This document shows, piece by piece, positions 1-64,000 of a stretch of 64,000 nucleotides of DNA. The stretch covers positions 2,016,001-2,080,000 of the forward strand of contig OZ242180.1 in assembly GCA_965205485.1 (NCBI GenBank). Reading direction: 5' to 3'. Both the position numbers and the translations under genes were made by a program. The notes under the pieces are model-generated. The model saw nothing but the letters and a program-made list of their open reading frames with translations, was not told the DNA's origin and did not search any database. The DNA comes from Candidatus Latescibacterota bacterium. GTDB taxonomy: Bacteria > Latescibacterota > UBA2968 > GCA-2709665. The stretch's first letter is position 1. Each line of letters begins with the position of its first letter.

Positions 1-174
1 CGGTGGGCGAAGGAGCGGGACCGCAGGCTGGTGATGCGCCTGATGGGAGACGGCAAGTTGCCGGTCGAAGACCTCATCACCCACGTCGCGGACCCGGAAC
101 AGTGCCAGGAAATCTACACGATGCTCGCCGATGATCCGGCAGTCGCGCTGGGCGTTGTATTCAGGTGGAAGTAG
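1..174 (+). CDS. C-terminal fragment of a probable zinc-binding alcohol dehydrogenase (5' end outside window)
   Basis: Frame 1 reads RWAKERDRRLVMRLMGDGKLPVEDLITHVADPEQCQEIYTMLADDPAVALGVVFRWK*; the 'GKLxVxxLITH...GVVF' tail is typical of MDR-family dehydrogenases. Confidence 0.55.
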   Translation, partial: RWAKERDRRLVMRLMGDGKLPVEDLITHVADPEQCQEIYTMLADDPAVALGVVFRWK

Positions 175-225
175 CCCCTGCAACAAGGAAAACGAGTTAA
201 CCTTTCACGCCGTTTTGCATCGATA

Positions 226-279
226 CCTTCTGTGTCTTTTGTGCTTTTTGTGGCCAATTTTACTGTTGTCGTTTTTCGA
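226..279. repeat. Dispersed 'CCTTCTGTG(T/C)CTTTTGTGCTTTTTGTGG' repeat, copy 1
   Basis: Near-identical reverse-complement copy at 5881-5932; related copies at 6034-6110 and 16884-16925. Confidence 0.75.
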
Positions 280-314
280 TTTGTGGTTAACCTCCTGAAT
301 GAGAGGCCGCGAGC

Positions 315-932
315 ATGTTCTACAGGACGTCGGAAGGCCACGGGCTGCCCCGCGATCCCTTCAACGCCATCGTCGTGCCCCGACCGATAGGTTGGATTTC
401 ATCGATGGACGCAGAGGGTACCATCAATCTGGCGCCGTACTCGTTCTTCAACGCGGTGGCCTACGTTCCGCCGCAGGTCATGTTCGCCGCGACAACCACG
501 CACAGCCACGGCGGGCTGAAGGATTCGATCAGGAATGCGGAGGAAACCGGCGAATTCGTGGTCAACCTCGCCACATGGGAGCTGCGGACGCATATGAACG
601 CCACTGCCGTGCCCGCCCCCGGACACGTCAACGAGTTCGAATACGCGGGCGTCACCCAGGCGTCGTCGAACCTTGTAAAGCCGCCCCGCGTTGCGGAAAG
701 CCCGGTCCATCTGGAGTGTATCCATACCCGGACCGTGGACCTGCCCACGGGCGATCCGGACGATCCCAACACGGTCGTCTTCGGTCAGGTGGTCGGCATC
801 CATATTGCCGATTGGGCCATCAAGGACGGGCACGTCGACACCGTGGCGCTCAGACCCGTGGGGCGTCTCGGGTACCTGGACTACGTCTGCGTCGACGAAT
901 CTTTTTCGATGGAACGCCCCACCTGGCCTTGA
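315..932 (+). CDS. Flavin reductase family protein (DIM6/NTAB-like)
   Basis: VVPRPIGWISS...NLAPYSFFN...KDSIRNAEETGEFVVN...GRLGYLDY motifs. Confidence 0.9.
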   Translation: MFYRTSEGHGLPRDPFNAIVVPRPIGWISSMDAEGTINLAPYSFFNAVAYVPPQVMFAATTTHSHGGLKDSIRNAEETGEFVVNLATWELRTHMNATAVPAPGHVNEFEYAGVTQASSNLVKPPRVAESPVHLECIHTRTVDLPTGDPDDPNTVVFGQVVGIHIADWAIKDGHVDTVALRPVGRLGYLDYVCVDESFSMERPTWP

Positions 933-989
933 CGTAAAGAAAAACCCGGTAAGGCCGGGCGCTCTTGTGGCTCTCCTCAGGCATCGCCT

Positions 990-2537
990 ATGTCATCCAA
1001 TCTCCTGAACAGTATTGGCTCCAACTTCGGCGCAATCGATTGGGCGATTGTCGGCCTTTATATGCTGGGCACGGTCGCGATCGGCCTTTACGCCAACCGT
1101 TACATCCGAAACATGAGCGACTATATCGTCGCCGGCCGCTCGCTGAAGCCTTATCTCGCTGTTGCCACCATGATCGGCAGCGAACTCGGGCTGGTGACGG
1201 TCATGTATTCCGCGCAGAAGGGATTCACCGGCGGGTTCGCCGCCTTTCACATCGGCCTCATCGCGGGCATCGTGACCCTGATCATCGGCCTGACCGGATT
1301 CATCGTGGTCCCGCTTCGCGAACTGGGCGTGATGACAATTCCGGAATTCTACGAAAAACGGTTCAGCCGGGGCGTCCGCATTTTCGGCGGCCTGCTTCTC
1401 GCCCTTTCCGGTATCCTCAATATGGGTCTGTTCCTCAAGGCGGGCGCGATCTTTGTCGCCGGGCTGACAGGCGTCACGAACCCCACGTCGGTCGGCCTGA
1501 TCATGACCGTGATGCTCCTGCTGGTTCTGTGCTATACCATTCTCGGGGGCATGGTTTCGGTTGTGATCACCGACTATATCCAGTTTATCGTGCTTTCCGT
1601 GGGCGTGATCGTCACATGCGGCATCGCCGTAAACACGCTGGGATGGTCGTCGATCGTGGATACGGTTGCGGCGATTCACGGCGAGCCCGGGTTCGATCCG
1701 CTTCACGAAGGGGGCGGGTTCGGCCCGTCGTACGTGGTCTGGATGATCTTCACCGCCGGGATCGTCTCCTGCGCCGTGTGGCAGACCGCGGTGATGCGGG
1801 CCTGCGCCGCCGAGAGTGCGGCGGTGGTGAAGAAACTCTACGCCTGGTCGGCGATCGGCTTTCTCGTTCGATTCATGGTACCCCAGTTTCTGGGGATCTG
1901 TGCCCTCGTCTATCTCTACCAGAACGACGTGACCCGCTCGGTCTTCTTTTCCGCCGCCGGGGCCCCCACCGGGAACGCGGACCTGACCCTTTTGGCCATG
2001 CCCGTCTTCCTCAGCCAGATCCTTCCCGCGGGTCTCATCGGCCTGATAGGCGCGGGGCTGCTTGCCGCATTCATGTCCACCCACGACAGCTACCTGCTGT
2101 GCTGGTCCTCGGTGCTCACGCACGACGTGGTCGCCCCCGCCACGGGCAATACCCTTTCCACCCGCGCGCGCCTGACCCTCTCCCGGGTCTTCATATTTGT
2201 CATTGGCGCCTTTCTGCTCGTGTGGGGACTCTGGTACGAGCTCGGCCAGGACCTCTGGGACTACATGCTCGTGAGCGGCGCCATCTACTTCACGGGCGCG
2301 TTCGCCCTGCTCCTCACCGGCCTCTACTGGAAGCGCGCCAGCACCGCCGGGGCGTACCTCGCCCTTGTGGCGGGCGCCGCTGCCGTTGCAGGCCTGACGC
2401 CTGTAAAGAGGGCCCTGGGTCTGGACGCCTTCACCGGCGCGCACATCGGCCTGGGGGTGACCGTTCTGGCGCTCGTCCTGATGGTTCTCGGCTCTCTGCT
2501 GTTTCCCGACCGTTCACGAGACGAAAAGGAGACGTGA
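990..2537 (+). CDS. Sodium:solute symporter (SSS) family permease
   Basis: Many TM helices; 'DYIVAGRSL', 'YTILGGMVSVVITDYIQF', 'AAFMSTHDSYL' SSS motifs. Confidence 0.92.
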   Translation: MSSNLLNSIGSNFGAIDWAIVGLYMLGTVAIGLYANRYIRNMSDYIVAGRSLKPYLAVATMIGSELGLVTVMYSAQKGFTGGFAAFHIGLIAGIVTLIIGLTGFIVVPLRELGVMTIPEFYEKRFSRGVRIFGGLLLALSGILNMGLFLKAGAIFVAGLTGVTNPTSVGLIMTVMLLLVLCYTILGGMVSVVITDYIQFIVLSVGVIVTCGIAVNTLGWSSIVDTVAAIHGEPGFDPLHEGGGFGPSYVVWMIFTAGIVSCAVWQTAVMRACAAESAAVVKKLYAWSAIGFLVRFMVPQFLGICALVYLYQNDVTRSVFFSAAGAPTGNADLTLLAMPVFLSQILPAGLIGLIGAGLLAAFMSTHDSYLLCWSSVLTHDVVAPATGNTLSTRARLTLSRVFIFVIGAFLLVWGLWYELGQDLWDYMLVSGAIYFTGAFALLLTGLYWKRASTAGAYLALVAGAAAVAGLTPVKRALGLDAFTGAHIGLGVTVLALVLMVLGSLLFPDRSRDEKET

Positions 2538-2540
2538 TCC

Positions 2541-2699
2541 ATGGCATTCTGGGTTCCTTTCTGGGGCGCCGTACTCCTTCTCGGACTGCTCATCTTTGCC
2601 GTGGTCACCGTTGTCGTCGGCATCGGCGGCTTTTTCAACGTCAGGTCCCTGTTCGAATCCATCGATCGCCAGCATCGGATCGAGGATGAAAAGGAATAA
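2541..2699 (+). CDS. Small single-pass membrane protein (52 aa), likely symporter accessory subunit; not in ORF track
   Basis: ATG 3 nt after the symporter stop, AGGAG upstream; MAFWVPFWGAVLLLGLLIFAVVTVVVGIGGFFNVRSLFESIDRQHRIEDEKE*. Confidence 0.75.
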   Translation: MAFWVPFWGAVLLLGLLIFAVVTVVVGIGGFFNVRSLFESIDRQHRIEDEKE

Positions 2700-2700
2700 G

Positions 2701-2733
2701 AGCTGTCAGCTATCAGCCGTCAGCTATCAGCTA
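2701..2733. repeat. Heptamer tandem repeat (TCAGC(TA/CG))n
   Basis: agctgtcagctatcagccgtcagctatcagcta; shorter copy at ~51944-51960, followed by the same AGCAAAAGACA(G/A)GATCAAAA tail. Confidence 0.75.
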
Positions 2734-2841
2734 AGAGCAAAAGACAGGATCAAAACCAACCCGTCCGGCTCAACGCCTCCGGCGTGGGTAGGAAAATAGG
2801 TGGTCGAAACAAGATTCAAGAACCCCTTTCCCCAAATTCCC

Positions 2842-3012
2842 TGCCTACGGCGTGTTCCTTTTGAAGCGACCAAAAGGAACCAAAAGTCGCCGCTGGGCGC
2901 GGGACCTGCCCTATGCATGGCGCAAATATCCTCACCGGACGCACTTGATCCGCAGGCCTGCCAACACCGGAGGATACCGACAATCGGAGCGGGACGGAAC
3001 AACGCGCCCTGC
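2842..3012 (-). repeat. Structured repeat element, diverged copy C
   Basis: Minus strand: TTCCGTCCCGC-N27-GCAGGCC-N20-TGAGG...TTTTGGTTCCTTTTG/CAAAAGGAAC hairpin (2854-2880); closing stem 3003-3012 pairs with 2915-2924. Confidence 0.6.
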
Positions 3013-3147
3013 TCTGGAAGTACTCGCGACAGGCACGGCGGTTGTAACCGGTTTGGCTTCCAGGGTTAGAGCCGTTTTCAGCAGTCAGCCAAAAGCGGTT
3101 CCTGTAAAGGACAAGCGTGGGAATCACCGATATCTCCACTGCTATGT

Positions 3148-3172
3148 GGGCAACCACAAGGGTTGCCCCTAC
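3148..3172 (-). repeat. GTAG-type REP palindrome
   Basis: Minus strand GTAGGGGCAACCCTTGTGGTTGCCC: GTAG tetranucleotide followed by an imperfect palindrome. Confidence 0.7.
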
Positions 3173-3204
3173 AAATTCGAATGGAGCGTGTCCGGTGGTT
3201 GCGT

Positions 3205-3475
3205 GGGGGGTTTTTCCACGCCATTCCGTTCAGCACCGAATTACGATTTGTCTAAACATGTACGCAGGCCACAATCGTCGGTAAATGCCACTGAGGAAAT
3301 TCGTGGAAAAACCGGCTCCCCGCCGAGGGGCGCGCTTCTTTTTGGTCCTTTTTCTTACGCGGATAAGAAAAAGGACGTAAATAATTGGAAAACAAAGGAT
3401 TTGCGAGAAAAGAGCTGGCATGCAAATGGCAAAAACAGTCGTTTTCCTTTCTATTCAAAATCGTGCCTGCTGCGG
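3205..3475 (+). repeat. Structured repeat element, copy A
   Basis: Collinear with 52105-52375; stem GGTTTTTCCACG (3209-3220)/CGTGGAAAAACC (3302-3313); 13-bp hairpin 3345-3376. Confidence 0.8.
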
Positions 3476-3504
3476 CTTACAATGCCAACAGGAAACAGGA
3501 CGAG

Positions 3505-4543
3505 ATGCTGAACATTGCGGTCATCGGAGCCGGAAATATCGCCCAGCGGCACCTGGAAGTACTCACCGACCTTCGCGAGGGGCGTGTGACGACGCTTGTG
3601 GACAGCAACCCCCGCGTTCTGGAAGAGACTGGCGCGCGGTTCGGCGTGTCGAATCGCCTGAACTCGCATGAGAGCCTGCTTGAAGGGGATCGGCCGGACG
3701 CCGTTCACTTCCACGTATCGGAAGAAAAAGCTTTTCGTTCTCGTGAGCGTCCTCCAGGTCGCCGCGGTCGCCGCGGACTTCATTCGGTCCGGAATCCCGA
3801 CTTTTCTGGAAAAGCCTCCCGGCCTATATACGTCCCAGACCCGTGCGCTGGCCGACCTGGCGCGAGCGGTGGGTACGCCGGCGATGGTGGGCGTAAACCG
3901 GCGGTTCTATTCCACGCTTCTCAAGGGCAGGGAACTGGTCCTCGAATCCGGGCCGGTACAGAGCGTCACCGTAAACGCCCACGAAGATATCCGGCGGGTC
4001 CGGGAAAACCCGAAATTTCCGGAAGAGGTCATGAAACGCTGGAGCGCAGCCAACGGCATTCACGCCCTGGATCTGCTGCGATTCTTTGGGGGCGACGTGG
4101 CGAGCGTCCGGACGATGCACCGTACCGTGGAGGGTCCCATGCCGGACTGTTGTTCGGCGCTGTTGACCTTCTCAGGCGGGGCGGTCGGACGTGCGTCTAT
4201 GGACTGGTTCGCTCCGGGAGGGCACCGCGTGGAAGTGCGCGGCAATGGGGTTACCTTCACGTCCGGTCTTGGACGGGCCGCAACCTTGAGGCGCAGGGGT
4301 GGCGCGCCGGAGAACGTCGAAGGGGATGAAATCGATCGACGCTACAAAGCAGGCTTTTATCGGCAGGACCGCGCGTTCCTGAGATGGGTCCGGAACGGGG
4401 GCTCGCTCCCGTTCCCGGCCTGTGGTCTGGAAGATGCGGTGAAGACGATGGAGTTGATCGACGCCATCTCGGGGAACTCGTCGTTCAATCCTCCGAGTTG
4501 CCGTCAATCGTCTCCTGCAGAAGCCGAACGGCCGTCTGAATGA
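3505..4543 (+). pseudogene. Gfo/Idh/MocA oxidoreductase disrupted by a ~28-nt insertion (3706-3733)
   Basis: MLNIAVIGAGNIA...DRPDAV in one frame; FVLV...FLEKPPG...GVNRRF...NGIHALDLL in the +1 frame; removing 28 nt restores 'PDAVFVLV'. Confidence 0.8.
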
Positions 4544-5798
4544 GAAAGTCGCCGGCTTCTTCGGTACCCTGGCCCGCGCCGGCTTCGTACCCGCCTCTGG
4601 CTTTTTCTCCGGGAAGCCCGACGTAACTCACGCCGCGGCCGTTGGCATAGCCGATGACAAGCGTGTGCGGGAGGGGTGAACGCGCCTGAATCTCGCGCGC
4701 GAGCCCGTTGAGGGGTTCTCCGGGCAGCACGGCCAGGCCGAAGGGTCCGCAGGCAACTACCTGAATTTCGACCGGCCGGATGTCGGCGCCTGCTTGTTTT
4801 CGCGCCTCGGATACGAGTGGGAGGCCGGCGACCCCGGTTGAAATCCTCAGAGGTGACGAAGGCAGGCGGTGGGAGTTCCGAGCCGCCGCGATGGCCCGTT
4901 CCGCGAAGAAACGGGCCATTTCCGTACGCGCTTCTTCTCCTCGCGCGACCGGAACGACGTCGCCCGCGCAGCCCTGCAGGAAGAAGGTCTCGCCGCCCAG
5001 GACCCTCGAAATCCGCTCATTGGCCGGTCCCGGCCAGTCCGCGGAAACGCCGCGGTGGAAGGGGTAGATGGAAACGGAGTGACAGGGCAGGCTGTAAACG
5101 GTGGCGACGCTGGTGTTGTCCGCGCCCTGAAGCGTGAGCACGGTCAGGGTGGGGTCCAGCGATCCGAAACGCAGTCCGTCGGGCAGCGTATGCGGATCTT
5201 TGGGCCGAAACATCGTTACGACGTTGCCGTCGGGGTCCAGGGGCCGCCGGTTGAACAGCCATTCCGAGGCATTTGCACGGCCGATGTTTATCGTGACGGG
5301 CTGCAGGCGGCTCTGCGCCCGTTTCAGGACGTCCGCGCATCTTTCCGGCAGAAGCCGGCTCCAGGCCTCGAAGACGGGATCGTCGAGTATGGCTCTCAGC
5401 CGTTCGCTCTTTCGGCCGGGAAACGTGGACGGGACATACGGAGAACGGGGCGAGGAGTGGGTGTGCGAGGCGGCCACGAGGACGTGCGATTCGGGGATGC
5501 CCGTTGCGCCGCGAACCGCCCGGCGCACGTCGATGACGCATTCCTCCGTGGCGTCGATGAGGTCCCAGCAGATCAGAGCGAACTCGGTAGCGCCGTCCGA
5601 GAGAACGAGCCCTCGCAGGGCGAGCGGATCCAGGACCCCGTCGTAGGGTCTCCCGTCTACCCAGTTCGCCATCGCCGGATCGGGCGTGATGTCGGTCCTG
5701 GCCGCGCCGGCTGCAAACGCGACTTCGGCGGCTGAGGCACGCAATCTCGTAAAGTGCAGTACCGCGGCAATGAGTAGCAGAATCGCAAGTGTCGACAT
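4485..5798 (-). CDS. Neutral/alkaline ceramidase-like hydrolase with N-terminal signal peptide
   Basis: AGAARTDITP...ASHTHSSP...CHSV...SADWPG...QGCAGDV...LPGEP...GGYE motifs; hydrophobic N-terminus from ATG 5798. Confidence 0.8.
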   Translation of the reverse strand: MSTLAILLLIAAVLHFTRLRASAAEVAFAAGAARTDITPDPAMANWVDGRPYDGVLDPLALRGLVLSDGATEFALICWDLIDATEECVIDVRRAVRGATGIPESHVLVAASHTHSSPRSPYVPSTFPGRKSERLRAILDDPVFEAWSRLLPERCADVLKRAQSRLQPVTINIGRANASEWLFNRRPLDPDGNVVTMFRPKDPHTLPDGLRFGSLDPTLTVLTLQGADNTSVATVYSLPCHSVSIYPFHRGVSADWPGPANERISRVLGGETFFLQGCAGDVVPVARGEEARTEMARFFAERAIAAARNSHRLPSSPLRISTGVAGLPLVSEARKQAGADIRPVEIQVVACGPFGLAVLPGEPLNGLAREIQARSPLPHTLVIGYANGRGVSYVGLPGEKARGGYEAGAGQGTEEAGDFLIQTAVRLLQETIDGNSED

Positions 5799-5880
5799 AG
5801 GCGTTGCCTTGTCCCTCGAGGCAGGGGTTGTTGTTCTTATTGCGGGGAGCGTTAAATAGTTGACGATACCAGCCTTAATT

Positions 5881-6110
5881 CGAACGAAAACAACCGTTAA
5901 TTTACCACAAAAAGCACAAAAGGCACAGAAGGACCCAAAGCCAACCCATGGCATGAAACGCCAACCGTCCGGATGGAATCCGGGCGTTGTTCGTTACCCC
6001 CACTCAGTCGGTCACAGAATAAGACCTTTCCCATTTTGTGTTTCTGTGCCTTTTGTGGCTATTGCTTTTGGTGGATCAATGGCTAAAAGAAGCACACAAG
6101 GCACAGAAGG
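5881..6110. repeat. Cluster of CACAAAA/CACAGAA-type repeats (inverted copies)
   Basis: 5881-5932 is the reverse complement of 226-279; 6034-6110 is an imperfect inverted pair (TTCTGTGCCTT/AAGGCACAGAA). Confidence 0.65.
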
Positions 6111-6276
6111 ATTATTACGGGGAGCGTCATATAATTGACGCAATTAGACGGCGAGGTAGCGTACACATGTGACCTGAGAATAGCGTTTGTTACCAAAAGT
6201 GGCAAATGATCGTCGTCTATGCGCCGTACTTCAGAATACGTGGATGTAAACTATAATATGACCCAAGTAACATTAC

Positions 6277-7460
6277 CTATCGGATCGATTCGGCCAGGTC
6301 CAGGGCTTCTTTTACGAGTTGTTCACCACAGCCTGGGGCGTACGGAGACACGCGGGATTCATAGCCCCCCTCGCGGTATGCCCGGCGAACCGGAATGTAT
6401 CCTGCACTGTCGTTACTCAGGCTGACGACCAGGGCCGGACTGGTATTCAGGGCTTTCTTGATACGAAGCCCGAGTTCGACGAACGCTTCCCCCGGCAGCC
6501 CTATGACCGGGATGTCGCCAAGCCAGAACACCTGGATTTCCGTGGTGCGCGTCTTGCGGCCTCTGGCTCGACCATTGCGCAGGGGCAGGTCGATTGTCCT
6601 TCTTGCCGCACGGATGCGGATCCGGTCCGACGCCTGAATCCACTGAAGCGCCTTGAGCGCACAGCCGCCGAGCGACAGGCCCACCTGGCGTTTGGACCGG
6701 CCCTTGCGCTGGATGGGTACGATATTGCCCGCGCAGCCCAGGGCGAACAGGCAGATGCCGCCTTCCACGGATTCGATCAGGTCCATTGCGTATCCCGGAT
6801 AGTCGGCGGTAATCTCATACATGCGGTCCGTGCTGGAGACGGGATGGCAGGCGAAGTTGACAAGCGTGGCGATGGTGTCGCCGTCGGCTTCTCCTTCGAT
6901 CTTCAGAAGGCCGACTTCCGGATCCACCGGACCGAACTTCAATCCCTCGTAGGGGGGCGGCAGCGTGAGGCTCATTTGCACCTTTCCGTCGTTCCGGATG
7001 AGCCGCCGGTTGTAGCTGATGCCTTCGGCGCGGATGGCGCCTGCGCCGAGGCGGGCGGGTCGAAGCCGGTCGTGCGCGAGCTTGACGGCCGAGGTCAGCT
7101 TTGCCGCCAGCACGTCCGCATACGACCGGTCATAGGGGTCCGCTTCGTCGTCAGTTCCGCCCCGCCCTGGCTGACGGCGGGACCGAAATGGGTGTGGGAC
7201 CCGGTCATCCACACGCGGTCGGGACCGATTCCGACACCCTCTTCTACAAGCCTTCGAACGTGCGCCGCGAGTTCCCGGTGGATGCCGATGAGGTCGGTGG
7301 TAATCAGCGCGACGCCGGTCTTGCCGTCATCCAGCACCAGCGCCTTCGCGTGGAGTTCGTCGTGGATGCTCTCGCTTCCCCGGTCGCGGGCCGAATAGCC
7401 GGCCATCGGACCGCCCAGAAACGGGGTGATGTTGACTTTTGAGGCGCCTGCCTTCAGCAT
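6277..7460 (-). pseudogene. Second ceramidase-like hydrolase, frameshifted near 7160
   Basis: MLKAGASKVNITP...GSHTHFGP (ORF 7095-7493) continues in the frame of ORF 6277-7212 (NFACHP...ADYPG...GCAGN...LPGEAF...GGYES); shift lies in the G-rich run CAGGGCGGGGCGG. Confidence 0.75.
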
Positions 7461-7553
7461 GGATGTTCTCCAGAGTAAGCCGGTGATGGACATCGATGCC
7501 TGTCCCCGGATCGGTTTCGGGCATTGTCGAATGTGCGAATCGGATCGCAGGTC

Positions 7554-9119
7554 CTACGAGTTTGCGACCTCCTCCGCGGTGAGCGCGCGGCGGTAGAGGC
7601 GGAGGTCCCTGAGCCGCCCGTTGAAGGTGTCCACGCCCCCGGCGCCGATCTTGAGGGGCTTGTCGTTCGTGAGGTCGAATTCCGAGGCATCGAAGGTCGA
7701 AGAGGCGGCAACTTGCACGCCGTCGACATAGAGCAGGAGGCGGTTGTTCCGCCGGACCGCCACAAGATGCCGCCAACCCGGCGCGAGTTCGTGATCGTGA
7801 CTCACGTTCGCGCCGGCCTCCAACGCGTAGACGCGGCCTGAGGGCAGCGTACCCCCGAACAGTTTTCCACGATAAACCGCCATGGACCAGACCCGGCGGT
7901 ATCTGACGTCCGGAGTTGTATCGAGCTGGCCCGTCAGAGTCCAGGTGTCGCCCCCGTCGTACCGGTACACCTGGCCAAGGGGCAATGTGCCGGCGTAGAG
8001 CTTGCCGTTGTACACGGCCATCGCCATGACTTCCATTTCCTCACCCAGGCGTCCGGCGCACGTCCATGGGTCGTTGCCGTCGTCCCGGAAGACCTTGCCC
8101 TCCGGCCAGGTGCCCACGTGGAGTCTGCCGTTGTGGGCGGCGAAGGAATAGACCTGGGTCACGCCCTCCTGACCGCCGGCGTGGTCCCAACCGGTCCCCC
8201 CGTCGTATCGGAAGACGCCGCCGGCGTAATCCCCTTCGTTTCCCGCGCCGTATAGATCCCCGTTGAAGACGCCCAGGGACATCATGCGCCGGCCCGGAGT
8301 GCCGCAGTGACTCCAGACGTCATCGCCGTCGTAGCGGAAAACGCCCTGGCTGTAGAGGGGGATTGCGTAGAGGTCACCCCGGTAAACGGCCATTCCGGCG
8401 CAGGAATCGGCGCCTTCCATGCGGCCGATGGGCGTCCATTCGGAACCGCCCTCGTACCTGAACATGTTGCCTCCCGGGTTCTGGTTCTCGGACTCCGGAA
8501 GGGCGGAACCTCCGGCCTTGTACCTGGACGAGCCCGCGTACAGCGTGCCGTTGAACACGCAGAGCGACGCCATGGTATTGCACCTGTCCGGATGCCCACA
8601 GTCGATCCATCCCGCGTCGCCATCGTACCGGTAGACGCCTCCTGACTCGTCGGCGCCCGTCTCGAACGTGCCCGCGTACAGGTCGCCCTCAAAGACGCAA
8701 AGAGAGTAGACGCGCAGGTTGTTTCCGGGGCGGCCGCAATCGATCCATTCGCCGGTATGACCGCTGTCGATGCCGAAATGAAGGTGGCGGTAGTTGGCCT
8801 GGGCCGCCGTCACGCCGGCGTTGTTCGCCAGTCCGAAGTTCACTCCTGTGCGCGTGTCGGGGTCGTATTTGCTGAGGATGTCCCCGGGTACGTCATCCAG
8901 GATTTCGTCGGTATGTACGTGGACGGATATGGAGAAGTCATCCGCGCCGAAGTGGAGCGGCCGGGCGGAGGGGACCAGGATGTGGGCGCCGCGACCGTCG
9001 AACCGGGCCCCGTCGGGTGAAAACGCGACGCCATGATTCTCGCCGTGGCTTACGCCCGCGTGGTCCCGGCAGTCGCCCTCCAGCTTCCAGTGTGCGATCA
9101 AGCCTGAATTATCGTTCAT
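7554..9119 (-). CDS. LamG-like jelly-roll domain interrupted by a beta-propeller repeat insert
   Basis: LamG N-part (LIAHWKLEG...FDG...DFSISV) and C-part (WRHLVAVR...LYVDG...LKIG...FNGRLRDLRLYRRALT) flank ~7 repeats of W..xG...V.S(L/M)AVY.G.LYAGT...G.VYRYDG. Confidence 0.8.
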   Translation of the reverse strand: MNDNSGLIAHWKLEGDCRDHAGVSHGENHGVAFSPDGARFDGRGAHILVPSARPLHFGADDFSISVHVHTDEILDDVPGDILSKYDPDTRTGVNFGLANNAGVTAAQANYRHLHFGIDSGHTGEWIDCGRPGNNLRVYSLCVFEGDLYAGTFETGADESGGVYRYDGDAGWIDCGHPDRCNTMASLCVFNGTLYAGSSRYKAGGSALPESENQNPGGNMFRYEGGSEWTPIGRMEGADSCAGMAVYRGDLYAIPLYSQGVFRYDGDDVWSHCGTPGRRMMSLGVFNGDLYGAGNEGDYAGGVFRYDGGTGWDHAGGQEGVTQVYSFAAHNGRLHVGTWPEGKVFRDDGNDPWTCAGRLGEEMEVMAMAVYNGKLYAGTLPLGQVYRYDGGDTWTLTGQLDTTPDVRYRRVWSMAVYRGKLFGGTLPSGRVYALEAGANVSHDHELAPGWRHLVAVRRNNRLLLYVDGVQVAASSTFDASEFDLTNDKPLKIGAGGVDTFNGRLRDLRLYRRALTAEEVANS

Positions 9120-11431
9120 CCGGATCTCCTCGGTTGAAACGTCTGTCCGCCCCCGTTCGCGTTTCCGGGGACGCCTGCAATACGAGAAAACGGGGGTTGC
9201 CGCGCCAGCGGTCGACGCCGGTCAGACGAAGTTGAAGCGCGTCGCCCGCATTCATGGGGCCGTGAGCATGGACCCGGGTTTTGATGGGAAACGCCTCGAG
9301 TTCAACCAGGGTGCCGTTGCGCCCGGTATGTAGTACGACCGCGGAAAAAACCCGGTCCGCTGATGCCGCAAGCTGTTTCAGAATCATGAAGCGCTCGCGA
9401 CGGAAGCGCAGCTTCGCGTGGCGCGCGTTTTCCTCGTGTGCTCGAAACCGGAGGGGATCGAGTTCAGCGGCGGAATAAAGGGGTTCGCCGGTTTTCAGAT
9501 GATGGACGATCTGTCTCTGGATCATCAGGTCCACGTAACGGTCTCCGGGCGCCACGGCTGCGCAGCGTGCGCGAATCCCAAGGCCGTAATGTGTGCCGGG
9601 TTCGGTGCTGTATGCCGGGTATGGGGTCCGACGGCGGACTTCGTGACGGCGCACGACGGGATGTCGGATCTCCTCGAGTTCCCGGCGGTCTTCGACGGCA
9701 TCCTGGACAATGAAAACGGCGGGGATCTTGTGATGCACGCACCACTCTACCGGTTTCGACGGCGGCAAGCATGGCCATTTCGTCGTGAATTCCGGCTGCG
9801 CGGTCTGCCGGGCCCGTGTGGTGGACGACGATCCCCTTGCTTCCGGCCCTGACCCGCACGCGGCCGAAATTCTCAAACGCCCCGTTACCGCTGCGTTCTT
9901 CACGGAGGGTGTTGGCGACGTCGTTCAGGAGTCGCACGGTTCCGGCGAGGGAATGGCGTTGCCCCTCAACCATCCTGTCGACCTCATCGTTGGAAAGACG
10001 GGTCCGCAATTTGATCGCAGAGCGGACGATGCGGAGTTCTCCGATATTCAGATTTCGATCGAGCCTCCACAGCAGGCTCAGCGCCGGTCGATGCTGATGC
10101 ACGCTGAATCTGCAGATGTCGTCTGCGAATCGCGGCGGCAGCATGGTCAGTGACAGGTCGGACAGCCGGAGCGTTGCGAGCCTGTCGGACGCATTTCTGT
10201 CCAGCGCGGATCCCGCGGGTATGCAGGCGGCAATATCCGGAACGTGGATACCGAGTTCGTATCCTCCCCGCCAACGGCGTCTGAGCGAGAAAGCGAGTTC
10301 AGGCTGGTCGTCGGAATCGGTCTGCAGGGCGAAAAACGCGCGCCGGAGTCTTCGACGGCCTTTCAATATTCGCGACAGGTCGAATTCGTCGGCCTCTTTC
10401 AGGACGTCGGCAGGAAAATCAAGTGCGAGACCCGAGCGGAGGAGATCCAGATTTTCGTCGGGGTCCCAGATGCGTTTCCCGACCATCAGTTCGAATGCGT
10501 ACAGCTGAAGGTTTCCTTTCCCTGCAGCTGTTTGACGGAGCATCTCCCGGGTGCGCCCGCCCGCGTCCGCATCGGATCCCCACAGCGCGTAGCGTTTGAC
10601 CTGCTCGAGCCATTGGCGCTGCCTTCCCGTAAGTGTCTCCGGATCGTAGACTTCTTCGTCGCGCCCAAGCCAGTAGAGAAATTCCTCCCGTTCGTGGCTT
10701 ATTTTCTGCCTTCCCGCGAGTTGGTCTCTTCGGTTCTTGACTTCGTTTTCTTCGAGCGGACGACAGGCGTCCAATCGGGTCCGTATGAAGTACGGGCAGG
10801 CGGAATCGAGGTGAATGTAGAGCGCAAGCCAGCATGAGGGATCGGGATCGTCGCCCCAGTAGAGCGCGCCGATATCCGGGATTTCCATAACGGAGTGGTC
10901 GTCCTTGAAAGCGTGCCAGACTTCTCCGAGATCGATGTGCTTCGCCAGCGCGCGCACCGACGCCCCGTAGGTTCTGAGGAAGTCGCGATTGTCCTTGACG
11001 CCGACGCCGGATAGGTATACCAGGGATTTTCTCCGAATGACGAGGCGCCTCCCGTCCTCCGCGACAACGCAGATCCGGTTTCCCCAGATCCAATGAGAAT
11101 AGGTTCCCAGCATCAGACGCTTGCGGTACAGAAAGAGCACGATCTCTCCGGTTACCGTTTCGGACGATCGTTCCCTTGCTGAAGGCGATTGTGGCAGACG
11201 CAGTTCGCGCCACCTGCGTCGGACCGCGGGATGGGATGTCTTCCTTCCTCGGCGGGAACGTGACGACGGCCCTGATTCTTTCATGCGCCCGACGTAGTGC
11301 TCGTCGGGCACATTGCGGCCGTCGCGGCGAAGGACATAACCGTAAAAGCGATCAACAAAGTTGGCGTAATAATAGATGAATCGATTCGCAACCGTGATTT
11401 CCTTCGGCGGAATTTTCACGATGGACCTCAT
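9109..11431 (-). pseudogene. RNase II/R (RNB-domain) homologue with degenerate active site; 1-nt frameshift near 9747; start uncertain (11431 or 11284)
   Basis: ELGIHVPDIAA...GSALDRNA...MLP...RPALS, then in the second frame HYGLG...RYVDLMIQRQI and an S1-like tail; catalytic DxxxxxDxDD replaced by QTDSDDQPEL. Confidence 0.75.
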
Positions 11432-11518
11432 TCGAAAGACGTTTCAGGCGCGAGGCGAGCGGCAGACGGATGCCTCCTCGCGGGCAGAGCAGCCTTTTCC
11501 GCTGGCCGCTATGGGCTA

Positions 11519-11860
11519 TCAGTGGGCTTGCAGGCGTTTTTTCAGGAGGGCCAGGAATTCCTCCTGGCTGTCCAGGTTGCGTTTCGCCGTTTCGACAATC
11601 GTCCGCTGAAGTACCAGGCGTTTGCTTTCAATCGACGCGGCAGTGGTCGAGTCCAGACTCAGGGCGATGTTGTGCCGGATGTTGATTTCGAGGCTGTCCT
11701 GCAGCGTTTTCATACGCTTCTGTTCCGTTCGAAAGATCGCCCGCGCCTCGGCGACCTTCGTTTCCTGCGCGGCGATTTCAGTTTTCAGAAGCTCGGCGTC
11801 CCGGCCGCAGGCCGCGAGGGTCAACAGGGCAGCGAGGAGGAAGAGTCGGGTTCTTAACAT
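11519..11860 (-). CDS. Hypothetical lipoprotein, coiled-coil
   Basis: Signal peptide with lipobox LAA-C; helical heptad-rich body. Confidence 0.75.
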   Translation of the reverse strand: MLRTRLFLLAALLTLAACGRDAELLKTEIAAQETKVAEARAIFRTEQKRMKTLQDSLEINIRHNIALSLDSTTAASIESKRLVLQRTIVETAKRNLDSQEEFLALLKKRLQAH

Positions 11861-11956
11861 ATGACTCCCGCGGTATCGATGCGGACAAAGTTAACAATGG
11901 GCGCCCGGAATTGCCGCACCTCATACGGCGCCTGCGGCGCGGATGCGGATTTCCGG

Positions 11957-13429
11957 TTATTCGATGATCTGTTCGCCCGACGATTCGGCCCGGGTGATGT
12001 GACGCCGGATCAGGCGCCGGGCCCGGTAGGTCTTTACGTAGCGCAGCCAGCCGCGTTTGATCTGCTGGTGGGGCGCGGTATCAATTTCAATCGTATCGCC
12101 CCAGTTCAGAACCGAGAAGCGCGATGCGGGTTTCCCGTTGATCCGGCCCCCGATGCAGTGGAGGCCGAGGTCCGTATGGACGGCAAATGCGAAATCGGTG
12201 AGGGTGGCGCCCTCGGGCAGGATGATGGGATCGCCGTTGGGTGTGAAAACGGCCATTTCATGGACAAAGAGCATGCGTTTGACTTCGTCCAGGAAGTGGA
12301 CCCCGGCCCCGCCGTGCTCGTGCCATTCGGCAAGTTCCTGAAGCCAGCGGGTTCTCCGCTCTTCCTGGAGTTGCCCGCCGCGCAGGGTCGCAACGCCCAG
12401 TTCACCCATTCTGTACATGGATGGCGTCTGGACTGCAACTTCAAAACGCTGCCCCTTGTGGATGACCGTTGTCTGCAGCGCCTGATAGCCGTTTCGTTTG
12501 GGCAGGGCGATAAAGTCCTTTATTCCATCCATTAAGGGGGTGAAGCTGTGATGGATGATACCCAGTGTTCTGTAGCAGGTGTAACGATTGGACGTGATGA
12601 CAACGATGGTGTACCGGTCGTGCACGTTCTCCACCGGGAGGTGTGACTCTCGGGAACCCGCGCCCGTGGCTTTGCCGTAGATGCTTCTCAGGCTCTTCGA
12701 TTGAAGTCGGATGCGTGTGCGTATACCGTTGTTGGTGACAATATTGCGCATCTCCGCCTGGAAATCCAGATAGGATTGCGGCGGACCGCCCCGCATGAGG
12801 CTGACAAGCTGCTGGTGGATTCTGGGGTGCAGGCAGCCGAAGCTTCGGTCTTCCAGTTCCCTGCGAATTCGGTCCATGCCCAGCAGGCGGGAGAGCGGCG
12901 CGTAGACGTCGATGGTTTCCTGTGCAATCCGGTTTTGGCGCCTGGTATCCTTGATGCCCGCGATGCTGCGCATGTTGTGCACGCGGTCGGCCAGTTTCAG
13001 AATGAGTACCCGCGGGTCCCGGTGTGCGGCGGTGAAGAGACGCTGGAGCGTTGCGGACCGGCGGGCGGATCGGCTGCGTGTGCTGGATTCGTCCACTTTG
13101 GTTACGCCCTTCACCAGTTCGGTCACTCCGGCGCCGAACGTGGGAAGGATGTCCTCGTCGGGGGTCAGGACGGAGTCTTCCGCGGCATCGTGGAGCAGGG
13201 CGGCGGATATCATATCCGTGTCTCTGGCGAAGCCGAGTTCGGACGCCAGGATGAGCGCCACGGCGATGGGATGGGTGATGAACGGCTGGCCCTCGTCGCG
13301 ATGCTGTCCCTCGTGGCTTGCGTTGGCGAGGTGATACGCATGCCCGATCAGCGGATGGTTTATCTGCGGCACCTGCGCCAGCAGCTTCGCCAGGGGCTCC
13401 TTGATGGATGTCAGGCCATGAGGATTCAA
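11957..13429 (-). CDS. RelA/SpoT homologue: intact HD hydrolase, degenerate synthetase, TGS domain, no ZFD/ACT
   Basis: ITHP / LLHDAAED / KLADRVHN intact; FTPNGD...LPEGAT..DFAFAVHTDLG TGS; synthetase motifs altered. Confidence 0.88.
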   Translation of the reverse strand: MNPHGLTSIKEPLAKLLAQVPQINHPLIGHAYHLANASHEGQHRDEGQPFITHPIAVALILASELGFARDTDMISAALLHDAAEDSVLTPDEDILPTFGAGVTELVKGVTKVDESSTRSRSARRSATLQRLFTAAHRDPRVLILKLADRVHNMRSIAGIKDTRRQNRIAQETIDVYAPLSRLLGMDRIRRELEDRSFGCLHPRIHQQLVSLMRGGPPQSYLDFQAEMRNIVTNNGIRTRIRLQSKSLRSIYGKATGAGSRESHLPVENVHDRYTIVVITSNRYTCYRTLGIIHHSFTPLMDGIKDFIALPKRNGYQALQTTVIHKGQRFEVAVQTPSMYRMGELGVATLRGGQLQEERRTRWLQELAEWHEHGGAGVHFLDEVKRMLFVHEMAVFTPNGDPIILPEGATLTDFAFAVHTDLGLHCIGGRINGKPASRFSVLNWGDTIEIDTAPHQQIKRGWLRYVKTYRARRLIRRHITRAESSGEQIIE

Positions 13430-16284
13430 TGGTCCGTCCCGTTCATATCTTCAAACCAGTCGGCGATCGCGCCGATCATTTCTTCCCGGGTGTTGAAAGC
13501 GTGATGTCCCACGGGCAGGGCCTCCAGAAACGCGCGGCCGTATCGGGTGCTCAGCACCCTGCTGTCCAGCACGACGACCGCACCCCGGTCGGTCTTGTTG
13601 CGGATGAGCCGCCCGAAGCCCTGCCGGAACTTCAGGATGGCTTCCGGTACGGAATAATTCAGGAACGGATTTTTCCCTTGTTTTTCCAGTTCCTCGATAT
13701 GCGCCGCCACAAGGGGTTCGGACGGCACGGCGAAAGGCAGGCGTACGATGCCCAGAACCTGGAGCGCGTTGCCGGGTACGTCGATGCCTTCCCAGAAGCT
13801 GTCGGTTCCCAGAAGCATGGCGGTTTCTTCGAGTTTGAACCGGTCGGTGATATTCGTTCGGGAGCCGTCAATCCCCTGTCCGAGTACGAGTACGCCGTTG
13901 GAGCGCAGGTCCGTCTTGATGGCATCGTACGTCCGGTTCAGCATGCCGTACGAGGTGAAAAGGGCGAGGGTACCCCGCTTGGTCTTCAACATCAGTTGAT
14001 GCAGCACGTCGGCGACGGCCTCCTGATATTCCGCGGATTTGGGCGACGGCATGAAACGCGGCGTACACACGAGCGCCTGTTTCCCATAGTCGAAAGGGGA
14101 GCCCAGGCAAAGGGTCTGAAGCCGGGTTTCGGGCATGGATTCCAGGCCCATGCGACGGAGAAAATAGGTCAGTTTACCCCGGATACCCAGCGTGGCGGAC
14201 GTGAATACGATTGAAGACTTGCCCTCGTACAGCCCGCCGTTCAACGTCTCCGAAACATCCAGCGGAGCGGAAAAGAGGCGGGTGTCGGCGCTCTTGTCCG
14301 TCGCTGGCAATTCGAGCCAGTAAACGGCGTTTTCATCGCTGGCGGAGACGAGGTCATTCAGGTCCTCCAGAACGGTCTGGGCGGTCTCGATGCAACCGCC
14401 AAGTTCGTTGCAGATCTCGTCCTGGTTGACAAACATGTCACCGGGCAGGTCTCGAAGCCAGTCTGAGAGGTCCCTGAGACGGCTGCATAGCGCGCCCAGG
14501 GCATGCGAAAACGGGTCCAGCGATTCCGTCAGGGCGTCGAAGGTGGATTCGCCCGGCCGATAGCGGATCTTCTCTCTGTACGCGCTTCCTGGCCTCCCTG
14601 TCTGTTGCACGAGGTGCTGCGTAAGGTCTTCAAAAAAGGCCCTGGCACGTAGCCACAGGTCCTCCGTCGCGGCCGTCGCGGATTTGATTCCGGCGTCAAA
14701 GGCCCTGACCGTTGCCGGATCCGGATCTGCGGCCGCAATCCAGTGTCTCAGGGCCGGCAGCGTACCCGCGTCCGACGAACCGGGTCCGCACAACGGGTTG
14801 GTGATATTCCTGACCCGCCAGATGCTGAGTTCCTTGCCCAGGTAGTGCGCGGCGACTTTCTCAAGGTTGTGCGCTTCGTCCAGGACCAGGTGCGAGTACT
14901 CGCCAAGGATCGCGTTTTCGGTGACAAGATCGGAGAAGAGCAATGAATGATTGATTACCACCAGATGCGCTCTTGCGGAGGTTCTGCGGATGTTGTTCGC
15001 AAAGCACCGCCCGTTATTGCGGCAACGCTGGCTGCGGCAGAAACCCGGATCGGAGCAGATTTTGGCCCACAGGCTTGCGTGGCGCGCCGGATTGAATCCG
15101 GTATTCTCGGTGATGTCTCCCGAGCGGGTCGTTTCCGCCCACAGCACGAGGGGTAGCGCGCCGATGCGTTCGTTCGGGGTGAGGCTGGCGTCCGGGTTGT
15201 TCAGTACGGACTCCCACCTGTTAAGGCAGATGTAGTTGTTCCTGCCCTTGAGCAGGGCGTAGCGGAACGGTACGTCCAGGATTGACGCGAGTGCGGGCAG
15301 GTCATTGAAGAAGAGCTGTTCCTGGAGGTTTTTGGTATTAGTCGATACGATGAATCGGACATTGTTTCGTACCGCATAGAGTATGGACGGTGCGAGGTAT
15401 GCGATGGATTTTCCCACGCCCGTGCCGGCTTCCACGGCCAGGTGCCGGCCGTTGTTGATGGCGACGGTAACTGCACGCGCCATTTCGACCTGCTGGGGCC
15501 GGTATTCATACCCGGAGATGCCGTCATCGAAGCAGCCGCCGGGCTCCAGCATGTGGCTGACCGCCTTGACGTCAAGCGGCTGATCGGATGGTTCGCCCTG
15601 GGTCTGGTGCTTCTCGCCGGCGGCATTGAAAAGCGTCCCGTCCGGCAGCCGGCCCCCCGGTTTCGAACTCAGGAATTCCTTTCTTGCGCCTTCGTTCGCC
15701 AATTCGACCAGGACGGGAAGCAGGCCCGATCCGGAACCCTGCAGCAATCGAAGCATCTGCTGTTTCAATTGCAGGGATACGGATTGGAGCACTTCTACGA
15801 GATTGAGGTAGATCCCAGCCAGGGTTTCCGCGTCGGTCAGGGCTTTATGGGGCGTGTCGCAATGTACGGAGAAGTGTCCGGCCAGAGTCTCAACGCGATG
15901 ATCGTGGAGGGTGGGGAGGGTGGCGCGTGCGAGTTCGCGGACGCTGTGCACCGAGTTCTCAATAGGGGAATCGCCGGCAGCGTCGAGAAAACGGGATTCA
16001 AAGCGGCCCTGGTGGGCAATGAGCGGCATGTCGGCCACGAAACTCCGGAAACCACCGATGACGGGGTCGATCGGCGGCGCTCCCCGGACAGTCTCTGTTG
16101 TTATTCCGGTGAGGCGGACGGTCTCGTCCGGGATGTCGCCCACGGGTTTGACATAAGTCTGGAATCGGTCGACGATCCGGCCGTTTTCCACCCGAACCGC
16201 GCCGATTTCCAGGATTTCGGCGTCCGGGGGTTCGAGCCCGGAGGTTTCGAGGTCGATGGCGATGAATGAATCAAGTATGGACAT
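13426..16284 (-). CDS. dinG: DinG-family helicase fused to an N-terminal DEDDh (DnaQ-like) exonuclease domain
   Basis: IDLETSG and HKALTDA exonuclease motifs; EAGTGVGKS Walker A; Fe-S cysteines; LDEAHN; FWEGIDVPG; QGFGRLIR. Confidence 0.9.
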   Translation of the reverse strand: MSILDSFIAIDLETSGLEPPDAEILEIGAVRVENGRIVDRFQTYVKPVGDIPDETVRLTGITTETVRGAPPIDPVIGGFRSFVADMPLIAHQGRFESRFLDAAGDSPIENSVHSVRELARATLPTLHDHRVETLAGHFSVHCDTPHKALTDAETLAGIYLNLVEVLQSVSLQLKQQMLRLLQGSGSGLLPVLVELANEGARKEFLSSKPGGRLPDGTLFNAAGEKHQTQGEPSDQPLDVKAVSHMLEPGGCFDDGISGYEYRPQQVEMARAVTVAINNGRHLAVEAGTGVGKSIAYLAPSILYAVRNNVRFIVSTNTKNLQEQLFFNDLPALASILDVPFRYALLKGRNNYICLNRWESVLNNPDASLTPNERIGALPLVLWAETTRSGDITENTGFNPARHASLWAKICSDPGFCRSQRCRNNGRCFANNIRRTSARAHLVVINHSLLFSDLVTENAILGEYSHLVLDEAHNLEKVAAHYLGKELSIWRVRNITNPLCGPGSSDAGTLPALRHWIAAADPDPATVRAFDAGIKSATAATEDLWLRARAFFEDLTQHLVQQTGRPGSAYREKIRYRPGESTFDALTESLDPFSHALGALCSRLRDLSDWLRDLPGDMFVNQDEICNELGGCIETAQTVLEDLNDLVSASDENAVYWLELPATDKSADTRLFSAPLDVSETLNGGLYEGKSSIVFTSATLGIRGKLTYFLRRMGLESMPETRLQTLCLGSPFDYGKQALVCTPRFMPSPKSAEYQEAVADVLHQLMLKTKRGTLALFTSYGMLNRTYDAIKTDLRSNGVLVLGQGIDGSRTNITDRFKLEETAMLLGTDSFWEGIDVPGNALQVLGIVRLPFAVPSEPLVAAHIEELEKQGKNPFLNYSVPEAILKFRQGFGRLIRNKTDRGAVVVLDSRVLSTRYGRAFLEALPVGHHAFNTREEMIGAIADWFEDMNGTDH

Positions 16285-16383
16285 GATTTCTGGCGCCGGC
16301 GATCAGATAACCGCCTGAGTTCGTTTGGGATTGCCGGGGACCGGCCGGACCGGCGGAAATGGGTGCGGAACGATGAATCCCCA

Positions 16384-16412
16384 TTGACAATACACTGCGG
16401 AAGCCCTATTAT
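16384..16412 (+). promoter_or_regulatory. sigma70-type promoter
   Basis: TTGACA-N17-TATTAT upstream of the 16481 ORF. Confidence 0.7.
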
Positions 16413-16480
16413 GAACGATCGAAAACACAGGGATATTTCGGGCTACGCGGTGGAATCCGTATTTACAGGGAGGTGCTGGC

Positions 16481-16672
16481 GTGTTCAAGGATAAGCAGAC
16501 CTTCGAGATCTCGCTGGAAACACACCAGAAAGCGTTTCTGGACGAAGTCGCCGCCCGATACCGTCTCGAAGACGCTTCCAAGGCCGTGCGCTGCCTGGTT
16601 AATTTTGCAATTGACGAGCCGGATGAGCAGGACCGTATTTTCGACGAAGTTCGTTGTCTGGATTGCGGCTGA
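16481..16672 (+). CDS. 63-aa protein, ribbon-helix-helix-like, with C-terminal CxxC
   Basis: GGAGG RBS, GTG start, own promoter; beta-strand (TFEISL) plus two helices; ends RCLDCG. Confidence 0.75.
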   Translation: MFKDKQTFEISLETHQKAFLDEVAARYRLEDASKAVRCLVNFAIDEPDEQDRIFDEVRCLDCG

Positions 16673-16949
16673 TAATTGCTACAACCGGATCAGCCGACCG
16701 GTGAAACCCGGTCGGCCGCGACGTGAATTTGATAATACATTATCCTACCTGTAATTTCAAGGGTAAATCGCGCGGAACCCACGTCGCTTTCGCGTGATTT
16801 CACTAATGCCGCAGGCGAGTCGGTGGGACAAAATGGCACGGGCTTCTTCTCCCGTCTCACCTCTACCGTCTCCCCGCATTCGGGCTTTTTGTGGCCAATT
16901 TAGCGGCTATCCCTTTTTCGAATTGGTACTGATATAAAAGGAGCGGATT

Positions 16950-17984
16950 ATGGAGGCGGTTGTCAAGACCAAACGGGGTGTTGGATTTCTGGAATTGCGG
17001 GACGTGCCGGAGCCCGAAATAACGGACGACGAGGTTCTTATAGAGATAAAGGCGGCAGGCATCTGCGGCACGGATGTACACGTGAAACACGATACGTTTC
17101 CTTACTGGCCGCCAGTGATCCTGGGCCATGAGTTTTCGGGCGAAATCGTGGAGACCGGGAGATCGGTATCGGATTGGAAGGTGGGCGACCGCGTGGTTGG
17201 CGAGCCGCATACGTTGCACTGCGGCAAGTGTTTCCTGTGTCGAAAGGGACACATTCAGAACTGTCTTGTGAAACGGTCTCCCGGCTGGGGAATCGATGGC
17301 GCTTTTACGAGGTATCTGAAATACCCCACCAATCTGTTGCACCGGATTCCGGACCATATGAGTTTCGAGCAGGGCGCGCTGGTTGAACCGGCGGCCAATA
17401 CGGTTACGGATATCATCGATCGACAGGCCATTGAGGTGGGCGATTTCGTCGTGGTTCTTGGGCCGGGGCCCATCGGCCTTCTGGCCGCCCAGGTTGCCCG
17501 GGTGGCGGGCGCGCGCGAAGTAATGATCGTAGGCGCGCCGGCGGACGAGGAACTGCGCCTGGCGACGGCGCGAAGGCTGGGCGTCGAGCACGTGGTGAAT
17601 TTCGCGGAAGCGGATCCGGTTGAGCGCTGCCTGGAATTGACCGGCGGGAAAGGGGCGGACCTGGTGATCGAGTGCTCGGGCGCCCCTCCGGCCATCGCCC
17701 AGGCGGTCGATCTCGTATGCAAGTGGGGCCGGATTTGCGGCATCGGCCTTACCGGCAAGCGACCCGTGCAACTGGACTGGGACGCGGCCATGACCAAGGT
17801 CGTCACGCTCTATTTCAACATGTCCACCGAATACGCGAGTTGGGACAAAACCATCTGGATGATTGCCGATGGCAAGATCGACGTGGACCCGATCATCACC
17901 CACCGGCTGCCCCTTCGGGATTGGGAGAGAGGGTTTGCGGCCGCCGAGAATATGGAGGCCTTAAAGGTCGTCTTCACGCCTTGA
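16950..17984 (+). CDS. Zinc-dependent alcohol/sugar-alcohol dehydrogenase (MDR family)
   Basis: GICGTD, GHEFSG, CGKCFLC...C structural Zn site, GPGPIG. Confidence 0.92.
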   Translation: MEAVVKTKRGVGFLELRDVPEPEITDDEVLIEIKAAGICGTDVHVKHDTFPYWPPVILGHEFSGEIVETGRSVSDWKVGDRVVGEPHTLHCGKCFLCRKGHIQNCLVKRSPGWGIDGAFTRYLKYPTNLLHRIPDHMSFEQGALVEPAANTVTDIIDRQAIEVGDFVVVLGPGPIGLLAAQVARVAGAREVMIVGAPADEELRLATARRLGVEHVVNFAEADPVERCLELTGGKGADLVIECSGAPPAIAQAVDLVCKWGRICGIGLTGKRPVQLDWDAAMTKVVTLYFNMSTEYASWDKTIWMIADGKIDVDPIITHRLPLRDWERGFAAAENMEALKVVFTP

Positions 17985-18170
17985 ATTGATCCCGGCGCCA
18001 GCCAGCAGACGTGAAACTGCCCGCCGCCGCGGTGTGGCGTGTTTCACGTTTTTTTTGCGATAACAGCCGGTACGGATCCGATCGGGTATCGAAGACTTCG
18101 GGAAGACGGAATTCGTACCCACGGGCCGGTCGCCGGTGGGTTCCGGGACCTCCTCTCGGGCCGCAATATC

Positions 18171-18199
18171 TTGACGTCCGATTGAGAATTCTGTAAGTT
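18171..18199 (+). promoter_or_regulatory. sigma70-type promoter
   Basis: TTGACG-N17-TAAGTT upstream of DUF2905-queA. Confidence 0.5.
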
Positions 18200-18224
18200 T
18201 TCACCTCTCTGAAGGGTCGTCGCC

Positions 18225-18449
18225 ATGAGCGAGTTTTCCGGCTTCGGCAGGGTCCTGATGATTGTTGGGATTCTTCTGTTTTCAGTGGGCTTTGTGCTCT
18301 GGATCGGAGACAGGATTCCATTTGCGGGGCGGTTGCCGGGAGATATCGTCGTTCGCCGGGAGGGTTTCAGGCTCTACTTTCCGATCGTGACCTGCATCGT
18401 GGTCAGCGTCGTCCTTACGCTCGTGCTGAACCTGATTTCCCGGCGGTGA
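18225..18449 (+). CDS. DUF2905 family membrane protein
   Basis: GRLPGDIVV...FRLYFPIVTCIVVSVVLT; usual neighbour of queA. Confidence 0.88.
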   Translation: MSEFSGFGRVLMIVGILLFSVGFVLWIGDRIPFAGRLPGDIVVRREGFRLYFPIVTCIVVSVVLTLVLNLISRR

Positions 18450-18547
18450 CCTGAATCGAGCGAATCCACCTTTAGGGACGCCTCCTGAAATCCAGCTGTA
18501 CGCCTGCATTCCTGTCCGGGCATTCCTGACTCCGGACATCGGGTTCA

Positions 18548-19585
18548 ATGGACCTCGCCGACTTCGATTATGAGCTTCCCGAGGAATTGATCGCCCAGTA
18601 CCCGGCGCCCGAGAGGGACGCCGCCCGGCTGATGGTTCTGGATCGGAAGGCAAAACGGATTGACCATGCGGTGTTCCGGTCGTTTCCGGACTTTCTCGGT
18701 CCCGGAGATTGTCTGGTCGTCAATGAGACCCGCGTTTTTCCGGCACGCCTCGCGGGGTTCCGTCCCGGCACGTGCGGGGCCGTTGAATTGTTGCTGGTTC
18801 GTTGCGATGGAGACTGCTGGGAGGTGCTCGCGCGTCCCGGCCGCAGGCTTCGGGAGGGCGCGCAGGTGGCCTTTCCGGACGTGGATCTGGTCGCGGAAGT
18901 GACCGATGTTCTCCCCTCGGGACGACGCATGGTCCGGTTCAAAGGCAGTTCACCCCTCGCGGAGGTGCTGGAAAGCCGGGGCCGCATCCCGCTTCCGCCA
19001 TACATCAGGCGGGAAGAGGAACCGGCGGACCGGGAACGATATCAGTCGGTTTACGCGCGAACCCGCGGGGCCGTGGCCGCGCCTACTGCGGGCTTGCATT
19101 TTACGTCGGATCTGCTGGACCGTATCCGTGCTTCCGGGGTGGAAATCGTCCCCGTTCTGCTCCACGTGGGCCCGGGGACGTTCAAACCCGTGGACGCGGC
19201 GGACCCGCGCCTGCACGAAATGGACGCGGAGTACTTTGAAATTCGCCCCGACGCCGCCGAAAAGGTAAACGAATGCCGTAGGAACGGAAGGCGCGTTGTC
19301 GCGGTTGGAACGACCACCGTGCGGGCGCTGGAGTCGTCGGCCTCGCGGTCGCGCGATAGCTGGACACTCGAACCCGGTTCGGGATGGACCCGGCTGTTTG
19401 TGTATCCTCCGTACCGGTTCAGGCTGATTGACGCGCTGGTGACGAACTTTCATCTTCCCCGTTCTACGTTGCTGATGCTTGTTTCGGCGTTCGCGGATCG
19501 CGCGTTCATTCTGAAGGCGTACGAAGAGGCTGTGCGGACGCGGTATCGGTTCTACAGCTACGGCGACGCGATGTTGATTCAATAG
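18548..19585 (+). CDS. queA: S-adenosylmethionine:tRNA ribosyltransferase-isomerase
   Basis: FDYELPEELIAQYP, PLPPYI, AAPTAGLHF, TNFHLPRSTL, YRFYSYGDAM. Confidence 0.97.
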   Translation: MDLADFDYELPEELIAQYPAPERDAARLMVLDRKAKRIDHAVFRSFPDFLGPGDCLVVNETRVFPARLAGFRPGTCGAVELLLVRCDGDCWEVLARPGRRLREGAQVAFPDVDLVAEVTDVLPSGRRMVRFKGSSPLAEVLESRGRIPLPPYIRREEEPADRERYQSVYARTRGAVAAPTAGLHFTSDLLDRIRASGVEIVPVLLHVGPGTFKPVDAADPRLHEMDAEYFEIRPDAAEKVNECRRNGRRVVAVGTTTVRALESSASRSRDSWTLEPGSGWTRLFVYPPYRFRLIDALVTNFHLPRSTLLMLVSAFADRAFILKAYEEAVRTRYRFYSYGDAMLIQ

Positions 19586-19594
19586 GCGGGTTAG

Positions 19595-19754
19595 CAGCCC
19601 GTTGAAAAAGTCCATCCGGGCTGCGGCCGGCCCTTGCGGTCGAAATACGGCGTTGCGCTCCCTCGCCGAATCGAGGGATGGGACTCGGTCGCGCGCCTTG
19701 TCTTCGACCACAATGGCTCGGCCTCGCCTGCAGAGCGACTTTATCAACGGACTG
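19595..19754 (+). mobile_element. MITE family 1 (IS5/IS1182-like ends), full 160-bp copy
   Basis: TIRs CAGCCCGTTGAAAAAG / CTTTATCAACGGACTG; TTAG on both flanks; near-identical inverted copy at 37528-37687. Confidence 0.85.
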
Positions 19755-19774
19755 TTAGGAAATCGTCAGGTGAT

Positions 19775-20980
19775 ATGGTTTACGCCATAGTGCTTGCCGC
19801 CGGCCGCGGTCTGCGGATGGGAGGCGGTCCGCCAAAGCAATTCATGAGCCTGGCCGGGCGTCCGATGCTCTTTCTGGCGTTGACGGCATTCGAACGCGCG
19901 GAAAGGGTCGACCGCGTGGTGGTTGTCGCGCCGGCGGACCGTGTGGATCGATGCCGGGAGGAAATCCGCTCATGGGGCATGGAAAAGGTGACCTCGGTTG
20001 TCGCCGGAGGCGAAAGGCGCCAGGATTCCGTAGCGGAAGGACTTGGGGCGGTTCCGGACAACGCCCGCGTCATTGCAGTCCATGACGGGGCGCGTCCGTT
20101 GATTCTGCCCGAACAGATCGACGCTGTCGTCGATCTGGCCCGCGAGAAGGGCTCGGCAGCAATTGGCACTCCGGTGACGGACACGGTCAAGGAGATCCGA
20201 GACGGGCGTGTTCTGCACACGCTGGACCGGTCGCGAATGTGGCGGGTTCAGACACCGCAGGCGTTTCGCGCGCCAATATTGCGTGAGGCGCATGGCGAGG
20301 CCGCGCGGACGGGGTACTCGGGCACGGACGACGCGTCGCTTGTCGAACAACTGAATGCGCCGGTTTACGTGATGCCGGGCCGGGAGGACAATCTGAAAAT
20401 CACCGCGCCGGAGGATCTGGCAATGGCGGAATCGATCCTGAGATCAAGAGCCGGGAGCGTGCCATCGAATCTGCGGGTGGGGCACGGTTACGACGTGCAC
20501 CGGCTGGTCGCCGGCCGTCCGTTGATACTTGGCGGGGTGGACGTTCCGTTCGACCGGGGTCTGCAGGGGCATTCCGACGCCGACGTGCTTTCCCACGCCG
20601 TTGTCGATGCCGTTCTGGGTGCGATGTGTCTGGGCGATATCGGCACGCATTTTCCGGACGCTGATCCTGCATACAGCGGTATTTCAAGCCTGATTCTGCT
20701 GGATCGGGTGTCGAAGCTGGCAGGCCATGCCGGGGCCGAGATCATGAACGTGGACGCAACGGTGATCGCGCAGCGTCCGAAGCTTGCGCCGTACGTCTCC
20801 GATATGCAGGGAAAGATGGCCGGGGCGCTCGGAATCGCGACGGAACGGCTGTCGGTGAAGGCAACGACAACCGAGGGCCTGGGATTTGCAGGAATGGAAA
20901 AGGGAATCGCCGCTCAGGCGGTCGCCCTGGTCGCGCTCGGGGTGGAACCCCCGCATCCGGGAAGAGGAAATGCGGGATAG
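19775..20980 (+). CDS. ispDF: Bifunctional IspD/IspF (MEP cytidylyltransferase / MEcPP synthase)
   Basis: LAAGRGLRMG...KQF...RQDSV...HDGARP...QTPQ, then RVGHGYDVH...GHSDADV...GDIGTHFP...KATTTEGLG. Confidence 0.95.
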   Translation: MVYAIVLAAGRGLRMGGGPPKQFMSLAGRPMLFLALTAFERAERVDRVVVVAPADRVDRCREEIRSWGMEKVTSVVAGGERRQDSVAEGLGAVPDNARVIAVHDGARPLILPEQIDAVVDLAREKGSAAIGTPVTDTVKEIRDGRVLHTLDRSRMWRVQTPQAFRAPILREAHGEAARTGYSGTDDASLVEQLNAPVYVMPGREDNLKITAPEDLAMAESILRSRAGSVPSNLRVGHGYDVHRLVAGRPLILGGVDVPFDRGLQGHSDADVLSHAVVDAVLGAMCLGDIGTHFPDADPAYSGISSLILLDRVSKLAGHAGAEIMNVDATVIAQRPKLAPYVSDMQGKMAGALGIATERLSVKATTTEGLGFAGMEKGIAAQAVALVALGVEPPHPGRGNAG

Positions 20981-20986
20981 GTCTCG

Positions 20987-21148
20987 GAAGCCGTTTCAAA
21001 ATTTCCTGTGAGTTCCCGAGCGCGAGCGAAAAAGTGGCGGTCAAGGCGGGAAAACCCGCCCATATTTGTCTATACGGGTGGGTTTGGCCAACGCTGACCG
21101 GCGCTTTTGCAGCCGCGCGAAGACCGCTGGGAATTTTAAAACGGCTTC
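20987..21148 (+). mobile_element. MITE family 2 (IS5-like, TNA target), 162-bp copy
   Basis: TIRs GAAGCCGTTTCAAAATT / AATTTTAAAACGGCTTC; flanks TCG/TCA; relatives at 58142-58353 and 61751-61834. Confidence 0.82.
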
Positions 21149-21163
21149 TCAAGGGAGGGCTGG

Positions 21164-21850
21164 TTGGATTTTCCGTTCGATCTTTCGTTCGTGTCTCAGG
21201 CCTGGGAGCAATTTCTGCTGATTCTGAACGATCAGCCCCCGGAGTTGATCTGTTTCTTCTTGTTTCTCGGCGCTTTTCTGGAGAATCTGATACCGCCCAT
21301 TCCCGGCGATACCCTTATCGTATTCGGCGCATATCTGGCGGGGATGGGTATTATCCACCTGGTTCCGGCGTATCTGGCGATGTGGTTGGGCAGCACTTTG
21401 GGATGTCTGCTGGTCTACGCGGTTGCGTACTGGAAGGGTCGCGCGTTCTTTCTGGGTTTCAGGTCCCGGATCTTCTCGGAGAAGAATCTGGACAGGGTGG
21501 AGGCGGGTTTTTCCCGGTACGGCGACCGGATCGTCATCTTCAACCGGTTCCTGCCAACGGTGCGCGCCTTTGTCGGAATCGTCGCCGGCATCAGCAGGAT
21601 ACACCCCGTTCGGATGCTCGTGTACGTCGTCCTCAGTACGCTGCTCTGGAACAGCCTGCTGGTGTATTTCGGTCTGAAGGTAGGCGAAAACTGGGGATTG
21701 GTGGTCGATGCGCTTCGGACCTATAACCGGGTGATACTCGTGCTGATGGCCGCCGGCGGTATCGGGTTCTGGCTGTGGCGACGAAAGAAGCGGCACGAAA
21801 GATCACGTGAATCAATAGATCCGACGCCACCCGAAACCGGGGCCTCCTGA
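21164..21850 (+). CDS. DedA family membrane protein
   Basis: FLENLIPPIPGD...G...IFNRFLPTVRAFV..VAG. Confidence 0.9.
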   Translation: MDFPFDLSFVSQAWEQFLLILNDQPPELICFFLFLGAFLENLIPPIPGDTLIVFGAYLAGMGIIHLVPAYLAMWLGSTLGCLLVYAVAYWKGRAFFLGFRSRIFSEKNLDRVEAGFSRYGDRIVIFNRFLPTVRAFVGIVAGISRIHPVRMLVYVVLSTLLWNSLLVYFGLKVGENWGLVVDALRTYNRVILVLMAAGGIGFWLWRRKKRHERSRESIDPTPPETGAS

Positions 21851-21922
21851 ACGCCTGCCCCGCATCGTTTTGTCAATGAAATGTATTACGACACCCGCCA
21901 ATTCTAATCCGGGGTTTCGTCG

Positions 21923-23026
<1,104 letters not shown>

Positions 23027-23070
23027 CCGCACAAAGCGGGTTGCGGGAACACGTCAGCGAGGAACCGTCA

Positions 23071-24483
23071 ATGTCCATTCGGTTTTACAACAGTCTGACC
23101 CGGGAAAAAGAGGAATTCAAAGAGATTGAACCGGGCAGGGTCACGTTCTACAGTTGCGGTCCTACGGTTCACGATTATTCCCACATCGGAAACTTCAAGA
23201 CGTTTATCGTCTTCGACCTGATCAAGCGCTACCTGACGTATCGCGGCTATCGGGTCGATCACGTGATGAACATCACCGACGTGGACGACAATATCATCGG
23301 GAAGGTCCGCGATGAAAAGACGACGCTGAAGGCGCTCACCGAACGGTATACGGCGGCCTTTTTCGAGGACATGGAAACGTTGAATGTGCTGCCGGCCGAT
23401 CGCTATCCGCGGGCGACGGATCACATCCCGGAAATGGTGGAGATGATCGCGCGGATGATCGAAGACGGGCATGCGTACGTACATGAAGGATCCGTCTATT
23501 TTTCGATACGGAGCTTTCCCTCGTACGGGGAACTGGCCCAACTGGATGTGTCCGGTTTACAGGCAGGCGCCAGCGGCGTGGATACCGATAAGTACGACAA
23601 GGAAGACGCGAGGGACTTCGTGCTGTGGAAGGCGTGGAAGCCGGAAGACGGTGACGTTTTCTGGAAAACGGATCTGGGAACGGGAAGGCCGGGCTGGCAC
23701 ATGGAGTGCTCGTGCATGTCCATCAAATATCTGGGGGAAACCATCGACATCCATGCCGGGGCGGTGGACCTGATTTTTCCGCACCACCAGAATGAAATCG
23801 CGCAAAGCGAGGCGGTCACGGGCAAGCGCTTCGTCAATTACTGGCTGCACGGCGCTCACATCAATGTGGATGACGAGAAGATGTCCAAGAGCCTGCGCAA
23901 TTTCCTGACGGTCCGCGATATCGTTAGTTCGCCCGATGACGCGCGTGCCTTCCGGTACCTTGTGGTGAGCAACCACTACCGAACCGCGTTCAATTTCTCA
24001 AAGGAAGTGCTCGACGCCGCAAGGAGTACCATGCGCAGGTTGGACAATTTCAGACGCAGGCTGGGCGAGGTCACGAGGTCAGGCGGCGGAGAAGACCCCG
24101 AACCCTTGATTGAAACGGCGCGTGAGGGATTCGTCAGGCACATGGATGACGATCTGAACACGCCCCGTGCGATGAGCGCCGTTTTTGGAATGGTGAATGC
24201 CGCGGAGGATTTGATCCGTGAGGGACGGTTGGACCGGGACGGCGCCCGCAGCATTGACGGCTTTCTGGATGAGATCGATCAGGTGCTGGGGGTGTTCTAT
24301 ACCACACCCGAGGATGGTGGTGAGGAGGAGCTTCCGGGCGAACTCGTGGCATTGATCGCGGAACGCGACCAGGCGAGGAAGGAGCGGAATTGGGCGCGGG
24401 CGGACGAGATTCGGGACCGGTTCGCGGAAATGGGCTATATGCTCGAGGATACACCGGAAGGGACGGTGTGGAAACGTTCCTGA
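23071..24483 (+). CDS. cysS: Cysteine--tRNA ligase
   Basis: CGPTV...HIGN, GRPGWHMECS, FPHHQNE, KMSKS. Confidence 0.96.
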   Translation: MSIRFYNSLTREKEEFKEIEPGRVTFYSCGPTVHDYSHIGNFKTFIVFDLIKRYLTYRGYRVDHVMNITDVDDNIIGKVRDEKTTLKALTERYTAAFFEDMETLNVLPADRYPRATDHIPEMVEMIARMIEDGHAYVHEGSVYFSIRSFPSYGELAQLDVSGLQAGASGVDTDKYDKEDARDFVLWKAWKPEDGDVFWKTDLGTGRPGWHMECSCMSIKYLGETIDIHAGAVDLIFPHHQNEIAQSEAVTGKRFVNYWLHGAHINVDDEKMSKSLRNFLTVRDIVSSPDDARAFRYLVVSNHYRTAFNFSKEVLDAARSTMRRLDNFRRRLGEVTRSGGGEDPEPLIETAREGFVRHMDDDLNTPRAMSAVFGMVNAAEDLIREGRLDRDGARSIDGFLDEIDQVLGVFYTTPEDGGEEELPGELVALIAERDQARKERNWARADEIRDRFAEMGYMLEDTPEGTVWKRS

Positions 24484-24560
24484 CGGACGGCGACAGGCTT
24501 CCGGGCCGCATGTGGCGTCCTTGCCTTTTACAGACACGGAATATCAGTTGGTGAACCCGG

Positions 24561-24635
24561 GCCGCCCTAGCTCAGCGGTAGAGCAACGGATTTGTAATCC
24601 GTAGGTCGGGGGTTCGAACCCCCCGGGCGGCTCCA
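24561..24635 (+). tRNA. tRNA-Thr(TGT)
   Basis: Cloverleaf GCCGCCC/GGGCGGC acceptor stem, ACGGA-TTTGTAA-TCCGT anticodon arm, GGTTCGAA T-loop, encoded CCA. Confidence 0.96.
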
Positions 24636-24684
24636 TTTTTCAGGACAACCTCGAGGCTGCCACACAACGCGTCTTGTCACCGGT

Positions 24685-25428
24685 CTAAACCGGGTCGCCG
24701 GTCACCATGTGAATCCTCTGTCCCTCCGCGAACGTGACCGGGGGCTTGTCCACCGCTTCGCCCGCGATCATCTTGTCCAGCACGTCCGCCACACCCGCAA
24801 CCGCGTGCCCGATCAGCATTTCTCCTTTCTCCTCCGTTGCCAGTTTCGCAGCCTCATTGACCATAAGCGCCGCGTGTACACGTTCCGGCGCAAGCGCCAT
24901 CATCGTCGAGGTCTCGAATTCACAGGCGTGACCGGGAAGACGATTGGCCTCCATGGTTGAAAAGACGAGCGCGGGATCGCACACGTCCCAGTACGACTGA
25001 AACCGCAGATTCAGACCCAGGCGTTCCCGGTACTCGTCTATGCGGCGCATGATCGGTTTCACGTTCCCGCCATGGCCGTTCAGAATGAGGATATTTCCGA
25101 TACCCGCCCGCCTGAGTGAATCGCACACGTCGTAAACGTACTCGCAGAAGATCTCGGGCCGCACCGTCAGGGTCCCGATATGCGCCATCCATTGCTCCGA
25201 TACGCCGATGCTTACGGGAGACGCCACCACGACCCGGGGATGTAGACGTATGGCCGCCTGTTCCGCAACGTGGGTAACGTGAAACGCATCGTGAATCATC
25301 GCCAGATGTTCATTGTGTTGTTCGGTGGCGCCGACCGGCACGATCGCCGCCTCGATCTCACCCGATTCCATTCGCTGTCGAAATTCCGTCCGGGTCAGAT
25401 CCCCTACAAATACACGCTTGTCCGCCAT
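24685..25428 (-). CDS. Creatininase/creatinine amidohydrolase family protein
   Basis: PVGATEQHNEHL...D, NGHGGN, GHACEFETS. Confidence 0.9.
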   Translation of the reverse strand: MADKRVFVGDLTRTEFRQRMESGEIEAAIVPVGATEQHNEHLAMIHDAFHVTHVAEQAAIRLHPRVVVASPVSIGVSEQWMAHIGTLTVRPEIFCEYVYDVCDSLRRAGIGNILILNGHGGNVKPIMRRIDEYRERLGLNLRFQSYWDVCDPALVFSTMEANRLPGHACEFETSTMMALAPERVHAALMVNEAAKLATEEKGEMLIGHAVAGVADVLDKMIAGEAVDKPPVTFAEGQRIHMVTGDPV

Positions 25429-25453
25429 TGGGAAACTCCTCGAAAGGTCGTTT

Positions 25454-26269
25454 CTACTGCGTATAATTTCGCCGCCAGTTCCAGCTGTCGCTGCCGGAAA
25501 TGAGCGGTCGCATTGCTTCCGGCAGGGTCGCGACGAATTCAGGGCTTACTTCATTGCCCATCCACTCCCGAATCATGGGCGGCGTGTATCCGGCAACCAG
25601 AATCACGCGCTCCCTGTCGCTCCGAATCGCGGTGGTGCTGTGGATTAGCGACTCGCCGAACAGGAGCACCGAACCAGCCCTGGCCTCGACCTGATGGATC
25701 AGCCGCTCGTCGTCCATGGCCGCCCGGATCATTTCTTCGCGCGGCCACGTGAGCCGGTGGCTGCCCGGAATCAGGCATGTGCCTCCATCGTCCGGTCCCA
25801 CGTCCGTCAGGTAGGCGAGCGTCTTCACAAAGATACAATGATACCGTTCCTGCTCCGTATAGCAACCCCACGTTGCAGTTGTTCCCCTGTGAAACCCCGT
25901 TGGATTGGTGTGTCGCCTGCGAAGCTGATCCAGGTCCGCATCCGGATCCCGCCGGTTGATGATCGCCTCCGTCTCCTCCAGCCGCACCGCGCCCCCCACC
26001 ACCTCTTCCACCAGCGGGACCAGACCCGGATGGGCCGCATATTCCAGAAGCGAGGGATCGAATTCCACCAGGTTTCCAAAAAGCACATGATGATCGCCCC
26101 TGGGACGCATGTAGACACGTGGTGCGGCCGCCGGATTGGCCTTCAGCCGGTAGAGCGCCGCCTTCATACGTTCCACCTGGTCCGGCGTCAACGCGTCTTC
26201 CAGCAGGACGTAACCGTACGTATCGAAGTGAAACCGCTGGGACAGCGTCAGGGCTGCCGTCTCGGCCAT
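25454..26269 (-). CDS. Phytanoyl-CoA dioxygenase (PhyH) family Fe/2OG oxygenase
   Basis: FDTYGYVLLEDAL, FHRG, YLTDVGPDDGGT..IPGSH, AGSVLLF...LIH; HxD appears as HRG. Confidence 0.85.
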   Translation of the reverse strand: MAETAALTLSQRFHFDTYGYVLLEDALTPDQVERMKAALYRLKANPAAAPRVYMRPRGDHHVLFGNLVEFDPSLLEYAAHPGLVPLVEEVVGGAVRLEETEAIINRRDPDADLDQLRRRHTNPTGFHRGTTATWGCYTEQERYHCIFVKTLAYLTDVGPDDGGTCLIPGSHRLTWPREEMIRAAMDDERLIHQVEARAGSVLLFGESLIHSTTAIRSDRERVILVAGYTPPMIREWMGNEVSPEFVATLPEAMRPLISGSDSWNWRRNYTQ

Positions 26270-26272
26270 GGC

Positions 26273-27508
26273 TCATTCCTTCCAATCCATTAGATCGCCG
26301 GTATTGGCTTTCACTTTCTCGATCGCTGTCACAATATCGTTCATCCCGTCGGGTTCATCCAGCAACATCGATTGGGATACATTGAAGACGCCGTCCCGGC
26401 ACGCCCACTCGCTCACCGGACAGGGCATCACGCGACACCTGCCCTGTGCTCCGGCGACCTCGCCCGTTTCCAGGTTGAACATCGGATTGTCATACAACGG
26501 ATACGAATACCCTCCGTTCGGGATTCCCTCGGCTTCGAGCGCCCTGCGAAACGTCTCTTTGGGCAGCCCGTCGAATGCGTCTCCGTTATAGGTCATCACA
26601 AACACGTGCCAGCCATGGCGCGTGACGTCGGGAGACACGTACGGCGGATCGATCCCTTCAATCTCTGACAGGCCTCGAATCAGCAGCCTGGCATTCTCCT
26701 CGCGCCTGCGGCTCTGTTCCTCCAACCGCTCGAACTGCGCCTGAAGAATGGCGCCCTGAAACTCCGTCAGCGGGTCGGAAAATCCCAGGTGGTGATGTTC
26801 GTACCAGGGCCGGCCCTTCTTCCTGCCGAACGTGGAAAGCGTATACTTGAGAAAGTCCGCGATCCCTTCGTCGTTCGTGGTTACGATCCCTCCCTCGCCG
26901 CACGTCAGATTCTTGGCGTGGTTGAAACTGTAAACCGCCACGTCGCCCAGACCGCCCAGCATCCTGCCCCGCCATCCGGACGTGTGCGCATGGGCCGCGT
27001 CCCATACGACCTTCAGCCCATGCCGGTCCGCCATCGACCGGATTCCTTCCACGTCCGCGGCGTGTCCGGCGAAGTGCACGGGAATCACGGCTTTCGTGCG
27101 CGGGGAAATTGCGCCTTCAATGGTCTCGGGGGTCGCGCATAACGTCCGGGGATCGATGTCCACAAAGACAATATCCGCGCCTGTTGCCAGGGGCGCCAGC
27201 GCCGTGGCGATGAACGTGTAGGCTGGGACGATCACTTCGTCTCCCGGTCCGACGCCGAACGCCCTCAGGGACAATTCCAGCCCGGCCGTGCAACTGCCCA
27301 TCCCCACGCCGTGCCGCGCATCCGAAAACTCCGCGAATGCATCGCAGAACGCGGTCACCCTCGGGCCGTGAATGGTGCCGCCCCAGAGGCTGGTTTCCAG
27401 GACTTCGCGCAGATGATCCAGATCGCGCCCGTCCGACTGCGGCCAGGACGGAAACGGTTCGGACCGGACGGGGGTCCCGTCCAGAAGCGCCGCCTTATCC
27501 ATCAACAC
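26273..27508 (-). CDS. DegT/DnrJ/EryC1/StrS PLP aminotransferase
   Basis: GPGDEVIVPAYTF, PVHFAG, WDAAHAH, SFNHAKNLTCGEGG. Confidence 0.92.
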   Translation of the reverse strand: MLMDKAALLDGTPVRSEPFPSWPQSDGRDLDHLREVLETSLWGGTIHGPRVTAFCDAFAEFSDARHGVGMGSCTAGLELSLRAFGVGPGDEVIVPAYTFIATALAPLATGADIVFVDIDPRTLCATPETIEGAISPRTKAVIPVHFAGHAADVEGIRSMADRHGLKVVWDAAHAHTSGWRGRMLGGLGDVAVYSFNHAKNLTCGEGGIVTTNDEGIADFLKYTLSTFGRKKGRPWYEHHHLGFSDPLTEFQGAILQAQFERLEEQSRRREENARLLIRGLSEIEGIDPPYVSPDVTRHGWHVFVMTYNGDAFDGLPKETFRRALEAEGIPNGGYSYPLYDNPMFNLETGEVAGAQGRCRVMPCPVSEWACRDGVFNVSQSMLLDEPDGMNDIVTAIEKVKANTGDLMDWKE

Positions 27509-27602
27509 CTCTTCTGACTTGATCCGATTAAGTCATCCATACGAGATTACATGGATGAACAGGATGGTCAGGATAAAATAAAAAAAGCCGAAAAACCGCA
27601 CC

Positions 27603-28706
27603 CTATGATACCCGGTAAGGGGCGAGTATTTCACCCAGCAACTCCGGCGGCCGTCCGAATGCCTCCAAAAACGCCTCATAGCTGGGCATCAGGCGCACCT
27701 TTACCTTCTCTTCGTGGTGCAGCGCGATATCCTCGAGCCGGTGATCCAGAAAAGGGTTGGCGAACCGCTCCAGGACCTGTTCCGCAAACGGTCCGGCATC
27801 TTCCACGACGTGCTCGAGCGCCGGTACGATTTCCTCGAAAACCAGGCGCCTCAACCACCGGCCGATCGCCGGGTCCTCGACCGCTTCACGAACCGTACGC
27901 AGTCCCGACGGAAGCGCCTTGCATACCAGGGCCGTATGCGAACCGTTCAGGATGCGCACCTTCCGCAATGCGTACGGCCGAACATCGGAAACGAACCGAA
28001 TGCAGGGGTGATCGAAGAGATCTCCCGCCCGCGCATCGACCACCCATAGAGCAAACGGCTCCGCCGCCGTAAGCAGCCCGTCCGCCGCCAGTAGCGGGTG
28101 CGCGTCAGGCCTGCCGCTCACGATTCGATCCACCAGCGTGTTCACCCATCGCACATCCCGGCGAATCCAATCCTGAAGCCCCGCATCCAGGCGCCAGGCT
28201 TCGGCCTGGCCAAGCACCAGTTCGCGAAGCAGATCGCCATTGGGCTCCACCAGTTCACAGGGCAACACCGTCAGGCCCGGAAGGCCGGCCTGGTAGCGGG
28301 CTTTGAGAACGCAAAGCAGCCGGGCGGGGAATGAAAGGGGTGTTTCGGAATCATCGTTGTCAATGAGCGAGTATCCGGCTTCGGTGGTATTCGAGATAAC
28401 CATGCGCAATTCCAGCGATCGGGCAACCTGAATCACCTGTGCCCATTCCGATTTCGCGATCAGCGCCCGGCTTATACTGCGAACCGCGAGCGTCCTGTCG
28501 ATACTCTCCCCTTCCGACAATCCCCTGAATACCACGTGATACCTGCCGCTCTGCGCGTTCAGCAACGCTGCGCGGTTGCCCTCCGTGGACTGCACGACGA
28601 CGATGCGCCCAACGGCCTCACCCCGCGCATTCGCCTCGTGCACGAACACGTCGGCGAACGCCCGGAGAAAACTGCCTCCCCCGAACTGCAGAATGGTCTC
28701 GGGCAT
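27603..28706 (-). CDS. uxaB: Tagaturonate reductase / altronate dehydrogenase-like (mannitol dehydrogenase family)
   Basis: ILQFGGGSFLRAF, ISNTTEAG, LPCEL..NG, TLVDRIV, KVRILNGSH, RFANPFLDH. Confidence 0.8.
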   Translation of the reverse strand: MPETILQFGGGSFLRAFADVFVHEANARGEAVGRIVVVQSTEGNRAALLNAQSGRYHVVFRGLSEGESIDRTLAVRSISRALIAKSEWAQVIQVARSLELRMVISNTTEAGYSLIDNDDSETPLSFPARLLCVLKARYQAGLPGLTVLPCELVEPNGDLLRELVLGQAEAWRLDAGLQDWIRRDVRWVNTLVDRIVSGRPDAHPLLAADGLLTAAEPFALWVVDARAGDLFDHPCIRFVSDVRPYALRKVRILNGSHTALVCKALPSGLRTVREAVEDPAIGRWLRRLVFEEIVPALEHVVEDAGPFAEQVLERFANPFLDHRLEDIALHHEEKVKVRLMPSYEAFLEAFGRPPELLGEILAPYRVS

Positions 28707-28720
28707 TTGCTCCACCACGT

Positions 28721-29120
28721 TCACTCCGTCCGGTGCGCCTCCCAATCCCTGTATGGCATGGATGAATGCATCTGCACGAACCGCCAGCACCCATTCTCAC
28801 GTCGCAGGACGACGGTCCACCGCTCGCCTTCCAGCCTGTAGCGCTGCGCACCCATTCTGCCTTCGCCGTCCCACAGGAATTGACACCAGGCCACGTTTCC
28901 CCAGGTTCCCGACACGGTGTCCCTTCGTTCGATTCGCACGTCGCACCAGCGCTCGAAGTGTCTCGACCATGTCGCCAGCACTGCGTCCCTGCCGCGCACC
29001 GGTGCGTCTCCTCCCAAGAAAAACGCGCACACGTCCTCCGCGAGGAGCTGCTCCAATGCGCGGGAATCTCCCTCCAACACGGCATCTTTCAGTGCGTCCA
29101 GCAGACTGTCGACCTCGCCG
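28721..29120 (-). CDS. SnoaL/NTF2-like protein; start codon not evident (REP hairpin at its 5' end)
   Basis: GDSRALEQLLAEDV...VRGRDAV...GNVAW...RWTVVLRRENGCWRFVQMHSS NTF2 pattern. Confidence 0.7.
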
Positions 29121-29122
29121 GA

Positions 29123-29300
29123 CCTACCCCCTGACCCCCTTCCTGAAGGAAGGGGGAACCGGGGTTCCTCGGTGTACTGTCCTTGAGAACAAGCGAAGAT
29201 GACGTTCTCCCGTCTACGAGAGTCTATTATAGTAAGGCGACAACGCAATGCTTCTCTTGTCTCCCCCTTTCCTTTAGGAGAGGGGGCTGGGGGGAGAGGT
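29123..29300. repeat. Inverted doublet of CCCC(T)CTCC...GGAGAGGG-type REP-like hairpins
   Basis: 29123-29158 (CCCCCTTCCTGAAGGAAGGGGG) and inverted 29261-29300; third copy at 52011-52052. Confidence 0.7.
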
Positions 29301-29316
29301 CTGCGTCTCGCCGCTT

Positions 29317-30462
29317 CTACGGAATGGCATCCAGAACACGATCGATTTCCTCTTCGGTATTGTAGAAATGCGGCGACAGCCGGATGCCTCCTCCCCGTAT
29401 CGCACAAACGACCCGTGCGTCGGACAGCTTCTGGAAAATCGATTGTGTATCAGTCCGGGAATGACGGAACACCACAATGCCCGACTTTTCGCCGCGAGCC
29501 CTCGAACTCACCACCCGGCAGCCCTTTTCCTCGAGCCCGGCGCAGAGTTGGTCGGTCAACGACAAAACCCTCGCTTCGATGCTTTCGATGCCAATGCGAA
29601 GGAGGAGATCGAGGCCGGCCCTCAACCCATGGATGCCCACGGTATTCAACGTGCCGCACTCAAATCTCCGCGCATCGGGCAACAGCGTGGTATCGTACGA
29701 AAGGAAGTCCCTCGGCTCCACCACGTTCGTCCAACCCAGATTCACCACTCGAAGGTGCGGACGGGCGCGGTGTGAACAATAGAAGACGCCGATACCTTCC
29801 GGACCCAGAAGCCATTTGTGAGCGTCGGCCGATACAAAGTCGATTTCGGCGTCCGCCACGTCCAGGGACAACGCGCCGAGGCTCTGAATGGCGTCCACGA
29901 AGAAGAGGACGCCCCGCGCCCTGCAGAATCGGCCGATTTCGCGGAGTTCGTGGCGGTATCCGCTTGCGAACTCCACCGAGCTTACGGAAAGCACGCGCGT
30001 CCGGTCGTCCACGGCATTCAACAGGTCGTCCGGCGGGATTCGGCCGTCAACCTCGGGAACCCGCCTGACCTCGACGCCCTTCGGCCTCAGGTTCAGCCAC
30101 GGATAGACGTTGGCCGGGAATCCCCGATCGGGTATGACGACGTTGTCGCCCTGCCGCCACGTCAACCCGTTGGCTGCCGTCAGGATGCCATCGGACGTGT
30201 TTTTGACAAAGGCGATCTCCGATGCGTCCGCGCCGATCAGACGTGCGGCCGATTCCCGCGTCTGTGAACATACGTCGTCCCATTCGGGCAGGTTCGCCAT
30301 GCCGTTGCGGGTCACGTCCTGCAGCATGCCGTCCATTGCGCGGTAGACGCTCTGCGAAATTGGCGCGATTCCTGCGTGATTCATATAGATCCAGTTTCGG
30401 GTCACCGGAAACCCGTTCCGGATTTCCTCGATATCGATCTGCACGCTCGCCCCCCGGTCCAC
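29317..30462 (-). CDS. Aminotransferase class V / cysteine desulfurase-like PLP enzyme
   Basis: YMNHAG, FVKNTSDG, VDAIQSLG, DAHKWLLGPEG, IRLSPHFYN. Confidence 0.9.
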   Translation of the reverse strand: MDRGASVQIDIEEIRNGFPVTRNWIYMNHAGIAPISQSVYRAMDGMLQDVTRNGMANLPEWDDVCSQTRESAARLIGADASEIAFVKNTSDGILTAANGLTWRQGDNVVIPDRGFPANVYPWLNLRPKGVEVRRVPEVDGRIPPDDLLNAVDDRTRVLSVSSVEFASGYRHELREIGRFCRARGVLFFVDAIQSLGALSLDVADAEIDFVSADAHKWLLGPEGIGVFYCSHRARPHLRVVNLGWTNVVEPRDFLSYDTTLLPDARRFECGTLNTVGIHGLRAGLDLLLRIGIESIEARVLSLTDQLCAGLEEKGCRVVSSRARGEKSGIVVFRHSRTDTQSIFQKLSDARVVCAIRGGGIRLSPHFYNTEEEIDRVLDAIP

Positions 30463-30531
30463 GCGGGATTCCCATGTGAAACGGCAGATGGTATCGTACC
30501 ATCTGCCGTATGCCTGCCCGCCACCCCGCTC

Positions 30532-32004
30532 TTACTCCAGCCGATAGTTCGGCGCCTCTTTCGTAACCGACACGTCGTGCGCGTGGCTCTCCCGGACACC
30601 CGCCGACGAAACTTTCACGAATCGACCGTTCCTGCGAAGTTCCGCAATGGTTCTCGTACCGCAATAGCCCATGCCCGCCCTCAACCCGCCGATGAGTTGA
30701 TAGATGAACCCTGAGACGGATCCCTTGTAGGGTACCTGCCCTTCGATTCCTTCGGGAACCAGCTTGTTGGCTTCGACGCCTCCCTGGAAATATCTGTCCC
30801 TGCTTCCGCGCTGCATGGCGCCCAGAGAACCCATACCCCTGTACACCTTGAAGGTCCGTCCCTGGTAGATTACCGTCTCCCCGGGACTCTCGTCCGTACC
30901 CGCGAAGAGGAATCCGATCATCACGGAATTCGCGCCCGCCGCGATGGCTTTGGTAATATCTCCCGACTGGGTGATTCCACCGTCCGCGATGGCCGGGACG
31001 CCTGCCTTTTCCGCGACGTCGGCGCAGTCCATGATGGCCGAAACCTGGGGCACGCCGGCTCCGGCGATGACACGGGTCGTGCAACTCGCCGATGGCCCCA
31101 TTCCCACCTTGACCGCGTCCGTTCCGGCCAGAACCAGGTCCCGTGCCGCCTCCGCGGTTACGATGTTCCCTGCAATCACTTCGGTTTGCGGGAAGGCATT
31201 CTTGATGCGTTCCACGGCTTCGAGAACGCCCCGGGAATGGCCGTGCGCCGTATCCACGACGATCACATCCACGTCCCGGTCGACAAGCGTTCCGACACGG
31301 GTTTCCAGATCACCTCCCACCCCCACCGCGGCGCCCACCCGGAGCCTTCCGAGTCTGTCCTTGCATGCATGCGGGTATTGTATCTTCTTCTCGATATCCT
31401 TAACTGTAATCAGGCCCTTGAGAACGCCTTTGTCGTCGACCACGGGCAGCTTTTCGATTCGGTGTTCCTGGAGAATCTCCTGTGCTTCCTCCAGGGAGAT
31501 GCCCAACCGGGCCGTCACCAGCCCCTTGTGCGTCATGACCTCAGACACTTTCCTGTGCACGTTTTTCTCGAACCGGAGGTCTCGGTTGGTCAGGATGCCC
31601 ACAAGCCTCTTGCCGCCGTCAACGATCGGCACTCCGGAAATCCGATACTTGGACATCATCTCAAGCGCTTCCCGGATATAGTTGTCCGGCGCGAGCGTCA
31701 GCGGATCGACGATCATACCGCTTTCCGATCGTTTCACCTTGGCCACCTCTTCGGCCTGTTCTTCGATAGACAGATTCCTGTGTATAATCCCGATGCCGCC
31801 TTCCTGGGCAAGTGCGATAGCGAGACGGGCTTCGGTAACCGTATCCATGGCGGCGCTGACCAGGGGGATATTCAACCTGATCCTGCGGGTGAGCTGCGTG
31901 GTCAGATCCACCTGATTGGGCAGGACTTCGGACTTTCCGGGAATCAGCAGCACATCGTCGTACGTCAGTCCCTCTTTGGCGATTTTTTCCGTGGATCTGT
32001 CCAT
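30532..32004 (-). CDS. guaB: IMP dehydrogenase with CBS domains
   Basis: [45 protein letters not shown]. Confidence 0.95.
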
Positions 32005-32075
32005 TGACGTCTCCCTGTGTTTAATTGATCCGGCGCATTTTCGCGATGTCGTCACGTCGTATCCGGATACAGGAA

Positions 32076-32101
32076 ACCCCTTGACATACGTGTCAAGGGG
32101 T
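32076..32101 (-). terminator. 11-bp hairpin in the guaB leader (possible attenuator; weak U-tract)
   Basis: ACCCCTTGACA-tacg-TGTCAAGGGGT; on the minus strand it ends in only a short T run (GGGGTTTCC). Confidence 0.4.
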
Positions 32102-32265
32102 CTGCACAACTTCCCGTTACCAGTTCGGGCGCGGCCGCCGCGCGCAGGTTATCGCGGGCGGCGAAGACCTGTCCATGACGGCGGGCAGGTGTGCCGAGAT
32201 TCCGTTACGCATGCGAAACTCCGGGTGCGGCTGCAAGGATAGTCCATTCATCTGACGAGTCCTCC

Positions 32266-32294
32266 AATATACGGGATTGCCCAGGCTGTGTCAA
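32266..32294 (-). promoter_or_regulatory. sigma70-type promoter toward guaB
   Basis: Minus strand TTGACA-N17-TATATT. Confidence 0.7.
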
Positions 32295-32385
32295 CCGGCA
32301 TCTGGCGGGCATTTCGGCCCTTCCCTTCGTCTCGCCGCGTTTTCAATTCGTAACGGAATCGCAATAAACAGGTATGGATTTTGCC

Positions 32386-32414
32386 TTGACATCCAATTTC
32401 CTATTCGTTAGATT
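32386..32414 (+). promoter_or_regulatory. sigma70-type promoter toward the TPR/exb/tonB operon
   Basis: TTGACA-N17-TAGATT. Confidence 0.65.
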
Positions 32415-32514
32415 TCTATGTTTCTAAGTGTTACATGTGTCTATGCGTCTTGGTACCAGCGATTTACGATGAATCGACGGTGCGGCGCGGCTGTATCGTC
32501 GAGGAGTTGTTTTC

Positions 32515-33717
32515 ATGATATTCAGGCCTTCGGACGGCATCGTTATCATTCTCTGCGGTTTTCTGTTCCTGGGCCTGTTTTCGCCGGTCGAGGCCAGAAG
32601 AAAGTCGAAAAAGGATGAACACAAGCCGCGCGAAGCGCCCGTGGACTCGGGGGCGATGTCAAGGAAGCATGTTTATTTCGGCAAGCGGTATCTGGATAAC
32701 AAACAGTACGACGACGCCCAGGTGCAACTGTCGAAGTCATGGGACTTCAATTCGCGGAATGCCCAAACCGCGTACTATCTGGGCAAGTTGTACAATGAGA
32801 CGGAAAAACCCGAGGACGCCATTACCTGGTTCAACAAAGCAATTGAACTGAATCCCGCGGGCCCCAACGCGCGAAACGCGCTCTACTACCTCGGCCAGCT
32901 TTACGTACAGGAAGGGATGCTCAAGGAGGCCATCGAGGTATACGAAAAGCTTCTCACAATTGCGAAGAAACCCGAACAGCAGGTCCAGTACCTGCATCAG
33001 CTGGTCACGCTTTATATTGAAATCGAAGACTACGATTCAGCGCTGAAGCATACCCGACACTGGGGCCAGTTGGAACCTGACAATCCCGACGTCCAGGACG
33101 CGATCGCAAAGCTCACCCTGCATATGGGGGACGAAGACGAAGCCCTCAAGGAGATGGAGCGGCTGCTGGAAATAAACCCCGAAGATTATACGACGCTCGA
33201 CAATCTCGCCAGGTTGTACGTCCGCATGGGTATGGTCCAGAAGGCGTTCGACGCATATCTGAAGCTCCACGCGCACAGCCCGGAAGATTTCCTTTACCTG
33301 GATCAGCTGCTCAATCTCGGGAAACAGCTGAACAAATCCAGACGGTTTCAAATCGACATCCTTAGAAAGATGATCAGGCTCCAGCCCGACAACCTCAGCG
33401 TCGTCGAGCAACTGGCCGATATGACAGGCGATATCAGTCTGGTCGACAGAGGGCTCAGACTGGATCCGGGAAACGGAAAATTCAACTACATGAGGGGCGA
33501 GTTCCATTACAGGAAGTGGAAGAAATCCAATGCTGCGCGGGATTCCGTCAACGCGCTGAAATGGTTCGGGAGAGCCCGCAAGGATCCGCTCTGGGCCGGA
33601 AACGCCAAACGGATGATCGATGAAATCAACCCTCCCATGTCCGAGGAGGAGAAGAAGAGACTGGAATTCTTCAAAAAGAAGAAGGAGGAGGAGGTAGATA
33701 TCGAAGGGAAGAAATGA
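32515..33717 (+). CDS. Exported tetratricopeptide-repeat protein
   Basis: Signal-like N-terminus; repeated AYYLG.LY...A...(F/Y).KA.EL.P TPR pattern. Confidence 0.85.
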   Translation: MIFRPSDGIVIILCGFLFLGLFSPVEARRKSKKDEHKPREAPVDSGAMSRKHVYFGKRYLDNKQYDDAQVQLSKSWDFNSRNAQTAYYLGKLYNETEKPEDAITWFNKAIELNPAGPNARNALYYLGQLYVQEGMLKEAIEVYEKLLTIAKKPEQQVQYLHQLVTLYIEIEDYDSALKHTRHWGQLEPDNPDVQDAIAKLTLHMGDEDEALKEMERLLEINPEDYTTLDNLARLYVRMGMVQKAFDAYLKLHAHSPEDFLYLDQLLNLGKQLNKSRRFQIDILRKMIRLQPDNLSVVEQLADMTGDISLVDRGLRLDPGNGKFNYMRGEFHYRKWKKSNAARDSVNALKWFGRARKDPLWAGNAKRMIDEINPPMSEEEKKRLEFFKKKKEEEVDIEGKK

Positions 33718-33931
33718 GTCGTGGCGGTCTCCGGGGAAACGACGGGTTCTCCGTGCATTCGTCGTGGAAATCTTATGGTTTCCGGGGCTCGCCGGCAGTC
33801 CGCAATCCACAATTCAATCGTGGCCGATTGGCGACGGTCTGCGCTTCTCGCGCTCGGGAACTCACCGGTAATTTTAAAACAATTTCGTATACATCCGTAG
33901 CGAACATTCACATCAACTGGGGGATTGAGGC

Positions 33932-34558
33932 ATGGTTGAACTTTATGTAAACGGCGGGCCCTTCATGCACCCGCTTCTGCTTATGCTGCTTTTCGGTATT
34001 GCGGTCAGTATTGAACGTTTCTGGTCGCTTTGGCGTTCTTCCATCGACACGCGTGAGTTTTTCACGGCGGTTCAGGAAGCGCTCAAGCAGCGGGGGCCGG
34101 AAGGCGTGGCCGAGGTCTGCGCAAGTCACAGGGGTCCGGTCGCCTCGGTTCTCCATGCCGGCCTTCTCCGCTTGGACCGTGGGCTTGAACACGTCGAGAA
34201 AGCGATAGAAGAATCCGGCGCCATCGAAATGGCGTTCCTGGAAAAAGGCATGGTCTGGCTGTCCACCGTAGCCAATATCGCCCCACTGCTCGGGTTCCTC
34301 GGGACGGTGAGCGGTATGATCAGCGCCTTCGACGCCATTGCGAAAGCCGGCGACGTCGAGCCAAGTATTGTGGCCGCCGGTATTTCCGAAGCGCTGATCA
34401 CCACCGCATCCGGACTGGTCATCGCCATTCCAATCCAGGCGTTGCACAACCTCTTCGTCTCAAAGATAGACAAGATCATCATCGATATGCAGGAGAGTTC
34501 CTCTCAGTTCATCGACGAACTGATCCAGGCTGGCTACGATACGCCCGCGGGAGAATAA
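33932..34558 (+). CDS. exbB: MotA/TolQ/ExbB proton channel
   Basis: APLLGFLGTVSGMI..F...GISEALITTASGL. Confidence 0.9.
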   Translation: MVELYVNGGPFMHPLLLMLLFGIAVSIERFWSLWRSSIDTREFFTAVQEALKQRGPEGVAEVCASHRGPVASVLHAGLLRLDRGLEHVEKAIEESGAIEMAFLEKGMVWLSTVANIAPLLGFLGTVSGMISAFDAIAKAGDVEPSIVAAGISEALITTASGLVIAIPIQALHNLFVSKIDKIIIDMQESSSQFIDELIQAGYDTPAGE

Positions 34559-34561
34559 GCC

Positions 34562-34978
34562 ATGGCGAACAAGCCACAGTTGGCAAGGCGGAACAAATCC
34601 AATCCCGAAATCCCGACTTCGTCGATGGCGGACATCGCCTTTCTGCTGATTGTCTTTTTCCTGGTGACCACCACAATGAACCAGGACAAGGGCATTGGCA
34701 TGCAGCTTCCGCCCGCCGGAGAAAACAAGAAAATCCAGAAAAAGAATATCTGCAACGTCTGGGTGAATGCCGCCGGTGACATCCTCATCAACCTGGAACA
34801 GGAAGTTCCCCTCGGGCAGCTGCGCGCCGACATCGAGCGGCGGCTGAGCGAAAACGACAAGCTGATCGTTTCCCTCAAGGCGGACGAGGAGACGCCCTAT
34901 AACGCATTCATAGACGTTCTGGATGAGATCAAGCTTTCGGGTGCAACGCGGATCTCTCTCGCATCTCCGGAAAAGTAG
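34562..34978 (+). CDS. exbD: ExbD/TolR biopolymer transport protein
   Basis: SMADIAFLLIVFFLVTT; LKADEETPY. Confidence 0.9.
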   Translation: MANKPQLARRNKSNPEIPTSSMADIAFLLIVFFLVTTTMNQDKGIGMQLPPAGENKKIQKKNICNVWVNAAGDILINLEQEVPLGQLRADIERRLSENDKLIVSLKADEETPYNAFIDVLDEIKLSGATRISLASPEK

Positions 34979-35005
34979 GTTCGTCCGGCAACAGGAGTTC
35001 TCAGC

Positions 35006-35416
35006 ATGGCGGATTTTTCAAAAAAATCAGGGGTACATACGTCCATTCCAACCGGTTCAATGGCGGATATCGCCTTTCTTCTCCTGATCTTTTTCATGGT
35101 CACGACGGTTTTCGTCCGCTACCGGGTCACGGGGATCGTATTGCCCAGGGCTGAAAAGGTCGAGGAAATCAAGACGCGCCGCCATATTTCCTACGTCTGG
35201 ATTTCCGCGGACCGGAAGGTCTACATAGACGACAAGATCGCCCAGGTCAACCAGGTTGCTCCCATCTTCTACGAACGCCGCGTGCAGAACCCGCGGCTGA
35301 TCGTCTCACTCAAGTGCGATACGCGGGCGCCCTACGGGCTGGTGTCCGAAGTGATCGAGGAACTGCGCAAAGCCGACGCCCTCCGCGTCAACTTTGCCAC
35401 CGATCGAGAGAGGTAA
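35006..35416 (+). CDS. exbD: ExbD/TolR biopolymer transport protein (second copy)
   Basis: SMADIAFLLLIFFMVTT; LKCDTRAPYG. Confidence 0.9.
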   Translation: MADFSKKSGVHTSIPTGSMADIAFLLLIFFMVTTVFVRYRVTGIVLPRAEKVEEIKTRRHISYVWISADRKVYIDDKIAQVNQVAPIFYERRVQNPRLIVSLKCDTRAPYGLVSEVIEELRKADALRVNFATDRER

Positions 35417-35421
35417 CGCAT

Positions 35422-36093
35422 ATGGCCTATATCATAGGTAAGGATATCGTCCGGAGGAAGTACCCTGAACACGATCTCAGGCGGCGTTATCCAAAAGTCT
35501 TCTGGACGTCGGTCGGGATCTCCTGCGCCCTGCACCTGATCATGGCGATCCTTTTTCCCACGTTCGATATTCGGGCCTCGGCGGGGAAGAAAGACCAGAT
35601 CATCATCCAGATGGAGGAGATCCCGGAAACGCGCCAGATTCAGCGGCCGCCCCCGCCTCCACGGCCGGCCATGCCGGTTGAAACCGAAAGCGACGATGTA
35701 CCCGACGACGTGACCATCGAAACGACCGACCTCGACCTGGATCAGGCCCCCGTAGACCTGCCGCCCCCGCCTCCGGGCGCTACCGAAGCGCCGATGGAAG
35801 AAGAAGTGATGGAGTTCTGGAGCGTGGAGGAAAAACCGGAACTGACCAAGGGAGTCAGCCCCAAATATCCCGAGATCGCCCGCAAAGCGGGGTTGGAGGG
35901 CAATGTTTTCGTCAAGTTCATGGTGCGCAGAGACGGTCGGACGGACAAGGTTCAGGTGTTGAGGGGCCAGGAGATCTTCAGGCAGGCGGCCATCGACGCA
36001 GTCAGACAGTTCGTATTCAAGCCGGCCATACAGAATGACAAGCCCGTGAATGTCTGGATGACCCAGGCCATCAAATTCAAGCTGCACGATTGA
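35422..36093 (+). CDS. tonB: TonB family energy transducer
   Basis: TM helix with S..H, Pro-rich linker, PKYPEIARKAGLEG.V.V.F C-terminal domain. Confidence 0.9.
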   Translation: MAYIIGKDIVRRKYPEHDLRRRYPKVFWTSVGISCALHLIMAILFPTFDIRASAGKKDQIIIQMEEIPETRQIQRPPPPPRPAMPVETESDDVPDDVTIETTDLDLDQAPVDLPPPPPGATEAPMEEEVMEFWSVEEKPELTKGVSPKYPEIARKAGLEGNVFVKFMVRRDGRTDKVQVLRGQEIFRQAAIDAVRQFVFKPAIQNDKPVNVWMTQAIKFKLHD

Positions 36094-36253
36094 GCCCGCA
36101 CACGGCAGTACGAACTCCACGGAGGCCATCACACAACCGGTGGTGGCCTTTCCACATGTCCTGGGTGTTTGACAATATCCCGGGATTTGCCAATATTAAT
36201 CTTTCGAAAGACCACGTTTCCATCAACCTGTATTCTCGAGAGGATCACCTGAT

Positions 36254-37468
36254 ATGCGTTGTCGACAGTCTTTGCTTCTGGTCTTTTGCCTTCTATTCTG
36301 CCAGCCCGCGTGGGCTCAAGTCGCTCCCGAATCGGCGGAAAAATACAACGACGGTCAGGCCCTTTTCGAGAAAAGGCGTTATCAGCAGGCGCTCCAGGCG
36401 TTTGAAGACGCCGTTAAGCTGGATGGCAACAATGCCCAGGCCTATCGAGGTATGGCCAAGACCTACCAGAAGCTCAAGGATTCCGAGAAGGCCATCGCCA
36501 ATTTTCGAATGGCCACCACGGTAAAGGCGGATTACGTTGAAGCCCATTATGAACTTGGGAATCTATTCTTCAACCTGAAAAAGTACAAGGAGGCGCAGGC
36601 GGCGTTCCAGGCGGTGCTGAAGCTCGACGGCAATTTTCAGAACGGCAATGCACGGAATCTGCTGAAAGCGGCCTATTCACGGCAGGGCAGGGAACACCTG
36701 CTCAGGAAGAACTACAGGAAAGCGATCGAGGAATACGAAAACGCAACGCAACTCGATCCCACGGATGCCACCAATTACTACAATCTCGGTCTGTCAGCCA
36801 GAAACGCGCGCAAGATCAAGCAGGCCGAGACCGCCTTTACAACGGCCGTCGAGCTCAATCCCAAGTACGCCAAGGCCCATCGACAACTGGGTGACCTGTA
36901 TCGCCTTACCAAGAGAAACAGCAGGGCGATCCGGAGTTACAGCCGGGCGATCGATAGCGATCCCAATAACAAAGACAAAAAGAATATCAACGCGTACCGC
37001 AGCCTGGCCCTTGTGTACAATCAAACAAAACAACATTCCAAGGCCGTCGCTACCCTTAGAAAAGGCGTTGCGGTGGCGCCAACCAACAGAGACAAAGTCA
37101 GAATCTATACGGCCCTGGGATACTCGCATGCGTTGGGGAAGAACTACAGGAGCGCCGTGTCCGCGTATCAGCAGGCGCTCGCGTTGAACTCCAGGGACAG
37201 CGAAGCCCAGTACAGGGCGGCGGTCGCCTATTTCGAACTCAAACAATACCAGAACGCCCTCAACTACGCCAGAAGAGCCGCGCGGGACCGAAGGTACGGC
37301 GTACCGGCGTACGTCATCATGGGCGACGTATACGACGCGTGGCGGCCCCAGGGATGGAAGGAAAAAGCGATTCAAAACTACTCCAGGGGACTCAGGGACC
37401 GGAAATTCAAAAAGTACTGCGAGGACAAGATCGATCGCATCAAAAACCCCGTTGATACTGGAGAGTAA
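36254..37468 (+). CDS. Exported tetratricopeptide-repeat protein
   Basis: Signal peptide (AWA/Q); multiple TPRs. Confidence 0.87.
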   Translation: MRCRQSLLLVFCLLFCQPAWAQVAPESAEKYNDGQALFEKRRYQQALQAFEDAVKLDGNNAQAYRGMAKTYQKLKDSEKAIANFRMATTVKADYVEAHYELGNLFFNLKKYKEAQAAFQAVLKLDGNFQNGNARNLLKAAYSRQGREHLLRKNYRKAIEEYENATQLDPTDATNYYNLGLSARNARKIKQAETAFTTAVELNPKYAKAHRQLGDLYRLTKRNSRAIRSYSRAIDSDPNNKDKKNINAYRSLALVYNQTKQHSKAVATLRKGVAVAPTNRDKVRIYTALGYSHALGKNYRSAVSAYQQALALNSRDSEAQYRAAVAYFELKQYQNALNYARRAARDRRYGVPAYVIMGDVYDAWRPQGWKEKAIQNYSRGLRDRKFKKYCEDKIDRIKNPVDTGE

Positions 37469-37527
37469 CGACACGAAGCATAAAACCCGGCGTGTCATCC
37501 ACCCGCGCCGGCGCGCCTCCAGAATAG

Positions 37528-37687
37528 CAGTCCGTTGATAAAGTCGCTCTGCAGGCGAGGCCGAGCCATTGTGGCCGAAGACAAGGCGCGCGACCGAGTC
37601 CCATCCAGCGATTCGGCGAGGGAGCGCAACGCAGTATTTCGACCGCAAGGGCCGGCCGTAGCCCGGATGGGCTTTTTCAACGGGCTG
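37528..37687 (-). mobile_element. MITE family 1, full 160-bp copy (inverted)
   Basis: Reverse complement of 19595-19754 with few substitutions; flanks ATAG/TTAG. Confidence 0.85.
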
Positions 37688-37885
37688 TTAGTAATAATCC
37701 CACGCCTTGAACATTCCGTTTCGCGTCAGAGTCGTTTGTCTCATGCAAACCGCAGGCCGTTTTGCGCCGGGGGCCCGGACGCTTGCGCGGGCGAAATCGC
37801 CAAAACGGTCATCCTCCTGCCAGCAAGCTGTCCACCGGTTCATGCATCCATATAGCGTTTAACCGCCCCCTGAAACGACCACGTC

Positions 37886-38323
37886 TTGACGCTCGAAAAC
37901 TTCACGTTTCTTCTTGCCTTTCTGGGCTATCTCGGGCTGTCGGCGAATCTGGTACTCACCGCCAGGGGTACGTGCAGCCGCCCGGCCATCGCCCTGGTTG
38001 CGCTGGTTGCCGTCGCCCACGTCTACCTGGTCTGGGCGTACCGGTACGACTGGCAGTTCGCCATGGCCGTCCGAAACGGCTACGCCGGCTTCTTCATCTT
38101 CCACTCGGCGCTCCTGTCTATCGTAACCGCCACGTTTGTACCGCCGGCGATCTGCAGGTCCCTTATCGCCCTTTCGTTTCTGATCGTTTCCGCAGGCGCC
38201 TCGGGAGCCGTGTTCAGATACGAAGTCGTCAGCATTTATCGCATTCCCGTGCTGCTCAACGCGGGTCTCGGTCTGGGATTCCTCGTCTACAATCAGTATC
38301 GCGGAATCAGGCCGGCCAGGTGA
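37886..38323 (+). CDS. Hypothetical multi-pass membrane protein
   Basis: About five hydrophobic helices; TTG start. Confidence 0.65.
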   Translation: MTLENFTFLLAFLGYLGLSANLVLTARGTCSRPAIALVALVAVAHVYLVWAYRYDWQFAMAVRNGYAGFFIFHSALLSIVTATFVPPAICRSLIALSFLIVSAGASGAVFRYEVVSIYRIPVLLNAGLGLGFLVYNQYRGIRPAR

Positions 38324-38374
38324 TCCACGACCAGATCGCGGGCAGCCGGAAATAGCCAGCCTGCCCGGACCGAC

Positions 38375-39004
38375 ATGACCTCGATTGCAGAGATCCGCCG
38401 GCATCTCGCCGGATATCACCCGCGTCTGGCATCCGGAGACCGGGCCCGCGCCGCCGTGGCATTGGTCCTGCATCAACAGCAGGAAGCGGTTCACCTGCTT
38501 TTTATCGAGCGTTCGCAGCGCGATGGCGATCCGTGGTCGGGCCACGTCGCGTTCCCGGGGGGCAGGGTGGAACCACGCGACGGGAACGCGCGCATGGCCG
38601 CGGAGCGCGAGACTCGGGAGGAAGTCGGCCTGGATCTCGGGACGGCTGAGTATCTCGGTCGACTGGATGACGTCACCGGTGCGACCCTTCCCATCCTCGT
38701 ATCGGGGTTCGTCTACAACGTCGAAATCAGAGATCGGCTGCGTCCAAACCACGAAGTCAAGGACGCTTTCTGGGTGCAATTGAACGTACTCGCCGACGCC
38801 GCATGCCATCGTGAGCGGAGCTTCAGGATCGACAACGCGGAGCGCCGCTTTTCCACGATCGATCTGCCGGGTCCGCGCCACCGCGTACTCTGGGGTATTT
38901 CATATCGCCTGGTCTCGCAGTTGCTGGCGCTCCTGGGCCACCCGTTCCGTTCATCGCTGCCGGCCCCGGCGCCGGGTCGTTCCAAACCCGGAGCGGAAGG
39001 ATGA
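38375..39004 (+). CDS. Nudix hydrolase, CoA pyrophosphatase type
   Basis: WSGHVAFPGG...AAERETREEVG Nudix box; VLWGIS. Confidence 0.9.
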   Translation: MTSIAEIRRHLAGYHPRLASGDRARAAVALVLHQQQEAVHLLFIERSQRDGDPWSGHVAFPGGRVEPRDGNARMAAERETREEVGLDLGTAEYLGRLDDVTGATLPILVSGFVYNVEIRDRLRPNHEVKDAFWVQLNVLADAACHRERSFRIDNAERRFSTIDLPGPRHRVLWGISYRLVSQLLALLGHPFRSSLPAPAPGRSKPGAEG

Positions 39005-40419
39005 ATTCAGCCGATCTTTGCCGTCTCCCGGCGGTCGAGCTGCGAAACCTGTATCAAAAGCGGGAACTCTCGCCCGTCGAGGTTACGCGTGCGGTTCTGG
39101 ACCGGATTGAACGGTTGAACCACACCTTCAACCCCTTCGTCACGGTCACCCACGAACGCGCCGTGGAACAGGCAGTTCGTGCCGAACGCGCCTATATGAG
39201 AGGGGAGGCCGGAATTCTGGCCGGCGTCCCCGGTTCACTCAAGGATCTTACCCCAACAAAGGATATCCGCACCGCCCGGGGATCCCTGCTCTACAGGAAC
39301 TGGGTGCCCGATTACGACGCGCCGCTGGCGGAACGCCTGTCAAACGCCGGGATGGTCCTTCTCGGCAAGACAACCACCCCCGAACTCGGCTGGAAGGGTG
39401 ATTCGGGAAACCGGATCAACGGGCCGGTGCACAACCCCTGGATGTACGGCCGTACCGCCGGCGGATCCAGCGGAGGCGCCGCGGCCGCCGTTGGCCTGGG
39501 TATGGGACCGGTTGCCCAGGGAACGGACGGAGCCGGATCCATTCGCATCCCGTGCAGCTTCTGCGGACTGTACGGACTCAAGCCGTCCTGGGGTCGTGTT
39601 CCCCAGTACCCGGCAAGTGTGGTCGAGTTGCTCTCGCACGCCGGCCCCGTCACCCGCACCGTTCGGGATGCCGCGTTGATGCTCACGGCCATGGCCGGCG
39701 CGCACCCCATGGACCGCCTCTCTCTGCCCGATTCCACCGATTACCTCCTGGAAATGGAAGGCGACATCGCCGGCCTGCGCGTTGCCTGGTCTCCCGATCT
39801 CGGTTACGTCCGGAGCGACCCCGAAGTCCTGTCGATCGCGGCCGGTGCGGCTGTTCGATTTCAGGAGCTCGGCTGTCTCGTCGAAGAGGCACATCCCGGA
39901 CTGCCCGACCCCTGGGACATTGCCGACACGATCTGGTCCGCATCGTTCGCGGGCGTGTTCGAGGACAACCTGGACGACGTCAGGGATCTCCTGGACGCCG
40001 GCCTCGTCGCCGTGATTGAAAGGGGGAAATCCGTCTCCGGGGCCCAACTGGCAACCGCTTACGCGCGGCGCAATGACTACTACCACGGATGGCGTGAGTT
40101 CATGAGCGCCTACGACCTGTTTATCTGTCCCACGCTTCCGGTTACAGCCTTTGCCGCCGGCCGCGATCATCCGGGGGAGATCACGGGGCAACCAGCCAGC
40201 TACCTCGGCTGGACCGCCTTTACGTACCCGTTCAACATCACTGGGCAGCCTGCTGCCACGGTCCCGGCCGGCTTTACCGACGACGGTCTCCCGGTGGGAC
40301 TTCAGATTGCAGGCCGATGGCGCGACGACGCGGGCGTGCTGCGCGCCTCAGCGGCCTTCGAATCGCTCGCACCCTGGGATAAGAAACTCCCCGCCGCCGC
40401 GCATAAGGAAGGGGCGTGA
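39001..40419 (+). CDS. Amidase-signature family amidase
   Basis: SLKDL, GGSSGGAAAAV, GTDGAGSIRIP. Confidence 0.93.
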   Translation: MNSADLCRLPAVELRNLYQKRELSPVEVTRAVLDRIERLNHTFNPFVTVTHERAVEQAVRAERAYMRGEAGILAGVPGSLKDLTPTKDIRTARGSLLYRNWVPDYDAPLAERLSNAGMVLLGKTTTPELGWKGDSGNRINGPVHNPWMYGRTAGGSSGGAAAAVGLGMGPVAQGTDGAGSIRIPCSFCGLYGLKPSWGRVPQYPASVVELLSHAGPVTRTVRDAALMLTAMAGAHPMDRLSLPDSTDYLLEMEGDIAGLRVAWSPDLGYVRSDPEVLSIAAGAAVRFQELGCLVEEAHPGLPDPWDIADTIWSASFAGVFEDNLDDVRDLLDAGLVAVIERGKSVSGAQLATAYARRNDYYHGWREFMSAYDLFICPTLPVTAFAAGRDHPGEITGQPASYLGWTAFTYPFNITGQPAATVPAGFTDDGLPVGLQIAGRWRDDAGVLRASAAFESLAPWDKKLPAAAHKEGA

Positions 40420-40542
40420 CGCCGCGTCATTTCCGTAACGGCGGCGAACGCGTGTTTTCGCGAAAGACGCAATCCACATAAAGACGGCAATCAGGAGAGG
40501 GGAACCCGGCAACCGGGCCCGATTCACGGAAAGGACGGTCCG

Positions 40543-41721
40543 ATGATCATCAAACCCAGAATCCGGGGATTCATCTGTACGACGGCGCACCCCCTCGGCT
40601 GCGCGCACAATGTACAGGAACAGATCGACTGGGTAAGGAACCAGCCATCGCTGAAAGGCATCCGGAATGTGCTGGTCGTCGGCGCCTCGACGGGCTACGG
40701 GCTGGCCTCTCGAATCGCGGCCTGCTTCGGCGCCGCCGCCGGGACCGTGGGCGTATTCTTTGAAAGGCCGGCTGTGAGGAATCGCACGGCATCGGCTGGA
40801 TGGTACAATTCGGTTGCCTTCGAAAGAGCCGCTAAAGACGCGGGCTATTACTCGAAAAGCATCAACGGCGACGCGTTTTCCGATGAAATCAAGGAAGAGA
40901 CTGTCTCGGCCATCAGGGAAGACCTGGGAACTGTCGATCTCGTGGTTTACAGCCTGGCGTCGCCGCGGCGCACCCATCCCCGGACCGGGGCGCAATACAC
41001 CTCGGTATTGAAAACCGTGGGCGAACCGTACACGGGAAAGACGGTCGATATCCACACGGGCGTCGTCTCGGAGGTCACCATCGAACCGGCCACTGGGGAC
41101 GAGATCGACAATACTGTCGCCGTCATGGGGGGAGAAGACTGGGACCTGTGGATTCAGGCTCTCGAAGCGGCAGACGTGCTTGCCGAGGGCGTCAGCACGG
41201 TCGCGTTTACCTATATCGGACCGGAGCTGACCCGGCCGGTCTACGGAGACGGCACCATCGGGAGAGCCAAGGTCCACCTCGAGTCCACGGCCCGGGATCT
41301 GGACGCGCGGCTGAGGAAGAGAAACGGACGCGCCTACATCTCCGCGAACAAGGCCGTGGTCACCCAGTCAAGTGCGGCCGTACCGGTGGTATCCCTTTAC
41401 ATTTCGCTGCTATACAAAGTCATGAAGGAGAAGAACGTCCACGAAGGCTGCATAGAACAGATGTACCGGCTTCTGAAGGATCGAGTCTGTGCCGGAACGC
41501 AGGTACCCACAGACGAGAGCGGGCGCATCCGCATCGATGACCTGGAATTGAGGGAGGACGTGCAGTCGCGTATCGAGTCTCTCTGGCAGTCCGTGACGAC
41601 CGAAAACCTGGAAGCGGTATCCGACGTGCAGGTTTTCCGCGCGGAATTCCTCAAGCTCTTCGGCTTCGGCCTCCCTGCGGTTGACTACGCGGCCGACGCA
41701 GACCCGGACCAGCCCCTTTAG
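40543..41721 (+). CDS. fabV: Enoyl-ACP/trans-2-enoyl-CoA reductase
   Basis: MIIKPRIRGFICTTAHPLGC, GASTGYGLASRI, YSLASPRR, Y..GTIG.AK. Confidence 0.95.
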   Translation: MIIKPRIRGFICTTAHPLGCAHNVQEQIDWVRNQPSLKGIRNVLVVGASTGYGLASRIAACFGAAAGTVGVFFERPAVRNRTASAGWYNSVAFERAAKDAGYYSKSINGDAFSDEIKEETVSAIREDLGTVDLVVYSLASPRRTHPRTGAQYTSVLKTVGEPYTGKTVDIHTGVVSEVTIEPATGDEIDNTVAVMGGEDWDLWIQALEAADVLAEGVSTVAFTYIGPELTRPVYGDGTIGRAKVHLESTARDLDARLRKRNGRAYISANKAVVTQSSAAVPVVSLYISLLYKVMKEKNVHEGCIEQMYRLLKDRVCAGTQVPTDESGRIRIDDLELREDVQSRIESLWQSVTTENLEAVSDVQVFRAEFLKLFGFGLPAVDYAADADPDQPL

Positions 41722-41869
41722 TGGTCGGTCCGGACCCGCCAGCCCGATCGTCAGATCGTTCAGTCCGTTCGGCGAAATTTGAAAATCCCTTTCCCTCACT
41801 TCCCTTCTTCACACCTTCCGTCAGGCCCATCTCTTTTCCGGACAATAAGTTAGGTAATTCCGGTTCCTC

Positions 41870-41885
41870 TGGTACACCCTTTGCG
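41870..41885 (+). promoter_or_regulatory. Putative sigma54 -24/-12 promoter with an IHF-like site at ~41843-41852
   Basis: TGGTAC-N5-TTGC; CAATAAGTTA just upstream. Confidence 0.5.
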
Positions 41886-41986
41886 TAATCAGAGGACGTC
41901 GGGATTCACCAACACCGGACTCCTAGCAGAACAGCACGCTTCCGTGGAGTTCAGTCGCGTATCTGACCGGCTCCAAGGAGGCCCGT

Positions 41987-43522
41987 ATGATGTCCCGAGT
42001 GCTGAGTTGCGCCACCCTGGGAATCGACGCCTATGTCGTGCGTATCGAGACCGATCTGGATTATCAGCTTCCCGCATTCTCGGTAGTCGGTCTGCCGGAC
42101 AACGCCGTCAAGGAAAGCCGGGATCGCGTAACCGCCGCAATAAAGAACTCCGGCAGGATCTTTCCGAACCGCCGCGTAACCGTCAATCTCGCGCCCGCCG
42201 ATATCCGAAAGGAAGGATCGGCCTTTGACCTGCCCATTGCCGTGGGCATCCTGGCCGCTTCCGGAGACATCTCGCCCGAGATCCTTTCGCAATACATCGT
42301 CCTCGGCGAGCTGGCACTCGACGGAGCCGTGCGGCCCGTCCGGGGCGTCCTGCCGATGGCCGTGGAGACCCGCCAGGCCGGTTACAAGGGCATGATTCTC
42401 CCACGCGAAAACGCCCGCGAGGCAGCCATCGCGGGTGGTATCGACGTGCATCCTGTGGGCGACCTGATGGAGACGCTGGACTTCCTTGAGGGTTACCGGG
42501 ACGTACCCTCGCTGGAGGTCGATATCGACCGGATCTTCAGCCAGGCCCTGAGCTACCGTATCGATTTCCGCGACGTCCGGGGTCAGGTTCACGCCAAGCG
42601 TGCGCTGGAGGTGGCCGCCAGCGGAGGCCACAACATCATCATGATCGGTCCGCCCGGCTCCGGAAAGACGATGCTCACCCGCCGCCTTCCCACGATCCTG
42701 CCCGACCTGACCCTGGACGAAGCCATCGAAGCCACCAAGATCCATTCCGTGGCCGGACTGTTGCCTCCGGATACCACACTGGTGGCGATCCGGCCCTTTC
42801 GTTCCCCTCACCACACCATCTCGGACGCCGGTCTGATCGGGGGCGGAACCCACCCGCGGCCGGGTGAGGTCTCTCTTGCGCACCATGGCGTTCTCTTTCT
42901 CGACGAGCTGCCCGAGTTCAAGAAGCACGTCCTGGAGGTCCTGCGCCAACCGCTCGAGGATGGCTTCGTCACCATCGCCCGGGCCATCGTCTCTCTGACC
43001 TATCCCGCACAGTTCATGCTCGCCTGCGCCCTGAATCCCTGCCCGTGCGGATACTTCGGCGACCCCAGAAACGAATGCACGTGTTCTCCGCCGATCATCC
43101 AGCGGTATATGTCCCGAATATCCGGTCCACTTCTGGATCGCATCGACATTCACATTGAAGTTCCGGGGGTCGACTACAATGAACTTACCGATGAACCCGG
43201 CGGAGAAACGTCCGATGCGATTCGTGAAGGCGTGAATGCGGCGCGCCAGGTGCAACTTCACCGCTTCAGAGAGAAACAACACCTGTTCTGCAATGCGCAT
43301 ATGGGGCCCGCGGAAATCCGTGATTACTGCAAGATCGACGGTAAAGGCGAGGAGCTTCTCAAAATGGCAATTACGAAACTCGGCCTGTCGGCGCGCGCCT
43401 ACGACCGCATCCTGAAAGTCAGCCGCACCATCGCCGATCTGGAAGAGGAACAGGAAATCAAACCTCAGCACGTCGGGGAGGCCATTCAGTACCGCAGCCT
43501 CGATCGGAATCTCTGGATGTAA
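41987..43522 (+). CDS. comM: YifB/ComM Mg-chelatase-like AAA+ ATPase
   Basis: [49 protein letters not shown]. Confidence 0.92.
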
Positions 43523-43626
43523 TCTCCGTAGAGGGCCGCGCCGATGTCCGCAAAATCCCCTTACTGAAAAACGTCATAGCTTGTTTGTCAGGATTACTGG
43601 CATTTCGTAAACGGGCGATCGTGCCA

Positions 43627-43655
43627 TTGACAAGCCAATCCAGGCCGGCTATCCT
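43627..43655 (+). promoter_or_regulatory. sigma70-type promoter
   Basis: TTGACA-N17-TATCCT. Confidence 0.45.
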
Positions 43656-43787
43656 CGAAAGACCGGTTGTTCCACCGCCCTTCGTTTCGCTAAAGGATGC
43701 CAGAAAACGCTTGACTTTACTTTTTCAAATCCATTTCATTTTTCGTGTACTTCCTATAGGCAACGCCAGCATGAATATGAAGAATCA

Positions 43788-44198
43788 ATGGAACGAGAGC
43801 CCATTTGGAGCGTAAGTGACCGCGCTCTTTTTGGGGCGTTGAATCTGCTCATTTTCCTGTTCACACTGACAGATCGATTTAGACCGCCTGAAAAAGACCT
43901 GGTCGAGAATCTGTATGAGGCGGGTATATTCTCCGTTACGCTATCCTTTCTCATCATAGAAGGAGTCGACTTCATGGGTGCAATGATGAAGCTTGCCGAT
44001 AAGTGGATCGCGGAGAGCGAGGCCAAAACGAGAGCAAGAGCAATAAAGGATCTAAGGGAATTGGAAGCTTCCAGCAGAAGGCGCGAAGAAAAAATGAGCG
44101 CGCTTATGGAGGAGTTGGAGAAGAATCGAAAGGAAGAAAGAGTCCGAAGGGAGAAGATAGCCGAAATGCTGCAAGACGCGGAAGGCGGACAGACGTGA
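43788..44198 (+). CDS. Hypothetical protein: two TM segments plus charged coiled-coil tail, lower GC
   Basis: ATG start; hydrophobic N-half, E/K/R-rich C-half. Confidence 0.65.
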   Translation: MEREPIWSVSDRALFGALNLLIFLFTLTDRFRPPEKDLVENLYEAGIFSVTLSFLIIEGVDFMGAMMKLADKWIAESEAKTRARAIKDLRELEASSRRREEKMSALMEELEKNRKEERVRREKIAEMLQDAEGGQT

Positions 44199-44510
44199 GA
44201 CGTCCTCCGCAATCATCGCAATTGCCCATCGGTGCCTCAGTCAAATGAACCCTGAAGAGCTGAGGCGTCATTCATACCAAAGGTAGTTCCTCTATCCGCT
44301 CGCGGGCAAAAGGGCCCTCTGCCCTGATACATCCCTTCCTCCGCATGCACCGAAAAACCCCTTTCCCATTGTCTTGACATCACCCAACCGCTATATTTGG
44401 GTCGAGTTGTCGACCAGTATCCATATCTCTCCTGAAATCCTGCGGCTGGAACGGGACGGGATGCATCGTCGGGAGAACGGTGAGTTTCTTTCGGGACAGG
44501 ACACGATGAT

Positions 44511-45425
44511 ATGAAGGAACCGATCGTCTATCTCAACGGAGATTTCGTGCCTGCTTCTCAGGCCGCAATCAGGATTTACGACCTGGGCATCATTCTGGGC
44601 GCCACGCTCACCGAAATGACCCGTACGTTTGCTCACGCGCCGTTTCGTCTGGACGATCACCTGGACCGCCTCTACAGGTCGTGCAAATACGCCGGGATTC
44701 ACCCGCCGCTCACTCGGAAGAAGGTGCGGGAGAAAACCCTCGAACTCATACGGGCGAACCGTGAGTTGATTGAACCCGGGGCCGACCTTGGCATCGTACA
44801 CTTCATCACGCCGGGAGAAAACGAGATCTACGCCGGCAGCGCCGCGGGAAGCGTCCGCCTGACGCCGACCGTCTGCATTCACTCCTTTCCGCTGCCCTTT
44901 CGCGTCTGGCGTCACCTCTTCGATCCGGGTGCGCACTGTGTCACGCCCGCCCTGCGCCACATCCCGCCCCAATGCCTGGATCCCAAATCAAAGAACCGGT
45001 CCCGCTTGCACTGGTGGCTGGCCGACCAGCAGACCCACGCGGTCGACCCCGAAGCGATTACGCTTCTTCTCGACCTGGACGGTAACGTCACGGAATGCGC
45101 GGGTTCCAATTTCGTCGTCGTTGAGGACCGCACCGTCTACTCCCCGACCACGCGCAACATACTCCAGGGCGTCAGCCTCCTCACAGTCAGGGAACTTGCC
45201 GCCGAGCGCGGTCTCGACTGGATTGAAAAAGACATTCAGCCATATGACGTCGCCAACGCCGACGAAGCGTGGCTGACTACGACGCCATATTGCATCGCCC
45301 CCTGTACCAGGTTCAACAACATACCGGTCGGAAGCGGTAAGCCCGGTCCGCTATTCAAGGAGCTGCTGACGGCGTGGAGCAGCCGCGTGGGGCTGGATAT
45401 TGAGAAACAGGTCCTCGGCGATTGA
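44511..45425 (+). CDS. Aminotransferase class IV (BCAT/D-amino-acid/ADC-lyase-like)
   Basis: YLNGDFV...HLDRLYRS...DPKSK...ECAGSN...ILQGVS...ADEAW. Confidence 0.9.
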   Translation: MKEPIVYLNGDFVPASQAAIRIYDLGIILGATLTEMTRTFAHAPFRLDDHLDRLYRSCKYAGIHPPLTRKKVREKTLELIRANRELIEPGADLGIVHFITPGENEIYAGSAAGSVRLTPTVCIHSFPLPFRVWRHLFDPGAHCVTPALRHIPPQCLDPKSKNRSRLHWWLADQQTHAVDPEAITLLLDLDGNVTECAGSNFVVVEDRTVYSPTTRNILQGVSLLTVRELAAERGLDWIEKDIQPYDVANADEAWLTTTPYCIAPCTRFNNIPVGSGKPGPLFKELLTAWSSRVGLDIEKQVLGD

Positions 45426-46783
45426 AGCGAACAGCCCGGATCGATATGGCAACGGTCGATATCAGCGGATTCATCGCGAACGCCCGATACGGCGATTTTC
45501 CGGAAGCCGTACGGGTGCAACTGAGCAAGAACCTCCTTGATCTCTTCGCCGCAACCATTGCAGGCCTGGCCACGCCCGCGGCGAATATTGTGGCGGACTA
45601 CGCCGCAACCGCATTCCCGGGTAACGAAGCTACGATCGCTGGAAGAGGAAGGATTGGCAGTGTACCGGGCGCCGCTCTCGCAAACGCCTGCGCAGCGAAC
45701 GCGCTGGACGTCGACGACGGGTTCCGTCAGGCGAAGGGCCACCCGGGCGCGGTCGTGGTTCCCGCGGCGCTCGCGATGGCGCAGGCCGAAAACGCTGCCG
45801 GTGCGGATTTCCTCGCGGCGGTGGTCGTCGGTTACGAAGTCGGGATGCGCGCCGGAACGATCTGGCACGACCATCCCCACCGGGGGCCCAGTTACCACGG
45901 TTCGGGTTCATGGGGCGGCCTCGGCGCCGCGGCCGCATGCGCCCGTCTGTCGGGACTCGGACCCCGGGAGGTGGAACACGCGCTCGCCATCGCCGAATAC
46001 CATGCACCCCTCGCGCCAATTATGGATTGCGTGCGTCATCCGGCCATGGTCAAAGACGGTATCCACTGGGGCGCGTTCGTGGGCGTCGTCGCCGCTCAGC
46101 TTGCGGCCCGCGGATTCACGGGCATGCCCGCGACACTATATGCGGACGAGTACCACGCGACGATGCAGACCCTGGGTACTGACTGGTGGATTGAACGGAT
46201 CTACTACAAATTCCATCCGTGCTGCCGGTGGGCCCAACCCGCCATCGCTGGCGCGTTGGAGCTGCGCAGGACCTGCAATCTGAGACGCCATGAAATCGTC
46301 TCGGTCAAGATCGAGACGTTCGAGGCGGCCACCCATCTGGGCACCCGCCGTCCGGCCAATACCGAAGAGGCACAATACAGCCTGCCCTATCCGGTGGCCT
46401 GCGCCCTTGCACGCGGACGGGTCGGGGTGCCTGAAATAGCCGGCGACGGTCTGAATGACGAAGCGGTGCTCGCCCTCTCGGACCGCATTGAAATGTCGGT
46501 CGACCCCGCCATTGAAGCCCGCTTCCCAGATGAAGCCCTGGCGCGGGTGACCGTCACCACGATCGACGGGCGGACGCATAAAACAGGACCGCAACCCGCC
46601 CCGGGAGACCCGAACACCGGCATCACCTTTGACGACCTCGTCTCCAAAGCCCATCGCCTCATCGAAAGGGACGCGGGCAGGACCCGTACGGAGCATCTGG
46701 TCGAGACCGTGTCGGGCTGTGCAGACCTGAAAACGGTCGAACCCCTGGCCGAGTGCCTCGTTCATTTCGGATGCGAGCCATGA
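45422..46783 (+). CDS. MmgE/PrpD family protein
   Basis: ALDVDDG...GHPGAVVVPA...GYEVG...KFHPCCRW...AQYSLPY. Confidence 0.9.
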   Translation: MKRTARIDMATVDISGFIANARYGDFPEAVRVQLSKNLLDLFAATIAGLATPAANIVADYAATAFPGNEATIAGRGRIGSVPGAALANACAANALDVDDGFRQAKGHPGAVVVPAALAMAQAENAAGADFLAAVVVGYEVGMRAGTIWHDHPHRGPSYHGSGSWGGLGAAAACARLSGLGPREVEHALAIAEYHAPLAPIMDCVRHPAMVKDGIHWGAFVGVVAAQLAARGFTGMPATLYADEYHATMQTLGTDWWIERIYYKFHPCCRWAQPAIAGALELRRTCNLRRHEIVSVKIETFEAATHLGTRRPANTEEAQYSLPYPVACALARGRVGVPEIAGDGLNDEAVLALSDRIEMSVDPAIEARFPDEALARVTVTTIDGRTHKTGPQPAPGDPNTGITFDDLVSKAHRLIERDAGRTRTEHLVETVSGCADLKTVEPLAECLVHFGCEP

Positions 46784-47832
46784 GAATCGCCCTTCTGCTC
46801 TCTGGCGGCGTCGACAGCTCCGTGGCCCTCAACCTGCTATGCAGCGAAGGGCGCCACGAGATCACCGCCTTCTATCTCAAGGTCTGGCTGGAAGACGAGC
46901 TTGCCTTCCTGGGCGACTGCCCGTGGGAAGAAGACCTCAAGTATGCGCGCGCCGTCTGCGAACGGGCCGGGGTACCGCTCCGTATCATCCCTCTGCAGGC
47001 CGAATACCTGGACCGGGTGGTGTCGCACGCCGTGTCCGAACTCAGAGCCGGACGTACTCCCAGCCCGGACATTGTCTGCAACCGGCACATCAAGTTCGGC
47101 GAGTTCGCAGCCCGGATCGACGGCAGCTACCACAAAATCGCTTCGGGGCACTATGCGCGAATCGAAGAAACCAATGGTACATGCTACCTGAAGCGAGCGC
47201 CGGACCCCATCAAGGACCAGACCTACTTTCTTTCCGGACTCAGCCAGGATCAGCTCAAACGCGCGCGTTTCCCCGTCGGGCATCTCACCAAAAAACAGGT
47301 CCGGAGTTGCGCACGGGACTTCGGTCTGCCGAACCAGGACCGCAAAGACAGCCAGGGCATCTGTTTTCTGGGCAAGATAGGCTACCCCGATTTCGTCAGG
47401 GCGCACCTTGGAGAAAAGCCCGGGGACATCATTGAAATGGAGACCGGCGCCGGTCTCGGCCGTCACCGGGGCTACTGGTTCTACACCATCGGACAGCGCG
47501 AAGGGCTGGGCCTTGCCGCGGGACCCTGGTACGTGGTCAGGAAGGACACCCGCGGCAACATTATCTTCGTGTCCCACAAGAAGCACAGGGCCGAACGGGC
47601 CTTGAGCCGCTTCAGGGTTTCACGTCCGCACTGGATCTCGGGGATACCCGACCGTCACGACCTTCTTTGCAAAATCCGGCACGGCCCCCGGCTCGTCAGG
47701 TGCCGGATTGAATCCGACGGCAAGGCAGGTCTGGACGTTCAAATGGCGGAAGCCGACCCGGGTGTGGCGCCGGGACAGTCGGCCGTCTTCTACGACGGAG
47801 AGGTCTGTCTGGGAGGCGGTGTCATCGCGTAG
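46780..47832 (+). CDS. mnmA: tRNA-specific 2-thiouridylase
   Basis: LSGGVDSS, TPSPDIVCN, SGHYA, KDQTYFL, DSQGICF, YTIGQR, APGQ. Confidence 0.95.
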   Translation: MRIALLLSGGVDSSVALNLLCSEGRHEITAFYLKVWLEDELAFLGDCPWEEDLKYARAVCERAGVPLRIIPLQAEYLDRVVSHAVSELRAGRTPSPDIVCNRHIKFGEFAARIDGSYHKIASGHYARIEETNGTCYLKRAPDPIKDQTYFLSGLSQDQLKRARFPVGHLTKKQVRSCARDFGLPNQDRKDSQGICFLGKIGYPDFVRAHLGEKPGDIIEMETGAGLGRHRGYWFYTIGQREGLGLAAGPWYVVRKDTRGNIIFVSHKKHRAERALSRFRVSRPHWISGIPDRHDLLCKIRHGPRLVRCRIESDGKAGLDVQMAEADPGVAPGQSAVFYDGEVCLGGGVIA

Positions 47833-47898
47833 GCGCAAGTCACCGCGTATAGTTTCCACTCACAAAACGGACTGCTAACGTGGGTAATCAAAATAAAA

Positions 47899-47931
47899 GG
47901 AACAGGGGCGAGATCTTCTCGCCCCTGTTCC
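47899..47931. repeat. Perfect 15-bp-stem hairpin (REP-like or terminator)
   Basis: GGAACAGGGGCGAGA-tct-TCTCGCCCCTGTTCC. Confidence 0.6.
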
Positions 47932-47950
47932 GCAGGGTTTTTCCATTGCC

Positions 47951-48454
47951 ATGAACCGGAATGCTGATTACTGGATCTCACAACTGAATCTGAGAGAGCA
48001 CCCCGAAGGTGGATACTATCGGGAAATTTACCGCTCCGGGGAGACCGTGGGGGCACGGGCCCTCCCTGAGCGGTTCAGCGGTCCCCGGGCATTCTCAACG
48101 GCGATCTACTTCCTGCTCAGGGGTCGCGACTTTTCCGCCCTTCACCGCATTCAGTCCGATGAAATCTGGCACTTCTATACCGGATCTCCCATCACCATCC
48201 ATACGATCGATCAAAGCGGCGTATACGACCGCATACTGCTTGGCGACAACCCTGAAAACGACGAATCCCTGACCGCGGTCGTCAACGCCGGCTACTGGTA
48301 CGGCGCAACGCTGAATGAGCCCCATTCATTCGCCCTGATGGGCGGCACCGTCGCTCCCGGTTTTGAATTCGAAGACTTCGAGCTGGCGGATCCCGCAGAC
48401 CTTTTGCAGAACTTTCCCGAAAACCGTTCCGTCATAGAGCGGCTGACCCGCTGA
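47951..48454 (+). CDS. Cupin domain protein (DUF985/Cupin_5)
   Basis: HPEGGYYRE...STAIYFLL...HRIQSDEIWHFY.G...VAPGFEFEDF. Confidence 0.9.
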   Translation: MNRNADYWISQLNLREHPEGGYYREIYRSGETVGARALPERFSGPRAFSTAIYFLLRGRDFSALHRIQSDEIWHFYTGSPITIHTIDQSGVYDRILLGDNPENDESLTAVVNAGYWYGATLNEPHSFALMGGTVAPGFEFEDFELADPADLLQNFPENRSVIERLTR

Positions 48455-48483
48455 AGCCGAACGTCGTCCGGCCGAGACAAGCT

Positions 48484-49593
48484 TCAATCCGGTTCGGGAG
48501 AGCGTTTCTGCATATACCGGATACCTTCCTCGATTTCCTTCTTCTTTACGGTGTCGCACGAGACCGCCCGGCCGATCGCCTCCGGAAGAACAAACCGGAT
48601 CACGCCATCCCGCGCTTTCTTGTCGCTCGCCATGCGCCCGATCAGTTTGCCCGGTTCAAGCGCGCGGGCGCCGGACGGGATCCCGAGTCTTTCGATCAGT
48701 GCGTTCTGGCGTTGCAGTTCGGCCGGTTTCCACATCCCCTTGATGACGCCGATTCTGCCCGCGGCCAGCATGCCGAGCATAACCGCCTCTCCGTGTTTGT
48801 AAACGGTGTAATCCGTCACCGCCTCTATGGCGTGTCCCACCGTGTGGCCATAGTTAAGGATTTCCCTCAATCCCGCCTCGTTCTCATCCGCCGCCACCAC
48901 GTCCGCCTTTATTCGGCAGTTTCGTGCAATCAAACCAACCAGCTGTCGGGGTTCAATTGCCAGATCCGCCACTTTCTCAATCTTGCTCTCGAGGAATTGC
49001 ACGAGCGCTTCGTCGCGGATCAATCCGTGTTTGATCACCTCGGCCATGCCGGCAACCACCTCCCGCCTGGGCAGGGTCATCAGCGTTTCGGTGTCAATAT
49101 ATACCAGCTTCGGCTGATAAAAAGCCCCGATCATATTCTTGCCGAGCGGGTGATCGACCCCGGTCTTGCCGCCCACGCTGGCGTCGACCTGCGCCTCCAG
49201 GGTGGTCGGGACCTGCACGAAATCGATACCTCGCAGGTAGGTGGCCGCCACAAATCCGGCCGTATCGCCCACGACACCGCCCCCCAGCGCGACGATGCAG
49301 CTGCGCCGGTCCAGGCCCGTCCGTATCAGTTCGCCATAGATCCGGCCCGCTGTCTCCAGCGTCTTGAATTCCTCTCCATCCGGGATCTCTACCACCGTTG
49401 ACGACACACCCTGCGCCTCGAAACCGGCCCTGACCGGATCCAGGTAGAGCGACGCAACCGTCGGATTGGTCACGATCGCCGCAACCGAACCCAGTTCCTT
49501 CGCCGCGTACGCCCTGCCGAAATCGGACAGGATCCCGTGTCCGATCAGGATCGGATAACTGCGGCTGTCCAGATCGACCCGAACGGTTTCCAT
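48484..49593 (-). CDS. aroB: 3-dehydroquinate synthase
   Basis: GGGVVGD, VPTTL.AQVDASVGGKT, LNYGHT.GHA, HGEAV. Confidence 0.95.
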   Translation of the reverse strand: METVRVDLDSRSYPILIGHGILSDFGRAYAAKELGSVAAIVTNPTVASLYLDPVRAGFEAQGVSSTVVEIPDGEEFKTLETAGRIYGELIRTGLDRRSCIVALGGGVVGDTAGFVAATYLRGIDFVQVPTTLEAQVDASVGGKTGVDHPLGKNMIGAFYQPKLVYIDTETLMTLPRREVVAGMAEVIKHGLIRDEALVQFLESKIEKVADLAIEPRQLVGLIARNCRIKADVVAADENEAGLREILNYGHTVGHAIEAVTDYTVYKHGEAVMLGMLAAGRIGVIKGMWKPAELQRQNALIERLGIPSGARALEPGKLIGRMASDKKARDGVIRFVLPEAIGRAVSCDTVKKKEIEEGIRYMQKRSPEPD

Positions 49594-49642
49594 ACGCCTC
49601 AGTACGCCTTTCGATAATTAGGACACCGGCCTTCAAACGCCC

Positions 49643-50206
49643 TTATTTCAATACAACGCCCTTTAATGCCGTTACTGCCAGTTGAACGGTCTCGTCGGGC
49701 GTGCGGTACTCGGTTGACTCCACGAATGCGTCCGCCCGGTCGTAAAACGGCGCCCGGTCGGCAAGCATCGACCGGATCTTCGCCATCCGGTGTTCGTCGT
49801 TCAATCCGGCCATCAGCGGCCGTTCCCCGTCTGTCCTGCGCAGGCGCGTGAAGATCGTCTCCGCCGATGCCCGAAGACACAGGCAGACGCCGGATTTGCG
49901 AATCGTGTCCCAGTTGTCCTCCTGAGTCACGGCGCCGCCGCCCAATGCGATCACGGCATCGGGCATTCCGGCCGCCCTCGCCACGCAACCGCGCTCGATG
50001 CGACGGAATGCGGCCTCGCCGTCTTCCGCGAAGATCCTGGGGATCGACTTCCCGGCGGTCTCCACGATCAATTCGTCCGTATCCACAAATATCCTCTTCA
50101 GACGCCGCGCGAGAAGTGAGCCGATCTTGCTCTTTCCCGTTGCCATGAAACCGGCCAGGAAAACCTGTCTGCCCTGCAGCGGAGAAGAGTGCCCGGTCCG
50201 ACTCAC
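49643..50206 (-). CDS. aroK: Shikimate kinase
   Basis: GFMATGKS, DTD, GEAAFR, LGGG, RPL. Confidence 0.93.
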   Translation of the reverse strand: MSRTGHSSPLQGRQVFLAGFMATGKSKIGSLLARRLKRIFVDTDELIVETAGKSIPRIFAEDGEAAFRRIERGCVARAAGMPDAVIALGGGAVTQEDNWDTIRKSGVCLCLRASAETIFTRLRRTDGERPLMAGLNDEHRMAKIRSMLADRAPFYDRADAFVESTEYRTPDETVQLAVTALKGVVLK

Positions 50207-51906
50207 ATTTCCTCCGGCGCCTTCAGGCCAAGCAGGTGGAGTCCCGTAGCCAGCACGGCGGTAATCGAATAAACGAGCGCGATTCGCGCGCGGGTGAGCG
50301 ACACGTCGTCCGAAATGACCCGGTGTGCGTTGTAAAACCGGTTTGCCTCGGTGCAGAGTTCGATCAGGAACCCGGCAATCAGAGACGGCTCACAGGTTTC
50401 GGCCGCGTTCCGGATTCGCTCGGGAAACCGTTCCATGCACTTGACCACGGCCACGGTCTCGGGTTCGGTCAACAGAGAAAGGTCCGCGTCTGACGGTGGC
50501 ACCGCGCCTCCGTACCTGCGCAACACACTGCAATACCGGGCGTGGGTATATTGTATGTAGGGGCCGGTCTCACCGTTGAAATTCAGGATCTCATCCCAGT
50601 CGAACACCACATCCCGCGTCCGGCGGGAATCCAGGTCCGCATAGACGACCGCACCGATGCCCACGTCCCGCGCGATCCCATCCCTTTCGGAAAGATCCGG
50701 ATTCTTGTCCTCCACAATGTCCCGTGTCAACTCAATGGCTCGGTTCAGCACGTCCTCCAGGAAAATTACGTTTCCCCGGCGGCTCGACATCCTTCCTTCC
50801 TTAAAGGAAATAATGCCGAACGGAACGTGTACGCAGTCTTTCGCCCATTCACAGCCCATCCGTTCCAGCACCTTGAAGAGCTGCCGGAAATGCAGGGACT
50901 GCCCGGCGTCGGTCGTATAAATCAACTTGTCGAAGTCGTAGGTCTTCTTCCGGTAAATCGCCGCTGCCAGGTCCCGCGTGAGATAGACGCTGGTATCGTG
51001 TCCGGTCTGGATGATGGCCGGAGGCATGTCATCTTCATCCAGCATGACGACAAGGGCGCCCTCACTCTCCACGGCAAGTCCCCTGGCCTTCAGTTCGTCT
51101 ATTACGGGTCCGACCTTGTCGTGGAAGAAACTCTCTCCTGTATATTCCGCAAACGTGACATCCAGCAGTTCGTAGATCCGCTTGAAGTCCTTGACCGTCT
51201 CGTCTCTGAACCACTTCCAAAGTCGAAGCGCTTCCGTGTCCCCCGCCTCCAGTTTCTTTGTCCAGTACTTTACGGCGTTTCCGAGAGACGGGTCCTTTTC
51301 CATCTCAGCGTTGTATTTTACGTAAAGATTGAAGAGCGCATAGGGCGGATTCTCACGAATCGCGTTATCGTCTCCCCAGCGCTTGTATGCGGCGATGCTC
51401 ATCCCGTGCTTGGCGCCCCAGTCCCCAAGGTGGTTGATGCCGATCACGTTCCATCCCGTGGCCTTGTACAGCCTGCAGAGCGAGTTCCCGATTGCAGTCG
51501 AACGGATGTGCGCGATCGTGAACGGTTTGGAGACATCCGGCGAGGAGAAGTCGATCACGACCGTCTTTCCCGAGCCCACGTCGCTTCGGCCGAATTGCCC
51601 GCGCCTGGCGAGGATTTCCGAAAGTGTCTCCCGCACGAATTCGGTCTGGCTCACGTAAAAATTGAGATACGGGCCCTCAGCCCGCACCCGGGCAATTCGG
51701 CCGCCGGTCCGAATGCTCACCCCAAGATCCCGGGCGATCTGATTCGGCGCTTTACGCAGTGTTTTTGCAAACCTGAAGCACGGAAGCGCGTAATCCCCCA
51801 TCTCGGGCTTTGGGGGGACCTCAACCAGCGACCGCACATCATCATGCGGCATGTCAGTTGCCGCAGACACCTGCGATACGATTTCTTCAACAAAAGGATT
51901 GACCAT
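50203..51906 (-). CDS. argS: Arginine--tRNA ligase (divergent HIGH motif)
   Basis: GDYA.PCF, GPYLNF, NHLGDWG, YLTRD, MSSRRG, GETGPYIQYTHAR, C-terminal PEEM. Confidence 0.92.
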   Translation of the reverse strand: MVNPFVEEIVSQVSAATDMPHDDVRSLVEVPPKPEMGDYALPCFRFAKTLRKAPNQIARDLGVSIRTGGRIARVRAEGPYLNFYVSQTEFVRETLSEILARRGQFGRSDVGSGKTVVIDFSSPDVSKPFTIAHIRSTAIGNSLCRLYKATGWNVIGINHLGDWGAKHGMSIAAYKRWGDDNAIRENPPYALFNLYVKYNAEMEKDPSLGNAVKYWTKKLEAGDTEALRLWKWFRDETVKDFKRIYELLDVTFAEYTGESFFHDKVGPVIDELKARGLAVESEGALVVMLDEDDMPPAIIQTGHDTSVYLTRDLAAAIYRKKTYDFDKLIYTTDAGQSLHFRQLFKVLERMGCEWAKDCVHVPFGIISFKEGRMSSRRGNVIFLEDVLNRAIELTRDIVEDKNPDLSERDGIARDVGIGAVVYADLDSRRTRDVVFDWDEILNFNGETGPYIQYTHARYCSVLRRYGGAVPPSDADLSLLTEPETVAVVKCMERFPERIRNAAETCEPSLIAGFLIELCTEANRFYNAHRVISDDVSLTRARIALVYSITAVLATGLHLLGLKAPEEM

Positions 51907-52104
51907 AAAGCAGGACCTCGCGCCCCAAGCCCAGTAAAGAAAACTGTCAGCCGTCAGCTAGAATCAAAAGCAAAAGACAAGATCAAAAGCAACCCCTCCG
52001 CCCTGCCCAGACCTCTCTCCCCGGCCCTCTCTCCCGCCGGGAGAGAGGGAGACAAGTCGGGTTTCACTCTATCAATGCATTTCACAACCGGCGACGGGGG
52101 GTAC

Positions 52105-52385
52105 GGGGGGTTTTTCCGTGCCAATCCGTCCAGCGCATTTGTACTGATACAGCTGAAGGGTTGGCAGGCCGGCCAATTCCCATTTATGCCTCTGAGGTGA
52201 TTCACGGAAAAACCGGCCCGCTGCCGAAGGGCGCGCTTCTTTTTGGTCCTTCTTCCCGTGGCGCATAAGAAAAAGGACGTAAAAGAAAGAAAATAAAGGC
52301 GGATTTATGAAAAAAACTGATACGCAAATGACATACCTGTAGTTTGCCTGTCAATACGAAATCATGCCTACGGCGTGTTCCTTAA
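52105..52385 (+). repeat. Structured repeat element, copy B
   Basis: Collinear with 3205-3475; stem GGTTTTTCCGTG (52109-52120)/CACGGAAAAACC (52203-52214); ends with TGCCTACGGCGTGTTCCTT as at 2842. Confidence 0.8.
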
Positions 52386-52551
52386 AAGCGGGGAGACGGA
52401 AGACGTAGTGGGTAGAGATCACCTGCCTTGTCAGGTTGTCCTCTCGTGCCGGAGGCAACGAGGAATCAAACATCGGGCAAGGATTTCCTCTCCCGTCTAC
52501 CCGGTTTTATCGCCAGGTAGAGCGTCTCACGTCTACCCGATTTTATCGATT

Positions 52552-53301
52552 CTACGGTTTTGACGCCATGTAGAGTGTGGCGAGGGTCAGCCGGCGTTCC
52601 ACCGCATCCTGAAACCCCGCCTGCGTCAAACGCATTCGAAATGCTTCTCCCTCCGGAAATCCCATAACGGACTCATAGAGATACCGGTACGCCAGAGGGT
52701 TCCGTGAAACAAGCCGGCCGATTCCGGGAAGGATGATTCTGAAATAGAAGAGGTAAACCCTGCTCAACAGGAACGCTCTGGGACGGGAAAACTCCAGAAT
52801 CAACAGGAACGCTCTGGGACGGGAAAACTCCAGAATCGCCAGCCGGCCGCCCGGGCGCAGCACACGGAGTATCTCGAGAAGGCCGGCGTTCAGGTCCGAA
52901 AAGTTCCGAACTCCGAAACCGATCGTTACCGCGTGAAACCGTGCATCGGGAAACGGCAGCCGTTGCGCGTCTCCCCGAAGCAGGTACAGCCGGCCGGATC
53001 TTCTCTTTCGCTTTCTGTTCCCGATCCGAAGCATTGGCAGTGAAAGGTCGGCGCCCACAACCCGCACCCCCGGGTCGCGCGCAGCCGCTTCGAGTCCCAG
53101 GTCGGCCGTTCCGGTTGCCAGATCCAGGATCCACCAGCCCGTTTCCGGATCCAGTGCGTCGACCGTCCAGCGCCGCCAGAGAATATCCACGCCGGCGCTC
53201 AACAGGTGGTTCAGCAGATCGTACGTGCCGGCAATACCGTCGAACATCTGACGAACGAAGGTCCGCCTGGCATCGCGTTCCTGATGGTCGGAACCCGCCA
53301 C
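52552..53301 (-). CDS. ubiE: UbiE/MenG-family quinone C-methyltransferase carrying a 36-bp in-frame tandem duplication
   Basis: MFDGIA..YDLLN.LLS.G...WR, LDLATGTAD, FGVRN, RVLRPGG, AYRYL.ES..FP. Confidence 0.88.
   Translation of the reverse strand: MAGSDHQERDARRTFVRQMFDGIAGTYDLLNHLLSAGVDILWRRWTVDALDPETGWWILDLATGTADLGLEAAARDPGVRVVGADLSLPMLRIGNRKRKRRSGRLYLLRGDAQRLPFPDARFHAVTIGFGVRNFSDLNAGLLEILRVLRPGGRLAILEFSRPRAFLLILEFSRPRAFLLSRVYLFYFRIILPGIGRLVSRNPLAYRYLYESVMGFPEGEAFRMRLTQAGFQDAVERRLTLATLYMASKP
52765..52836. repeat. Perfect 36-bp tandem duplication within ubiE
   Basis: CAACAGGAACGCTCTGGGACGGGAAAACTCCAGAAT x2 = ILEFSRPRAFLL x2. Confidence 0.95.
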
Positions 53302-53303
53302 CG

Positions 53304-54170
53304 CTACGCCCGAAACCGGCCGATTGTCGCCTGCTTCATCACGTCGACGGGCGGATCGATACCCGTCCAGATGGCAAACGAACGCGCGCCCTGGTGCACA
53401 AGCATATCCAGGCCTCCATACGCCGGCGCTCCGGCGGATCGGAACTGACGCATCAGGAGCGTATCCAGCGGATTGAAAACCGTGTCGTAGAGTACCAGCT
53501 GCGGGTGTATCGCGTCTGTATCCGCCAGGGGCGTCCGCTCCACGTCCGGAACCATCCCCAGCGACGTTCCGTTCACGACCAGGCCGGCATCGGCGAATCG
53601 ACTCATCTGCGTGTCTTTCTTCAGGTCACCCGCGTCGATTGCCTTACCCGTTATGCGTTGCATATCACGCGCGAGGGCCTCAGCCCGGGCAACGGTCCGG
53701 TTGAGAATGCTCACTCGCCTCACTTCTTTCCGCGAGGCCAGCGCGTAAACCGCCGCCCGCGCAACGCCACCCGCGCCCAGGATCACGCAATGCTCCGGGA
53801 GCTCGGCGAGACCCGCGGTGCGCTCCAGGGCGGTGACCAATCCGTACACGTCGGTATTCTGCCCGACCAGCTCGCCGTCCCTGAGAGAAATCGTGTTCAC
53901 CGCGCCCACGGCCAGCGCTTCTTCCGAAATCCGGTCCAGGTGCGGCATCACCGCGGATTTGTGGGGAAGGGTAACGTTTAATCCCCGGATCTGCAGTGCG
54001 CGCATACCGTCAAGCGCCGGTTCAATCCCGTCCGGCAATACGTGAAAGGCGACGTAACAGTAATCGATCTCAAGAACGTCTATGGCCGCATTGTGCATGT
54101 CCGGAGAAAACGAGTGGGTGATGGGGTCGCCCATCACGCCCAGCAATCGCGTGGTCGAGACAATACCCAA
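53304..54170 (-). CDS. aroE: Shikimate dehydrogenase
   Basis: HSFSP.MHN, NVTLPHK, GAVNT, NTD..G, GAGG.ARA, MLVHQG. Confidence 0.94.
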   Translation of the reverse strand: MGIVSTTRLLGVMGDPITHSFSPDMHNAAIDVLEIDYCYVAFHVLPDGIEPALDGMRALQIRGLNVTLPHKSAVMPHLDRISEEALAVGAVNTISLRDGELVGQNTDVYGLVTALERTAGLAELPEHCVILGAGGVARAAVYALASRKEVRRVSILNRTVARAEALARDMQRITGKAIDAGDLKKDTQMSRFADAGLVVNGTSLGMVPDVERTPLADTDAIHPQLVLYDTVFNPLDTLLMRQFRSAGAPAYGGLDMLVHQGARSFAIWTGIDPPVDVMKQATIGRFRA

Positions 54171-54261
54171 AACAGACTCCTCTGGCCTGGTGCTCTGTTC
54201 CGGTTATCGCGCATTGCCAGCCGGAGTTCCTCCAAACCGAAACCGGCAACGCGTTGCTCGT

Positions 54262-54318
54262 CAGCCCGTCGAAAAGGCCCAACCGGCCTCGCCTGCAGAG
54301 CGATTTTATCAACGGGTC
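54262..54318 (+). mobile_element. MITE family 1, internally deleted remnant
   Basis: CAGCCCGTCGAAAAGG...CGGCCTCGCCTGCAGAGCGATTTTATCAACGG: both ends of the 160-bp element joined. Confidence 0.75.
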
Positions 54319-54449
54319 AGGTCCGACACAAACTGGTCGGCAATGGCGAAACTCTCTTTCCACGAACAGTTGTAGGTGTACCGAATGAAGACCACGCCTC
54401 CCAGGAACACCAGCAACGCCAGAAGGAATAACCTGACAACCAGTCTCAT
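54309..54449 (-). CDS. 46-aa single-pass membrane protein; not in ORF track
   Basis: AGGAGAG RBS; MRLVVRLFLLALLVFLGGVVFIRYTYNCSWKESFAIADQFVSDLTR*; stop codon lies in the MITE end. Confidence 0.65.
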   Translation of the reverse strand: MRLVVRLFLLALLVFLGGVVFIRYTYNCSWKESFAIADQFVSDLTR

Positions 54450-54542
54450 AAGGCTCTCCTCGTATCGAAGATTGACTCACGCCGCCTGCAACGGCCGGCT
54501 GCCGCCGCAGCGCAAGGCGGGCATCTGAATGTTGCGCAGGAA

Positions 54543-55847
54543 CTACGCTTTCTGTACCGACGCCAGCCGGTCCATCATCCCCAGATCCAAGGGCCCGGGA
54601 TTCCTGACGAGCGTGTCCCCCTCGCTGGCCAGCGCTGCCAGCCGGAGCGCCATGGACACGCGGGCGTCGCCGGCGGCATCGAGCTCGTCGCCTTGAGGTT
54701 GCCCCCCCTTCACAACCAGCCCGTCCGGCATCTCTCCCACTTGAATGTCCATCTTCCTCAGGTTCTCCACGAGAACCGAAATACAGTCAACCGGTCCAGT
54801 CCTCAATGCCCCGGCATCCCGTATTATGGTTTCGCCCCGGGAAACGGCGCCCGCGACCGCCACGAGTGGGAGCACGTCCCGCATCAGTCGCGCGTTCGCA
54901 CCCGCGATCCTTATGCCGCGCAGGTCGGACCCCCTGATCCGTAAGTTCCGGGCAGGGAAACCGGAATCCGTCCGGAAATGGGTCACATCCATAGCCACGT
55001 TCATCCTGCGCAGTATGTCCACGATCCTGCGGCTTCTCGAGTCCATTCCGAAATGCCTCAACGTCAAATCGGACTGTTTCAGCATCGCCGCAGCCAGGGC
55101 GAGAAACAACCCGGCGTCCGGACTTCCCGGCAACTCATGGGTAGCGGCGCGGAGCCGCACGGGTCCTTCCATCAACAACCGATAACCTCCGTCCTCCTTG
55201 ATCCGCTTCTTCTTCAGATCGCATCCCGCGGCCCGGAGCAACACTTCCAGATCGTCGTCCCCGCCGGTGTCCTGAAGGAGTTCTATCGGCCCATCCACAC
55301 CCAAACCGGCCATCAGCACGCCGCATTTTACCGCCAGGTCGGGACGTCCGACGCGGTAGGATCCGCCGGTCAGCCCCGATCCACCAACTCCGGCCGATAT
55401 CCCGTCCCCAACAGAAGTATCCACGTGCGCGCCCAGCGATCGAAGCGCCTCGGCAACCCGGTACACGCCGTCATCGGTCTGAACCCCGGAGAGCCTCGTT
55501 ACAAAAGGGGCGCTGGACAACAATCCCGCCAGACAGGAAAACAGAATAAGGGAACCGTCCACATTCAGCACATCGTCCGTCGACCGGAACGGCGCGCCGG
55601 TTACCGCAGCGGTCTCACCATCCCGCGCAACCATAATCCCGAGTTGCGACAGCAACTCACCGGTTCGCTCGACGTCGCGTCTTCGCGAACACCTGCGGAC
55701 TTCGGAAATCCCGTCGGCCGTGGACGCAAGGGCGAGGGCGATTATCGAAAGTTCAGCATCGCCGGGGAGGTCGGTAACCCCCTTGAGCCCGGGCGATGGC
55801 TTGATGGTGTCTTCGGAGACTATCGGACCCGTGAGTTCCAAATCCAC
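54543..55847 (-). CDS. EPSP synthase (AroA)-fold protein lacking most catalytic residues
   Basis: Length, fold-pattern residues and position after tyrA match aroA, but motifs read PGDAELSII, DLAVK, RTGPVDC, GDARVSM. Confidence 0.8.
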   Translation of the reverse strand: MDLELTGPIVSEDTIKPSPGLKGVTDLPGDAELSIIALALASTADGISEVRRCSRRRDVERTGELLSQLGIMVARDGETAAVTGAPFRSTDDVLNVDGSLILFSCLAGLLSSAPFVTRLSGVQTDDGVYRVAEALRSLGAHVDTSVGDGISAGVGGSGLTGGSYRVGRPDLAVKCGVLMAGLGVDGPIELLQDTGGDDDLEVLLRAAGCDLKKKRIKEDGGYRLLMEGPVRLRAATHELPGSPDAGLFLALAAAMLKQSDLTLRHFGMDSRSRRIVDILRRMNVAMDVTHFRTDSGFPARNLRIRGSDLRGIRIAGANARLMRDVLPLVAVAGAVSRGETIIRDAGALRTGPVDCISVLVENLRKMDIQVGEMPDGLVVKGGQPQGDELDAAGDARVSMALRLAALASEGDTLVRNPGPLDLGMMDRLASVQKA

Positions 55848-55852
55848 TTCTG

Positions 55853-56965
55853 CTACCTCATCCTGACGCGGTAGCCCGCCTTCGCCAGTACGTCAACGGC
55901 CCGTTCCGCGCACGAACGTGAATCGAACCCCATCCGAATGGTGCCCCCTTCCCCCTCGCGCACGTTCAGCACCTCGATGTCGTTTATGTTGATATTCTCT
56001 GCGGACAATGTCCGGGCGACGTGGGCAATCACACCCGGTCTGTCTTCCGCCAGCAGAAGGATTTCGTACAGTGGATGCAGGAATCCCTTGGAGTCCTTCG
56101 GGATCTGTCCGCGTATTCGATTCGCATAGGCAAATGCCTGTTCCAGACGGGCGCGGTCCACGGCCGAGCGAATTGCCGAAAGCGACTCCATATAAAGATC
56201 GATCATCTCGCGGATCGGGGCCGCGTTGGTATGGCAGATGTCCCGCCACATTTCATATGGACTGGAAGCAATGCGCGTCAGGTCCCGAAACCCCCCCGCC
56301 GCCATTTGAATCGGCAGTCCTTCGTCTTCCGTCATCCTTCCGACCATGGACACCAGGCTTGTGGCCATCATCTGCGGCAGGTGGCTTACCGCCGCCGCCG
56401 CGCGGTCGTGTTCCCGGGGCGTCATCTTCATCGGTCTGGCCCCGAATGCCCTTACGAGACGCGCGAGCTTTTCAACCACGATATCGGGCGTGTCCGGCGA
56501 CGGCGTCAACACATAAATCGCATTCTGAAAAAGGAACGGGTCCGCCGCGCTCACCCCTCGATGCTCGGAACCGGCCATCGGGTGCCCGCCGACAAAATGC
56601 GCGTCATCCCTTGCGTGGGCCGTCGCCGTGGAGACAATCGCGTGCTTGGTGCTGCCGACATCGGTCACGAGCGCATCCTGTCGCGCCGCTCCCAGCACCT
56701 CAGGCAGCATGTCCAGAATACGGACGATGGGCGTACACAGGAAAACCAGCGCCGCATCGCGAATCCCGGATTCGAGGTCCTCATAGCGATAGCCCGCGTC
56801 GATAACATCCAGCTCGAAGGCCGCGTCCAGGGTCTCCTGCCGGCTGATACCGACGATATGACTTCCAATGCCCAGACCCTTGAGCGCCAGCCCGAGCGAA
56901 CCGCCGATCAGCCCCACCCCGACAACTGCAATCGCATCGCGCGCAAAAGGAGGATCGTTGGCCAT
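55853..56965 (-). CDS. tyrA: Prephenate/arogenate dehydrogenase with C-terminal ACT domain
   Basis: GVGLIGGSLG, TDVGSTK, GGHPMAGSE, HD..AA.VSHLPQ, GFRDLTRIA, DRPGVIA. Confidence 0.93.
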   Translation of the reverse strand: MANDPPFARDAIAVVGVGLIGGSLGLALKGLGIGSHIVGISRQETLDAAFELDVIDAGYRYEDLESGIRDAALVFLCTPIVRILDMLPEVLGAARQDALVTDVGSTKHAIVSTATAHARDDAHFVGGHPMAGSEHRGVSAADPFLFQNAIYVLTPSPDTPDIVVEKLARLVRAFGARPMKMTPREHDRAAAAVSHLPQMMATSLVSMVGRMTEDEGLPIQMAAGGFRDLTRIASSPYEMWRDICHTNAAPIREMIDLYMESLSAIRSAVDRARLEQAFAYANRIRGQIPKDSKGFLHPLYEILLLAEDRPGVIAHVARTLSAENININDIEVLNVREGEGGTIRMGFDSRSCAERAVDVLAKAGYRVRMR

Positions 56966-57043
56966 GCGGTCATCCTCGGAGGTCGAGGAGAATGCGCCCT
57001 CGGGACGTTGGGGTCCGTTTCTGTCTTCCGGTCCCGTTCGCAA

Positions 57044-58072
57044 TCATATCCCCTCGGCCAGTTCCTTTACGAACGCCTCGGTGTCTTCCCACCCCAGGCA
57101 CGGATCGGTAATGGATTTGCCGTACACGCCGTCATTGACGTCTTGCGCCCCCTCAACCAGATAGCTCTCCACCATCAATCCGCGGATCATGTCGTTCAGG
57201 AACGGCGAATTCTGCCGGCTGCGTATCACTTCCAAACCGATCCGCGGCTGTTCGCTGAACTGCTTGCCCGAGTTATTGTGATTCGTATCCACGACGATCG
57301 CGGCGTTGGCAAGCGGCCGCTGCCGATACAGTTCCGCCGCGTACATGAGGTCCTCGAAATGGTAATTCGGGATGCTGCGCCCGGTTACGTCCACGGCGCC
57401 GCGAAGCACGGCGTGCGTCATGGGATTGCCGTCGGTGCGTACCTCCCAGCCGTTATAGATGAAGACGTGCGGGATCTGGGAGGCATGAATTGCGTTCAGC
57501 ATAACCGAAAGATCTCCTCCCGTCGGGTTTTTCATTCCCACGGGAACGTCAACGCCGCTGCAGGTCAATCGGTGCTGCTGGTTTTCTACCGACCGGGCGC
57601 CCACGGCTATATAGCTCAGCAGGTCCTCGACGTACGGCAAATTGCCCGGATAGAGCATCTCGTCGGCCGCCGTCAGGTGGGATTCACGGACCGCCCGGAT
57701 GTGCATCTGACGGACCGCGTAAATGCCCTCGGACATGTCCGGCGCCTTTCGCGGGTCCGGCTGATGTCCCATGCCCTTGTATCCCTCGCCGGTTGTGCGG
57801 GGTTTGTTGGTATAGAGCCGGGGCACCAGAATGAGCGTTTCCCGGACGGTCTCCTGCAGTTTCGCCAACCGGGAGACGTATTCACATACGGCGTCTTCAT
57901 TGTGCGCGGAGCAGGGGCCGATCACCAGGAGAAACTTCCGGCTCCTGCGCGCGAAGACGTCGCGGATTTCCGCATCCCGCTGCTCCTTTATACCCTTCAG
58001 GTTCTTCGGAAGCGGCATCTTGTCCAGCACGGCTTCCGGGGTGGGTATCTTCATGTTTTTCGTGAATGCCAT
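57044..58072 (-). CDS. 3-deoxy-7-phosphoheptulonate (DAHP) synthase, class I-alpha
   Basis: IGPCS, KPRTTG.GYKG, GARS.E.Q.HR, GMKN, HAVLRG, SITDPCLGW. Confidence 0.93.
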   Translation of the reverse strand: MAFTKNMKIPTPEAVLDKMPLPKNLKGIKEQRDAEIRDVFARRSRKFLLVIGPCSAHNEDAVCEYVSRLAKLQETVRETLILVPRLYTNKPRTTGEGYKGMGHQPDPRKAPDMSEGIYAVRQMHIRAVRESHLTAADEMLYPGNLPYVEDLLSYIAVGARSVENQQHRLTCSGVDVPVGMKNPTGGDLSVMLNAIHASQIPHVFIYNGWEVRTDGNPMTHAVLRGAVDVTGRSIPNYHFEDLMYAAELYRQRPLANAAIVVDTNHNNSGKQFSEQPRIGLEVIRSRQNSPFLNDMIRGLMVESYLVEGAQDVNDGVYGKSITDPCLGWEDTEAFVKELAEGI

Positions 58073-58141
58073 GCGCTGCCGACTCCGTGACTAACCTCGT
58101 TCTTCAAACGTGACGAAACGTCCCGACCGATCTCGAGCTAA

Positions 58142-58353
58142 GAAGCTGTTTTAAAATTACCGGTGAGTTCCCGAGCACGAGCGAAAAAGCGGCGGTTATG
58201 AGGCGCGAGGGGCGCGCAGCGCCGACGGGAGAATTCGCCCATATTTAATGTATCGTGGCTGCGCGCCCCTCGTCACTCTTGGGTGGATTTGCCCAACGCC
58301 GACCGGCGCTTTTGCAGCCGTGCGAAGACCGCTGGGAATTTTAAGACAGCTTC
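58142..58353 (+). mobile_element. MITE family 2, 212-bp copy with two extra mutually complementary inserts
   Basis: TIRs GAAGCTGTTTTAAAATT / AATTTTAAGACAGCTTC; TAA duplicated on both flanks. Confidence 0.85.
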
Positions 58354-58379
58354 TAAGGTTTAGAAAGGTTCGCCCCTGA

Positions 58380-58649
58380 TTAACTTTCCTGATTCTTCTG
58401 CATGAGGCGCCTGGACTCATCGATGATCTGCTGAAAGATACGTCGCACCGCCTCGTCGTCCGTGGGCCCCTCGTTCAGTTCAAGTATCCGGTTCAGGATC
58501 GACTTCTCACGTTCCGGCACGAAGATCGGTTGTTCGATAGCCTGCTTGATCCTGCCGATTTCCATGGCGCATTCGGCTCGTCGATTCAGAAGCTCCAGCA
58601 GCTTCTGGTCCAGGATGTCGATTTCCCTACGCCAGTCTTCAAGGTCCAT
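58380..58649 (-). CDS. Chorismate mutase (AroQ type)
   Basis: WRREID.LD..LL.LLNRR...IG.IK...REKSIL. Confidence 0.92.
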   Translation of the reverse strand: MDLEDWRREIDILDQKLLELLNRRAECAMEIGRIKQAIEQPIFVPEREKSILNRILELNEGPTDDEAVRRIFQQIIDESRRLMQKNQES

Positions 58650-59451
58650 CGGATGCTCCCTTCAGCGGTTGCACCAGTTCTTGGACGAATTCCCCGATGT
58701 GCGAAACGAGGTCCGGGTCGGTCTGCCGCTGTGCGATCCGCCGTACGATTGCGCTGCCAACCACGACCGCATCCGCGTATCCTGCAACCTCTCCGGACTG
58801 TTCGGGCGTTGAAATCCCGAATCCGACAGCTACCGGTTGCGAGGTGTGTCGCCGGATTGCCGCCACCCTTTCGCCCAGTGTTTCCTCCAGGCGGTCCCGC
58901 TCCCCGGTCACACCCGTGCGGGACACGTAATACACGAATCCGCTGGTGTGAGACGCGATCCGTCGAATGCGGTCCTCGCGGCTGGTGGGCGCGATGAGAA
59001 AAATCGTATCCAATCCCCGTTTCTCCATCAGACCCTTGTACTCCCCCGCCTCTTCCGGTGGAAGATCCAGCGCCAGAATGCCGTCCACCCCCGCTTCGGC
59101 CGCTCTGTCGACAAGCCGTTCGAGACCGAAACGGTGCATCGGATTGAAATACGTAAACAGGACAATGGGTATCTCGGACTCCAGGCGCAGTTCCGCCACC
59201 AGGTCCATGACGTCGCCGATGGAAACGCGATGCCTCAGCGCCCGCTGCGAGGCTGCCTGGATCTCAGGTCCGTCCGCCAGCGGATCGGAGAACGGTACGC
59301 CCAGCTCAAGTATGTCCACCCCGCGCCGTTCCAGCTCCGGTACGAGTTTCCGGGTGGTTGCCATATCCGGGTCTCCGGCCGTGATATAGGCGACAAACCC
59401 GGTCTTTCCCGCACTCTTCAACGCTTCGAACCGTCTCCCGATCCTCGTCAT
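58639..59451 (-). CDS. trpA: Tryptophan synthase alpha chain
   Basis: YITAGDPD, ELGVPFSDPLADGP.IQ, SRTGVTG, VGFGIS. Confidence 0.96.
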   Translation of the reverse strand: MTRIGRRFEALKSAGKTGFVAYITAGDPDMATTRKLVPELERRGVDILELGVPFSDPLADGPEIQAASQRALRHRVSIGDVMDLVAELRLESEIPIVLFTYFNPMHRFGLERLVDRAAEAGVDGILALDLPPEEAGEYKGLMEKRGLDTIFLIAPTSREDRIRRIASHTSGFVYYVSRTGVTGERDRLEETLGERVAAIRRHTSQPVAVGFGISTPEQSGEVAGYADAVVVGSAIVRRIAQRQTDPDLVSHIGEFVQELVQPLKGASDGP

Positions 59452-59473
59452 CAGGGCAACTCCATGTAACGAG

Positions 59474-60679
59474 CTAGTCCAGGTACTTCGCCGCCTGCTG
59501 TACGTCCTTGTCGCCGCGGCCTGAGAGATTCGCCACGATTATAGCATCCCTGTCCATTGCCGGCGCCGCTTTCGACACGTGCGCGATCGCGTGCGCGCTT
59601 TCCAGTGCTGGAATGATACCCTCCGTGCGACTCAACAGTTGAAACCCCTTCAGGGCTTCGTCGTCGGTTGCATACGCATACTCGATCCGGCCCTCATCCC
59701 GCAGGAGACAGTGCTCGGGGCCCACGCCGGAATAGTCCAGGCCTGCCGATACCGAATGGGTCAGTGCGATCTGCCCGTCCTCGTCCTGCAGGAGGTAGAT
59801 CCTCGCCCCGTGCAACACGCCGAGATCTCCTCCCTGAAACCGGGCGGCGTGGTCGCCGGAGGCAATGCCATGGCCTCCCGCTTCGACGCCGATCATGCGC
59901 ACGTCCGCATCGTCCAGAAACGCGTGAAACAGCCCCATCGAATTGCTGCCGCCGCCGACACATGCGATCAGACAGTCCGGCAACCGGCCTTCGGCCCGCA
60001 GGATCTGCGCGCGGGTCTCCACTCCGATCACCCGTTGAAAATCCCGTACGATCATAGGATACGGGTGAGGTCCCAGGACGGATCCGAAAATATAGAACGT
60101 ATCGTCCACGTTCGTCACCCAGTCCCGGATTGCCTCGTTGATCGCATCCTTGAGCGTCCTGCTTCCCGATTCCACGCCGGTTACTTTGGCGCCCAGGAGC
60201 CGCATCCGGAACACATTCAACGCCTGCCGGTCCATGTCCTCGGTGCCCATGTAAATCTCGCACTTCAGTCCGAACATCGCAGCTACGGTTGCCGTCGCCA
60301 CACCGTGCTGCCCGGCGCCCGTTTCGGCGATGATCCGTGTTTTTCCCATGCGCCTGGCAAGCAGAATCTGCCCCATCGTGTTGTTTATCTTGTGCGCGCC
60401 GGTGTGGGCGAGGTCCTCCCGTTTCAGATAGATTCTGGCCCCGCCCAGTTCTTCGGTCAGTCGCTGTGCGAAATAGAGTGACGTGGGCCTTCCGACAAAT
60501 TCCCTGAGATAACGGTCCAGTTCCTCGCGGAAATCCGGACGGTCCCTCGCGTCGCGGTAGGCTGATTCCAGGTCCTCGAGCAACGGCATCAACGTCTCCG
60601 GCACATAGCGCCCGCCGTAGGGTCCGAAGTGTCCCCTGGCATCGGGCCACGTCCGTGCGGCTTCATCTCTGTTGAGCAC
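59474..60679 (-). CDS. trpB: Tryptophan synthase beta chain (GTG start overlapping the upstream stop)
   Basis: [46 protein letters not shown]. Confidence 0.96.
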
Positions 60680-61656
60680 TAGATATCCCTCATCACCTGA
60701 TCGTAGAACGCCAGATAGCGGTCGCGGTCGTCCCCGTCCAGAAGCGCCATCGCCGAGCGGGGATGCTGGTTGTGCTGTCCCGTGATGTTGTACGGCACCA
60801 GGGGCCCCCACGTCAATTGCTCGCGCAATCCGACAAAGTGGGCTTCCAGCAGCTTGTAGACGGGTCGAATCTTGAATTTCGGATTGCGAAGGAAGCCGAG
60901 CAGCAGTTCGAGCGGGCAATTCCCGGCGCCGCGGCCAAGTCCGTCCACCGTGGCATCAACGCGGTTGGCGCCCAGGATAAGCGCTTCGATGGTATTGGCG
61001 AATGCCAGTTGCTGGTTGTTGTGCGCGTGAATGCCCACTTCCTTTCCCATTCCTTCGACGGCATCCATATACTTCCGGATGAGCATATCCACCTGCTCGC
61101 GGTACAATGCGCCGAAGCTGTCGACGACACAAATTGTACCCACCGGCGTTTCGACAAGGACCTCCAGCGCCTGATCGATCTCCACTTCCTGCACGGTCGA
61201 AATGGCCATGATGTTGCAGCTGGTTTCATATCCTTTCTCGTGGGCGTCGCAGAGCATTTCAACGGTCTCGGGAATCTGCTCGACGTAGCAGGCCACCCGT
61301 ACCATGCTGACCACGCTTTCGCTGGCCGGCAGGATATCTTCCGCCCAGTCGCTTTTGCCGGCATCGGCCATGATGGCAAGCTTCAGGCCGGTTGCTTCAG
61401 GGTCGTGGTCCCCCGTGATCCTGCGGATATCTTCTTCGTCGCTGTGCCGGAAGGCTCCGAATTGCTTTTTCGGAAACATCTCTTTGGAGTTCCGGTACCC
61501 GATTTCCATATAGTCGACGCCCGCGTCGACGCAGGTCTCATAAACTGCCTTTACGAAATCATTGGAAAACTGGTGGTCGTTCATCAATCCGCCGTCTCGA
61601 ATCGTACAGTCCAATACCTTGAGTTCCGGCCGATAGGTGATCCAGGGTGCTTTCAT
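60679..61656 (-). CDS. DRE-TIM metallolyase (4-hydroxy-2-oxovalerate aldolase-like catalytic domain)
   Basis: [36 protein letters not shown]. Confidence 0.85.
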
Positions 61657-61750
61657 TGAAAGGTTCCTCTCCTGATGACATTCACGATGGGTTTCGGCTG
61701 TTAATCATCTGCACCGCTCTTCGATACGCATCCGCGGCCGCGCGTCCTCA

Positions 61751-61834
61751 GAAGCTGTTTTAAAATTACCGGTGAGTTCCCGACCGCCGCTTTTGCAGCC
61801 GCGCGAAGACCGCTGGGAATTTTAAGACAGCTTC
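61751..61834 (+). mobile_element. MITE family 2, internally deleted 84-bp copy
   Basis: Same TIRs as 58142-58353; TCA duplicated on both flanks. Confidence 0.85.
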
Positions 61835-61839
61835 TCAGG

Positions 61840-63102
61840 TCAGAGATTCCAGCGCACGAGAAAGTAGCGGCGTTTGCCCCGGCGCACGACCACGTATCTG
61901 CCGGCGATTCTGTCCGAGGGTTCAAGCATCATGCCCGTATCGGCGCAACGCCGGCCATTGACGTATATCGCGCCGGACCGGATATCTTCCCGCGCCTGGC
62001 GCATGGAAGATGAAATGCCGACGTTGACCAGCAGATCCATCAGTCCCACGCCTGAAACGCCATTGAGCGCCTGAGACGGCACGTCGCTGAACCCTTCCTC
62101 GATCTCTCGCGCACTCAGGTCTCTCAGTTCCCCGTAGAACAACGCGTCGGAAATCCGCCGCGCCCTTTCGGTGGCGGATCTGTCATGTACGAGCGTGGTG
62201 ACCTCCTCGGCCAGCACCCGCTGTGCCTCTCGCTTTTCGGGATGTTCTGTCACTTCCGTTTCCAGATTCCTGATTTCATTCCCGGAAAGAAAGGTAAACA
62301 GCTTCAGAAACGACACGACGTCCCGGTCGTCCGTATTGATCCAATGCTGGTAAAACTGGTAGGGCGTCGTTTTTCCAGCGTCGAGCCAGACGGTGCCGGA
62401 TGCCGTCTTTCCGAACTTGGAGCCGTCTGCCTTCTCAAGCAGTGGAAACGTCAGGCCGTGCGCCTGTCCGCCCAGCCGGCGCCGGATCAGCTCGATTCCC
62501 GCTGTAATATTGCCCCATTGATCGCTCCCGCCAATCTGGAGCTCGCATCCGTGCGCCTGAAACAACTCCATGAAATCATAGGCCTGAATGACCATATAGC
62601 TGAACTCGGTGAATGAGATTCCTGTTTCCAGCCGGGAAGCCACGGACTCTTTCGCCAGCATATAGCCCATGGAGAAGTGCTTGCCCGTGTCCCTCAGGAA
62701 GTCGATCGCCTTCAGTTCGGAGAGCCATCCCAGATTGCTGACCACCCGGGCGGGATTGGCTCCGGTCTCAAAATCGAGAAACCGGGCGAGTTGCTCTGTG
62801 AGTCTTCCGGTATATTCCGCGATCAACTCGGGCGGGTTCAACGGACGTTCTTCCTTACTGCCGCTCGGATCACCTATCAGACCCGTGCCTCCCCCGATAA
62901 GCCCAATCGCATGATGCCCGGCCAGCTGAAACCGCCGCAATCCGAGAATGGGTATCAGGTTGCCCACGTGCAAGCTGTCGGCCGTGGGGTCGAACCCTGA
63001 ATAAAGCGTTATGGGCCCATCGGCCAGCCGCGCTTCGAGTCCGTCGGGATCGGTTACCTGAAAGAGGTACCCCCGAAAATTTAGATCTTTCAAGATGTCC
63101 AC
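61840..63102 (-). CDS. tyrS: Tyrosine--tRNA ligase
   Basis: YSGFDPTADSLHVGN, QAYDF, QIGGSDQWGN, KFGKT, S4 domain. Confidence 0.96.
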   Translation of the reverse strand: MDILKDLNFRGYLFQVTDPDGLEARLADGPITLYSGFDPTADSLHVGNLIPILGLRRFQLAGHHAIGLIGGGTGLIGDPSGSKEERPLNPPELIAEYTGRLTEQLARFLDFETGANPARVVSNLGWLSELKAIDFLRDTGKHFSMGYMLAKESVASRLETGISFTEFSYMVIQAYDFMELFQAHGCELQIGGSDQWGNITAGIELIRRRLGGQAHGLTFPLLEKADGSKFGKTASGTVWLDAGKTTPYQFYQHWINTDDRDVVSFLKLFTFLSGNEIRNLETEVTEHPEKREAQRVLAEEVTTLVHDRSATERARRISDALFYGELRDLSAREIEEGFSDVPSQALNGVSGVGLMDLLVNVGISSSMRQAREDIRSGAIYVNGRRCADTGMMLEPSDRIAGRYVVVRRGKRRYFLVRWNL

Positions 63103-63125
63103 CGTATTGGGCTCCGATAGTGGGT

Positions 63126-63770
63126 TCAGACATGCTGTTGGCGGCGATTCGCAAAGCGGAGCGCCCTCAAAAACTCGCGGATTCTGGCGTGGTCCTTCCG
63201 GCCGGGCGCGGCTTCAACGCCGCTGCCGCAGTCTACGGCGTACGGTTTCACCGTTCGGACAGCATCGGCCACGTTCGAAGGATCCATTCCCCCCGAGAGG
63301 ATGATCCGCCCGTGTGCGGTCGCTGCCCTTGCGAACCGCCAGTCAAAGGTCTCTCCGGTGCCGCCGTACCATCCCTTTTTGTCCGTATCCAGCAGAAACG
63401 TGTTTACCGGATAGTCGCTCAGGGAAGCAGGATCGAATCCGTCGCCGACCCGCAATGCCCGGATGACCGGAATCGGATAATCCAGACAGTCGGCCGGTGT
63501 CTCGTCGCCGTGCAACTGGACCGCCCGAATCCCGGTGGACCGCACGGTTTCCACGATCTCCTCCCTGGCCTTGTTCACGAAAACCCCTACGGGCGTCACG
63601 AACGGCGGTAACGCCGAGACAATATTGCTCACGCGTTCCGGGTGTACGTATCGCGGACTGGGCTTGTAGAAGATGAAACCGAGCGCGTCCACGCCGTGTG
63701 CGACAGAAAAGAGCGCATCTTCCGGATTTGTAATCCCGCAAATCTTCACGCGAACCATGAGTCGGGTCAA
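63126..63770 (-). CDS. trpF: Phosphoribosylanthranilate isomerase
   Basis: VKICGIT, VQLHGDE, GGTGETFDW, SGVE..PG.KD. Confidence 0.95.
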   Translation of the reverse strand: MTRLMVRVKICGITNPEDALFSVAHGVDALGFIFYKPSPRYVHPERVSNIVSALPPFVTPVGVFVNKAREEIVETVRSTGIRAVQLHGDETPADCLDYPIPVIRALRVGDGFDPASLSDYPVNTFLLDTDKKGWYGGTGETFDWRFARAATAHGRIILSGGMDPSNVADAVRTVKPYAVDCGSGVEAAPGRKDHARIREFLRALRFANRRQQHV

Positions 63771-64000
63771 CCGCCTTCCCTGCCCAGCAGCGTTCGAAGC
63801 TTCCGGCCGACGTCGGGATGGCGCATCAGATGCTCCCCAACAAGCACCCCATCCACGCCGGCATCCCCCAACCGGACGACGTCGTCCCTGGTCTCGATCC
63901 CGCTCTCGCTTACAATGACCGGACCTCCCTGAAGATGTTCAATCAGTTCGAACGTGGTTCGCAAATCGGTTTCAAACGTCTTCAGGTTGCGGTTATTCAC
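63767..64000 (-). CDS. trpC: Indole-3-glycerol phosphate synthase, C-terminal part (5' end outside window)
   Basis: NNRNLKTF, VSESGI, GVLVGE.LM. Confidence 0.92.
   Translation of the reverse strand: MNNRNLKTFETDLRTTFELIEHLQGGPVIVSESGIETRDDVVRLGDAGVDGVLVGEHLMRHPDVGRKLRTLLGREGG

Follow-up and report, generated by a model that had tools for sequence, protein, structure and literature searches.

The window analysed here is a 64,000-nucleotide stretch of DNA from a Candidatus Latescibacterota bacterium and corresponds to C1:2016001-2080000 of its genome (G000), a single 5.13-Mb contig. Three copies of a structured intergenic element (A, B and C) lie in this window. The initial annotation had placed them, their strands and their stems correctly, and their variable segments measure 29, 29 and 27 nt (3235-3263, 52135-52163 and 2962-2988). 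Copies C (minus strand) and A (plus strand) stand back to back in one gene gap, after a gene of the sodium/solute symporter family and a small ORF. Copy B sits between argS and a UbiE-type methyltransferase gene. The coordinates of the features are collected in Table 1. An oxidoreductase gene (3385-4543) is split over two frames; other sequencing runs do not have 28 nt at 3704, which indicates a frame-shifting insertion in this strain or assembly. The UbiE-type gene contains a tandem duplication of about 36 nt (52759-52837), unseen in the relatives displayed.

Table 1. Features of the three copies and of the neighbouring modules in the window
Feature	Position	Strand	Remark
Heptamer repeat and A-rich leader	2702..2756	+	separate hot-spot module, outside the element; from sequence
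Copy C, terminal GCC-GTA-GGC triloop hairpin	2843..2851	-	corresponds to the TGCCTACGGCG junction of the initial annotation, on the opposite strand
Copy C, T/A-rich 3' hairpin	2854..2880	-	all columns but one invariant in 17 C-type copies
Copy C, small GC hairpin, G...A loop	2890..2902	-	equivalent covaries in A/B-type copies
Copy C, closing stem, 3' arm	2915..2924	-	
Copy C, 72-nt variable loop, TCCGT ... AGG.C	2927..2998	-	
Copy C, closing stem, 5' arm	3003..3012	-	
REP hairpin between copies C and A	3146..3172	+	separate module; 17 motif matches in G000
Copy A, 5' arm	3209..3220	+	change relative to the same G006 site starts within the arm
Copy A, 75-nt variable loop	3225..3299	+	
Copy A, 3' arm	3302..3313	+	
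Copy A, small GC hairpin, loop GCCGA	3318..3330	+	
Copy A, T/A-rich 3' hairpin	3345..3376	+	elsewhere the target of IS1182, IS481 and IS110 insertions
Copy A, A-rich tail of about 90 nt	3377..3474	+	decayed junction at its end
Heptamer repeat and leader ahead of copy B	51944..51988	+	separate module
CT/AG-rich REP hairpin	52013..52051	+	separate module; 13 of 30 DUF559 gene loci have a similar one within 300 nt
Copy B, 5' arm	52109..52120	+	
Copy B, 76-nt variable loop	52125..52200	+	8% from a copy at a different G006 site
Copy B, 3' arm	52203..52214	+	
Copy B, GC hairpin and T/A-rich hairpin	52215..52278	+	both slightly decayed
Copy B, A-rich tail to the TGCCTACGGCG junction	52279..52375	+	

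Several sequences around the copies had first been counted as parts of the element. Both the heptamer leader and the REP hairpins are modules of their own, present also where the element is not. Heptamer runs occur at sites without it, open the argS-ubiE gap in relatives without copy B too and are found near 5 of 30 four-helix-bundle gene loci (within 300 nt). By its label, the hairpin between copies C and A is presumably a REP of the RAYT type, and we take the CT/AG-rich hairpin ahead of copy B to be BoxC-like. The TGCCT(ACGGCG) junction described at the outset is present, and its identity is now clear: the reverse complement of the junction is the terminal GCC-GTA-GGC hairpin of C-type copies.

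The gene gaps are mosaics of other short modules. Sister modules of the same gaps adjoin DUF559, four-helix-bundle and Y1 genes, and another REP lies beside Y1 genes. At 52395-52510 of the window and at three other loci (L584, L541 and L570), further modules of these gaps consist of a hairpin or short repeats around a fixed-length variable spacer; such modules flank four-helix-bundle or DUF559 genes in tandem arrays. An unrelated repeat of about 360 bp (G000:C1:204969-205333 and about 16 further sites, 85-95% identical) carries two REP palindromes internally and short inverted repeats at its termini. A REP closely similar to that of this 360-bp repeat flanks Y1 genes in three genomes (G001, G009 and G013). 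Several REPIN-like systems, linked to different small proteins, appear to coexist in the genus.

The initial annotation described a three-copy element, which proved far too low: A, B and C are three of 61 loci of an intergenic repeat of about 190 nt. Iterated nucleotide profiles assigned 43 of these G000 loci to an A/B-like set (four of them with a third stem variant) and 18 to a C-like set, and 11 C copies stand back to back with an A/B-like copy. The loop is intact in 54 of the 61 loci; the loop statistics use these 54 and leave out the other seven. With about 60 copies per genome, the repeat was found by BLAST in all 14 other genomes of the genus, i.e., in 15 of 15 with G000. Across the phylum, 44 of 151 genomes matched a sequence-only model, including 18/18 in the same family, 20/30 in the sister family, 2/2 in f4 and 0/64 in f3, in a run that scored at most 17 candidates per genome, so that misses do not equal absences. 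Families f8-f10 gave weak single matches; these and the f4 matches are putative. In a pattern scan of species genomes, 79 of the 80 loci listed (of more than 120) fit the family profile; the records are titled as Latescibacterota, Gemmatimonadota MAGs or uncultured bacteria. Among metagenome matches, 36 of 38 were true members by the profile; one Microvirga match of the 80 and two of the 38 were left out as profile non-matches. Sponge metagenomes are among the DNA runs that contain the stretch, and contigs of four runs at the locus showed only strain mosaicism. The repeat family spans one order of Latescibacterota, and its hosts are uncultured marine bacteria.

BLAST searches with copy B and a 3' part against plasmids, and with copy C against phages, yielded no match with an E value below 0.2. 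Viral contigs were scanned with four patterns, giving 0, 0, 0 and 117 matches, and none of the 80 loci fetched fit the family profile. The hairpin-repeat family is previously undescribed: no description was found in the literature searched, in which the main texts of two 2026 intergenic-discovery preprints were covered in part. The word 'Latescibacter' is absent from the main text of 10.64898/2026.10.21.760802, whose supplements could hold this cluster.

All types share one layout. The 5' arm is followed by 4-5 nt, TCCGT, 34-36 nt, AGG.CA, 26-29 nt, TT and the 3' arm; a small GC hairpin, a T-tract, a T/A-rich hairpin and often a last GCC-GNA-GGC hairpin come after it. The constant scaffold first proposed holds in part: near-invariance is confined to TCCGT, two C's, AGG.CA and the TT next to the 3' arm, and the GCAGGCC and TGAGG blocks vary. 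An IHF-like motif occurs in some tails and matches exactly in only a few copies. At G000:C1:1294467 (+) and C1:4940580 (-), a 5' arm directly joins a motif like the 3' arm, the loop is absent and a different module comes next; these two sequences are possibly loop-less products or a related element.

The closing stem has 9-12 bp and non-palindromic arms. In an alignment of 33 copies, all 362 cells are paired with 22 both-sided changes, which bears out the covarying stem of the initial annotation; none of 500 shuffles scored as high, a count that is not a probability given that the sequences are related. The stem sequence is wholly different between types and genera with pairing retained, and this covariation across genera upholds the view that selection acts on a folded single strand. 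Across 253 copies, departures from the commonest stem pair comprise 142 Watson-Crick, 26 G-T, 8 A-C and 36 other pairs. The small GC hairpin of A/B-type copies covaries as well. The loop is unpaired: the alignments revealed neither consensus pairs nor internal stems in it, and the 54 intact loops fold like their shuffles on both strands, whether RNA or DNA parameters are used (z about +0.1 to +0.4).

The terminal triloops are GTA, GAA or GGA (GNA) in 95 of the 95 found, in copies that are related to each other; one ACA exception is visible elsewhere among the copies. GNA triloops are a DNA-type motif and are especially stable in DNA. The orientation relative to the upstream gene is the same for 32 of 60 copies and opposite for 28. 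The A/B-like copies lie on the lagging-strand template strand in 33 of 43 cases (p 0.0006); of the C copies, 12 of 18 lie in the opposite sense, which is no bias (p 0.24). The GC skew is weak at 1-2.6 Mb, where most copies are located. The lagging template is favoured by single-stranded DNA (ssDNA) elements of the IS608/ISDra2 type, according to the part of PMC6006769 considered. Because covariation is dominated by Watson-Crick pairs, the triloops are of the GNA type, gene direction is indifferent and the replication strands are used unequally, action as ssDNA rather than RNA is favoured. Beside the GC-skew minimum, at G000:C1:1.0-2.1 Mb, the element, the heptamer and the CT/AG-rich hairpin modules cluster and the 360-bp repeat does not.

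A multicopy structured ncRNA is a rather unlikely alternative. The stem of such an RNA would present an open, protein-bound loop, by analogy with Y-RNAs or antitoxin RNAs, and the GC hairpin with its U-tract would end the transcript. This reading would explain the one-strand asymmetry of the stem variants (G-T pairs over A-C pairs), the terminator-like hairpin and the loop motifs conserved throughout the order, and loops that fold no better than shuffles (z about +0.3) are what a deliberately open loop would give. However, no common upstream sequence fit as a promoter, the triloops are of the DNA type, and copies are freely lost and disrupted by IS elements. A known RNA family was not recovered either: the Rfam search of the window yielded one tRNA only, and the best match at the A/C locus (E 0.25) left no family at the gathering score.

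The loops vary more than the 3' part of the element. They differ by 33% on average in the 17 C-type copies, compared to 3.5% for the 3' part, and by 37% in the 37 A/B-type copies, compared to 15%. The 29-nt segments of copies A and B do look unrelated in a pairwise comparison, as was first noted, but they are homologous and joined by intermediates. Loops vary by point changes and by short patches found repeatedly on different backgrounds, without adenine bias. The length is 72-77 nt, a range partly set by the search pattern. The fixed length stressed in the initial annotation stands for the 29-, 29- and 27-nt segments but is less special than it appeared: between nearest copies in G000, the loop has 30 indels per 818 substitutions and the unrelated 360-bp repeat 10 per 478. 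Indel suppression in the loop, with a rate not below that of the control repeat, was rejected. A coding reading was also dropped, as length classes 1-2 nt apart shift the frame.

Such loops might be written by mutagenic copying, in which an error-prone polymerase or a reverse transcriptase (RT) would produce each loop in a manner resembling DGR retrohoming, with star-like divergence around a master. Nearest neighbours of the C type differ by 20.5% in the loop and by 3.0% in the 3' part, pairs of the L321/L388 type are without a close donor among 253 copies, and the tandem units of L193 share tails and differ in loops, as such copying would predict. The spectrum argues otherwise. Changes per consensus base in C-type loops (A 0.21, T 0.15, G 0.13, C 0.09) and in an A/B subfamily (0.105-0.14) are not adenine-specific, A's and T's are invariant at positions on both strands, singletons make up only 44 of 132 loop alleles, and neither G000 nor five further copy-rich genomes of its genus yielded an RT. 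Mutagenic copying is therefore very unlikely. A DGR variable repeat in the strict sense was rejected, with the adenine-specific spectrum unseen and RT absent from the same six genomes.

There are 104 same-site, same-type pairs, and 100 of them join different loci. Within these 100 pairs, which are not independent, flank and loop both change in 70, both are kept in 12, the loop alone changes in 12 and the flank alone in 6. Twenty independent pairs share the upstream 60 nt, a fair neutral control since it varies between random paralogs as much as the loop does (43-46% versus 33-37%). The loop was significantly more diverged in 8 of the 20 and not in the other 12 (one-sided Fisher test, p<0.05, uncorrected). 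Pooled differences amount to 67/1197 (5.6%) upstream, 246/1472 (16.7%) in the loop and 32/600 (5.3%) downstream, with the contrast between loop and upstream part inflated by the choice of pairs with a low upstream distance. Upstream modules are replaced too (6 of 18 loop-keeping pairs), which shows that the loop is not alone in being mobile.

Loop exchange is clearest in copy A. Its upstream 60 nt are identical to those of the copy at the same site in G006 (L406), and the two loops differ at 30 of 73 positions; the L406 loop is 8 changes away from two other G000 copies. The change begins at the inner stem pairs and both arms change together, hence the two compensatory stem pairs pointed out in the initial annotation travel with the loop. 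Another pair (L408/L107) has a private decayed 3' end in common and loops 31/75 apart, which are 2 and 6 changes from other copies; the shared end bounds this swap to the loop and its arms. A third pair (L321/L388) differs at 0/60 positions upstream and 16/72 in the loop, with the nearest donor among the 253 copies 8 changes away. L221/L135 also combines heavy loop change with no close donor in that set. In L193, the tails of three tandem units show 2-5 differences and their loops differ at 11-31 of 73 positions. The swappable loops first suspected are thus literally true: the loop is frequently replaced at shared sites while the upstream flank is kept, and the breakpoint falls within the 5' stem arm or close to it.

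A dedicated ssDNA cassette-exchange system would place function in the loops themselves. The stem would join the loop ends, a putative recombinase would swap the loops by strand exchange at the arms, and the resulting library of about 60 functional loop sequences of 72-77 nt could serve as ssDNA guides, decoys or homing templates. We consider such a system decidedly unlikely.

The element is gained and lost at syntenic intergenic hot spots. For 22 of the 33 relative copies with both flanks on one G000 site, no G000 copy is present there. In the argS-ubiE gap, copy B was found in none of the nine relatives shown, and three have a C-type copy instead. Presence and absence at syntenic sites agree with the non-autonomous mobile element proposed at the outset. 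Neither a clean empty site nor a target duplication was seen in the 15 filled/empty pairs displayed. A MITE derived from a DDE transposon was rejected, as terminal inverted repeats and a target-site duplication went unseen in 15 comparisons and the ends merge into other modules.

The element is itself a target of insertion sequences. Two IS1182 and two IS481 copies in G000 sit in the loop of the 3' hairpin, and in G009 an IS110 splits this hairpin (L045). Many copies in two other genomes (L031-L039 and L155, in G015 and G019) have a short sequence after the 3' hairpin that resembles the ends of the G001 IS110. Judged from this likeness, the short sequence may be a miniature IS110 derivative targeting the repeat.

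Spread may have required no dedicated enzyme. A bidirectional, terminator-like hairpin module could have been homogenised by RecA gene conversion and natural transformation, the loops being swapped simply as sequence between two conserved stretches. ComEC and DprA are encoded in G000, an identical copy with its flank is common to G000 and G006, and patchy multi-base changes recur on different backgrounds. Breakpoints also occur in other shared modules, and upstream part and loop change together in most same-site pairs (70/100). The GC hairpin of A/B copies lies between an A-tract and a T-tract. Nonetheless, such an account leaves unexplained how TCCGT, AGG.CA and a loop of 72-77 nt persist across two families with a rewritten stem, why the triloops are of the GNA type and how copies arrive at unrelated flanks. 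We regard it as unlikely.

The search for a moving enzyme covered G000, the neighbourhoods of copies and the loci of candidate genes. G000 has no match to IS110 (PF02371, PF01548), Y1, Y2, RT, DUF559 or GxxExxY; besides ComEC and DprA, it has two GIY-YIG domains, two four-helix-bundle genes and only two tyrosine recombinases. The element was beside 0 of 30 Y1 loci of the order among the matches listed, 0 of 21 Y2 loci and 0 of 30 GIY-YIG loci. Copies lie about 0.8-1.3 kb from the RT domain match at 2 of 30 RT loci, and the nearest case is a partial element match 418 nt from a DUF559 domain. Near Y1, RT, Y2, GIY-YIG, DUF559, four-helix-bundle and GxxExxY loci (21-30 each), copies were only chance neighbours. 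Linkage to IS110 or Y1 (TnpA-REP) genes, considered in the initial annotation, was not found. IS110 occurs in 5 of the 15 genus genomes, and at 16 IS110 loci copies were present only at L045, where the IS splits the hairpin.

Only IS1182 and IS481 were seen as mobile genes beside G000 copies. The ORF clusters displayed for 174 loci in relatives and 38 in metagenomes contained no shared mobile family; they comprised translations of the repeat, metabolic or housekeeping-type genes and alternative frames. An IS91/ISCR derivative was rejected, as none of the 21 Y2 loci carries the element. Open frames of about 1,200 aa with an internal Y1 domain were encountered at L311 (G011) and L312 (G008), with similar long frames in G009 and G016; by their look they are presumably DNA-methylase-type proteins. 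In G020, six near-identical IS91-family elements unrelated to the repeat (L447, L456, L459, L461, L463 and L465) each have an upstream gene, which we take from its appearance to be a tyrosine-recombinase N-terminus.

A programmable guide of the bridge/seek RNA type was the most far-reaching suggestion of the initial annotation. In the form of orphan guides, similar to bridge/seek RNAs or TIGR, the halves of the loop would pair with target DNA for a recombinase or nuclease acting in trans. Two variable segments of set length split by an invariant motif, loops exchanged as units and the IS110 within one G009 copy fit this idea. The proposed match of the variable segments to their own flanks or to other genomic sites was at chance level, however. 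In four tests on 240 copies, the longest loop-to-flank matches were at or within 0.13 nt of permuted controls (largest excess 6.84 versus 6.71, sd 0.05, on one strand), though exact insertion sites are undefined and a short-guide signal could escape this test. The longest matches between loops and the masked genome averaged 14.3 nt compared to 14.4 nt for shuffles. The loop is without internal stems, it evolves by point changes and patches rather than by spacer acquisition, and G000, with its 61 loci, has no IS110. The split hairpin in G009 makes the element the target of that IS110, and IS110 is present in a third of the genus genomes against all of them for the repeat. Orphan guides are extremely unlikely. 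Without a partner protein or function, the element remains a repeat family and not a new programmable system.

We consider it rather probable, at modest confidence, that the element is a REPIN-like non-autonomous mobile repeat which acts as folded ssDNA, is moved in trans by a candidate enzyme and exchanges loops at its stem arms. The strand would be exposed mainly on the lagging-strand template. A putative trans-acting ssDNA nuclease or transposase, HUH-like by analogy and perhaps carried by just a part of the cells that make up the gene pool, would recognise the invariant loop motifs and the 3' hairpins. This enzyme would copy the unit into clusters of repeats, where it would often land on a copy already present. 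The loops would then be swapped and patched through recombination between the conserved arms, driven by the enzyme or by RecA and transformation. The loop would mostly be neutral cargo, its length set by whatever binds TCCGT and AGG.CA. Against this explanation stands the fact that a mobilising gene was not found in G000 or beside the copies examined.

The spread of REPs and REPINs and the diversity of their spacers at a kept length are an open question, for which this family provides dozens of same-site pairs. Spacer replacement at the stem is visible in these pairs, so that exchange can be tested directly. The conservation of loop motifs throughout a bacterial order implies a candidate ssDNA-binding enzyme. 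The repeats also explain assembly breaks and are landing pads for three IS families in these bacteria.

BIMEs, mosaic intergenic repeats and BoxC-like hairpins form composite clusters of a few repeated modules and are targets of insertion sequences. The element shares the composite clusters and the IS targeting; unlike these repeats, it is a unit of about 190 nt with its own closing stem and a large loop that is exchanged between copies. In DGRs, a variable region of fixed length, followed by a conserved GC-rich stretch and a hairpin, is replaced in place. The same arrangement is seen here, but the element is non-coding and comes without an invariant template, an RT in the genome or adenine-specific change. 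IS110 encodes its bridge RNA in its non-coding end, whereas here IS110 inserts into the element. Bridge RNAs are described as having stem-loops whose two internal loops show covariation with target and donor (PMC11208160, in part). A constant scaffold with two variable stretches is common to both; relative to that part of the description, the element lacks the 5' stem-loop, the two internally looped stem-loops, the covariation with target and donor and a linked recombinase.

The closest likeness is to the REPIN/RAYT system. REPIN spacers are all different, fall into fixed length classes and fold into a hairpin, according to the sections of PMC3337134 considered. As far as these sections go, the element is likewise non-autonomous, intergenic, multicopy and polymorphic, with complementary ends, tandem arrays and a different spacer in every copy within fixed length classes; presumed movement as ssDNA and a bias to the lagging template are also shared (PMC3337134 and PMC6006769, both in part). 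In contrast to the two inverted REP palindromes of a REPIN, it has one closing stem and one-sided 3' hairpins, and in contrast to the folding REPIN spacer, its loop is unpaired with invariant motifs (PMC3337134, same sections). RAYT repeats flank their cognate Y1 gene, whereas no Y1 gene lies beside the copies examined; unlike in REPINs as portrayed there, the layout is kept across two families while the stem is rewritten (PMC3337134, same sections). The element works like a REPIN without being one.
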